Origin: Ruditapes philippinarum
Lineage: Eukaryota
Direction of reading: 5' to 3'
Length of the DNA: 64,000 bases
Assembly (NCBI RefSeq): GCF_026571515.1
Contig: NW_026863897.1
Coordinates: forward strand, 1-64,000
The translations under genes were made by a program, and so were the position numbers. Under the pieces are notes generated by a model. The model was not told where the DNA came from. It saw only the letters and a program-made list of their open reading frames with translations, and made no database searches. Shown piece after piece: positions 1 through 64,000 of the stretch; the stretch's first letter is position 1, and every line of letters starts with the position of its first letter.

Positions 1-724
1 AAATTTTTTAAAAAAAAATAATTTTATTTTATTATAAAAACCTTTTAAAATAGCATATTTTTCTATAGTTTTTATCTCATCAAAATTTTTAGAATTTCCA
101 TCAAAATTTTGTACTATTTCTGATAACCTGTGTACCATGACAGTTGAAATATTGTTGCAATTTATCTGAAAATTTTCAAAAATTGTAGCTAAAATCTTGA
201 TCTGACATTTTTCAAAATTGCAAATTATGTATATAAACGTTTCACTCACCTTTAATTTCTATTTCAGGGTACTTTCGTTGTGTCCCGCTGTGCAAAATCG
301 TGCTTCGAATCGGCTGGTCTTAGGCGCCAAATCAACCGTTGTCGTATAACGGAGGGAAGAAATCACGGATGTTAAAAATACTTTTAAATATTACAATACA
401 AACACACATGTGAACGAGTGGAATACCAAAACTGGAACTCCCTCTCTGACATTTGAGAATCGTATATATATAATATCAACCTGTCCTAAGGACATTTTAT
501 AATGTATATAAATAACACGTTTTAGAGTTACATATATAAATCATTCCTGACATAAGGTCAGTCCGTATGCTTTCTCCTGCACTATAATACTCATAAATCA
601 TGTCATGTTCCATAGTGCACATTAAGAAATAAAAACCCTAATATATGTATATACATGTTGACTTGTCATTCTTTTTGAATATAGCATGTATGACTAATTA
701 GCCTGTGCAACCAGCTATACGACA

Positions 725-1230
725 TTTTATTATCACTGCGTCGTTCTTGCCGTCGTGCAAAATCAGTAATAAACAAAATTTCTTAATAATCAGTTAGTTT
801 TAAGACAATAAGAAAACAATATTTTAAGAGTTATTCCCCTTTTAAACTTAAAATTTTGTCAAAATTGTCTATGAGGTAGAATTATTTCAAAACTATATCT
901 GGTATCACCTTATTACTTGGAACGCTTGATGATCATGACACGGTACTAATGAAAGACATTTTTCTGAATTAAAGTTTTTTGAGTTATTATTCAGTTTTAC
1001 TAGAATCGAGTCTTTGTCAAAATTCTCTTATATCTAATGATGATTTCAAAGCTATAATTGCTCTCAATATAAAATTTGGAATACTTGAGATCATGACAAG
1101 GATCAGTCGTTAGGCAAGGGGCATTATCCGAAAGTAATGTTTAGAAGTTATGTCCCTTTTTTATTTGGACTATTTTTGAAAATATTTTATTAACAGTCGA
1201 ACGTTAATACAGCAGGAAAGACACCGTTTG
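725..1230. mobile_element. Degenerate non-autonomous Helentron (HINE)-like element with ~155-160 bp internal tandem units
   Basis: Motif (A/G)AGTTAT recurs at about 826, 981 and 1145; TTGGAA...CTTGA..ATCATGACA occurs twice. This layout resembles bivalve satellite-bearing MITEs (recognised by eye). Confidence 0.45.
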
Positions 1231-1319
1231 TAAATATAACCGGAAACTTAAGTAAATATATTTTGTAACAAATGTTATACCCTTGCTTTTGGTATTGGCT
1301 TAAATTTATGCTAGATCAA

Positions 1320-1380
1320 ATGTTCAAACAATGTTGCACTTTGGTTGCAGGCACATACTTTTTTCTTAGCTTATTTTGTT
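1320..1380 (+). CDS. LU-LU-mucin-vWA secreted protein, exon 1 (putative signal peptide MFKQCCTLVAGTYFFLSLFCS)
   Basis: ATG at 1320 followed by a hydrophobic stretch. Phase-1 donor T|GTAAAC is in frame with the next exon. The donor is only moderate, so this is the least certain exon. Confidence 0.55.
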
Positions 1381-1561
1381 GTAAACAAGGAAAGTCGATA
1401 TATCTTTATTATTATACATTGTGTAGTAATTTCAGAAATAATTTGTTTATTTTAGATTCAAATTTGTATGTAACATATATGAAGTAAAATATCATTTTTA
1501 ATAATTTAAAAATTAAATAATGTATAATGTAACACTTTAAAACAAAGTTTTTATTTTATAG

Positions 1562-1710
1562 CTCAAAGTTTACAATGTCTTGAATGTCAGGAACTTCCAC
1601 GCCCTGATGATTGTCGTATAACAACAACTTGTTCCGGTAACAGTATGTGTTATGTGGAGCAAGTCGTTACAAGCGGAGGTTTGATACTCTATAGCAGCGG
1701 ATGTGCCTCT
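1562..1710 (+). CDS. LU-LU-mucin-vWA protein, exon 2 (LU domain 1, N-half: QSLQCLECQELPRPDDCRITTTCSGNSMCYVEQ...SGCAS)
   Basis: TTTTATAG acceptor, GTAAGT donor; LxCxxC start typical of Ly6/uPAR folds. Confidence 0.88.
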
Positions 1711-2201
1711 GTAAGTCAACATAATACATTGCTAGAACTTTATTTTTGCAACTATAAAAAGAATGTAAAGAGAAATATTTAAGCTATTTATAAAATGTTT
1801 TGAGTGTTACAATTTTAAAGTTTCTGCCATATTTCGAGTTTTACCTTGTGATGTAATCAAATTAAAAAAAATGAAGAAAAATCTAGGGCCACAAAATTAA
1901 CGAAAATAACAGAAACACTAAAAGGCGAATTATATTGCAGACTTTATTGATGAGGCTTTAGGAATATGCAACGTATCATACATCCAATAGTTGCAATTTC
2001 TAAAATGTGATCGATGTAATTAAAAGATCAGAAAGTATAGCAACCCTCGGACTTGCTCTTTTACCAAATAAAACAGTAAAATTGGAATCTCAACAACAGT
2101 AGCCAAACAAGTTAAAACAAAAATGTTAAAGTATTATGGACATATTATCTATTTAAAATTGATATTTCTATACACCTTTTTTAATATTGTTGCGTTTCCA
2201 G

Positions 2202-2343
2202 GCGATGTTGTGTTCCATAAAACGATCTGTCACAAGTCGTGATTTGATCAAACGTCAGAATTTAGTGTCTAAGACAGATGTTGTTACATGTATGGAATGC
2301 TGTGAAGACGATTTTTGCAATATAGTAGGCTGTGGCCAAATAG
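2202..2343 (+). CDS. LU-LU-mucin-vWA protein, exon 3 (LU domain 1, C-half: AMLCSIKR...TCMECCEDDFCNIVGCGQI)
   Basis: TTTCCAG acceptor, G|GTACT donor; CCxxxxCN LU signature. Confidence 0.88.
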
Positions 2344-3310
2344 GTACTTGTTCAGTAATGTGATTTATAACAATAAAGATTTGTGATCGTTATACTGTAT
2401 ATATCAACATTTTTAATTTTTTAGATGATTTTGAAAAAAAAAACTTTCCTACTGCTAACTTAAATTTTATTTGATGTCATTGATAAAATTTCATCGAATG
2501 CTAAATGTAAAATTTTGAATACTAAAACTGAACTTAAACTGAAAAAAGATATTCATTGACAAAGACTTTTGCTGCTTTCAAAGTGATTTTAATGAACTGG
2601 ATTGAGTATATAGTTAAGATTTCTTAGTATTTCTCAAATTCATGATTTTCAAAATGATTTGTCAAAGAAAATGACATGGAATTCATTATTAGTTATCAGG
2701 AAGATTTGAACAGATGTCTCCTATTGATGCAAAATTTCGGAAAATTATATCTATTTGAAATACTTCAAACCTATATAAGTTGTAAACAAATTAGGTTCTG
2801 CTCAATTGCGAGGACAGTTTTAAAATAATTTGAATAACTTTTAAAACATTAGAAAATAAAGCAATTAGATGTGCATCGTTTACAAAACGCAGCTCGCACA
2901 ATTGCTTAAGGCAACGGCATCCTAAATGGCAACATAATGGATCTTAAGGTTAATAATAAGTTTAGAAAATAAATTTGATTTTAACAGCACACAAAGTGCC
3001 ATGGGCATAGATGGTTACGACTTGTTATATCTTGAAATGTCAAATAGAAAAAAAGACTTGTTTTATCTGTCATTTTCATAGGTGCGTATTGAGAGCACAA
3101 ACATAAACTCTCATCATTCAATATAATATCTTTATTTCTACATGCCCTAGAAAATCATTTCACTAAACATGTGATTTAATGTCGAGCTATTACGTGATTG
3201 AAACAGAAACAACATTCAACAAAACATTCACGATATGTCAAATATTGATCTATAATATGCCATGGATAAGTATTTAGCAAACATCACTTTTAAACATTTT
3301 TTACCCTTAG

Positions 3311-3408
3311 GTTCAAAACCGCAACAAAGACCACCAATATGCTTCGATTGTCAACACCAGCTGAACCCTACGAGTTGTCGGGATGCAACACTTTGCAATG
3401 CAGACCAC
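3311..3408 (+). CDS. LU-LU-mucin-vWA protein, exon 4 (LU domain 2 start: ICFDCQHQLNPTSCRDATLCNADH)
   Basis: CCCTTAG acceptor, GTACTG donor; phases match neighbours; Cys spacing matches domain 1. Confidence 0.85.
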
Positions 3409-3870
3409 GTACTGTTAATATTCTATGCCGCTATCATAATTTGTATTCGTTAATGTTTAAAGTTTAAGCCAAAAAGCAAGCAATAAAAATATGCCGCAAT
3501 ATACTAATAGTCATAATATTGTAAGTATATTGATATTATTCAAAGATGATTTATGTACACATGAATGCAGCCCAGCTAACAACATTTTGCTGTGTTGGGC
3601 TTTCTTTATGGATTCTGTTTTACTTTATTTTTATTTGTATATTCTATATGCTACTAAGTTTCCACTTGATATTATAAAACATCTCTAAATAAATGAAGTA
3701 GACTGAGCTGATATAAAAATATCTGAAAGATCTCACTGAATAAACTACAATTGCAAATTCAGTGTCTTCAGCTTATTTAATTAATGCTAAAAGTTTGTAT
3801 AATGTTGCATTTGCTCATCATTGGTATTTAATACTACATGTCTATTAATTTATTTATTTTCCTTACACAG

Positions 3871-3927
3871 ATGTGTGCATTACAACAAAACGGCCATGAT
3901 TGGAAAAGTGAATGTGCGCCTACACTT
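3871..3927 (+). CDS. LU-LU-mucin-vWA protein, exon 5 (MCALQQNGHDWKSECAPTL)
   Basis: Strong polypyrimidine tract plus ACAG acceptor, GTAAGT donor, phase 0/0. Confidence 0.85.
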
Positions 3928-4600
3928 GTAAGTAATTATATTCTTTATGCAGTATTAAATTGTTTTCTCGACCCAAGTGCTTTGACAGTGCATGATAAAG
4001 CGGGGGGTGGGGTTGACAGTGCGTGATAAAGCGGGTTGGGGGTTTGGGGGTTGGGAATAATCACCTTCCTTTATCTTCAACTTGTCTTGCGCTGTAATAC
4101 CTCTAGGTGCTATAATAACAGGTGTTTTTTTCTATTCGGAATGCCAGAAATATAGTAGGGATTGCATTATCTTCTTGATCGTGCTGGACCATGCCTTTAC
4201 TGTGGATTCAATTAACCAAAATTATGTCTGATACTGTCCGGATGTAGTGGACGGGCCTACAAGGAACTACAGCATTATATACCCATAACATGCCTTATTG
4301 CCTTTATTTCACTTTTTTCTACTTGGTTATTCCTACATTAGTTACATCCTTGTTGTTACTTTGATACTGATTTCATTTATTTCTTATGAATTTTACAGAA
4401 ACATAAAATAATGTTCAGAACCGATTTATCATCATGCACCACACAAGCAAACTGGTAATAAATGTTTATAAAAAGAAGAGGCAAGTTTAATCCTTGCAAT
4501 CGAAGCGTGTTTATTACAAACAATATTGTACTGCAAAATTACGTTTTCAAGTATAATTGAGCTGTATCAAAATATAAAAGTTACATTTTTGATATTACAG

Positions 4601-5318
4601 CAATGCAAGGCAATGGAGCAGCTTAGTTTGAATAACGTTGCTGGACCCTGTCATACATGTTGCAATGACGACTTCTGTAACAACAAATGTACTCTTCATA
4701 ACAGTGGAACAATTACGTCACTGTCACCTACTTCAGATACAACAATATCTTCAAAACTAAATCAAACAAAGATTATGACACCAACAAAACAATTGTCAAC
4801 AATAATGGCATTAACAAATATAAGTACTACAACTTCAGCCTCTGGTGCATCTTCAGCATATACCACCACCTTCATGCCAAAGACATTCGCGTCAACCACA
4901 TTTTCAGAGCCACCTGCGTCGGCAACATCACCATGGAGGCAAATATCTACAACGTTATCAGGAGGTCTAGCGTCTTCAACATCTGCAGAAGCTCTTTCAT
5001 CTTTAACATCTGGAGGGGCTCAATCGTCTTCAACACCTGCAGGAACTCTATCGTCTTCAAAACATGCAGATATCTTCTCGTATCCAACATCCCCGAAAAC
5101 AATAGTAACAACTTCCTTCGCGTCTACTGCTCAAGTACATGTTCAATCGACAGAAAAAGTGTCTACTATTCATGAAGATAAATCATCAATTCAAACAAGT
5201 CAGGTGTCGACCAGAACAACATCTTTTACGCCTTTAGTTTCTGTAACGAAAGATACTTCATCAATAAATTTAACAAAAGATCCAACTTCCACCGTGCAGA
5301 CAACTTTATCATCACAAG
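4601..5318 (+). CDS. LU-LU-mucin-vWA protein, exon 6 (end of LU2, CHTCCNDDFCNNKC, plus ~205-aa Ser/Thr-rich mucin-like stalk)
   Basis: TTACAG acceptor, CAAG|GTAGA donor; lies within ORF 4526-5326; very Thr/Ser/Pro-rich. Confidence 0.9.
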
Positions 5319-5688
5319 GTAGATGATAAATGTTAACAATATACATGTACATACCTATTCGATATACAATCATATTGTAAAGCGTTACACCTTTCAAAAA
5401 AAGTAAAGAAAGAAAAACGAATTCTCAAGAAACATGAATCCATTATCGAAGACCATTGTCGTCTTTATTTTGTTCACAAAATGTTGTTCTTCTCGTTCAA
5501 TTATATTAAAGTAAATTCGTATTTGTCTGTTCCTAAAATTGAAACAATCCATGTAATTTGTTGTTACGTGTTGAAAATTAATAATGACAATCATAAGTTA
5601 CAAAGTTTTATGTAACTTTATATATTTTCAAAGCACTATTTGTGATACTAGCATACTATCTTAATAATCGTTATCTAATTTGTTTCAG

Positions 5689-5850
5689 ATTGTAACAAGA
5701 CACTTGACATATGTTTTATTGTTGATTCATCAGGAAGTCTTGGTCCTGTAGGATTTGAAAAAGAGTTAAACTTTGTCACGAGTATGATTTTAGCTATCTC
5801 GTCAAAGACATCAGCAGATGCAGAGTTTTGTGTCATAACATACTCAACAA
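5689..5850 (+). CDS. LU-LU-mucin-vWA protein, exon 7 (vWA start: DCNKTLDICFIVDSSGSLG...FCVITYST)
   Basis: TTTCAG acceptor, GTAAGG donor; DxSxS MIDAS motif (DSSGS). Confidence 0.92.
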
Positions 5851-6786
5851 GTAAGGTTTACTCATTACTGTTGATAGGTTTATAACAGGTGATGAATATC
5901 TCGGAAAATTTATTTTATGGTCATTCATTTTACATACTTTGAAATTAGTCACTGGCCTTACTGAAAATAGAATTAGCATATTAATAAATCCAAGAACACT
6001 AAAAGCCTGATGGAAACCTGGTTCGTAGTAAGAGTATCATTACGTATCACTGTTTTGAATCCAGCCTGCAGTAGTTTTCTTTTTCCTTTTCATTATTAAC
6101 AGTTTCCTTCGAGTTTTTCTTTTTTGTTAAAGTGACATTATGCTCTTTTTTTCATTGTCAAGTTGAGCTAAATTGACTATGTATTTCAAAAAATTGTCAT
6201 TTATAATGGTGATTTACCAATAGTTGATATAGAAAAATCTTGAGAAATGATAAAATATAAATCTGACTATAAATAGACTGCCCATCTCTTTTATAAATAG
6301 AAAGTCACGAGTAAATTCCGATGGATATTTATAAAAATCCCCTGGCGCTATGTGAGTTATTTCGCCTTCATGCAAAATTGATTATAAAATTGAAAGAAAT
6401 TATGGCTAATGCAAACTTATTTTGACTTTTACCTGTTCACTCACATCCATTGGATGGGCACAATGTCACCAATACAATTATCCTGTTGGAAGCAACATGT
6501 TGTACTCATGTGACCATTGCACACCAAGATCAGCAGGCACATCCGGACCTTTTGGTCATGATCCTCTCTGTTCGCTATTCAGTCAGTACAATTTCCCGAA
6601 TTGTTTTATTTAGACAAAAAGATGGGCAGTTTAATTTAATTAACTTAAAGTGGTGAAGCCTATACTTGAATATGGAATTAAAGAAAAACAACATTATTTA
6701 GCTATCATTGAATATACAACAAGATGATGTACCTAATTCTCTTTATTTGTTTATTAAATACTGGTTCATGTTTTTTTCTTCAACAG

Positions 6787-6865
6787 GAGCACGTGCATAT
6801 ATCAAACTACAACATTATCACACTGTCGCAGAAGTAATCCACGCCATTGGAAACATACCATACAT
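6787..6865 (+). CDS. LU-LU-mucin-vWA protein, exon 8 (vWA: ARAYIKLQHYHTVAEVIHAIGNIPY)
   Basis: TTCAACAG acceptor, AT|GTAAG donor; typical vWA AI.xIPY segment. Confidence 0.88.
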
Positions 6866-6884
6866 GTAAGATATTATTTTGCTC

Positions 6885-7156
6885 ATAGATGTTCATTTGC
6901 TCATTTCACACATACTGTAGATATCCATTCGCTCATTTCAACATACTGTAGATATTCATTCGCTCATTTCACACATACTGTAGATATTCATTCGCTCATT
7001 TCACACATACTGTAGATATTCATTCGCTCATTTCACACATACTGTAGATATTCATTCGCTCATTTCAACATACTGTAGATATTCATTCGCTCATTTCACA
7101 CATACTGTAGATATTCATTCGCTCATTTCACACATACTGTAGATATTCATTCGCTC
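6885..7156. repeat. 32-bp minisatellite (TTCGCTCATTTCACACATACTGTAGATATTCA)n, ~8 copies, resuming at 8006-8046
   Basis: Tandem units read directly; some units are 31 bp. Confidence 0.95.
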
Positions 7157-8005
7157 GGTTGTTTTAAGAATATTGAAGACTATTTACTTTTACTATACAA
7201 ATCAAATTGGTCTGACAATGTTACAAATGTGGCAAAGCTGAGAACATATGTTACATTCAAACAAGACTATGAAACAGAAAAATATCTCATGTCTTCCTTA
7301 ACTAAAGCAGAAAGGTCCCATTTAGCTCAATTAAGATGCGGTATTCTTCCGCTCAAACTAGAAACAGGACGATACGTGGGATTACGTGTTGATGAAAGAA
7401 TATGCACTCTTTGTACTGACAATGTTGTTGAGGATGAAACTCACTTTATATTGAAATGTTCTAGATACAACGATTTACGTGTTAATTTGATTTCTAAATG
7501 TAAAGAGAGTAGCAGTGACTTTGACAATATGTCTGATATTCAAAAACTAAGTTATGTGATACAAAATCAATATGTAGCGCTGCAAAGTTTATTGTAGAAA
7601 GTATGAAAAGAAGAAGGTTATATCTTTATAAATGACCTGATGTTTTACATAATAAAAATTTACTTGAGTGTATTGAATCATGTTAAAATATCACCAGACA
7701 TATTTGAAAATAACAAGAAATATAATAACATATCTTAACATTGTTTAGAATTTATAGCTTTTGAAATTTTGATATGCTTTGCTTGTTTATATGGAATTTT
7801 GATGATTGACCACTGTATTTCCGATTAATTTTTCTATGCTTTACATGTTTTATTGTAAATCATTTATATGAATTGTATATAGTTTAAAGTGACTTATAGG
7901 CCCAACGTGGCCGGGTATTGTAATTTGTAATGTTGTAATGTATGTTTATTATATTGTACATAACACAATGTCACTATACTAAAATTTACTTACTTACATA
8001 CTTAC
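7157..8005 (+). mobile_element. 5'-truncated non-LTR retrotransposon (ORF2 C-terminal Cys/His domain, 3' UTR, (ACTT)n tail)
   Basis: ORF 7229-7597 contains LRCGILPLKLETGRY...ERICTLC...EDETHFILKC, a LINE ORF2 C-terminal motif. Apparent frameshift near the end. Tail TTACTTACTTACATACTTAC. Confidence 0.88.
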
Positions 8006-8946
8006 ATTTCACACATACTGTAGATATTCATTTGCGCATTTCACACAATCATACTGGTTAATAAATTTAAACAGAACTGTTATGTTTATATAATAAGTTT
8101 TACTTATTTCGTCGTTATATAACTGTATTAGTGGTAAGAAACATCCATAGTTTTGAAATAAAAGGAAACGAAAAAAAAAAACACGAAAAAAACCAAACAA
8201 AAACAAAGAAAAACATATGAGAAAAAAGAAAAGAAATTGAAGTTAATTTAAACGAGATAATGTATGTTCAGAAACCGTTTATATTTTTTTCATCTATCAA
8301 CCGGACATTATTATATCTTCATATTTTTATGATAAGTGTCTAAAACCAATGCTAAACCATGTAAACAGTTGTGCAAAAAATAAGGAAAGCTTACCATCCC
8401 GATTTGGAAATAAAAACATTTAAAATGGTAAAACAATCATGTTGTCACTCATTTTAAGCTATGAATACATATAAATATGCAAATATTTCTTATTTTAAGA
8501 TTTTGTCAAATCTTAATCTGACAAGACAAGAAGAAATAACAAGGGTTCGGTCTTTGCGATTATGATTATATTACCACAATTGTAAACACCACATTATGCA
8601 ATATTATTTGATAATAAAAAACAAAAAAAAAAAAAAAACAAACATTATCTATATCCAACGAAAAGGAAAATTCAGTTTCAATATAATTTCCAGGAGATGT
8701 AATTTTTCGAGTCAATAACAAATACAATATCGCAACCTCTATTTTCGTTATTTCTTTTCACATGTATTGTTCCAAATAAGATTTTCTAAAGTCATGCAAA
8801 GTTTAAAGAATCCTAATTTTTATTCTGACTATATTTTATTTCTATATGACAACTGTTACAAACGTCCTTTAAGATAAGTTATTTTTTGTTGGAAAAAATA
8901 AATTAAAGCTGTTTTACTGACCTGAATTGTCATATTTTATTCACAG

Positions 8947-9102
8947 AACTGGAGAGTCGTACGCTTACCGTGGTATTCATCAAGCACATAGTCAGTTCAG
9001 CCACAATGGACGTCACCATGCCAAGAGTGTAACTATTCTTATAACAGATGGTCACTCCACTGACCCAGATAGAACAGTACATGATACTGATCATCTCCTA
9101 CA
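8947..9102 (+). CDS. LU-LU-mucin-vWA protein, exon 9 (vWA: TGESYAYRGI...VTILITDGHST...)
   Basis: TTCACAG acceptor, CA|GTAAGT donor; ILITDG is the vWA MIDAS Asp motif. Confidence 0.92.
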
Positions 9103-9967
9103 GTAAGTGATAGTAGACATCATGTTCACATATTGTCGAGACATTGCATAATGTTATAAAGAGGATATGCAGCTTACTTTAATTATATTTATACTACCTC
9201 CACTATGTACCAATTATTGATTGACACACTTTATATATAGAACTGGTAAGTTTAAAACAATAAAATTTATTTAAGACATAGAATCACTGAATATTCTAGA
9301 GGGTGTGTATTTTGATAGAATATACAAAAATGGCGTTTTTCTTAACATAACATTATATCACAAATTGTCATAAATGCACTAATATAAAGCAAGTCACGAT
9401 CATGAAAGTCAGCAATGTAAGAAAAGGGGATCTTTAAGGTAGACTAAGACGTCTTTGATACAGTACAGGCTCAGTTTAATTGTTAATTAAGCCTGTAAAA
9501 ATGAAAGTCAATGGTTAATGCAGGCCGTCGTGACCAAACATTTACGTATTATTATTATGTATTAGATAAAAATAGATATAAAACCTTATAAATATTTTTA
9601 AATGTAAGATATTGTATCACAAATCTTTAAAGTGTATTTCAACTAATAGATTTGTAGTCGTTGATGATTATTTCTAATTCTTCTTAAGCAATTAGATATT
9701 AATAATAAGTACTGCTTTGCCAGCTGTTAACAGACAAGTAATTTATAGTTGTAGATGTGCTCTTTTCCAACTCCAGTAAAGCATTGTCAATTATCAATGT
9801 ATGATAAAAACATCGTATGGGTAAAACTTTTGAAGACTCACATGTTTTTACAATGTTTTCAATTTTATCGCCATAGAAAAATTAGCGAGCAAAAAAAAGC
9901 GAATTCTAATTTTGCTTCATTTGCTATGTTGGTTAGTAATTTTCAATACCGTGACTTCACATTTTAG

Positions 9968-10127
9968 AAATGTTGATAAATATGCTGTTACCACCGGTTC
10001 ACAAACGAACACAAGCGAACTGCCGCAGATAGTTTCTGGACCAAACCATCTTTTTCAAGTCCAGGACATCAACCATTTAGATGGGATACAAATGAAACTT
10101 CTAGAAACTCTGTGCAGCAGTGCATGA
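9968..10127 (+). CDS. LU-LU-mucin-vWA protein, exon 10 (vWA end ...ELPQIVSGPNHLFQVQD...LETLCSSA*)
   Basis: ATTTTAG acceptor in frame; EL..I.S.P.H.F.V vWA C-terminal pattern and closing Cys; TGA at 10125-10127. Total CDS 1782 nt = 593 aa. Confidence 0.88.
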
Positions 10128-11660
10128 GGTACGTAGTTATAAATTGTTTTATTTGTATTATCATACATACCGACTTCTTTCCTATTTCTGATGTCTTCAT
10201 TTGCAAAATTATACCCGAAGATTATCTTTATTGTCGTTGTCCACTATTCCCGATTTGTATGATGGTTTTATACTAAAATGATGCTCTGATCTGTATATGT
10301 TTAAACAGTAGGTCTGATATCTATTATGTCGTGATAGCAACGAGGACAAGAACAAACTGTATGAAATTTTTTGTTGATATTTTAACTTCGATGCAAGACT
10401 CCGCCATCGTTACACAATAAAGTTTTACTTTGTTCATTGGATTGCTAAGAGGTGACATTAGGAATTAGTACGACCTTAGACATTTATAAGATAAAGCTAG
10501 TTTCCTATAACATTCTGAATACATTTTAAATCAGAACAGTTTGCAACAGAATAATATTACATGATTTACTTTGCATTTACGTGGCGTGGTGTGTAAACTA
10601 TAGCATTCTCTAATATATGAATTGCATTTTTGTGTGATGAGCACTTTTTTCAAAATCACTCAATTATTAACTACACTGCAGAACAGATAACCACAACGCG
10701 GCATTTCCATATACCTATTTATCTCCCTTTACCTATTATATTAACCAGCTTTTGTGAAATTTTCTTTTTTGTAGTTTCCGGAAGTTTGGCTTTGGAAAAT
10801 TCTATTAGACCGCCACTTCCAAAATCTTCTGAAATTCTTGATTATTTTTACAAAAATGGTTATTCTAATAAACGTTATTTAGATTACTTGACTTTCGTTT
10901 TCAATGTTCTGGCAACAATAAAAAGTGTTTAAATTGCGTCGACACTTAAATTCGACCAGTTGAGGTTTGCTACAGAACAGGTAAAAGTGGATTTGTCTAC
11001 CATGGACAAATTTTAATCAAGTAAATCAAGTATTTAAAATATTGACGAAACACAATAGCAATATATTATTTGAATATACTAATATACAAAATATTTCTTG
11101 AAAAAGAAATTGATTATCGAGTTCTAAGTGCTTAAGTATAAGATTTATTATATGATGCAAAATAATATTTTGTTGTAGAACAATTTTGTAATTGCAATAT
11201 GTACTAAGGACCATGTATGCAACATCCATAAATATTTATTTGGTGATTTGTTGTCATTTATGATACTAGTAAATAGTAAATACTTTGAACAAAATTGTTT
11301 ATACATGTAGTATTATATGCATTCCAAAATGGACTAATTCACTTTAAGCTATTGTTACAAAAAAGTGCTGTGCTTATTAAGTTTTTAGCAAAGTATGTGT
11401 GTTATGATTTTATAGTGCTTAAGAATATTTATGTCAGTATTCACACGCTCAAATACTGTAACATGTTAATTGATTAGCACAAATTGTTATATCCCATGCC
11501 TTTCCTTGCTTTTATACACATGTTTAAACCATAACCATATTTCTTTATACAAACGTGTAATTTAATCATAATGGTACTTTAATATTAAGAGCCTGTTTAT
11601 AAATGGAAAACAATTGTCGACCGTGTTTTTGGTTAAATGTTTATTTGTTACATGATAAAA

Positions 11661-12143
11661 AGAATCTGACATGAGTTGCCATTTAAAGATATTAATTCTA
11701 TGCTCAAATTTTATATTAGAAAATATTGATAATTGCTAAACAGTTTCTTTGTAAATATAAAATAGACATGTTTTGACTTCACACAGAGAAGATATGTTGT
11801 TAAAAATTCTACACATTATAGGGGGTCAGGATATGAATATACAGTGACATTAAAAAAAACTGGCAATTTTTCAAGAAAAGAGTAACTTAACTTCACCTGT
11901 AATAGGGAACACAGCTTCCCATACATAGTTTATTTATTCTTTAATTCAAATAAGACATATTCAAATTGAATTTCATAGATTTAAATAAATTTCTGTGATG
12001 AAATTATTTTACTCAAGGATGAGCATAGTATTTCTTTCATATAAACTATTTGAAACTCGTAAAGCTTGGGCTTGCTTTATAACATTTTTTCTGAACATTT
12101 TTCATCAAATTTTATTATCACATTACAACTCATGTTAGATCCT
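11661..12143. mobile_element. Degenerate MITE with 18-bp TIRs
   Basis: AGAATCTGACATGAGTTG (11661-11678) versus the reverse complement of 12126-12143 (AGGATCTAACATGAGTTG): 16/18 match. Confidence 0.5.
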
Positions 12144-14869
12144 ATATATTTACCTGTATAAGTGCCGGTAATGGATTTATTGTACCTATTGAATTTGCAT
12201 GCGTTTAATATAAATATTGCAATGTAGTACTCGATATTAATCTTTCAACATAAAAATATCAAAATAAGAATCCCTAATGGAAGTCAATAACGTTAAAATT
12301 CTAAATGTTGCAGACTCGATTTCATTGATCCTGCTCATGGACGGTTCTGTCAACTGCAAACTACTATCCACACCCCCTAGCACCGGCTTTATCATGGTAA
12401 TGGTGAAATTTTGAATTTAGAAACGTCCGCAGATGTGTTCATACGGCGGTTATCATGGAACCTTCGATGTGTAACGTTAATGCCATTCCATGACAAGCGG
12501 CGTATTATCCCCAATAATATTACTGCAAATCAAAACGGTGTGCAACCGATATCAAAGGGACATTATTGCCCTGTAAATAAATTAAGGACAAAGTTAATTC
12601 ATAGTCTCCCTTTGTCGTACAAAACGTTATCGTCATGTTTACCGAATTCATTGAACCGGTGCTTTTAGGTAAACAAATTGTCGCAAAATTCAAGGTCTGA
12701 GTTATATATGAAACTTTAAAAATGTATTTATAATTAATCAGTAAAGGATAATAAACACTGTGTTTTAAGTATATACTTCTCATTGGCGTCCGCGCCGAAG
12801 CGCGGCGCTCTTATGGAATGAGATCAGATTTTGAGAAAGGGCGAAAGCAACTTCTCGAGTCTTTTAGTCGGTCATAATAAATGCCGAAAATTCCGATCGG
12901 TATGAGGGTGCTTGATTATTAAATAAGAATGAAATGTCGCGATATGTTACAATGAATTTTCGCAATGCAAACATTTACAAATGAAATAACCTTTTCCGTC
13001 AATAAATCGCGCTCTTCGGGGTTTTTTATTTATCATTTTGTAGTACACAGTCGGTTATCATGTCATGGTATGTTATTGTTGTACATGTATCCTAGAATGA
13101 TCAGTTGATGACCTAAATATTCCAAAAACCTATTTATAGATATATCTTTTTATCACTCCTATCGGTAAATGCCGGTCTCTCCCGGTCTATTTTGACCAGG
13201 ATTTACTAGTGACCGGCGAATAGTACCACACGTTATATTGTCCGGTCTCTCCCGGTTTTGGAGTAGATGTTTGATATCGTTACAATTAGAAAAAAAACAA
13301 CAATAGCATGTTTCATTTTATCTATATGAGATAAAAACAATAAATATGTACACGGATTTATATGTAATATAAATCCGTGATATGTACAATAATTGAGAAA
13401 AAGGTACATTTTTTATGGTATTAAAATGACATTATCAACTTTGAAACATTTTATTTAATTATTCAATTTGTTATCCGTGTTTAGTAAAGATGCCGAGGAA
13501 TTATTCAAAGTTACAAATTAGATTTCATGAATTATTCAATTGATCGATAATTTAAAAAATGATAAAGAAAAATACAATGTACATGTACATGGTTTAAGAA
13601 TAAACAATATTATAGATTGAAAGATAAACCATAATTTACTGACTTTTTCCAGTTAAGCTTTGACTTATAATCGTCGGTCAATATGACAATTGAATTCCTA
13701 AAATTTATTTTACAATTTTAATAAAAAAGAGTAGTAAAAACTCAGTATTAAAATAGCACATAAACACAAAAAAGAATAAAAGAAAACAATATTCATAAAA
13801 TTTGTATTTTTTTTAAATTAAAATTAATAGATATTACAATTATTGTATAATAAACAATTATGCTCAACATGATCAACATGGTAATATAACCAGTGTCATA
13901 TTTTTACTAACTTAAAGTGTGAACAGATACCTTAAGGTGACAACAGACACTTTTCGTGGTACTCACATAAATGTCATTTAAACCAACTTATTTCAGTAAT
14001 AATTGTTATTTATTTTATCTTTGTGCATTAAATGTCGTTGATTATCATAAAAAATAACATATTTGAAAAAAATGCCTTTGTAAATGATTGATTTTTAATA
14101 AAAATCCTAAAATTTTAAATCGTCATATCAAAGTCATTTTTTATTTTTTTGTCATCAAACTTTTGGAAAATAAACATACTTATAATATCTGGGGAACCGT
14201 GTCTCAAATTTTTTCTATATTTTCTCAAAAAAAAATTACGTAACGTCAAACGTTTTATGCGACTTTTTTCACCATACATATTACGTAATGAAAGATAATT
14301 AAGTCGCTGATTGAGCAAACAAAAATCCCTGACACGGTTCCCTCCGTAAATGAATTCCCTTCCATGTGCTTTAAACCGCATGTTAATTGCTTGATTATTA
14401 AAAAAGTTATGCCGATTCAAAGTTAGTCCGACCCGGATCAAACGAAGTGTCTTCGCTAATAGCGATAACATGTACATAATAAGGGACAAATGTGTGGTAC
14501 GTGTTGATCATGCGTTACACATATGGATTATAAATGATTGCATACATGTATATCCGTTGCTATTAATAACCACGATCATAAAGAAATAACAAGTAATATT
14601 CTAATCTCTAGCATGCCAATCAAAGTTCATAATGAACAATGTCTTTCGTCAGCTCATTCATAAGTGGTATACATTTCTGGTAGTTTATAAGAATATCTTG
14701 TCATCATATGTGTACTAGTTCATCTTCACTTGCTGCATTTCTTGCTTGGACGCCCTTTGATGCTTTGCATCAATGCTTTTCTTGTTCAGTTTTGTTATGT
14801 GTTAACTGTTATATACATGTATGTATGATAAGAAAAAGTAAAACAGTCATAAAGTTATCTCATGAAGCT

Positions 14870-15870
14870 TTATAGTGTATAACTGTTATACACGTATCTC
14901 AAGTATAACTGCTAGACACGTATCTCAAGATACTTGATAATGCATAACTGTTATACACGTATCTCAAGATACTTGATAATGCATAACAGTTATACACGTA
15001 TCTCAAGATACTTGATAATGCATAACTGTTATACACGTATCTCAAGATACTTGATAATGCATAACTGTTATACACGTATCGCAAGATACTTGATAATGCA
15101 TAACAGTTATACACGTATCGCAAGATACTTGATAATGCATAACTGTTATACACGTATCTCAAGATACTTGATAATGCATAACTGTTATACACGTATCGCA
15201 AGATACTTGATAATGCATAACTGTTATACACGTATCGCAAGATACTTGATAATGCATAACTGTTATACACGTATCGCAAGTTACTTGATAATGTATAACT
15301 GTTACACACGTATCTCAAGATACTTGGTAATGCATAACTGTTACACACGTATCGCAAGATACTTGATAATGCATAACTGTTATACACGTATCGCAAGTTA
15401 CTTGATAATGCATAACTGTTATACACGTATCGCAAGTTACTTGATAATGTATAACTGTTACACACGTATCTCAAGATACTTGATAATGTATAACTGGTAT
15501 AGGCGTATCTCAAGATATTTTATAATGCACAATTGTCATACACGTATGAAACTTTATAATGTGTAATTGTTATAGACGTATCTCAAGATACTTTATAATG
15601 TTTATCTGTTATACACGTATCTCAAAAAGCTGTATAATGCATAACTGTTATACACGTATCTCAAGATACTTTACAATGTTTATCTGTTATACACGTACAT
15701 GTATCTCAAAAAGCTGTATAATGTATAGCTGTTATACATGTATCTCATGATACTTGATAATGTATTTCTGTTATACACGTATTTCGAGAAGCTTTATAAT
15801 GTATTTCTGTTATACACGTATTTCGAGAAGCTTTATAATGTATTTCTGTTATACACGTATCTCAAGAAGA
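14870..15870. repeat. 39-bp minisatellite (TGCATAACTGTTATACACGTATCTCAAGATACTTGATAA)n, ~25 copies
   Basis: Homogeneous core at about 14925-15490 with diverged flanks; explains the 13-aa repeat ORFs on both strands. Confidence 0.97.
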
Positions 15871-16220
15871 TTTATAATTTGAGATAGTTATAAATGCTGT
15901 AAGTGTGTGTGGAGATGGGAGAATGCAGGGGGAAGGGGAGAAGAAACAAAATTTTGACAAAACATTATTCTTTTGTTGTTGAATAATATTAATAAACCTT
16001 TAACTGGAAGAATTTTACAAATACTCATATATCGGCCAGATATATTCAGTATGATTGTTTTGTGAATTTTAGCTAATTCAACCTAGTGGTATATATGAAG
16101 TGCTTAATCTGAAAACAGGAATGCCCTCTCAAAGCACTACTATGTTATTACTGGTACAGATCACAGGAAAACCTTTGAGGTCACCTCCTGTCACAAGTAT
16201 CTTACTGAAATACTGCTTTA

Positions 16221-16370
16221 NNNNNNNNNNNNNNNNNNNNNNNNNNNNNNNNNNNNNNNNNNNNNNNNNNNNNNNNNNNNNNNNNNNNNNNNNNNNNNNN
16301 NNNNNNNNNNNNNNNNNNNNNNNNNNNNNNNNNNNNNNNNNNNNNNNNNNNNNNNNNNNNNNNNNNNNNN
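16221..16370. other. Assembly gap (150 N)
   Basis: Run of N. Confidence 1.
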
Positions 16371-16643
16371 AAAAAATTATGGTGATTATGTTTTTTCTTT
16401 AGGGAAAATTCTTTACAGTTTTCGGTTGAAAACATTTTCAATCACAATTTTTTAAAGAGTAAACTATTTAGGTATCCTCTGTTGAATTATTGGAATTAAA
16501 TGGGACGAAAGAAATATGACGAATTTTTATTGATTTTTATCATAGACACATTTGTAGAATATTTGTTAAATGGTGACTTATGTATTAGTGGAGACTAGCA
16601 TTTTAATGTATTTGACAAGAAAACAAGTTGCTCATAGCTGTCT

Positions 16644-17092
16644 CTATAATGTTGTAGGAGATTTCAGATCCCCACAATGTTTCTTTTGATCTATATCATT
16701 TTCCGATTTTGGCTTTGAATCGATATCTGACAATGAGATTTCTAGTTTACTTGCACCAAGTTTTGTATGAATAGAATTGTTATTGTCTGTTTCGCTCTCG
16801 GAACGCGGGGAATCCGGATGTGACGACATCGGGCTAGGAGGAGAATCAGCACTTCCGGTTGATAGGGGGCGTGGGCGTCGCTTAGCTTCATCCTTTTTCC
16901 ATTTCATTCTTCTGTTTTGAAACCAAATTTTTATGTGTCTCTCTGTTAAATTCAACATGGCAGCAAGTTCTATCCGACGAGGTCGTGAAATATATTTGTT
17001 AAAATGAAACTCTTTTTCAAGCTCGAGAAGCTGCCCTCTAGTATAAGCTGTTCTTGTTCGCTTGTTCTCATCTTCCATTGAATACTGGGCAC
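16644..17092 (-). CDS. Xlox: Xlox/Pdx ParaHox homeobox gene, coding exon 2 (homeodomain and Ser/Pro-rich tail)
   Basis: Acceptor TATTCCAG|GT at 17093 joins exon 1 in frame (G|GT = Gly). Homeodomain [59 protein letters not shown] has the Pdx-diagnostic His in ERHIKIWF. Spliced CDS 520+449 = 969 nt, 322 aa. Confidence 0.97.
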
Positions 17093-18914
17093 CTGGAATA
17101 CAAGTTAAAACGATATGAACATTGTCCATAAAATAGTAAATAGAAATGATGAAGTAATTGCACTTAATTTCCCTTGTTGAAGTTTTTGATATAACCTTTT
17201 ATGGAAACAGATTATTCAATATCTTATAATTTTCAAAATATATCTGGATGGGATTAAGTGAAAGCCATGTGGTTTAAGGTTTGATACTTGTCTGACAGCT
17301 CTAAGTGATAAAAGTTACGTAATCCCCACCCCAAGCTCACTTAATGCTCTCAAAATAGTCCTTAAAACCAACGAGATAAAATCTTAAAACCTGGTCTAGA
17401 TATATCGTTATTATATTGTGCATACACCAGATAGCCCGCCTGACCTACACAATAATTACACGAAGGTAATAAATAAACGAAGATCTTATCTCTTGTGATT
17501 GTGTTTTGTTTGATATAAGATAAAATGTTTCTGATTTATACTCCTTCTATCCATATCTTAACAATGGCAACAATAACACCTAATGAATCATTAATCATAA
17601 AACATTTAATCCTAAATTATTTCGAATATCAGACTGTACGTTATAAGAATATAGAAAACATAACACCATTAGAACTGCAAAATAGAAAAAGGTTGGATTC
17701 AAAAACTTCATGATTAAAAACTGAACTGTAAATAACATAATGAAATAAAGCCAAAATTATGTCCGTGATTGTAGTTCTTTACTTATTGAAAATTACAGTT
17801 GATAAATTCTGGCAATGTAAATGATGCAACACAATTATGAATCGATATTTTGAATATTTCCATTATATATGTATTTTTATGTTGTGTGTATCATACAAAT
17901 TGGCATTAATTAATATTACTTGGATTACGTGAGAGTTTTTTTGTTTGTTTTTGGTTTGTTGTTGTTGTTTCTTTTGTTATGTTTTTTTAATACACCACAT
18001 ATACGAATTATTTAGGCGTAGTAGGTGGTCCACTTATTATAAAGTCTTGGTTCAATGACATCAATCTGGTACGAACATATTGATTATATCTTACAAAAAA
18101 CAACAAACTATTTTTTAAGTAAATACAAAATATCTTTTTTATTTCTCTATTTTTTTCTAGAGAACCTTTGCATGAAGTCGATGGAAACGATTATTGTCTT
18201 ACAATAAAATCACAAAATTCCTGTTTTTCAGATAAGCAATTTATCATTTCCGTATTCAATATGGACCAAGAGCTTATGCTAACCCTCTTGTCAATAAAGG
18301 TTCAAAAAAGCCACCCTGCAGGTGTCGTTATGAAAGTTATAACTGCGCTTTTGAAGAGAAAACTTTCATGTAAATATCTTTGCAGTTAGGTTTTTGTAAT
18401 ATCATCTCAATACATGGTCGATATTACCTGTCACAGATTTTGATATGTTTGGACGGTACGTGTAGAAAAATGCAACTTGAGTTGCGTAAGATTGTTGATA
18501 AACCCCCTTCAATACTGAAGATCCCTACTTCGTCACACAAACTGATTTTTCAATTACCTTTTACAGATTATAAGACGTGTCAATATGATACGTACATCTT
18601 ATGTCTTACTTTTAAGTGTTATAACCACCTTAGTAAGCAGAATATACCATTTCATGTATAGCAAACCATTCTGATACATGTATCGTATATATAATTGTTC
18701 TTTGTAACGTTTGAACGAGTAACAATGATCTGTTTATCATTGTAAGAATGGTTACTATGTTAACAGATATGACATCATTCGTTAAGCATTGCAGAAAGGA
18801 GACATACAGTTATTTAAAAAACCAAATTGGCATTCAATTTGATCTCGTATATCACATTAGTTTACACAGAATTTATTTCAGTTCGATTGTGGAGGAAGTT
18901 ATAAGCTTATAGAC

Positions 18915-19056
18915 ACACTTTCGAATCCGTTCCTGGAGCCAACCAGTACTGAGAAATGAGTGTAAAGTTTTTTGCTCAAGGAAACAACGACTTGCCCATG
19001 TCGGGGTTTGAATCATTAGATTACTTGTCCAACGCGTTAACCCCTCGGTCATTCCG
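18915..19056 (-). mobile_element. tRNA-derived SINE fragment (head plus central domain)
   Basis: Minus strand shows A-box-like TGACCGAGGGG and B-box-like GATTCAAACCC, then TTCCTTGAGCAAAAAACTTTACAC...CAGTACTGGTTGG, which resembles mollusc SINE cores. Confidence 0.7.
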
Positions 19057-19063
19057 ACATTCT

Positions 19064-19235
19064 AAATATCACATTGCAAACCATGAGAATTATGACATTA
19101 TCTATAACCACAAATCTGACATAACACATACTCAGAAATATGAAATAACGCATGATCAGAAACATTACATGACATATGATAAGAAATATGACATTATACA
19201 ATATACAATATCAGAAATACATGTATGACATAAAC
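19064..19235. repeat. Old degenerate ~24-bp minisatellite (consensus about AATCAGAAATATGACATTACACAT); second patch at 20749-21020
   Basis: CAGAAATATGA/TATGACATTA motifs recur with about 24-nt spacing. Confidence 0.55.
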
Positions 19236-21052
19236 CAGTATCAGTATCAATTATTTTTTACGTCACGGGACTTGAAACGTATTCTATTTGATGAAGATAC
19301 AGACAAATAACTTGTGTGCAAAATTTGCTCTTTACGTTTTTCCAGTACATTTTTCACTAAAATCGGGCTAAGAATAGCATAAAATACGATTTTCAATTTA
19401 TTTCTGATAAATATTAGCTTTTGTATATCTTTCTGTTTTCAGTGCGCCATCTGATTAGAATAAGAATTTAATTTTGTTTTTGTTTTCAAAAAGGCGTTTG
19501 GATCTCACTGGAGTTCCTTAACCATTATAACGACGATAAGTCGACGGCCTTGACCACTAAATTTATTGCACAACGCTTACCGCTTTATGTCTTATATGTC
19601 TGGAAGATTACAAAGTGTATGCTTCAATATTTTTACTGAACCTTAAATATGCGGTATCCCAAGGCAATGTTTAAGGCTCCCTACTATTTTTATGTTTTGC
19701 GAATGACATGCTTATATGTACTGACCCAGACTGCAAACTCATTTTATATGCTGGTGATAGTGATCAAAAAGTGTAATGGGTTCTGTTAAAATTGGCTAAT
19801 ACCTACATGTAGAGGAAACTGATTATATAATTTTATTTGGTTGGGAAAGAAATTGAAACTGTTAAGATATTTTAGAATTATGTATTATAAAGGACATACT
19901 ATTGAGTGAAAAAGCGTAACTTATCTTGTGTCAATGAAAATAATTTATAACCAGATGACAGTATTGGTAATAATATTGTCAGTTGAGTAAGCTCACGTCT
20001 AAAATTTATGAACAGAAACCAAAAATCATTAGATACTAAGACAAGAAATTATTTGTGTTTTGCTTCGATTCAATGTCACATAGATTATCCTTGTACTTAT
20101 TGGTGCCTAAGTCTAAAGAAATGTCCTAAAGACATATTTCAAATAAGTAAAATACAATTGTTAGATTTATTTATGGTCTGGATGTAAGAGAAGGTATTAA
20201 CCTGAACAACCTGTCAAATATGTCTTTGTTAAATGCTAAGAATATAAATAAGCAACTTATCTTTAAGATTATAAATCACAAGTGCCATCATATATGAAAA
20301 AAACTTTTTTTATTCTTGAAAGAATTCATTTATATTAATATACGAAGACCAATATTGAATGTGTAATGATTCAAGTATAATCAATGGGCACCTTTGAATA
20401 TAAGCCTTTTACCTTTCATAGGTAATTCTAGGCTTTTACTATCTTTACATTAGATGGTGTCTTATTTCAAGTATTTACAGTTTTTTCTATAATATATCAA
20501 AGAAAACCCGTGATTAATATTATCATTGTATAAGTAATTGTGATAATCTACCTTTTGTGATATATGCATAACTTTTTGTTTCTTATCTGGTCAAATCTTA
20601 TGCTTTAATAATATGTTGTTTAAATAATATGCTTTATGTTACCTTATGAGTTGATCATTATGAATACCTTATTCTATTTATTTTATAAATTTAAGTAATT
20701 CAAGCCTTTTATCATTTTGTGTTTTAACCTGAATTCACATCAATCGATAATCAGAAATATGATATTACAGTTAATTTGAACTATGAAATTGCACATAATT
20801 AGAACTATGAGATTGTATTTAATCAGAAAATACATACTGCATATTATCACATATGCTATTCAATGTGATCATGCATTTACTCATAAATTTGACATTGCAT
20901 TTATAAAGACATATGAACAGTTTACAATCACATATATAACATTACATATTACAATGTATTTGGAAATAAAACAGAACATAGATATTAAATATTATATCAT
21001 TAGAAATTATAAATCATTAAATAAAGGTCATATTATGAGCAATATTACTTTA

Positions 21053-21725
21053 AACCCCTGTCACACTAGGACGGCGTTCTCACAGCGTCCAGTGAAACTT
21101 CAGAACGCCGAGGTGAGCGCAGTAAGATCGCAAACATCGCCGCAGCATCGTCGTAGCATCGTTGTGGCATCGCATAGAACGCCGACAGACGGCGCGCATT
21201 TTGAGCATGTTCAAAACAAACGCCGTCACTCGGCGTTCTAAAATGAGCGCAGTGGGATCGCAGATAGGACGCCGTAGCAACTCCGTAGCATCTCCTACAA
21301 CGCAACAGGAGCGCCGTGAAAGCGCAAAAGGAACGCCGAATGAACGCGGTGGTTATCCACGGCGCTTGTACGGAGTTTGTGCGGCGTCTTTACCGCGCTT
21401 ATACTGCGTGTACACGGCGCTTTTACAGAGCTTTACGATTTCAGGGCAGTGTGAATGCCGCGAGAACGCAGTATGACCGCCGTAAATGCGCAGTGAAAGC
21501 GCAAAGAACGTCGTAGAAGCGCGATCCGAACGAAGACAATCGTCAATTAAAACGCCGTGAAAGCTCCGTAACATCGCCATGATCGCCGTGGGGACGCCGT
21601 GAAGACTCCATAAAGTCTTAATGTCAACAAAAATATAACATTTTTTATTGCGATCTCGCGGCGCTTTGTTAAATTTTACAACGCCGTGCAAACGCAGTGA
21701 AAGCGCAGTCTGATGTGACAGGGCC
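21053..21725. mobile_element. GC-rich non-autonomous DNA transposon, PIF/Harbinger-like
   Basis: TIRs CCCTGTCACA...TGTGACAGGG, flanked by TAA/TTA. Sharp GC/CpG jump; internal ACGCCGT/ACGGCG subrepeats. Confidence 0.8.
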
Positions 21726-21986
21726 TTACTTAGAGTTCAAAAAACGACATATAATCAGAAATATGGCACTGCTGTACATATATGATTTTCAGAAGGTTAT
21801 TTAGTATTACATTTTTTTATTGGCATGTCCATAATAATAAGCTAATGGAAAAATAGAATGTATGGTAATCTATAACAAGTATCCAATTATGTAGTTCAGT
21901 CTATCAAATAATACGTATATATTCCATAATAAAAATGTTTGAACAGGCTAGTAGATTATTCAATATTTATAAAACATCACATTTTA

Positions 21987-22893
21987 AGCGGCCTTCAGCT
22001 TTTCTATAGGTTAAATACATGTATCTTATTTTTAGATAAATCGTTTCATATATACACCTGGAAATAAATTAAGCACAACCGGCATTTCGCCTCAATTTTG
22101 ACATGAACAAAACTGAAATTTCAGAATTTATTCTAATGGTACGAGCCACCTGTAGTCAACCTGCAACAACTGGAACAAGCTTTGCACCAATAAAAACTCA
22201 AAATCAAATAAGACGCCTTAGTGGTAGTATGACGAGAAGGGTTAAGGCTATTATCCTAACGACTTGGCTACATAATGTTATTTTAGGTTACGTAATCGTC
22301 AACATTTACCAAAAATATCCACCAGCAAATGTTTTGTAAACGCCCCAACACTATACTTAGAGACGCATTTTGGTAAAAAAACACACATTTACTTATGTTT
22401 CAATAATTTGGTTAAAAATAAACTAAACCCATAAATTTACTGGTTTATGATTACTAAATTGGTATCGCTATTTAACAAATTACAATTTCTTAGCTCAACT
22501 AAGTTGTCATCTCATGACAGTGCTTTCAATCACAACCAATTAAAAATTTCCGCGGTGTGCTTATTTTCAGGTGTATAGTTGTCAAATCAAAAGAATTAAG
22601 GTAGAAAAAGAAATTTGCCGACGATAAAATACAAAAAACGATAAGGAAACCCCTTGATACCTCTATTCTACCGGTCCGCTCTCTTTATTCAAATTATAGT
22701 GAAGGATTCGTTTCCTCATCTTCTATTTTTAGAAACAAATGTTCTGAAATGTTATTAATAGCTCTCGGGACGTTGTTTTGAAGAAGGCTTAACAGAGATA
22801 TAATGCACTTTTCCAAGATAAAATTACTGAAATACTTAGTTTGAAACAACAAAGAATTGTTTTTCCATCAGAAAATAAAAACTGAAGGCCGCT
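21987..22893. mobile_element. Non-autonomous TIR element, Kolobok-like
   Basis: TIRs AGCGGCCTTCAGCTTT / AAAACTGAAGGCCGCT (15/16), AG...CT termini, flanked by TTTA/TTAA. Confidence 0.7.
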
Positions 22894-24383
22894 TTAATGA
22901 TAAAAATTATGCTGAAATTTGATTTAAATATTTACACTTATTCCATAAAATATTGGTAATAAGTTTCTATGAAGTGTTTTAAGATAGATGGACTCGCTTT
23001 TGTATATGCAGAGCCAACTTATAAAGAATTGCACAGTAACTGATTTCCGAAGTTATACTAAGACAGTAAAAGCCGTATTAATATAATATTGAATAGGAAA
23101 TTTGTTTATTTGACTTGTGTGAACATACCACTACATATGTTTAAATGATATATTATGAATTATGATTATACCTGACTCAAATGTTTAATAAGTCATCTTC
23201 ACCTCTAAATATCTAAAACAGGGGCATGTCCATTTTTCAAACTGCACAAAATCATGTATCTTTTCTTTCTTTGGAGGGGGGGGGGGGGGGGGGGGGATTC
23301 CAAAATACATATATACTAAATAGCGTACAATGCAGACCATGATCAATCATTTGCCGCTGGCAGGCCAAGTACATAAAGTGTATAAGTCGTTTCTTAGGTC
23401 TTCTTTAGACGTATATGCAGAATGCAAATTGTTTAATAGAATTTTTCTAAACTTTTACATGATAATAGAAATTTTTTAAACGAAAGTAGTTTTTTTTTAC
23501 ATTTTAAATTTCAGGTAAAGAATGTCTTTGTTGTTGTTGTTGCTTATCAATATTTGTACCACAGGTGCTTGGAAAGTTAGTGTCTCAGACTGTCGCTTGT
23601 GACTCCAAAGCAAATCCTTTCTATATAAAGTACATGAAGACGTTTATGATTATATGTTAATAACATAATAAATGACAGAATATGTATCATATAAATATGT
23701 GTGTTATTTTTTAAGGTTTTGGGTGACAAGAAAATGTATGTCTCTCGTATCTATCCATTACGTATATATAAACCAAGATACTGTTGGCGTCATTACCAGT
23801 AATTTAAACCATATAATCAGCATAATTTTCATTATTATCATGTTCCCATGACTGTGCATTTTTACATTCACTCCCATTTTTTTTTGAAGATGTGAAAACA
23901 TTGATCATTTTAAAAAACGAAAAGAAATAAAAATGCGTTCTCCACGAAGTGACACTTTTTCAGTAGAGCTTATATGTATTTTACCCTCTGCATTAAGATT
24001 GCATTTCACATGTCAAATATATCTTTGATGTTTCATGTTTTACAACCTTAAAATCGTAACTAAATTACAAAACACATAACAAACTACTTAGACCGCCCTT
24101 GCTACTCGACCAAAATTGATATAGGAATAAACTACTTAATTAGCTTGTAGCATGGGCTTTTAAAAATACATTATGTAATGCTAAATACAAACGTTTAGAG
24201 GCGACTTATCAATTTTAACTTTAAAACGTACAACTTGAGTTGTATCATAATTGTTAACATAAATTTTGTGTCAGCGCAGATTCTCATTTAGAATAAAGTA
24301 GTCTTCCATGCAAAAATGGTGAAACCTTTAAACGTTATATCAGACATAATAAGACACTGTTAATGAACAAATCATTTTATTTA

Positions 24384-25149
24384 GGAAATAGATATCAATT
24401 CTGAGTGCATTGTTGTAGAATAATGCACGGTTTGAGTTCAAATGCGTAGTAATATAATCACGAAGGCCGGTAGGCCTGAGTGATTAATTACAAAGCATTT
24501 GAACGAAAAACGTGCATTATTATACAATAATGCACGAAGAATTAATATCTATTTCCATTCTAACACGTCAAGAAAAAATATGATTATTATTATAAAGTAG
24601 CACTTTATGTTTGGCGGTTAAATTAAAGGCCGTTCCAGTGGGTTGAAAAAAACTGTTGTTAAATCTACCGTGTGTAGAAACATTTTGAGAATAACGAATT
24701 TTGAAAACGTTGATAAAACTTTGTTTGTTTATTTTATTTCAGTCTATAATTTTCCAAGCGAAATACAAATTATTAAAAGTGAAATAAATGTAAAACTTAA
24801 CTCGTCTGCGACGTTAAAATAGCGTACTTGATGCACGTGCTGTTTGGCGCTACATTGTGACGTCACGTAAACAACACTTTAAACGTCTGTACAGCGTTAA
24901 CGACTGAATTAAAGATATTGGTGTTCGGATTTATTTTCTTAGTTAGACCATTTTCTATCAGTCTAGATAGTTTTCACAACAAAATTCGACAAAAAATTGT
25001 TTTTATTTATCAGATTTTTCAAACAAAATGGCGCCCTCAATGTGAAAATACACAGGGAGATAATAAGAACGGCGAGTGCATTGTTGCAGAATAATGCACG
25101 CTTCGGGCCTTCTTTGTTTATATAGAAAATTTACCGATAGTGTTAGAAT
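24384..25149. mobile_element. Non-autonomous element with long hairpin and split repeats (possibly Crypton-like)
   Basis: Imperfect inverted repeat 24384-24556; 27-bp direct repeat 24403-24429 = 25074-25100 (one mismatch); ATTCTAACAC (24557-24566) inverted at the terminus 25140-25149. Confidence 0.6.
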
Positions 25150-28100
25150 GAATAACATTGAATTTGTTATGTTCAATATTGTTATTTCATTATTAGTCTT
25201 TTTAACTAGTGAGAAATATATAAAAATAAAAGTAACATTTCGATCAACGTAACAAATGTGATGAAATGGAACCAAGGTTCCGAACAAACATCTAAACTTT
25301 AACAATGTTATCCACTAAGGCCTATAAATCAATTAATAATTACATGTATATTATAAAATATTAATTAACGCACTAGGTAAATTATAACATATTGTTTATT
25401 ACTACTAAATTTTGTTTTGACATGATTTTGAGAAATAAACACATACAAGGGCTATCTCAGAGTGCCGTAAATTAAGCCTTTAACTCGACCAGTTTAACAT
25501 AATATAGAAAGCCATTTAATTGTTATACATACTTATTACTTAAAATAAAGACCCAATTTACCATTCTAATAAGCGAATAAAATGACTTGCAACATAAGAA
25601 TCCATGTGTAAGAACGGACGGGCGAACGGACATGCCAAAATTTGGGGTTCATGTGTTGTTGTTTTTTTCGATCTATATGTGGCACTTTTCCACATAAACC
25701 AGTAAAATTACCCATAAACCAGTCTGTTTATCGGATTTCTTACTTTTTAAAACTAAGATTATGGACGGAATGAAGCTCATAAGAACAGGACGAACCAAAC
25801 ACTTTTCAGTAAAATATTCTCAAAATCATGTTCTCGTACATTATGGTGTACAACGCGGGTAAAAAAAGATTAAATAAATTTCTAACCGAAGGGTGAAATT
25901 GTTTTCCTTTTTTCTTTTCAATTATCATAGTGAGAATTGTGGATTTTTTAATATAAATCTTCTTGCAGATAAAGATACAACTGTTATGCGGACATCTATG
26001 AATTAACGAAAAATTGAGGAAGCATAAAGCGGGTTTCCTTTTTTCTTATTACTTGTATAATAGCTGTATAGCAAACAAGCCTTTTCATATCAATAACCTT
26101 AACATGTGTTTGATCTTTTAACATGCAAAATGTTGAAGACTATCAAAAGTGTAACATGCGCCGAACTAAATGGATGTTACATATGACACTTGAAGATTAA
26201 CAAACTTAGAGCTATACAAATGGGCATGCAAGTACTCTAAAATAAGTCGGTTTAAGATATATCGAAATATTATATGGAACCGGGTAAAACTTGCAGAATG
26301 AAATATTGAAAACTGACTAAAGTATAGTCTTTTAAAAGTAACTCTATCAGTTACATATGTAACATTTTTGAATAAGTTGTGCAAAACCAGTTCATAATTC
26401 CTAAGACGTACATAAATTGTTACTAAAATGGTCTTGTTTTGGCCGAGTATGAAAAAATTAAATCATAAATACTGTTTCATGTGTCGAATATCAGCTATTT
26501 GTATTCAGTATATTAGTACTGCCGTATAAGTGATTCTGAACTATTTCTATGTTATTTAGTATTATATAATGATGATATTTGATTACATAATGTTTGTTAT
26601 AATACCATAAGTATTTCTAATTATCATAAACGGACTTGGTTGTTGTATTATTTGATAGTTTTGGGTTTGTTTTCAAATTCAATAAATCCCACTCCTTGAA
26701 TTAATACCAATGCAGGAAAATTGCAAACAGAACAAAGAAAACCATTACAAGGCAAAGTGATAAAATGACATATGTAATTGATATCTTCCCAAAACATGTT
26801 ATGTCATTAGCGCGTAATAAAATGCGACCAATCTGCTTTAATAGAATAAAGCAAAGAAATATTTCTACCAATTGGTCTATATCCATTCACATAATTGTAG
26901 TGTTTCGAGACTAGACGACACGCATACATTGCGAATCAAGAGCAAAGTTAATGTTTATTTCACTTTTAGAGTGTAATCCATCATTTAACGTCGCTTAAAC
27001 TGTTCTTCCGTTTGTCTCTGCCATGTTATATTTTATAGAAACGGTGCTCTATGTTAATAACAAGTGGCTAATTATACAGGTCTTTACAGGTCTCTATTAC
27101 AAAGTTGTTTCTAGAAATTACATAACATAAACACTGATAGAGTTCAAATATTTCAGGTCATGCATTGGCAATTATCATACCGTTTTGAAAGATGATAATG
27201 CAAATTTCATGTTGAAGTCATTTCCTATGTTCTTTTACAAATATATGTTGATGAATAGAAATAAATGGATGCGTATACTGCATATCTTTTAAAGTCCTTT
27301 ACGGTGCCACATTTCTTAAAACTCTGAATTCACAATTATTGTTGGTAGAAATTGCTTGTTTAGAAAAGAAATTGCATTGTGTTTGAAGGAAAAGTGGGTT
27401 TAACGACTCTCATCATGTAGACAAACATATAAAAATGTCTACCAGAATTTTATACTAGTTTCGTTACATCTCTTAGTTTGTTTTAAAATAATAAATACAT
27501 AAGTACCATAATTCGGTTGTTTTCATTTGATTTCTTAAACAGTTAATTTTACTCCGGGGTGTATAATCTCAGTTAGGAGCATGGCAAAAGAGATTAAAGA
27601 AATAATATAACTTACAATATAATTTAAGATTTTTCAGAGCGTTTCAAAGGGTTTTTCAAAACATAAACAATTGTAGGATGGCGAAATAAGTCAACCTGTT
27701 ATTAAGGTACGAAAACAAAAGCGATAACATACACTTTTATTAATGAAGAAGATTAATGTCTTTGAAGCACTTAATATTCAATTAGAAAGGGCGTATTCAA
27801 ATGAAACAGTCAATAAACAGTCAAATACGGAAGAAAATATAATTTCAAACAATCAAATACTGCAAAAAGTAAAAGAAGATTTAACTTACTCGTATTGTGA
27901 GGAAAAGTTCTCATGATTTTTTAAAGAATGATGTTGCTATTTTTCTCGGAGAAAAAGAATTAACGCAGCGCAACGTTTATCCAAAATAAAGCAAAGAGAC
28001 AGAGATACAGAAGGCGGAAATACAATATTTTTAATTGTTAAATGTTTTGTATGTTGCATCCTTTATTTGAGCACATCTCTTAAACATACATACCTCTGAT

Positions 28101-29854
28101 TACTGATATTGTCTTTGCAACATTTGAAATACGAAACTGTTTCATTTAAGAAGTTACATTGATGAAACTTTAGAATCCTTACATTAATGAAAGTTAAACG
28201 TCAAACATTGTTTGGATGATTCATGTACAGTTTATACCTACATACAATTCTATTTGTTTTTCTTGAATTTATACATGTAGAACCACTATTTCCAATGTCT
28301 ATTTTCATATTTATATATAATATAATAAAAACATGTACCTATGGAACAATGTTCAAACTGTTATAACTATCGTATTAGTTCATTTTCAATTATTTGATAT
28401 AAAATTATTTTCTTCACACAGTCTTCAAAATCAGCTTGATAAGCTTGATAACTCAGGTGAATATTCACGTAAATTGGGATTGAATAATGTTAAAACACTA
28501 GACATTATTTTGAACATTTGACGAAATGAATGTCTGAAAAACCTGACGGTGCCCTATTTGCCGTTTTGCATATGTTATTCTCAAATAAATGATGTTTTGA
28601 AAATTATGTTATGTGAATTGTTGTCGAGCAATAATTTACATGACAAACAAACTGAATATTTTTCAAAGTTGAGTGGTCAATTTAAAAAAAAGAAAAGAAC
28701 AACAACAAGAAAAAAAGAAAAAGATGAAGTGAAAATGTATCAGTTTGGTATCACCTGTCAATTTGTAAATATGAAATAAAACTTTTGAATGGTTCTTGAT
28801 GTAAGAACAATTCAATGTTTAAGCGAAATAAGTTATTATTTCTGTTTTGCAGTCCTAAAGGGTGAAGATGCATTGCATAGAAAAGGATACGCTTGTGTAA
28901 ATGAAAAGCTTTTGTTTATGTTTTAATTTACAAAAAACCTATTACTCTTATTAATAAAATAAATGAGATCATTAAACTTGTCTCGTGTTGTCTTCGTTTA
29001 AGTTGAAGCTAAATTAAAGATTAGAAATAAAGTAAGAACTTTTGTTCAAACAATCTATATAAATTACTGGAAAACAAACAGTTAATCGTGGTAAACTCCT
29101 TTATCAACGAAGGTTTCGGAACAAACCCTTACTTATGTCAAGTTTTTGTTTGTATTACTGGGATTTTCGTCACAAAGGAACATAGGTCATACAGCCATTT
29201 TAAAGATCACTACGTGACTGTGCCGATCCATACATTATTTATTATTCAAAAACATATTAAAATATTTTTTAATGTTTATTGCATTTTTGTACGGAAAACT
29301 TCACATGCGTTGTCCAGTAAGAAAACATGTGTTATTCTCTAATATTCATTTTGTTTCTTTTAATACATTTAAAGAATATGACTAATTAGTGTGATTAAAA
29401 TATCTTTAATAGTATATTTATTTTTGTGTACTCTAAAAGTGTCTCAATATATGATACTTGCTTTTTGAATAATTGATACAGAGAGTTATATAAATCTTTA
29501 ATTCAAATTATGTCTAATTCGATGTTACATATATATTATGGTCTTTGAACACATTACTTCATATTTTACGTATTATTTAACATGCAAGCCGGACCTTAAA
29601 GTCTTAAAATCTTTTCATCAGGGCGAATAACTGCACATGTGTACTTGTACACAAGGCCTCTCCTCTTGGTTTACGTCTAAAGCTGTGATTGTTCTTTATG
29701 TATATTTGTCAAGGCGTGTATTCCAAACCTTTAGTATGTATATATTAATAAAGCTATTATATTAATAAAGCTATGGTATCCTGCATTATTTCATTCTTCA
29801 TGTTTGTATGTCAGCTTGCACATGCCAAATTGGTTTCTCTCGTGATTTAAGTCT

Positions 29855-29924
29855 GTTTTTGTTTATTCATCAAGGTGTCTGTTGTATGATTTTTGTTTAT
29901 TCATCAAGGTGTCTGTTGTATGAT
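29855..29924. repeat. Tandem duplication of about 35 bp (TTTTTGTTTATTCATCAAGGTGTCTGTTGTATGAT x2)
   Basis: Read directly. Confidence 0.85.
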
Positions 29925-32900
29925 TTGACATACTTATTCCTATGACAACAAGAAAATACACATACAACTAATAATGTTTTGTTTAATTGAAATTTACAAA
30001 TTCTTGTCTATAACAAAAATAACCGAAGTTTCAAAACAAACACAAAAGTTACAAAATGTCTTGATGTTTTCATAACACCTTACAAAAATGATACCAAACC
30101 AGTCGTTTACTTTCTTCATTAGTTCCAATGTTTAATGAAACAATTATCAGAATAGAGAAATGTTTACTGCTGAATGTTTAAGTGTTGAGCATACTTCAAC
30201 AGCCTGAAATGCGAGTTCTATAAGTTTTTCTCTTTGTTCATAGTGGCTCAAATTAAAATCAATTTTACAGTTAATATTATATTTAAACATCATCATTACG
30301 CCATGTCTCATTTCATAGCTTCTTTTCTACACAAGGTATCAAGACAGGTTTGGTCACGTGACGTAGGAAGACAAATTCATTCACATACCTTATTATTCAT
30401 TGTTTAAATGTTGTATTCCTTGTACGCGGATTTAGGAGATAGCATTGTTTATGTGGATTAAAGAATCTCTACCATTTCAAATGTATACTCTAGTTATTCA
30501 AGTAAGGGTATGCTAAAAACCTCTTAACAAAAAGGAATGTGTATATAAACAGGTCGATCCTAGGTTGCCACTGACCAATCAGAGCCTTGTTTAAGGTGTG
30601 AACAGCTTTTATAAACGATGTAATATTTTTACACAACTAAAATGAACATCTTTATTCTAGAACGAACAAGATATAACTGCGAGTACTTGTCAGCAAATGT
30701 CGGACATTACGTTCAGGGATATGTATGACTCATACAAGGCACAATTTAATGTTAAATGGTTTCTATGAGCATTTATATAAGATTAAATATTAAAAAAGGT
30801 TAATGCCTAAGGAATTTCGAAAATGTCGATTGATTTTCTTTTTAAAATAATGGTAGTTATTGTAAGATCTACTTCTTTGTATATGTATGAATTCGATATC
30901 AACCGACACAAAACCACACATTTAGGAAATCTTACTGATTTTAAATTAATCAAGTAGACTTTTCAATTAATTAATGCATTTGCCAAAACATGAGAGAGGA
31001 TTAGTTGTGTATCTTAGAACGGGACATTTGTACAAACACATAATTTGATGTTAATATCAGCAAGCCATTTTCAAAAATGGTTAAAATCACCATGTAAAAT
31101 GTACAATGTTATAACATTTGCAGCATCCTGAAAATTTCGATATTTGTCCCTAAAATTTGCTAAAGCAATTTAAATTATAATATCTGTCAGTAAAAGAGAA
31201 AAAGAAAAGTTCAGGTCAAAATATTTCCCATTTTAAACAGTAAACATTGAAAATAAATTTGAGAAATATTATTTACAGTACAACACGAGCCATTATTATT
31301 TTTACAGATAAACTTTTTCCTTTGCTATGTTATGAATATAGTTGAATATAGTTGTATATTAAAGTGAATTAAGATGGATATTTTTACTAATGTTTCAACA
31401 ATATTCATTTCATATAGTCCAGACATATACAATTATGTGCAACAGCATGCAGGATTGAAAAGAAAGTCAAAGACTTATGTAACGTTCTAAAAGAAATATT
31501 TACTAATGTTTAATCAAGATTACCAAAAGTTATTCTTTATAAATGTAATCACCTAATCAAAATAGATCAAAGTAAATTATATCTTGCCAACTTAAATTCT
31601 TGATCAATACACAAGAAAGTTATAATTAAAAAAAAATCCACATTAGACGAAATAATAAGACATTTAACAATAAACACCAGGTCAATAATTTACAGTTTCA
31701 CTTTCAAGTCTTCAAAGCAATAAATATCCATGAACAAACCTCATGAATATTTATTTGACATGAGATGTTTACATAGATTGACATTACAAAATCACTCTTT
31801 AAGTGGCCACCAGGCTGTTGTCAATATTTGACATGAACAAAATAAATATTCCGCAATTAATTAAACTTGGATTGATTAATTGCTTTGCAATTCTCCTCTT
31901 CGCGGCCAACGGCTGGCCTTACTGTCTCTAACCATATTGTAATCGAGCGAAAGAATTTAATATTTCCCTATTGATCAGCTTTTGTCTTTTCTTGTCTTTT
32001 AACATTTAAAGTAAAGACAGAGATCATATAGAAAAGTTCCTTGTAAACTTCAGTTAAGAATGTGTTAAAACGATTTCAATTTTTTTCCACGTTTTTTTCC
32101 CTGTTTATGAATAAATAATTCCTATGTAATCAGGAAGCTTTGTATAGCAATAGATTAACAGTTAGTTAAAAAATGCAATAGTATGACTATAACATTGTGA
32201 ATTAAACAATTTATTTATCAATTTACTCTTACTTTTAAACGCTTGTTAACCAAAGATTTATTACAAAGAATATATCATATCGTTGTTGAAGAAATTGTTT
32301 TATCATAAAACATTTGTAGGTGACGTATATGCTTTTTGAATATATATGACGGACATTCTAGAACTAAGGTTACAACAATAGAAAAAAAATGATCAAAGAA
32401 ACACATCTATTGTAACATTTCAAGATAAGTTAAGTCTTTTATACTTAAAATGATTTCTTTAAACAGATTTATTTACCGAAGCTAATGGCAAACCGTTTGA
32501 TTTGCGAAAGATTAACAATGGTCGACATTCATTTATTTCCGAAAACCATCGACGTTCTCCGGATTTAATCACTATGTAGTCACTCTTCAAGATCCTGTGG
32601 TTAGAGATAAATTATTATTACCGTTATTAATTTCTCTTTGAGCAAATTTATCCTATGCAGACCGTTTCTTTTGGTAGTTTATTTTGCACATATTGCCATA
32701 TATAGACGATAAAATACCCGGCTTTCATTTTTGTTCCAACGCGCAAACGAAATTCTTTAAGGAAAAGAGTAAAGTTTGTGTTCTTTAAAGGAATGAATAT
32801 TTTATAATATATTTTATTATTTGTATATGAATCTGTGTAGGATTGTTGATTTTAACGCTCAGACGGACGGATGTAATATTCTTTATGTTTTGGATAACCC

Positions 32901-35900
32901 CAGTAGTAAGATTGTTCTTCATTTTCTATAGAAAAAATGTGAAAAAATAAAATACATTACACTTTATTTCGTCATTATTTTCTGGATCAGATTAAGAAAA
33001 TACTCATTATTGATAAATTTGATAAAGTGACATTATGCCCATCAAAGTGTGTAAAGTGAGTAAACAGATGAAAGTGAAAATAAATTCGCATTTTGCCGTA
33101 TTTCCTTTTAATTTTATAATTTGCTTCGCTTGAATGATAAAAACACAAGGGTTCAAAGGATATTTCTATAAATATCAATTGAAATTTACTTGTTGCATTC
33201 AATAAAGTAGTGTGGCAGTGTATCACCGCACGTTAGGGTAGTGGTAAACTTCAAAGCGCTCTTTGGGTTAAACGAACTTTGGGTCAAAATGGAGAAATGT
33301 ACCCAAAAGTGCGTTAATACCTTTGCATGCACTTTTGATTCAAAACTTTTTAAGGTGCAAACTGAATTTTGCTTAAATACTGAGAACTAAAGGATACGGT
33401 CGATATTTAGGTACATCAGTGTGCAATTAAATGATCTTACTTAGTACTATTTAGATTCAGTAAATTCCAAACAAATGTTGTTCTTTTTTGTTGTTGCTTA
33501 TTAGATGTAAGTAATGAATGTTTTATGAATGTTACAACTATAAATATAGCAAAACTTAATAATGTATTCTTTGAAATAACAGATGTTTCGAACAACATTA
33601 TGTTGTGTCAGCCATTTACTTGATAAGTTTTGGTGTTATATTGAACCGTAAAATTCAATATGATTGGGATGTAATAAAGTGCAATAAATATCATCTTATT
33701 GCATCTCTTTTGCAAAAGAAAAAAACAATTTGTGTTTAAATGACTTGTAACAAGTAAATTAGAATCAACACACATCATAATAAAGTTGCACGAGGTTTAC
33801 AGCTGTAAATTAATTTCAAATCTGTTTCACAATTATCGATTTCCAGGTATCAGTCATGTTATTTCATGAAAGAAACTGAAGCAACTATTACTATTAGTAA
33901 ATTTAAGTTTATCTTTTTTTATATCATCATTAATATGTCCGCAATGTCTTACTTTCAATTTTATGCAACTTTGGATTGAAAATGAAACAACACGAGTGTA
34001 ATTTAATAAAACCGTTGATTTACAGCATGAAACGTTTAAAGGGATACTCAGGCAAATTAATGATAAAGTATTAAAATGATCTAATGTACTCAAATTACAC
34101 TAAAATGACATTTATTTAAAGTCCCAGTATTAATTTCTGTATAATTTCTATGTATTTTGCGTTTAAAGCGCAAATATATCTACACATGTTGAACAAAATG
34201 TTGCCACCGAATAGTTTTAAAACAAGTCATGTAACTTGAACAAAGCCCGGAAGTTACAATAACAGATATTGTGGATATTGTATGATCGAAACAAGTCTAA
34301 GTCATTCATTTGACATGTTCTTTAACGTTTATAGAGTTCACTGTGATAACTTTTGTGAAATCTTAACGCCCTAACCTGACTCACGTGGGTGAAGTTAGGA
34401 AGCCACTATTGTATTCTTTATAAGAGGAAAAGTTTTGTTCCTGTAACCGCTTAGTGTATTCACTTTGAGGACATTTACATAATAATGCATAAAAAATTCA
34501 AAGGAAAGAAATGAAAATTTTGCCTGTGTCTCCTGCATCAATCGAATCTTATGTAGCAAGTGTAAGTAAGTGTTGAACGATTTTACAAAATGTATCTGTT
34601 TTATGAACCACTTAAACGCTGCCATTCTGAAATGACCGCCATACTAGAAAAGTGATTAATTTCGTATTTTCAAAAAATGACTTTATACATGTTTAAAGAT
34701 AATTCTCTGCCATAAACGGACGAATGGATTTTTAAAAGATAAACACATAAAAAACAATGTTGCTCAGTACGACCAATATGATGAATTTAATAATTTGGCA
34801 TCCATTTTGGAAGCCATCTTATATGACATTTTCCAAGTAAATTCTGTTCAATGCAAGTCTCTTTAACAGAGCAGTACTATAATTGATTAATATAGAGCAG
34901 TTTCCTCCGTGAAATATAACTAGAAAGGGGAAAATACAAATGTTAATGGTTCGTCACCATGGGCCTGGATTTTGAATAATAAAATAATAATAAAATGGTA
35001 ATGAGCCATGAAATGAACTATATTCTGTCAAATGATTATAGCGTGACCATGCGCATATGTCGTATAATTATGCCTTTTTCAATAAATTGATAAATACACA
35101 GCCATTTAAACAAATGTTATTGTGATAATTTTAACACACCTGATTTCTGCCAAAGAAATGGCGCGCACTTGTAAGGTTTTTCTTCCACGGACAAATTAAC
35201 ATACACTTAATTGTGTAAGCAAAGTTAAATAACAAAGTCATACAGACAGAATTCCTACATTTTGACATATTTGACACAGTATGCCCAAATGTAGACCCTG
35301 AAATGTATGTTATCTTATTCGTTATGAGACATGGTACGTATATCATGCCGTTTTCTCATGAAAGCAAAAGATATAAATATAATGATAACCATTTCGCCAT
35401 TTTGTCCAAGCGACAAACATGTTCGTTTTGCATGTATTCAGAGACTACAAAATAATTATTCATTTAAACATACTAAATGGCATTGTGAACATATCGAGCG
35501 ATTCGCCCATCTAAAAGACTGCATGTATTTATATATTCAGATGTCACATTCGTTTTGTAAATCATTTAATATATATTCAAGATAGTCATAGATTTACATA
35601 TTCATGAAAATTAAAATATAAATAATATAAATAATATAAATGAATATAAATATAGATGAATCAAATATCTTTCATACAGCATAAATATGTTTGTAATTGA
35701 TACCTTTTTTATTCTAACCCTTATTGTAGCATTCATTAGGGACATGCTTTTTGTGCTTATAAGAAAGTTTTTATTATTGACCCAATAAACAATAATGATC
35801 TAGTTATTTTTTAAAAGACATATACACATGTACGGTAAACATTCATTTTTGTGGAAAAAAATCATATTTAACGAGATATTGGGAAATAATCAACCATTTC

Positions 35901-38900
35901 AAAACATTTTTGAAGTTAATCAGCGGTACGTTTATTTATAAAGGTCGTTGGTAAAGTCTATGTTAATGGTTTGATATTTTGACCAAAGTAATATGAATAA
36001 TTCCACATTAAATATAGAAATTTTATTCTTATATTGACTTATGTCTATTAATGATTTTCGGTTGCTTTTAGATAAAAGGATTATAGCTGAAATATAATTC
36101 AAAATTTGATATATTTGAATAAATTAAGATATCAATGTTGTCATAATAACATGACGATTTAAAGACGTATATCTTTTGGATAAGCTAAACAATTTGCGGT
36201 GTTAATTAACAAAGTACGAACCACAATATTTTTTTCATCAACAAAATACTTCTGACTGTACAGAATATATATAAACAAATGGTGACATTGTTCTCCTAAA
36301 AAATCTGCAAGATCATCAGTTTTGTAAAACTATTGTTGTTGCTTTGTTGCAACTATCTCGAAAATCAAAATAAAGTCATTTAAGTCCTCTGTTATGACAT
36401 ATTGCAACGCTTTGAATAAATCCTCACTGTGTTGTCTTATTTATGAAAATATGTCAATAACACAAAATTGATTATGTTTTTTTATAAAGAGTTATAGTTT
36501 TTTTTCTTGATATGTATGTACTATGATTTTCGATTGAATTAAGATGTATATCTTCCTACATAATTTTAAAGAAATACTAATTTTCCGCATACTAGTAGTA
36601 TTTTTACATTTCTTTTACGGTTTATAATATATTTTCTGATGTTTAAATACTTCATTTTCAATGGGATTAAAGCTGGTATTAAATGCAAACAATATTATGT
36701 TTCATCGTTTGTTATTCACGAAAAAAATAAGAATTTACTGTATTATTACTAAAAAAATCATTTTTCAGCAGGATACAAAGATTGATGTTACCATATGCTA
36801 GGTTTTTGTTTCCTATGTTCGTAGAAGTTACACAAAATATTCAGATCAATTAACAAGGACGACCCATCATTTTTTTCAGAGGTAGAAAATGATATTTTTC
36901 TTTCACATTTTAAAAACGCGGAGCTAATTTAAAATCTTCACTAACGTTGCTAATTTTCATAGTGAGGTACACAAATCGTCCTCATCATTATATCTTTGAA
37001 AGGGTCGCAATGGTTAATAAGTTTCTTAAAATATTTCTATATGCGTTTTTCATAAACATCTTATTATTACATAAGGAAAGTATTCACAACACCTTTATTT
37101 TTTCCAAATTGCTGTAATATACGGTTGAACATGCACTTCTGGGCAAAGTTCCTTAACATATCATATATACCATACGAAGATCTGAACGAAGTGTTCTATT
37201 ATTTAATTAAATATTATAATAACGTGGACTGTTGAATGTTTTCGAGAAATATTAACAAAACAACAACACCAGGATTATTGGACACAATTTTCGAATGCGG
37301 TTTCAAGAATTATTTTGTATTCCAAACGCAGTATGGAGTATAACTATATTTTGTTTATATACAAATATCGCAAATAGCTTAAAATATCTGATTTGTTTTA
37401 GCGTGATTAATATATAAATAATACGAGCGCAAAAAAAATAAATGAATACAAATACCGAAATATATCATGTCTTCTCTATAAATAGATAAACATTTTAATA
37501 ATTATAAGTTCTGATATTATTAAAATTACAATAAAGTAAAAAACATTCATGACGCATAGAGAAAAATGCATAAGACTCGTATGTTTATGTGAGAACCAAA
37601 TTAGAATTCCATAAAGATAAATTTGAACTAAACAATTTCCACAAAATGAAAGTATAAAATAAACTAACAGCATTTTAAATTTTATGTTCAAGTAACAGAT
37701 TATCCTTCAATTGCATTGAACAGTAGCAAATGATAAGATGCACGCTCGGTTTGAGTCTTTTTATAAGTGATACTGAAGCAACATCTCCCACGCTCCAAAG
37801 AACCCGCAAAAAATTTGGATAATCAATCCTAATAAACACATTCTGATATATATTTACTTATAGATGAAACTGTTTGGTGAACAAACATACTTTTATACTT
37901 TTTAAAAAGCAGAGCTTCTTACAAACCAAAGCACTACTTTATTCAGTTTGTGCAAAACGATAAGATGCACTTATGCTGCAATATCTACGCAGGGTGCCTT
38001 CATATCAGTCAAAATAATGAAGATGAATTGCGAATCTTAAAACGACAGTTAAGATTCGTGAAAGTGCCCATAAGCGGTAACTTAAACATAATATAAGTCA
38101 TAAAAAATATAATGCTATATCATATCAAATATAAAAACAGAAACTCTCTACTTTTCGGCGTTGACATTCAACTAAATATACAATGTTAGTCCCCCTTGAT
38201 TTGTTTAATTGATAACAAAGGTAAATTTTAATTTTTCAAATTTATCTGCTAGAAGGCTCTGGAATCGAAGTAAGAGCAACCACCATAAAAGACAAAATGT
38301 TATTTCATAAGCACTAAAGGAAGGAAATATTCATATTGATACACTCTTGTTAGAATTTACATGGTATATGGCATTAAACAAATGGATCACTTCACTTTAA
38401 TAAAAGTGATGCAGATTATTTCTTTCATCAATTTTCATCAATTCAACAATATTTATGCTATTTCTTCTATTCAAGTGAAGTATTATTGAACCTAATGGGG
38501 AAAATATTGGTAGATCTAGATATGTGTTCGGATATTAACAGTAAACTGGAACCAGATATTCGTAATTCATTCTAATATTTTCAGTATACTCTTTTATCAA
38601 TTTAGCAGAAAATATAGCTTCAAACAAATAATGTGAATAGCAATTTCCTTATTCAATAATTTCCGTTTTCTGTTTATTTATATCAAATTCTGTGGTCTCC
38701 TAATGCGCATCTAAATGTGTATCCATTACTTGTGTAGGTGTGTGTAGGTTTCAAATTGTTTGAAATTGTTAACATTTATTTTGTTTTGGCTGCGTTTCTT
38801 TTCATGTCGCCTTTTATTGTATAAAAATTTTGTCATAAAACATTTGGTAGCTGCATGATGTTTTGATTATGTTTTGACAAGTACATTCGTATTTTCTCAA

Positions 38901-41900
38901 TTCTAAAATCAGCGTTATGCTCTAAGACTGCACATATATCTGTATTCCTTTAAAAGAACTCCACTAATGCCAAAAAGTCAGACTTATAAAATTTGAACTA
39001 CCTCATGAACTGGGGCACATAAAACAGAAAGAAATATAAAAATAACAAAGGAATATATACAGAGCTAAATTGAAAATCGTTTATTTGAAAAATCCTTTGC
39101 ATTATTTGAGCTAAAAGCGTTAAACGCCTTTTTACAGTTTTCACAATTAGAATTATCATTCCGGGAAGAATTTTACACACAAGTTACTGCAACTGACCTA
39201 CATATGACTTCATATAGTACGTAAATCTCAAAACAAAATATTTCGGCATTTAGAGTCCCTTCTGCTTCTACATGCATTGTAAATGGAGTTGAAATCCATT
39301 TTAAGAATTCTGAAGAGCTATAAAAATTGCAACAAGGACAATTAGCGATAAAGAAGCAGACTCAATTTTCGTTGCATCGACCGAAAATTTGTCATACTCA
39401 GGAACGTTTTATTATGTTAGTTCAGATAATCATTAAAACATGTTTTATAAGACACTAATACACTGGTTTGTCAAAATTTTCTTTCCCAGTATATATACTG
39501 ATATAACGCTGAAATTGTCCGACCAATGTCACACGCTTACGAGTTGCGGATATGATGTATAAGTAAATCTAAATGACTAGGGCTGCAATAGGATTTTTGA
39601 TACCCTCATAAACAAAATATTTTATTTACATGTCCAAGTTGTTTTTAAGTAATTGGAGCAAGTTGAAGTATTTACTCCGATTCTTTATATCTAACATAGT
39701 TTATTTGTTAAAATAAATTATTCATAATGTCTTCATTTACACAATAAATTGCATAGATATACATACAACATTTCCTGTTTATTATTTATTGATGTACCCC
39801 AGCAAAAACGTTTGTATATCAAAGGAAATTTTAAGAATTTGCCTTTGACTACTTATTTTTACTATTTATAAAAATACATGTTAATAAAACGGATTGAGTG
39901 GGAAGCTTAAAAACCCTTTTGAAAATATATTTTCGTAACAAACTTAGCTATTTAGGGCTATCATAAAAGTGAATACCATATTTGTTCTTTACGACAAGTC
40001 ATGTGAATTCAAACTCTTTGAAAAATGAATTATCACCTGCAGACGATTGTCTAAAAAAATCGTCGAACGATCAAAAATATGAATTGCTAATATTCATATT
40101 TCTTTTTCTTCTGATGTTGGATTTTATCTCATATTTAATTGATTTACTATCAATGTACACGGAGTTTGCCGTCAATTTTTGAAACCGGACTTAAATTCTA
40201 CAAACGTGAGCTCATATAATTCCAAGCTGATAAAAACTGAATTTCTTTACCCATTTGTACATAATTCTGATCCTAACATATCATATCAGTCTATACGGCT
40301 CACGCTGAGGAATTCGAAATACAAATACAGTACAGACATCAAAAGCAGCAACATAAAGAACCCCGCTGTGTGATGTGGCGAAAGGCTTCCGTTTAAGTAT
40401 GATGAAATCACCCTTACAGTGATACATTCTAGATATTTCAGTCCTTTAACTACGGTGATAGCGATAAAACATACTAACTAGTATATTTAATATAAATGAG
40501 AGACAAGAACATATAAATTTATATTGAAATACCTAATTAGAAACTATCAAATATACAGTATGTCAAATGCCAAAAACGTACACGGAAGTACAATCTATAA
40601 CACTGACTGATAAAAACAGAATCCCCGCGAATATTGGATCACTTAATATGTTTATTTTCCTATATGAGTTTATTCATTTATCTTAAGTTTCATACAAATA
40701 AGAATTCCACGTAAGACTCTTTTTTATGCGATGTAGATGTAAAAGTGTAAGCGATATTTAAGCTTCTCTTATCTTAAGACAATAACATTTAAAGCATCAG
40801 GTTATAACTTAAATACTCAGAGACTATGATACTACAAACAGACTATGATACTACAAACAAAAACAACTTTTAATGGAAGGCAGAAGTTGATACTCGCATT
40901 ATGTCCAGACATTTTCCATTTTAATCCTCTAATTATATAAAAAACTTTCCATACCTATGTGACTCCAATACATAGTACTAACAAGTATAAAATTCACATA
41001 TGTAAATGATTAAACTCCTAAAATTCACCAATTCATAGAATACTTGTAAATACAGTAAGAAGATTATCAAAAACATTTTAAAAGATAGTCCAACAGTGGA
41101 CCAACATTCCGAAATAGATTGTAAGAGACTTTGGACAAATAGAATTACTTGTTTCCCAAGCTTTTTATGTACATGCTTACTTATATGTTAAGCATACAGT
41201 AAGTACTTACATGACTAAAGACCGGGCAATAGCAGTAATTATATCAATGAGCAAAAGGTAAATGGAATCATATACAAATATCAATCGATATATTCGAAAT
41301 TTCATTCAAAGAACTAAGAAAGGTATTCAGTTTGTTAAGACGAAGCTGATAGGTGTCTTCTCAATCCTGAGAAAAAAGATTATTAAGATTTATTGTTCAG
41401 AATATTTATGATAAATGTTTTTAAAAAATAAATCAAAAACCTACACTGCCACCAAAATTTAAATATTTTTTAACAATGTGGTTTGATGTATGATTTTTAA
41501 TTAAAAAGGAAACATACACCAAGGTTTTATATGATTTGGATTTCTTTTTTTTGGAGGAAGAACGAACAAAATATTTCACATCATTACTAAAAACATGAAA
41601 CCAAATGTTAAAGATTGAAATTAAATTTGTTATAATTTGTTAAATGATCAAGTAAATCACAAAGAAAATAAGAAGTAATATATCACATGTGAATTCAAAT
41701 CCCTAATAAATATATCGTTAACACAAATGGGTGTTTCATTTCAATCTTTCTTTTCATTTTTTTGCGTTTTATATATGTATGGATAAACTATGTCACACGG
41801 ACAAAATATCGTTTTTGAAAAATAGCAAAGATTCGGAGCAGTTATGATAATCTATTGATCATTTGGTTATGTACCAATAAATTCAACTATTTCATCTTTT

Positions 41901-43078
41901 TAAAGTTACAGGCCACCAGATAAGTAAACATATTTCAAGAAAATAAAATTACAGAAAACTGTATTAAGATTTTTAAAAAAGTAAAATGATTCAAATTTCA
42001 AGTGATAATTTACATATTATGTGCATTTAAAGATTGATTTTGCAGTATTTATAACCATATTTCTACTGCGTGACTTACGTAGTAAGGACTGTTTTGCGTT
42101 TTGGTAATTTTGGTAATTTAAGTGGATTGTAAGTGCCGATTTCAATGTGTAAATCAATATCTTTGTTCCCTTAACAATATATTACTTTTTAATACATTGT
42201 CAAAATTTTCATGATAACTTACATAAATATCTTTGATATGTGCTGCTTAAAGATATTTTATAATGTTAACGCGAAACTTATAATTATTTTGTATTTTATG
42301 AAATATTTAGATCTACATTAAAAGAAGTATAAGAAGTATAAACTACATTTGAAAATGGACTCTATGTTGAATGTAATGTACAGTTAGAACTAGTTTTCTT
42401 TTTTTGTTCATTTATCAGTGTCGTTTGATGTGAAGAACATTTGTCTGTTAATATATTTAAAAACATATTGATCAATTTACCTAATGTTTGGAATAATCTA
42501 ACTGTAATGAATCGTTTGTTTAAATGGTTTTCATTTAAAATAATTAGCAAAAATTCTTTGCTTAATGAATTTGGAAAAATGAAGAATTTCATTACAAAAC
42601 GTTATCATAAAAGTATTTCACGGTTGTTCAAATGATATTTTGTGTGTTTTGTATCTTTATTCTGTATGTTGCCTCCTTATCATGTTCATATTATTACATT
42701 TTAGTTTAAAAGAGATTTAATCTTTTAAAGTTGTTTTTAGACATTGAACGCATATATCATTTCATACACCATGAAAACATATAAATATAAATTATTATAT
42801 TTTGAAATTATAATACAGCACCCTACTAAGAACAATTATTAGTTATTACTTCTGTAAGCGTTAGTATTATATGTCAATATATCAGGCATTATTATTTCAT
42901 CTACATGAAACGTAGGTTTGTACTAGTCTGAATTTAATGATCTTCGCTTACGCAAATCATAATTTAAATTTGTTGCTGATTTTAGATAGTTTTGCGCCGA
43001 TTGGAATAAATGTAAATGAATGTAAATGGTTAATTTTAATTAATGAAAAAGCGCAGGACTTTTGTCAACAATTCTTAC

Positions 43079-43598
43079 CTGGCCATTGAGCTTTCCATTG
43101 TGCTGCGTGAGATTTTGTTGTTTTCATCCATGGAAACTGTAAATTAGAGTTCGGACTTTTTTGAGGACTATGTAACCCACCGTCGTCTACATCCGGGGAC
43201 ATCTGAGCTGTGTTCTGTGGTTGGTGTGCCGGCGGAGGAGTCGAAAGCTGCATCTGCGGAACTGCCATCGGATGATGAGCACTTTGAACACTTTGCATAT
43301 GTGCCGGAGTCGTGTTGGCCATTTGTGACTGTGCTACCCCTGGATTCATGTGTTGTAGAGCCTGTTGTTGTATTCCATGATTGTGTGATATTTGCTGAGC
43401 GTTTTGACTAATTCCATGAAGTCCTTGTTCCACCACGGACATGGGTTGCCCACCATACCCGCCATTCCCGGTGTTTCTGGCATACACGCAAGCCGGCTGC
43501 GATGAATGATAAGCACCACTGACGGCACTATAACTGTTGTCATGTGCATATTGCATAGGTTGATTATAATATGCACTCGCGCCTTCCATTTGTAACAT
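43079..43598 (-). CDS. Xlox: Xlox/Pdx ParaHox homeobox gene, coding exon 1 (N-terminal activation region and hexapeptide)
   Basis: ORF MLQMEGASAYY...PACVY...LQFPWMKTTKSHAAQWKAQWP. FPWMKxTKxHA..WKxQW is the Pdx/Xlox hexapeptide context. Ends at a phase-1 donor CCAG|GTAAGA (intron starts at 43078). Start could be Met 43598 or Met 43589. Confidence 0.95.
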
Positions 43599-43981
43599 TT
43601 ATACTTTAGTAAGAAATAACCCTTAGAATTAAAACACTTATATTAAAAATCTTTCCGATTTAATAGCAAGTAAATCATAAGAGTAATAAATCTTACGTTG
43701 AGACATTCACTTTGCTAGGATGTTAATCATTTTCAAACATGAAAGAATGTTAATTTGTACACTCTTTTCAACACTATCTTAATTTTGTCCTGTCTTCTTA
43801 ATATTGATTTTAAACAAAATGATTCTTTAACGCTACACTATCAATACAAAATTTATCCAATCATACTTTCTCCTTGAAAAAGATATTACATTCCTCCAGT
43901 CTTAAGCTTGCCGGTGATTGCTTAAAACACCAAAACCTCTTTGCTTGTTCCGTCCCAAAACAGTAACCCTTGACCCTAATG

Positions 43982-44362
43982 TTTATAAATCTGACTCATT
44001 TTGAAATTTAAATCTTAAAATATCAGCAGATACCTACAGGCACATTAAGCGCATATCACTTCTGTAACGGTAGACCATTTGTTTAAACTGTCCTCATTTG
44101 GTTAGAGGGACTACCGCTGTATTTATCGCCGCTGGACTTGTTTGGTTTCTGATAATTTGACAGTTATCAGATAAGCTTTAAATAGGCATGCGGGTGACTG
44201 TCCACTTTCCCTTCGGTCAGCGTGTGTCTTTGACTAATGTGCAGGAAAATTAATTACACGCCGAACATATCCTTACGTCTTAAGTTGTAGCGTAAGGATA
44301 TATAATGTTTGTTCACCTTGTTTTTATTAATTAATGGCAAATGTAAACACACTGTTATCAGA
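43982..44362 (-). promoter_or_regulatory. Putative Xlox promoter and proximal enhancer
   Basis: TATAAA on minus (43982-43987), about 385 bp upstream of the ATG; AP-1 TGACTCA 43992-43998; GATA triplet with TGACAG at 44148-44175; AATTAATTA near 44248; Fox motifs TGTTTGT (~44307) and GTAAACA (~44343). Confidence 0.5.
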
Positions 44363-47300
44363 CGACTCGTTCGTTACTAGTTTAAAATGATATTGTATAG
44401 ATTTAGTTAAAGTATGTTGAAATAGAAGCATTTCTGAAATAAATGAAAATTCATAAGAAAGAAATACATATAACACATTTATGATTCTAAATAAAAGTTA
44501 ATGCAAATGCTGATAAAATGAAGATGTCTCTTATTAAACACATGTACATAAACTCGTTTTATATGAAAATACCCATATACATGTATATTGGCGAATTAAA
44601 CTGTTGCAGTTATTGAAGAGAACAAGTTGTGGAAAATCATTTTACTTTTTAGAATTCTTTTTTTTATTAATTATAAAAATAATGTTTTAACAATCAAACA
44701 TCAAAATGAGGTTTCTAAGAGTTACATTTTGAAATAGCCAAAGTAATGGTAAAGATGAACCGCAACAATTTATCAAATATATCGGTTGTACAATCTACAT
44801 ATATTTATTCAGCAAAACAATTAAGCAAAAGCGTTCATTAAAACATTTAAATAAAAAGGTATATTGATTTAAACCCCTATAAAAGAAATATTCCACTAGA
44901 AGCCACGTGCAGTAGCTTCAGTCGGAATAACCACATAATATCAAATTCGGATTTAGAACTAAGTAAAATAATACAAAACAAATATTGTATATTTGAGATT
45001 GCGTTTTCCTGACATTTGTCCCTCTACGTAATATCTGTTTATTTTATTTGCATACACGCGTTAAATATCAGACACGAGATAAATGTGGCAGAAGAAAAAT
45101 GCAATATCTTACGAGCTTCCTTTTTGTGTTTACTTTACAAATTCAAAATTAAAACTTTTTGGATTGCGAATCCGAAGCATACCAAATGTTTAGGGCAGAC
45201 AAGCAGAGACTATCAGCTTAGATGTCAGTGTATATCGTGGGTAAACATCAGCATAATAGCCCGGTAAATCTGAGTGTCAAAATATCGTCCCTTATCTTTT
45301 ATTCCTTTACAAACTTTTAAAACCTGCGCGCAACACTGGTATTGATTTAAAAGGGGTAGTGTTTGTACCGTGGCCAAATGCCCGCATCGCTAAGGTCCTT
45401 TTCTGTTTACAGATAAGCTTCGATACACGGCTGGCGGTTACAAAATTGGTATGTTCTTTGAAGACAAGTAAATCTAGGTGAGATTGAGAAAGAACCAAAG
45501 TGCGACCTTAATTGAAAACGGTGTCCGTTAAATATAAACATGACACTAAGCGCAAAACCTGGTCTAAATAAATGACATTACCAGAAAAAAGGTGATTTTA
45601 AAACGATATAAGTATCAATTTTAGATTTAACAGTCAATTGTTATTCAAATGATCGTTGTTGATTTATTAATGAAATCGGTAATTAAAATCTCGACTGGAT
45701 CATTTGTTATACATTTGTGTTACTGCTACATAAATGCAGCATCAGTTGGATTAAGATACATTTATAAAAAAATAAAATAAAATAAAAACGACTTCTGTGA
45801 TCTTATGGTTAGGGATTAGGATATTGAGATAACAAAGTATGAGGAAAATGTTGTTTTTCAAAAATTACACAACCAGAAGATTGTAATCTCCCACTCAAAG
45901 ACATTATATATATCCTACTTCAAAATTTCCTTTGCAATACAAATGGCGAAAACTATCTTAATCTCGTGTAATCTCGTGTAATCTCGAAATCTTACATTCG
46001 CCTTTGTACATTAGTAAGTGTTTATCTGTAAGGATTCAAACAATTCTATGTTTGTACCGAATAAGGGGCATAACATTCATTAAATCAAAAGATGAAAATT
46101 TTATCGTCTGACCTTAAGGTCATGTTTCTTTAAACACGTGACGTCATTTATTAGGGAACGTTTGATTTAGTCAGCTATTAATTACGTGTCTATGAAAGCG
46201 CATCAATCCGCTTAAAAATTAAATACCGAAGTGAATCGCGAGTTGCAGCGGTAAACGAAATGTCCTACTGGGTATAAACAATTGGATAGCACGCTAACGA
46301 ATATCTTGTTAAGTCATTATTAAACTACATGCGATCCAAAAAATTATTTTGGCAAAACTTTGAAATCCCATCTGAAATCCGTCAAAACTTGCTCTTTAAA
46401 TATTAAGTGTATAAGCTATTGTTTAGATAATGTTGTTCAAAACTGCTAAACGTAAAAGAAATTTTAAGTTATCAAATCAAGCGAAAAAATAATGTTTCAT
46501 CGTTTAGCGTAAAGAGAAACGAAATTCAACTTTAAACCTTTATACATTGGTTATTAAAAACATCGTTAAAAGAAGCTCATATGATACAAGATTACATATA
46601 CTCCATTATTTTATTGTATAATATGTGAAATAATATGGCTATAAACGTTATACCATTTAATGCCTAATAAAACATCCGGCAATATTGATGGTAGTTGAAA
46701 CAGTAGAAGCTAAAAAATGATACTTAAAATTAGTGTAATTTTCAAACAAATTCATGAATAATTTTCATTCAAAAATCTGATAAAACAGACCATGTGTGAA
46801 AAAAGCCATTGTCTTTTATTTTTTGGCAGAAGTTAAGACCCGATAGTTACACTCGGCTAATTTAGAAAATGAAAAAATAGAAGGTGATAAAATACTGACT
46901 GATTCCCACATATTACTCTTACTCGTAACAATGAGTAGGCAAATAAAGTTACAACAAAAATAATTAAATATTTCACATGGAGTAGGTAAGTCTAATAACA
47001 ACCGAAATAATTAAATGTTTTACCCACTTCAAAAAAGCAAACAAGGCTAGCGTAGTGCAGTTTAAATACCATGTTAACTATTAAATAACCCAGGTACATA
47101 TCGTGTATAAAGAAATATTTTGATCCATGTGGATAAAATCCCTGAAAGAGACGCAACTAGTAAGCGCCATTTTAAATCTTCCTAGCTAAATAGATTGACT
47201 CTGACATACCGCTCTAATCTACGCTGATTTGGTAAAGAAGACCCGCCATAAAGAACTAATTTATTACGGACAAATCCAAGTTTGAAGTTTGTATATCATT

Positions 47301-50300
47301 TAGTGGTATTTTCTTCGGATAATGTGTTAAAATATCAAAATAATCGGACTAGCAAACGTGTTTAATACTTCATTTAAGTGTCTGTGTGTTTGTTTGTTGG
47401 CCAATAAACGGTACTTACACTGTTTTCATATTGATTTTATATTTTAACATCTGGCCAGAGAGATTATTGGTTTATATCAATTATGAAGAAATAAAACACT
47501 CATTCCATACAAAAATATTTTGATTTTAATTATTTTATTTCACAATAAATTATAAGACCTATAAGCTATGAAAGTTACAATGCAAAAAAGAAAGCAATAA
47601 AATTAAGCCTAATCTATATGTTTTTCTTTTATTCACAAATGAAATACGTATATACAATTTGACATCCATTTGAGATCTATGTTATACAACTGCAACACAG
47701 ACATACAAAACAACAACAACAACAACATTAACAGCAACAAAACATCAAAATGCTCTTAAGACTTGAAAATATCTAAAAAAAAAATAAGTATTTCACATTT
47801 ATCTTCTTGTATTGATACATGATAGTATTGATACATATGATAGTATTGATACATGATCTCAAATTCTATTTTAAAATGTTTTAATACGTCAAATTTAATT
47901 GACCAATTTCTACCATAAAAAGTAGGCTAAATAATATATGAATTTACTAAACGGTATAATGGCTAAAATTGGTCATAACTTATAAAACACTTTAAATTAT
48001 TTCATTGCTTTAATGTGATTTCTTTATTTATCATATGCCATTTACCCTATGCTCGTAAAACAGAAATAGATTTTTAAATAAAACAAAATTTATTTCAAAG
48101 TTTTGATCCTTTTTGAAATCTAGTTTTTGGTATTGTCACTTGGCAAAGCGATGCCAACATACAAAAATAACTAATTTAACGATGGGGGTCTTGAATAGAG
48201 TAAATGTGTAAATTATTCAAATATCAAAATATAAAACTGCGTTATTTGATCTTTATAAGTCAATTAAATGCTGTATTTTTGAATGTCCGTTTTGAGATCC
48301 ATTTGGAGATCCGCTTGAATCCAGTTTACAAATATTGTGTTGTTTATAATGTATGAATTATATTTTGAAATTCTTTTACCAACTTATCCAGACCACATCT
48401 TGTGACAATGCTATCGGTATTAAAGGAAGTAAAATGAGAAATAAGATTTTTTCTGGAAACAGGCCGTTTCTGTGGTATTGCAATTGGTTGCATTGGTAGT
48501 TTTCGCTCCGGATCACGGCATTAACCAGAGCACAGTTAAGCCACCTCATTTTGTTTCATCCCTTTCCCCATATGTAGGATTTGGTTCCCTGGACTGTCAA
48601 ATCAAAATTATTAAGAATACCACATTATCCAATGCTAAAAATGTATGTAACATAATTATGCTTTCGTTTATTTAAATATTTTTTATATTCATAATAATGA
48701 TATTTCTCTTACTAAATGCACCTACCTGCATAATTATTTAAAGGGATTCTCATTTTATGATAATCACATCGAACATAGGAATTAATTTAGATTCTTGAAG
48801 ATCTTTATCAATGTGACGTCTTTTTATATATATTTGTACCGCTATTTTCTTTCTTGTTAAACATAACACCTTATAAGGCTATATCGAAGAAAGATGGCTT
48901 CAGTGTTTTTTAGTTACTGTCGTTACTAATTTCTGATATGTACTTGTTTTGTTATGAGCCATTAACAACGACAACAGCATTAAAAATAAATAAGAAAGAA
49001 CTTGTTACTTTAATTGAACACAAAATCATTTCGTTTCAGGCCAAGATACTTGATTTCTGAGTGTCAACTATATTGTTAATACATTTAATTGCGGAACTAA
49101 TATAAAATTATACATTTTAAATATTAACACTCAAGTTCTATTTTCTCCCTAAAACGTTGTATCCAGAGCAATTTAAAATTCTTTATCATGGACACACGCG
49201 ACAAATCGTTCAGTAAAAGCAGTGAAGACTTTCTTGTCTTGATCTTTAAAACAATTTATTATTGAATCGGATATTAGCAGCAAATCACACTTAATTGAAT
49301 CATGGTCCCGTATCATACGGTCAATAAGCAAATAAATGGTTGTTGTCGATGCGTATAACGGCCCGTATGCATATTTATATCGAATTAATCTCTATTCCAA
49401 AGGAATTAATCTCCGCCACTTGAAAGTCCCGGCAGAAATTAAGATTTATGTTAAGAATCGTACATAAATTAGGCTTTATTGACAACGAGTCTTATGGTAT
49501 TTGTAGTTTATTTGTATCTACTTGAATTAAGTAAACTCGTTTCTATTAAATCATTCTAGTGAATAAACTGTCTGACATGCGCTTTCTAAAATTTAGAAAA
49601 TTACACGTGTGTGATTTAACCTTTGAAGTTTTAAGTCCTAAAAGAAAGTTTTTTGCTCATATTGCTGTAAATTTGCTCTCTTCAACTACATGCTTGTTTA
49701 ACAATACTACAGTTTTTATTGCGGTTGTAAAATCTGCTTCAAACTATAGAATTGTTTGACAAATTTATAAACATTAAATAATGTAGTAAAAACAGTTAAC
49801 ATGTATTTGTACAAAACAAATTTAGAAGACCAGAAAAAGAAAATGCCATGGTTTAGATAATTCATAAATGAAAAAATTAAAAAGTAATTATCTATTGTCA
49901 ATCTTTTCCATCGTCTTACGAACTAATAAATTAAGAGCAGGTACACGCAAATGCAAAAAACAGACCGCGTTGTGTGCAATTTGAACGCACACAAATTCTG
50001 TGTAACAGCGATTCTGCCATTTCTCCAAAGAATCAATATAGTTAATACACTTGATCAACAGCAACATTAAGGACCTACTATAAATTGGAAGGAAAGCATA
50101 ATATTATTTTGTAAAATGCATAGTATTTATTGAATAATTAATGTAACTATGTTCAAATGTTGTTTTGCTTCGTTTTTTTAATCATAAATATATGGAAATG
50201 AAAAAAGGGAAACTTCCAGAAACTATATATAGATTTTTATTTGGTATTTTGATAAAAAATTTCTTTTATCTGTTTCCCGTTTGACTCATTTTCTTACCAT

Positions 50301-51038
50301 ATTTAGTGTTTTTCAAAAAATTCACTTCTACATCTGTAAAGGCAAATCCATATAATTTTATGTATATTTTGATGTTAAAATGTTATCAAGTATCAAACTA
50401 TATATTTGTGATACAGTTTCATATAACTTATAATTTATATTAACATTTAGTTCAAATACAGAAATGAATAAAGAATAATTAAGTTAACAGTGCCAAAAGG
50501 ATGTTTATATTTCCTGTTCATTTACAGCAGAGAATCATCTATGTCTTATTTCTTCACAATTTTAATACATTACTGTTATTGTATTTGTATACTTTGGGAA
50601 GATGCACTGCAAGAAGGAAAACTGCAATGCGATTATATGAAGTAAATTTTTCTTTAACTTTAGGCAAATTCTTTTAATTAAACTGTAACAAGTTCAAATT
50701 GTTGTCAAAATACCTGCTTATACAAGAACACCTGTGTCCATTTGCTATCATAAAAACATATTTTGGTTGCCTGTAGTTACTTTTGACAAACTCGTTTTGA
50801 TTTATTTCTAAAATATTACTAAACATAACATCTGCAGCTATAGTATCCATACAATATTCACACAAATGTACACACATCTTGATTTCTGGTTGTTCAAACC
50901 AAAATTTAGTTATTTGATAATATCAAAGAACGTTTCTTTTTTTCCAAACGTAAATAGCTTTTTCTTGATATTTAATATGTTAATATTATTTGATAGTTTA
51001 CTATATACTGGTAACTTACAATTCTGACACCAGTAGGG

Positions 51039-51280
51039 AAAAGACCAAATGCTTTTGTACATGAAATTTAGTTGAACTTTAAACAATGTGAACAATCTAT
51101 TTTTAAGAATTAACAAAAGCAGTTTTTTCACCTAAAGACTCTGCTTAAGTGGTAATTTAAATTGGTATGTTTGTCAGTTGAAAATGAACTAGCAATTCCG
51201 GTTTAACTTATGTTTAATTTATTGACACCGGTTGGTTATTATTTTAGTTTGACTTGTATTAAATGAAGCAAAAATGAAAC
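51039..51280. repeat. Local duplication, second copy at about 53811-54050
   Basis: AAAAGACCAAATGC..TTTTGTACATGAAATTTAGTTGAA...TTTTTCACCTAAAG...TAGCAATTCCGGTTTA is shared; produces the twin MKKLLLLILK ORFs. Confidence 0.85.
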
Positions 51281-52923
51281 AAATAATTAGGAAGTATGAA
51301 ATTGAATCAAGAATTATCGCTTTTTCACTTTTTTATTATTCTTGAAAGTATTTTGGTAAGATACACTGAACTTAATTTCCACGTAAGTTATATACAAGAA
51401 GTCAAGTTTAGTTGTGTATAAATCTTATGTTCCACTCCAGCATTCTTTGAGTAAATTGCTTTAATACATTTCACTTGTATTTTGAGCCACCAACAAAACA
51501 TGTAGATGCTGTGTCAGTATGAAAAGGTACTTAATTTTTACATCAAGAGGACGATATTTGTAACATATTAACACAATTATTTGAATAAAGCCTTTTTAAT
51601 TAACGATTTAAAGTGTACTGTATACATATGACTTTAAAAATCTACATAATTTATGAACCTTTACAATTGTCAATAATAAAAATACACTGTAGTGCATAAA
51701 TATGATATATATAAAGAACTAAAATTGAAACATGTCTTGGCTCATATGCTCAAAACCTTAGTATTATGTAATACATTGTTACGTTAAGTTATATAATGCT
51801 CAAATCTGATATTTGAAAATACTGATAATTGCTATACAGTCTTGCAGAGGTGTGCTGCGTTTTTTACTATACACACAATATATAAGAACAATATAAAAAC
51901 ATAGTGTCATTAACATAACTGGCAGACTTTTTTTTAAGAAATGACCAAATTAATATGACCAGTAATAGAAAATATACCTTCCAAAACATAGGATTTGCGT
52001 TCTCTGATTTTTTAATTATACATATGCGATAAGAATTTACTGGATTGCAATAGAAGTATTTGACCAAAAGACGAGAATAATATCTTTGATTAGAGGTTCA
52101 ATCGTGACTATTACGGGTGTATCTCTTATATATGTATATAGTTTCAGTTCTGTATATTGTACGTGCAGTTAAATGGTTTAATACAGCGTCGCAAGTATTT
52201 TCCGCATCTGTTCGTTTTACAGCGACATTAAATTTACGTGGTGTCAGACCGTGAAATTTACATTAACTTCATTGTATAATAAATTGAATAATGTAACTTT
52301 ATTCAATATGAGGCGGTTTAAACTAAATTACAGACTATCGAAAATTTGTTTTAACATAAACACCGATACGTATGCCCGTACCCAACGGGAATTTAACTCG
52401 GGCATGAAAAGTTAGAGAGGTAAACAGAATTATTTCCCCTGAACCTATTTAAGACATGATTTTCTTACAAAGATAGTAACTTCTTTAGATTTAACTTAAT
52501 ATTAATGTTAGTTTAGATACAGTTATTAACACTTTATCCAACAGACAAAATTATATAATACTTGTGAACTTAAAACTTGATATTACACGTTACGTTTTAA
52601 ATACATTAAAATTAAAGACTTGTCTTTAACAATATAAAACAAAATCATAAAAATTACATTTACCAATTTATTAAGAGAAATGTGTCATAAAAGATACCAA
52701 TATATTTTTTGGTCAATCTCGATGATTTTTTACACATTAATTACAAATGTGTCGTATCTTTTATAGCAATAAAATATGTATATAGTTTTCCAGATTCAGT
52801 TTTGATGTATTTATGGAGTTTTGTCAAACATTTAACCAGTTTGTGCAATAAAACCACGCCTGAATACAACACAGTTGTTAGATAGTAAAGCAAATCTCTT
52901 TTAAAGGTATCTATCATTATAAA

Positions 52924-53160
52924 TGAGCCGCGTCATGACAAAACCAACATAGTGTGTTTGCGACCAGCATGGATCCAGACCAGCCTGCGCATCCGCGCAG
53001 TCTGATCAGGATCCATGCTGTTCGCTATCAGTTTCTCTACTTGTAATATGGTTGGTAAGCAAACAGCATGGATCCTGATGAGACTGCGCGGATGCGCAGG
53101 CTGGTCTGGATCCATGCTGGTCGCAAACCCATTATGTTGGTTTTGTCATGACACGGCTCA
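52924..53160. mobile_element. Foldback MITE (about 100-bp near-perfect inverted arms)
   Basis: TGAGCCGCGTCATGACAAAACCAACATA...CAGCATGGATCCAGACCAGCCTGCGCATCCGCGCAGTCT mirrored by AGACTGCGCGGATGCGCAGGCTGGTCTGGATCCATGCTG...TTTTGTCATGACACGGCTCA. Confidence 0.92.
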
Positions 53161-53636
53161 AATACTTTGAAGAATTGTGAAACAACGAATAATCGCTTTT
53201 AAAACAGGTTTTATGTTTTTAAAGATTGAATTAATTTATAACTCACATAAATTGTGTAGTTGTATTCCGATCAGTTTGCAGTATTATATTTTATATAAAG
53301 GATTGATATGCTCTGATACATATATGTAAGTATAAATTCTTAACTTAAACATCGTTAAATAGTTTTTTTATTGTCGGTTTTTGTGGAAAATATACGAATA
53401 TATTACAATTTTAATGTTATCGATTTGTTCACTTGTTTAAAGTCACATAAAATGTTATATTGGGAAGCTTTGCAAATGAGGCATATTAGGGTAATCTAAT
53501 GCTAAATTGACAGTTATCTTACGGGCGTTTTGTCCTTAAATTTCTATTATTTATTTTATCTGAAAATCATGAAATTATTGGCAAAGCAAGAACTAAACAA
53601 GTATAAAACAATCGTCGGTTAAAGAAACTGATATAA

Positions 53637-53808
53637 GAAAATTATCAGACATGTAATTAAATCCTATATGAAATCATTTTCTTATTTTACAAATACGGAA
53701 ACTAATATATAAATTATAATTATTATAGAGTAAAATATATATCAATTCCATGATTGATACAATATTCTATAAGAACACAATGTATTGGAATCATCAACCT
53801 AAAGATTA
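53637..53808. repeat. Local duplication, second copy at about 54159-54317
   Basis: AGAAAATTATCAGACATGTAATTAAATCCTATATGAAATCATTTTCT...TTACAAATACGGAAACTAATATATAA is shared. Confidence 0.85.
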
Positions 53809-55345
53809 TGAAAAAGACCAAATGCATTTTGTACATGAAATTTAGTTGAATTTTAAACAATGTCAACAATTTTATTTTTAGAATTAACAAAAGCAGCTTT
53901 TTCACCTAAAGCCTCGTCTAAAATGATAATTTAATCTGGTCTTTCTGTCAGTCGAAATAAAATAGCAATTCCGGTTTACTTATGTTTCAATAAATCGCAT
54001 CACTCGATTATTATTTTAGTTTGACTTACGGTATATTAAATAAAACAAACATGGAACACATATCACGATTCATGCCATTAGGAATTGTGTTTTTGAAAGT
54101 ACTGACAAAGGAAGAATTTTACAAATCTAAAGAATCATCGATTAAAGAAACAGATGTCAGAAAATTATCAGACATGTAATTAAATCCTATATGAAATCAT
54201 TTTCTCATTTTACAAATACGGAAACTAATATATAATAATGTAAAATGTATATCAATTTCATGATTGATAAAATATCCTATTAGTACAGAATGTATTCGAA
54301 ACATCAACTTAAAGATTTAAATACTATCATAACAGTTCAGAAAATATATTCTTCTTTTTTTCGAATAAACGTGGGCAATTTTTTTTAATCACAGACAGAG
54401 TAGTGTTTTCATATTAACATAAATAGTATTCTACAAAACCGGTAACAAAAATGGCGCCCATTGTGTTTCTCAGATCGTAAAAGTATGATAAAATAATTTC
54501 GATTTTTTTCTCCTTTTCGAAAACATTTCTTGAATGGTCTCTTCTTTTATTTTTTGTACAGAACTTCTGGACTTGTTTTAAAAACAACTAAATCTGAGAA
54601 CAACAAATACTTCTCCTAAGAAATGCAAATGCAATTTTTTTAATATACCCTCATCTCACAATATCATTTTACTGCTGAAAATATTGCGGATTGCGGTTTG
54701 ACGCGAGTTACAACCTCGTTGTACAATAGATTTAAAGAGGCAAGATTTAAAAGCTACTAATTAATTGAAACCTCCCACAACTGTAACTCTTACATCTTTC
54801 AAGACATGATCATAAAAATACCACTCGTTTTTTCTACAATAAAATACAAAGAAACGCACGAGATGCAGATATTACCCTTGATCCCTGTAACATTTTAATT
54901 ATAACGTGCGGTATTTGGGCGTTTTTTGTTACGACTCCTTTTTTAAAACATTTTTTTTGGAGAAAAGAAAGGGGAAAAAAAGAAGCTCTTCTTAATAAGG
55001 CATTTTTACTTTGATATGGTTTCCATGTGTACATTAAATCACTATTGATTGTTCCTTACAAAGAAACTATCCGACATTTTGTTTTTTGTTTTTTTAGTTA
55101 AGATTTTCTTATCATTTTATAGTTTTAAATTTATAGCTGAATGTTTTAAAATGATAAATTAATAAAACTCAAATGACAAGATGTGATTACATATTCATAA
55201 TTTTTTACATCGCACCAACACAGTCATATGACAACTTTTCAGCTTTACTGGTGGAGGAAAACGTCAGTTGTCCCTCCGTACTTTATTTCACAAGCACGAG
55301 CGGGCACCTGCGTATAAACACTGACGTTCTTGATGTTTATACTAT

Positions 55346-56450
55346 ATATATATTTAAATGTAAAATATATGACTTAAAACCTAGAATTTATTGCCAATTG
55401 TTTGATGCTTTTGTTGGTTCAATTTTAGGTTACGCTTCTGAAATATGGGGTTTTACAAAGTCTAAAGAATTAGAACGAATCCATTTGAAGTTTTGTAAAC
55501 GAATATTAAACGTTAGGTTAAATTCTAGTAATGCAGCTGTTTATGGAGAGTTGGGAAGATATCCGTTGTATATAAACCGTTATGTTAGGGTACTAAAATA
55601 CTTTTTTAAAATTAGCTCGAGTGAAAACATAATTATAAGATCTGTTTATAAAATGAGCGCTAACGACTGTAATAATGGTTATACAAATTGGGTTTCTCAT
55701 GTTAAGAGGATGTTAGATAATTACGGATTCTCACATGTATTTGAGAACCCTAGTTCTGTAAATGTTAACGCATTTATTTATGAATTTAAATGTAGATTGA
55801 TAGATACTTTTAAGCAAGAATGGTATGGAAATATTAACACAAACTCTGTCTTGAATATGTATAGAATATTTAAAACTACACTTGAATATGAAATATACTT
55901 AGATTTATTACCAAGGAAATTACGCACTTATTTGGTTAAACTTAGAACTTCTTTACATCCATTGAGAATACAAACAGGGAGATATACTCGTAATTATTTA
56001 CCAAGAAACGAAAGATATTGCTTATGTTGTAACACAAGAGATATTGAAGATGAATTCCACTTTATTTGTATATGTAATTGCTATTCTCAAATAAGAAAGA
56101 AATATATCAAACGTTTTTATTTTGTCAATCCATCTGTTTTTAAATTTCATGATTTGCTTACTTCTTCAAATAAAAACGATATTGTTAATTTGTGCAAATA
56201 TATGAAAGAGGCATTTATTATTCGAAATTCATTTATAAATAATATGACCTGATGCGCTGTAGTATACTTATTACCTTACTGTCTTTGTTATACATGTATG
56301 CAGTATATGTAAATATATGTTAAAGTGCATTTGATTAAACTTTTGTAATATGTTCTAGATATGTGACATGTTTAACATTGATGTTTATGTATTAAGATGA
56401 TATACTTATGTATAAGTCTAATAAAATGTCTGTTCTGTTCTGTTCTGTTC
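55346..56450 (+). mobile_element. 5'-truncated non-LTR retrotransposon (post-RT/thumb region and C-terminal Cys/His domain) with (TGTTC)n tail
   Basis: Open frame ...LGYASEIWG...LERIHLKFCKRILNV...VYGELGRYPL...LRIQTGRY...ERYCLCC...EDEFHFICIC to TGA 56252; AATAAA then (TGTTC)4; possible TACTAT target-site duplication (55340-55345 / 56451-56456). Confidence 0.92.
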
Positions 56451-59400
56451 TACTATTACTTTGCTTCTTATGTTTGCAGGACTGTTTTTAGTCAAGTATT
56501 TTTGAAAAACAACAACAACAACATTATACAATATGAGCTGGTGTAAATAAAAAACAAAAATCATAAGAGATTTTTTGAAGATGTTTTATCTTTTACTAGA
56601 TAACATTTTTTACAATGTATACATAATTAATGAGTAAGATAATAAAGAAAATGAATTACTTATTTAATTAACAAATAAACAAGTAAATGATTTTTAAATT
56701 GCAATATACTAACCTAAGGTGAAAAAACACACAGACAAAATTCGGCAATTATGTTATTTGTTTATTTAAACTTTGCAATTTTCCATTTTAGCGCATTTAG
56801 TTTAATTTATATATACAGCTTCCATAATTTGTTCTTTCTGCTAGAAAACACGTTTCTTGACAAAGTCACGAGGAATGTGATATTTTATATTCATATCAAT
56901 ATTGTATAAATTACTTTATAATTATATTTTACATTAAGTATCTGCATTAAAGTCAGATTTAAGAATAAAGGATAAGAAGATCTGTAGTTTCATTCCATAT
57001 TTGCATATTTATAAAGTTAGTTTTTAAAAAGAATACTAGTTTATAATTCATATGTCAAATACTAATTGTTCGCATCTGTCGCCTCATTTTTCCTGCAGCG
57101 AAATTATGTTTTCACAAAAAATAATGAAAATAATGAAATTAGCTTGTGACCCCTGTTGAAATGATGTTTTCATTTTTCATGTCCACTGCATTAATTGTGA
57201 CAGTTTTTCAATGTGTCCTGGGGTAACTTAATAATTTGCAACGGTTAAAGTGGGTGGAGAATAATACTGAAGTGAATGAAGTGTAATTTAAAATGTCCCT
57301 CATGTTAAATATTTCATTCTTTCCATATCTGTTTAGCATTTCATGATAAAAGAACATTTATTGATGTATGAAATGTTAGTATAGTATAACATATTTAGTT
57401 TTCCTTTACAGTTTCATGAAAAACACAACACACAATATCACCCCGCCTTTTAAAAAAAACTTGTCTCATGTATAAAGTTAAAAGATCCGTGAATTTAACT
57501 CGGTAACTAATTACATTTAGAATTTGATTGATCACTAGACTACAGTAGTCACATAAAATACGAGTGGCAAAGAATAAGACAGACACGGGACCAAGACATA
57601 GCTCTCGTTAACTGATGTAATCCAAGACTGTTCCGCACAATGACAATTAGATTCTGTTTACATAACATTCAATTACAAGACGAGGGTGTTACTATGACAC
57701 CAAACACCTCGTGATTAGTAAACGCATGCCGTACGTAACGAAAAACCGTATATTTTTCGGCAGTTAATAAAACTATCATCAATTAAAATCAATTAAGAAT
57801 AAAGAGTCAATGACACGACGTTACAGTTCTGTAAATAAACGGAATTGACGAATTGCTGTTATATCAATTATGTCATTTATCTTCTGCCAGATGACATTGG
57901 TTGGAAATTATTAAAAATACTTCAGGAAATGTTACACTTCGTTGGTACGGAAATTAACCATTCATCTCTTTATAAAAAAGGCACAATTAAATGATTGCTT
58001 TATAAAGTAAAATGAATATGTTCATACAAGGAAGATCTATTCTTATATTTCATTCGTCATTATTATTTGACAAAGTTCTTCATTTGCATCAGACTGTTTA
58101 GAATACGAGTATAACGTAATGCTGGAAGAAAATGTGTAACATGCAACAACATAGTGGATATACAGAAGAAAAAAAATCCGAATGATCTGTGGTGGTTAAC
58201 CGTGTAAATATGGCAATTTCTCTTAAATAGAATATTAGTGTCACATAAAAGCTAGATAACATATTATGTGAGCAAATTCGTTTCATATTTCCTTACGCTA
58301 AAATAGTATCAATTAAAACGTTTTTGTTTTATTTTAATGTGGACAAAAATGTTGAGTGCAGTTCGGATTGATTGGAATTTCTTGAAGAAGGGATCGGAAC
58401 TACTTAAAGAAACTTGTTTTTGATATATACAAAGTAATGCAAGCAGAGTAAATAATTATAAATATATTTCTGTACAAAAGCATCATTTTAGAAATGTTAT
58501 ATTTTAAGTTGAATTTTCAATTCAGAATTAAAAATCAATACACTGTGTCAGCTAAAAATGTGCACAATTAGATCGATCATATAAAACATTTTACATATAT
58601 TTCATACAATATATTTAAGAAACGAAAAAGTAAAAAAATATAACTAGCATCAAAATAAATATTGATATATAATATATGAAGTTCATGTACTTTGCCGTTA
58701 TAGCATCGACTTATTTTGATTATACGAGAATTTTTATTTATAATTTCAGCAGGCTAAGTGTACATGAAGATTCAACAATGGATAGTTTATAGAATCATAG
58801 TCATGCACGAGATGTGAAGGGCAAAATTATGACGTCATGAAAATAGGACGTGCCATTGTATCAAATTTGAAAAGAAGAACTTTTCAACTACATTGAAAAA
58901 ATATGCATAAACAATAAGATTAAGAGTACCAACTCCTAAACAATATTATTATCATTTTCTATGATTTTATCTATTGTTTTCTTACTTAACGACTTTTTTC
59001 ATCTGATTAGTGAATCAGGAAATATATTTTAATGCATTCATTTTAGTTATTCATGTAACACCAATAATTGACAATTTGTAATCTTAAACAAGGAAAAACG
59101 TTTTATTCTTGCTACGAAATTATACACCTTGTTCTATTTCATTAGTACTATAATATTTCCCTGTCGGTTTATAATACCCAGCCTGGACGATAAAACACGT
59201 AGTTACATAATTCTTTCGACAAATACACCAAAATAATCCCCACAAACCCCGATAACGGTATAGACGAATGAAAAACTCTTTTTAAAGAAAAATGCGATCT
59301 TGTGTTTCTTTTAATGGATAATATGGACTTAAGCACCTGCCGAAACACCAGCCATCTGTATCCAATTCAGAAGATGTTTCAATTTATCAAAGAAATTGCC

Positions 59401-61774
59401 CATTCAGTATGTTCAACTAGGCAACAGCGATATGATTAAGTTGCTCATAAGGGTTTCTAAATAGGCAAAAGTTTGCTCCTTTCAAGTAATTATATCCTTT
59501 AAGGTCGATGGTTACAGAAGAGGGCAACTGAAAAGAAAAGAAAGGACAACTAATAAATACTGTTTTTATAGTCTCTTAACCATGGAAAGCGTATCACGCC
59601 GACGGTATTCATGCGTGCAATCATGTTATCTCCGAAATTAAGTAATTTGAAGTAATATTTAAATCCGATTTGATTTCAATCAAAATATTATGCCTTTGTT
59701 TCGCTAAAAAGATACCATCATTTTATTATTTATTTTACTTCGCCTTGCTGACGAAAACTCGAAGACGAATAATAGTATTCTCTAAAATAATAATAATTTT
59801 CAACCTTAAAAAGTATTATATTAAAGTAATCGAAAATCATTTTTTCGCTCACAGTTTACGCTCTTATTTGACCGTAAATATGTAAATGAAGAAAGAAAGA
59901 AAGAAAAAAAATAACGATTTCTTTATAAAATTCTATATATTTTCTTTCTTGAAATCTAGCATTTTGTCGCATTGCTTGCTTAATAAAGCATTGATTTTCT
60001 GTATTCTCAATTATGTAAAAGAATAAGAGACTAATTAGACTTATAAAAATTAAGAAATATTGCTTAGGTTTAATAAATATAGAGACATTTGTTATAACAA
60101 ATAGAGGTTACAAAAGTTACTACACTTGTACTATTATTGATTCTACGCCAACAAATCGGTGTATATCTATGCTGCCTAAAGTTTACAAAATTGTTGTTTG
60201 AAATTTGAAAAAAAAATCTTTAAAGTGCCTGTATGGAAAAAATGGTAGCAAAATGCCTCAAAAGCGAATGACCCATGCACGAAATCATTGCTAAACTGAT
60301 AAAACCCTACTTTAAATAGCATAATAATATTTTGGTCAGGAACATTTTATTCTGTTTGCGTACGATATTCTGTGTTAAATAACAAAAACATTCAATGTAA
60401 CAACTCTTCCTAGAATCCACCATGAGATTATGGAAACAATATAATATGACAGTTGATAAAATTTAAAAAAAAATCCCACAAGATATAACTTTATACCATT
60501 TATACCATTTCATCTTGTAAATTAATTCCGGGAATATACATGAATCTTTAAAAATCAGATAGTCCAGTGTTAATTTTATCAATTGTTCTTTTTATCCTCA
60601 ACAACATAATATCTACTTTTATCGTTTCAAAATCACATTTTGATAACATATTACGGCATATAAATGTTTACTTGACAGTGTATTTAAAATATATCAATAT
60701 GTTTATAAACTTTGTTTTGTAAATATATTGTTTTGATTGATATATTGTATCATTTTTGTATGATTATTTACCACGTACAAGTCAAATTAAGATTTTGTTG
60801 TGCTTTGTTCTGTCTTTGGAATGGAATCGGTTTTAAATGTTTTCAAATACGTACAGTTAACAGATACCAAACTAGAGAATCCGACTACAGATTTTTCCTT
60901 ACAAAACAGGCTACATCCTAATATTATTTCCTGGCTTGTTTTGAAATCGAAAGCAGCGCAATAAATTAACAATACGGAAGAAGCGTGGCATATGATTACA
61001 AATTATGAAACTCATAAAGTTATCATCGAAAAGACAGTTAATCAAGAGGCTTTGTGAATTACAAATGAAAGTTAACCCCATGCATCTGTTATCCTGTCAA
61101 ACACAGAAAAGTACCGTTAATACACAAAACCACTTATGGAAATTAACCAGGCATTATATTACGCAGTCAAATTATAGAATTTATATAAATCTTAAAGCGA
61201 TCAAGGATTACCGTTCCTTTTAACTGAAATTAAACTTCACTTTTTAACAATTTATTGCTCTCGTAGAAAATTTGCATCAAATCAAGAAAGAAAACCAAAT
61301 ATTTAAAAGATAGGATGAAATAATCCTGCTGTTAATTAGCGTAAATAGAAAGACCGTAGAATGTTAATTTAATCATAATTTGATAAAACCGACATTTGTG
61401 TCATTATTTTACATGTTTTTGTACAATTGTGAGTGACTCTAATAGAAAACTTTGCAGGTTGGATCATTTATAATTTATTTTACTGTAATATTCAAGCGGG
61501 TAGTTTTCAACTAGGGTAAAATAAACATATAATATACCAGAATATACATGTATGATAGAATAAATAGCAGTAATTATAATAATTACGATATATTAGAACA
61601 CGGATTTTGCACAAACTCGAGAGTCGACTGTTAGTAATTTCTTACTCAAATATTTTGTTCACAGTTTATTAATATATATGGAAGGGATACAGTTTATAAA
61701 ATAAAAGGAATTAAATGCAGGTACAATGAACTTTTGCTATGTCATGTTGTTACTAAAATAAATTGTAGATATGT

Positions 61775-61900
61775 TTTTTTACAGGAGAGAGTTTCATATA
61801 AGCTCCAAGCTTTCTACTCAATCCTGAATGAAATTTATATATTGTAATATTGTCTGTAAATATTGATGAAGAAATAAATATTGTTTAAACAAAAATAAAA
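61775..61900 (+). mobile_element. Probable LINE/SINE 3'-tail remnant
   Basis: CAGGAGAG...ATAAGCTCCAAGCTT...TCCTG stem-loop followed by AATAAA and an A-rich tail; resembles LINE 3' ends. Confidence 0.35.
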
Positions 61901-62449
61901 TGAATTAAACAACTCAAAAAAGTAGTTAAAAGAAACATACATGTATTAGATTATAGCTATTCGACCAAAAAGGCAATTTGTCATACAGCTATAACAGTAC
62001 AACAATCACAAGTTTAAAGTTATATGTAAGGAAAGCGTGTATTCATTCAGTAAACTTTACTGCCTGTTTCGCCCATATAAGTACATATAACATACACTTA
62101 ATGATACATGAATTAACATACTGATATGTATTTTAGTTTACAAATTATTAACGATATTGAAACACGGCATACTTCTTAATTTTATATAAAAAATTGACGT
62201 CGCTAAATGGCATTGTGTATCAGCAATTTTAAATTAAAACTTGTTATAAAACACTTGAAAAGTTCAGGCATTTAAACCTTACTCTTTTAAGGTTATTTTG
62301 CACTGATACAGACGAATAAACAATCATATAAAACAATTCTTTAAACGTTTACTTTGTCTAAATATTGTAAGTGTTAGTTGTGCAAAATTAAAAAGTTCAT
62401 AACATAAATGTTTCATTCTAGCCAACTAGAAAGTGAAGCCGGACTTGTA

Positions 62450-62744
62450 NNNNNNNNNNNNNNNNNNNNNNNNNNNNNNNNNNNNNNNNNNNNNNNNNNN
62501 NNNNNNNNNNNNNNNNNNNNNNNNNNNNNNNNNNNNNNNNNNNNNNNNNNNNNNNNNNNNNNNNNNNNNNNNNNNNNNNNNNNNNNNNNNNNNNNNNNNN
62601 NNNNNNNNNNNNNNNNNNNNNNNNNNNNNNNNNNNNNNNNNNNNNNNNNNNNNNNNNNNNNNNNNNNNNNNNNNNNNNNNNNNNNNNNNNNNNNNNNNNN
62701 NNNNNNNNNNNNNNNNNNNNNNNNNNNNNNNNNNNNNNNNNNNN
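62450..62744. other. Assembly gap (295 N)
   Basis: Run of N. Confidence 1.
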
Positions 62745-63513
62745 AATATAATAAGAAATCAAATTTGGCAATAAAAATCGTTTTTATTTGTTTGGGTCGT
62801 CAGACCAAACAAATAATGGTAGCGAAATTTCAGAGTCTAATGTTCTTAATTGCAAACGCCGAAAGTAGTCCACTTTTTTGAAGCGGTTACTTCCCTTTTG
62901 TATGTACACTAAAGCCGAAAAATTCAGGGGAGATCACTGAGTAAAGATGGTCAAAGACAGGCGCATCAATTTTCAAGCAAAGTAATTCCCGAATGGTCGA
63001 AGATTTCTAATATTGTTTTATTGTATTTTCTGATCGAAAATAACTAAATACAAAGCGGACATTCAATCTCTGACACAGAAATTTACGACAAACCTAAGAA
63101 CAAGTAGTTCTCAAAACAGCTTAAAACTATCGATTTAAAAGAAAGAAATATTTTATTTTGTTACAAGTATCCAACAAATTACAACGCATTTAAAGTTAAA
63201 CAATAGCGTTGGCTTATAGAATTGTCAATAAATGCACAATCACAAATTACGCGGATGAATATGATTTTATCAATGAAAATACTATTTTTAGCCATGTAGA
63301 TTACCGAATACTACACAATCCGAGTAGTGGTATATATAGATTCTACATGTCAGACTGTTTGGGCGAGAGGATTTTCGCTAAAATATTTACTTTAATTTTA
63401 AACAACAGGTTTACCCTGAACAAAATACCTCGAAATTAATAAGGATTACAAACCTGAATGCAATGGAAGTTCTAAATTTAGAATGACTTGATATTATTCA
63501 GACATTGTGTATA

Positions 63514-63600
63514 ACCTCTCCGCGGTACAGTGGTAACGCGCTCGCTTAGAGAGTGAGAGGTCTCGAGTTCGAATCCAAGTCGAGGAAATTTTTTTTTTTT
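63514..63600 (+). pseudogene. tRNA-like pseudogene or SINE head followed by oligo-T
   Basis: A-box-like GGTACAGTGGTAA, anticodon-like arm CTCGC-TTAGAGA-GTGAG, B-box GTTCGAATCC, T12 run at 63589-63600. Acceptor and T stems pair poorly. Confidence 0.6.
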
Positions 63601-64000
63601 GTTAAACTCTTTTTAAGTGTTTTTGTTAAGGAAGTAGCCATGATTTACAAGGATAAAGTGTGGCTGTCGTAAAAAAAGTACATAAATGATTTTTTGATGC
63701 AACTCTAGTTATGCAGAATTCCGTATGTGCCTTACAAAATGAATTATAATACATAAAAATAAACTTATACAGGAAAATGCATACAGATATACAGTACGAT
63801 TTAGATTGCAAAGATCAGAAAATATCACAGAACTTGCAGCCCTTTGATTCTTTATAAATATACATGCTTAAGCTTCAGGATTATTTACATCTGTGTTAAA
63901 CAACAGTTAAAAGTCGTTACAAGCCCTAATTTAGAATAATATGGTTTTCTTCAGGCCGTTCACATATAAATTTAACCGTGGCTGAAGGGTTTTCGGGCTT

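Follow-up and report, generated by a model that had tools for sequence, protein, structure and literature searches.

Exons 2–10 of the gene described here form a real spliced gene in which exons encoding two tandem LU (Ly6/uPAR, three-finger) domains and exons encoding a vWA (von Willebrand A) domain are located on one contig. The gene lies in a 64,000-nucleotide stretch of Ruditapes philippinarum DNA (the window). We consider the chances about even that its product is a secreted two-ended adaptor of mucus or matrix, with a constant LU head clipped by a convertase and a swappable, ligand-binding vWA end. More tentatively, the gene may be the vWA version of a large, undescribed mollusc family whose 12-cysteine LU pair matures like a prohormone: loop 3 would be cut at Lys-Arg and often amidated, the resulting two-chain head would switch on docking or assembly, and the C-terminal domain would set the target.

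Gene structure and transcript evidence

The original prediction was that of a hidden gene of ten exons. When its splicing was checked, these exons gave a stop-free frame of 593 aa with GT-AG at every intron. The gene is not hidden, as NCBI already annotates its R. philippinarum protein (P0001, 594 aa, named 'mucin-2-like'), and exons 2–10 encode the C-terminal 572 aa of it, with 572/572 residues matching. Eight of the nine junctions (1710/2202, 2343/3311, 3408/3871, 3927/4601, 5318/5689, 5850/6787, 6865/8947 and 9102/9968) are present in both X1 and X3, whose contigs skip the intervening GT-AG introns; these two contig sets are only guessed to be RNA, and a contig running across two genes in them would show no single transcript. 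An X3 contig of 1552 nt begins in exon 2, and the joints through exon 9 are all found at its depth, 118.5. As LU and vWA exons lie on one spliced contig, the prediction that they belong together held, and separate LU and vWA transcripts were not seen. Two raw-read runs, of which 4–6% each was read, showed hardly any coverage of the exons, and no junction was listed for them.

The predicted exon 1 did not stand. Depth was 0 in the bin covering it (989–1482) in both X1 and X3, the 1380/1562 joint was absent among the joints listed (15 of 156), and an X1 contig carries 91 different letters ahead of position 1560. The donor at 1380 matches the consensus in 4 of 9 positions, whereas the confirmed donors match in 5–7, and eight candidate exons of this ATG-to-phase-1-GT type occur in positions 1–1500. 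The N-terminus of P0001 differs from the product of that exon and is not encoded within the window, where the best six-frame match covers 9 of 21 residues. The true signal-peptide exon is located upstream of the window.

At the opposite end, a donor is located one base after the stop codon (TGA, 10125–10127). X1 depths of 19.4 and 11.7 fit the 19.7 and 11.5 expected for a splice from 10128 to 10775, whereas read-through would predict 31.7 and 0. From this donor and these depths, a minimum of 11 exons is probable, the last one being 3′ untranslated; the 10128/10775 joint is absent among the 15 of 156 joints listed.

Table 1. Positions of the gene, protein and neighbouring features within the window
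Feature	Position	Strand	Remarks
Exon 1 as originally predicted	1320..1380	+	unsupported; within intron 1
Exon 2	1562..1710	+	N-terminal half of LU1; phase 1 to 0; contigs and P0001
Exon 3	2202..2343	+	C-terminal half of LU1, including its extended loop 3; phase 0 to 1; contigs, P0001 and model
Lys78-Arg79	2220..2225	+	first dibasic site in LU1 loop 3; conserved in P0002
Lys88-Arg89	2250..2255	+	second dibasic site in LU1 loop 3; conserved in P0002
Exon 4	3311..3408	+	linker and start of LU2; contigs and P0001
Exon 5	3871..3927	+	middle of LU2; contigs and P0001
Exon 6	4601..5318	+	LU2 end (to 4690), then Ser/Thr stalk (4691-5317); contigs
Exon 7	5689..5850	+	start of vWA; DxSxS D422, S424, S426 at 5724-5738; contigs and Pfam
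Exon 8	6787..6865	+	vWA; of the tandem acceptors, contigs use 6787 rather than 6790
Exon 9	8947..9102	+	vWA; contains D524 and, at the metal-site Thr position, S494; contigs
Exon 10	9968..10128	+	end of vWA, closing Cys591, stop TGA; contigs
Probable 3′ untranslated exon	10775..10873	+	AG acceptor; end is where the X1 contig would end
Xlox/Pdx exon 2 (homeobox)	16644..17092	-	PDX1 homeodomain 2h1k, E 3.5e-33, sole match at 1e-25
Xlox/Pdx exon 1	43079..43598	-	ORF; in-frame splice to exon 2

Domains of the clam protein and its closest known counterparts

As originally proposed, the protein comprises, in this order, two LU domains, a Ser/Thr stalk (209 aa, 44% Ser+Thr, 5% P) and one vWA domain, and has no hydrophobic tail. 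Its signal peptide was judged by hydropathy alone (peak 1.83 over 15 residues). No GPI signal was found, C-terminal hydropathy peaking at 0.47 in P0001 and at −0.38 in the Mercenaria orthologue (P0002); the stop agrees with that of P0001. The protein is predicted to be secreted and its stalk is likely O-glycosylated. P0002 has the same domain order, and its identity to the clam protein is 47% overall, 62% in LU1, 65% in LU2, 51% in vWA and 32% in the stalk.

The Pfam UPAR_LY6 score is below the cut-off of 24.8 bits in both P0001 (17.8) and P0002 (23.2), as is the hit over the exon 2 region (E 9e-5), and searching the sequences of solved structures with the LU pair gave weak matches only (SLURP-1, E 0.011). 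The predicted model of the LU pair has a pLDDT of 91.5 and a pTM of 0.84, with the lowest confidence (60–75) across the loop that carries the Lys-Arg sites; a full-length fold from two sequences was uninformative (pLDDT 36.6). In structure comparisons, modelled LU1 matches GPIHBP1 (Z 9.2, rmsd 2.5, 75 aligned), and LU2 matches Prod1 (Z 8.9, rmsd 2.9, 70 aligned) and CD59 (Z 8.5, rmsd 4.1, 73 aligned); going by their titles, the first 39 rows are three-finger-type chains. Both head domains are predicted to be three-finger (LU) folds with 12 cysteines each, and the pair is predicted to pack rigidly. We let this modelled fold outweigh the sub-cut-off score and regard the clam LU as a divergent member. 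According to the text of PMC6600238, the LU consensus comprises ten cysteines and an Asn after the tenth; each clam LU domain has these ten cysteines and one extra pair, with spacing that suggests disulfides 1-5, 2-3, 4-6, 7-8 and 9-10. LU1 is encoded by exons 2–3 with phases 1-0-1, as in the typical (not universal) two-exon, phase-1-flanked LU, whereas LU2 is divided among three exons, the last of which also encodes the stalk.

Two tandem LU domains are also present in the vertebrate proteins C4.4A/LYPD3, which has a Ser/Thr-rich stalk, Haldisin/LYPD5 and uPAR; uPAR and C4.4A are among the top Foldseek rows for the clam pair. These three proteins are described in PMC6600238 as GPI-anchored and with an LU1 that lacks the 7-8 disulfide. 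In contrast, the clam LU1 keeps both of these cysteines (C75, C101 and C104 are each kept in 101–102 of 102 family heads), each clam domain has an extra cysteine pair, a vWA domain stands where they have the anchor, and their tandem and the clam one do not superpose (rmsd 17–20 Å, TM ~0.27).

The vWA domain scores 89.4 bits against a Pfam cut-off of 23.8. MIDAS sites bind their metal through a DxSxS motif, a Thr and an Asp; the clam residues at these places (D422, S424, S426, S494 and D524, with Thr at the S494 position in Mercenaria) make up a putative, near-canonical metal site. The closest solved relatives are collagen VI alpha-3 (E 3e-22) and mussel proximal thread matrix protein 1 (PTMP1, PDB 4cn8, E 5.2e-16), which likewise have a cysteine-flanked extracellular vWA. 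PTMP1 matches via two tandem vWA stretches and has no LU match, whereas the clam protein has a single vWA behind the stalk and LU pair. A long Ser/Thr-rich stretch is shared with MUC2. Gel-forming mucins such as MUC2 carry vWD, C8, TIL and cystine-knot domains, and as the Pfam scan gave none of these, its matches at E ≤ 1 being confined to VWA and the LU clan, the 'mucin-2-like' label is a misnomer.

The LU-pair family and its loop-3 motifs

A profile search gave 465 cluster representatives of the LU pair at E ≤ 0.001, against only 2–3 proteins in word-based homologue searches, which badly understate the size of the family. The relatives are predicted gene models, and some fusions may be artefacts. 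In our tally, 90 of 149 scanned relatives have a non-LU Pfam partner, which in 66 of these 90 is a lectin, fibrinogen, C1q, Ig or FcGBP domain and in five is vWA; the order LU-LU-stalk-vWA was found in 5 of the 149. Partners of this head fall into at least 15 types, most of them recognition domains, and include C-type lectin, FcGBP, Ig, fibrinogen, EGF, C1q and vWA. The heads are diverse (median identity 31%), with all 24 cysteines kept in 94–102 and the Asn in 100 of 102 heads. A Ser/Thr stretch follows the head in 52 of 76, and a strongly hydrophobic segment past residue 40 occurs in the proteins of 3 of the 102. Across the family, these sequences indicate that the LU pair is the constant module and that the C-terminal domain is swapped. 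Snail FREP/CREP proteins (Ig-and-lectin), collectins and ficolins likewise combine a common N-terminal module with an exchangeable recognition domain at the C-terminus; the analogy is one of working principle, the shared module here being an LU pair with processing-type sites and not Ig or collagen.

A single clade of the six vWA-fusion heads was rejected (AU p 1.2e-10) in an analysis of 37 of the 102 rows, chosen by us, under a simpler model and with the loop-3 columns removed. In that 37-row analysis, the row nearest to the clam pair is a lectin fusion (support 96/70, not starred). A tree of all 102 rows was built in quick mode, and P0107 is not among the 102. On the sequences compared, the LU+vWA fusion arose more than once. 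A 2019 review states that the LU domain is probably no true mobile module (PMC6600238). Against that view, hundreds of predicted proteins begin with the LU pair, its partners are of at least 15 types, and the LU+vWA combination arose repeatedly.

The clam architecture had not been recognised as a named family. It is not a one-off, given the five relatives above and a survey of mollusc multidomain three-finger proteins (PMC13719153, Acta Naturae 2026) whose Fig. 2 legend on invertebrate LU-protein architectures lists VWA. The text of that survey reports LU fused to C1q, fibrinogen-like, Ig and MAM domains, and its main text names no LU-mucin-vWA or LU-lectin protein, 12-cysteine pair or cleavage motif; as this comparison is with main text and legend, the clam architecture may be drawn in its figure or supplements.

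Dibasic sites are concentrated in loop 3 of the family heads: Lys/Arg-Arg is found there in 85 of 102 heads and Gly-Lys/Arg-Arg in 61. Lys/Arg-Arg in an exposed flexible loop is a convertase signal, and Gly-Lys/Arg-Arg is one for convertase cutting plus amidation. Counted by domain, [KR]R occurs in loop 3 of 65 LU1 and 54 LU2 (shuffle means 22.8 and 19.2; n = 102 heads) and G[KR]R in 30 and 38 (shuffle mean 1.9), while in the other six head segments the motif is at background level. KR outnumbers RK by 107 to 18 in these loops. Gly stands immediately ahead of the basic run in 77 cases, itself preceded by Ile, Phe or Val, and the position of the motif floats in loops that are 8–47 residues long. 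As LU2 loop 3 lacks the motif in the three query sequences, the LU2 half of the signal is not query-derived; the signal also persists in 47 heads below 45% identity, with the queries taken out. [KR]R is present in the LU1 loop 3 of all seven LU-vWA fusions, and 27 of 102 LU1 loops contain at least two dibasic sites. The furin form R-x-x-R is present in only 10 and 14 of the 102 loops, and in 17 of 102 heads both loops lack a dibasic site, so cutting is not essential to the fold. The pattern appears to be a new finding. In the clam protein, the two LU1 loop-3 sites are the only dibasic sites and, unlike those of most of the family, lack the preceding Gly. Mercenaria keeps both; the piece between them is not conserved there and is split by a third site.

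Possible roles and genomic neighbourhood

According to the adaptor model, a convertase would cut at both clam sites and remove the 8-residue connecting piece, leaving LU1 as two chains linked through the loop-3-closing disulfide. The matured head would serve a common docking or assembly role, and the vWA would bind an acidic residue of a ligand in a Mg2+-dependent manner. As Gly is missing before its Lys-Arg sites, the clam member would be cut yet not amidated. A two-ended tether had been proposed originally; such a secreted tether, with an LU pair, a likely O-glycosylated spacer and a metal-site vWA, fits the evidence. Its polarity, however, probably runs opposite to that proposed, because the LU pair is constant and the C-terminal domain is swapped across the family.

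The proposed polarity, with the LU pair as specific ligand-binding head and the vWA as collagen or matrix anchor, would make the protein a PTMP1-like structural cross-linker in adhesive, byssal or shell matrix. We consider this possible though clearly less probable than the adaptor. The kinship of the vWA to collagen VI alpha-3 and PTMP1, flanking cysteines included, fits a structural role equally well; vertebrate LU domains bind ligands, as stated in the text of PMC6600238, and the diversity of the heads would permit different ones. However, the same head is joined to many, mostly recognition-type, partners, the protein was not found in the shell or adhesive literature searched, and the loop-3 motifs, although compatible, are left unexplained.

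It is unlikely that the motifs stay uncut and form a basic fingertip patch for acidic glycans, membranes or a receptor. They do lie in the exposed, low-confidence loop of the model, and basic fingertips are known in some three-finger proteins, but the bias for KR over RK, the preceding Gly with its Ile, Phe or Val, and the floating position suit a processing signal better. Less probable still is that the protein serves as a precursor and that the stretch between its two Lys-Arg sites is set free as a short bioactive peptide, in the way that sodefrin is released from two-domain three-finger precursors in amphibians: the clam spacing of eight residues and the LU1 loops with at least two sites would allow it, but most family loops have one site, the intervening piece is neither conserved nor intact in Mercenaria, and an amidated end would remain on a disulfide-held chain. 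That LU and vWA exons are two genes, fused as a prediction artefact, is very improbable even with contigs that can bridge genes and are only guessed to be RNA, given the in-frame 5318/5689 joint in X1 and X3, the common depth of the joints from exon 2 to exon 9 and the matching order in Mercenaria.

By itself, the single clam gene is a modest find. Should cutting and amidation occur at the loop-3 motifs, three-finger domains would acquire a maturation of the peptide-hormone type, and a large group of bivalve proteins that are now 'uncharacterized', many of them named after their lectin or mucin part, would become one testable family.

No paralogue of the gene and no homeobox other than that of Xlox was found within the 64-kb window. 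A vWA-like reading of 12270–12413 was dropped, having repeat-like RNA depth and no matching relative, and feature-atlas matches, all below 0.9, serve as leads only. The original prediction mentioned neither the loop-3 Lys-Arg sites nor the adjacent Xlox gene. The LU-vWA gene and Xlox are arranged tail-to-tail, with their stops 6.5 kb apart; a functional link between them is unsupported, since in mollusc ParaHox regions non-homeobox genes commonly lie in between, as described in the text of PMC7566022.

Transcript and domain layout of the LU-vWA gene

The ten exons originally predicted join into a 593-aa frame without stops, with GT-AG borders at all introns. The gene had been described as hidden, but NCBI already annotates it as P0001, a 'mucin-2-like' protein of 594 aa from Ruditapes philippinarum, which was matched by an exon 2 query together with P0002, its 636-aa Mercenaria orthologue. 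The final 572 residues of the model are identical to P0001, whereas the first 21–22 differ. The proposed exon 1 has a depth of 0 in the contigs of both X1 and X3 (separate studies, both presumed to be RNA), and the N-terminus of P0001 is not encoded within the window. In the same contigs, eight of the nine predicted junctions are seen as GT-AG skips, and a single 1552-nt X3 contig spans from exon 2 to the vWA exons. From the P0001 match and the contig evidence, the clam gene is real and annotated, the LU (Ly6/uPAR three-finger) and vWA exons share one transcript, as first proposed, and the true exon 1 falls outside the window, on its upstream side. Contig depth arithmetic points to an additional 3′ untranslated exon. 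Exon coverage was near nil in two raw-read RNA runs (4–6% of reads examined), which suggests restricted expression.

At the tandem acceptor the contigs choose 6787; they also differ from the window at several coding positions (see table). The stop codon sits one base ahead of a good donor, the Mercenaria protein is 7 residues longer at its tail, and the alternative frame across the clam stop reads His-Glu, matching Mercenaria, a hint that a small frameshift may have shortened the clam tail.

Features of the window (nucleotides) and of P0001 (residues)
Feature	Position	Strand	Details
Proposed exon 1	1320-1380		
Exon 2	1562-1710		
vWA exons 7-10	5689-10128		
Non-synonymous contig differences	4705, 5129, 9062, 9072		S205R, A347T, D529N, R532K
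Silent contig differences	4738, 5035		
Tandem acceptor	6784-6790		6787 or 6790, either in frame
Minisatellite and LINE-like insertion (in intron 8)	6886-8050		32-bp minisatellite, 8.5 copies
Stop codon and donor	10110-10135		
3′ untranslated exon (inferred)	from 10775		
High RNA depth	11363-14800		
Tandem repeat	14905-15867		39 bp, about 25 copies
Xlox/Pdx exons	43598-43079, 17092-16644	minus	ParaHox gene, 26-kb intron
ORF	55158-56252		364 aa
P0001 N-terminus			hydrophobic, hydropathy peak 1.83
P0001 LU1	Cys27-Cys115		
P0001 LU2	Cys129-Cys200		
P0001 stalk			209 aa, 44% Ser+Thr, no cysteine
P0001 vWA	410-594		

P0001 carries the anticipated layout of two LU domains, Ser/Thr stalk and vWA, and hydropathy reveals no hydrophobic tail after the vWA. 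Clam and Mercenaria are most alike in LU2 (65% identity) and LU1 (62%), less so in vWA (51%) and least in the stalk (32%). In Pfam, vWA scores far over the cut-off and the LU domains fall under it. A three-finger fold is predicted for the LU pair (74-sequence alignment; pLDDT 91.5, pTM 0.84), each half resembling solved three-finger domains (GPIHBP1, Z 9.2; Prod1, Z 8.9; CD59, Z 8.5), although the predicted tandem as a whole does not overlay uPAR, C4.4A or TEX101, with an rmsd of about 18 Å. In the vWA the metal-site residues D422, S424, S426 and D524 are kept, and Ser494 stands where Mercenaria has Thr.

C-terminal partners of the LU pair

A profile built from three LU pairs retrieved 465 cluster representatives (E<=0.001), of which 278 also pass 1e-10. 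The family is probably of molluscan origin, judging from three named clams and from Atlas clusters with Mollusca as commonest phylum. In a Pfam scan of 149 relatives (P0003–P0151, all predicted gene models), 90 carried a non-LU partner; by our own tally these were C-type lectin (33), IgGFc-binding (12), Ig (10), fibrinogen (9), EGF (8), vWA (5), MIB_HERC2 (3), C1q and kringle (2 each), and TSP1, MAM, CUB, WSC, Kazal and histidine phosphatase in one protein each. Fusions to the unusual partners MIB_HERC2 and histidine phosphatase (P0109, P0116, P0133 and P0083) may be genuine or may stem from faulty gene models. One protein closely related to that of Mercenaria, P0004, has 182 aa and terminates within LU2; it would be a short isoform, a fragment or a paralogue.

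Each of the seven LU-vWA proteins contains a Ser/Thr stalk, 75–395 aa in length. A single clade for their heads (the N-terminal LU1+LU2 pair) is rejected (AU p 1.2e-10), and the tree, of 37 rows, places the clam pair among lectin fusions, close to the relative P0026. This pattern points to the LU-vWA architecture as one product of repeated exchange of the C-terminal domain, the head staying constant. The closest vWA to that of the clam is the second vWA of P0026 (32% identity, inner cysteine pair in common).

Fusions of mollusc LU to C1q, fibrinogen, Ig and MAM have been named (PMC13719153). As VWA is listed in a figure legend of that paper, with panel 2B(4) left undescribed, the LU-mucin-vWA architecture may already have been drawn. 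A literature search covering few subscription papers, and hence weak as evidence of absence, turned up nothing on the clam protein and nothing on cleavage motifs within LU domains of molluscs. The known class is that of multidomain three-finger proteins, to which the clam gene adds a new variant. The architecture by itself is of modest interest; the surprising part, open to direct test, is a family-wide processing signature.

Dibasic motifs in loop 3 and candidate mechanisms

The sole dibasic sites of P0001, K78-R79 and K88-R89, lie in loop 3 (the third finger) of LU1, and both are conserved in Mercenaria. Motifs were counted in the 102 of 151 proteins matching the whole pair (49 partial matches excluded); in these, 24/24 head cysteines are conserved. 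LU1 loop 3 carries [KR]R in 65 heads (shuffle mean 22.8, maximum 33) and LU2 loop 3 in 54 (19.2 and 32); for G[KR]R the counts are 30 and 38 (means 1.9, maxima 6 and 7). The shuffles leave the shared ancestry of the heads in place. At least one loop 3 has [KR]R in 85 heads, and G[KR]R in 61. The other six head segments show [KR]R at background level, and motif density is 4.24 per 100 residues in loop 3 versus 0.33 in the C-terminal remainder. LU2 loop 3 of the profile queries lacks the motif; with queries removed, the excess is retained in 47 heads below 45% identity ([KR]R 30 and 23; with Gly, 18 and 14).

The most likely reading, to which we give even weight for and against, is a secreted adaptor with a glycosylated stalk, in which a dibasic convertase would cut LU1 loop 3, leaving two chains joined by the loop-closing disulfide; the molecule would link a vWA-bound ligand to a docking partner of the family heads in mucus or matrix. 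Splicing, domain order and motifs are observed and the fold is predicted, while the remainder of this scheme is hypothetical. A doubtful, though still credible, reading takes LU as a specific sensor and vWA as a matrix anchor; among solved structures, the vWA is closest to collagen VI alpha-3 and mussel PTMP1. That the motif is an uncut basic patch seems unlikely; KR exceeds RK in loop 3 (107 versus 18), but the 17 of 102 heads without a dibasic site do count against processing. In several of these 17, loop 3 contains Val-Gly-Arg, perhaps a variant of the signal with a single Arg. In peptide hormone precursors, Gly-Lys-Arg behind a hydrophobic residue signals cleavage plus amidation. We hold it improbable that the clam protein is itself a peptide precursor. 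An artefactual LU-vWA fusion is scarcely conceivable.

Xlox neighbourhood and repeats

Xlox/Pdx and the LU-vWA gene lie tail-to-tail, 6.5 kb apart, and no further homeobox is found in the window, so that the LU-vWA gene is directly 3′ of Xlox. In intact ParaHox clusters, Cdx occupies this side of Xlox. Mollusc ParaHox regions often contain intervening genes (PMC7566022). Oyster Pdx is active in digestive tissue (PMC8149454), and shared gut expression of the two genes is thus a lead only.

Near position 7157 the intron 8 minisatellite is broken by a LINE-like element, represented by its 3′ end and a short tandem tail; the minisatellite picks up again near 8005. The 364-aa ORF is kin to this element (27% over 173 aa, E 1.5e-17) and is likely a retroelement remnant in or near the Xlox upstream region. 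Between the two genes lie the 39-bp tandem repeat and the stretch of high RNA depth, whose abundant loose ends and mismatches are typical of transcribed repeats located elsewhere in the genome.
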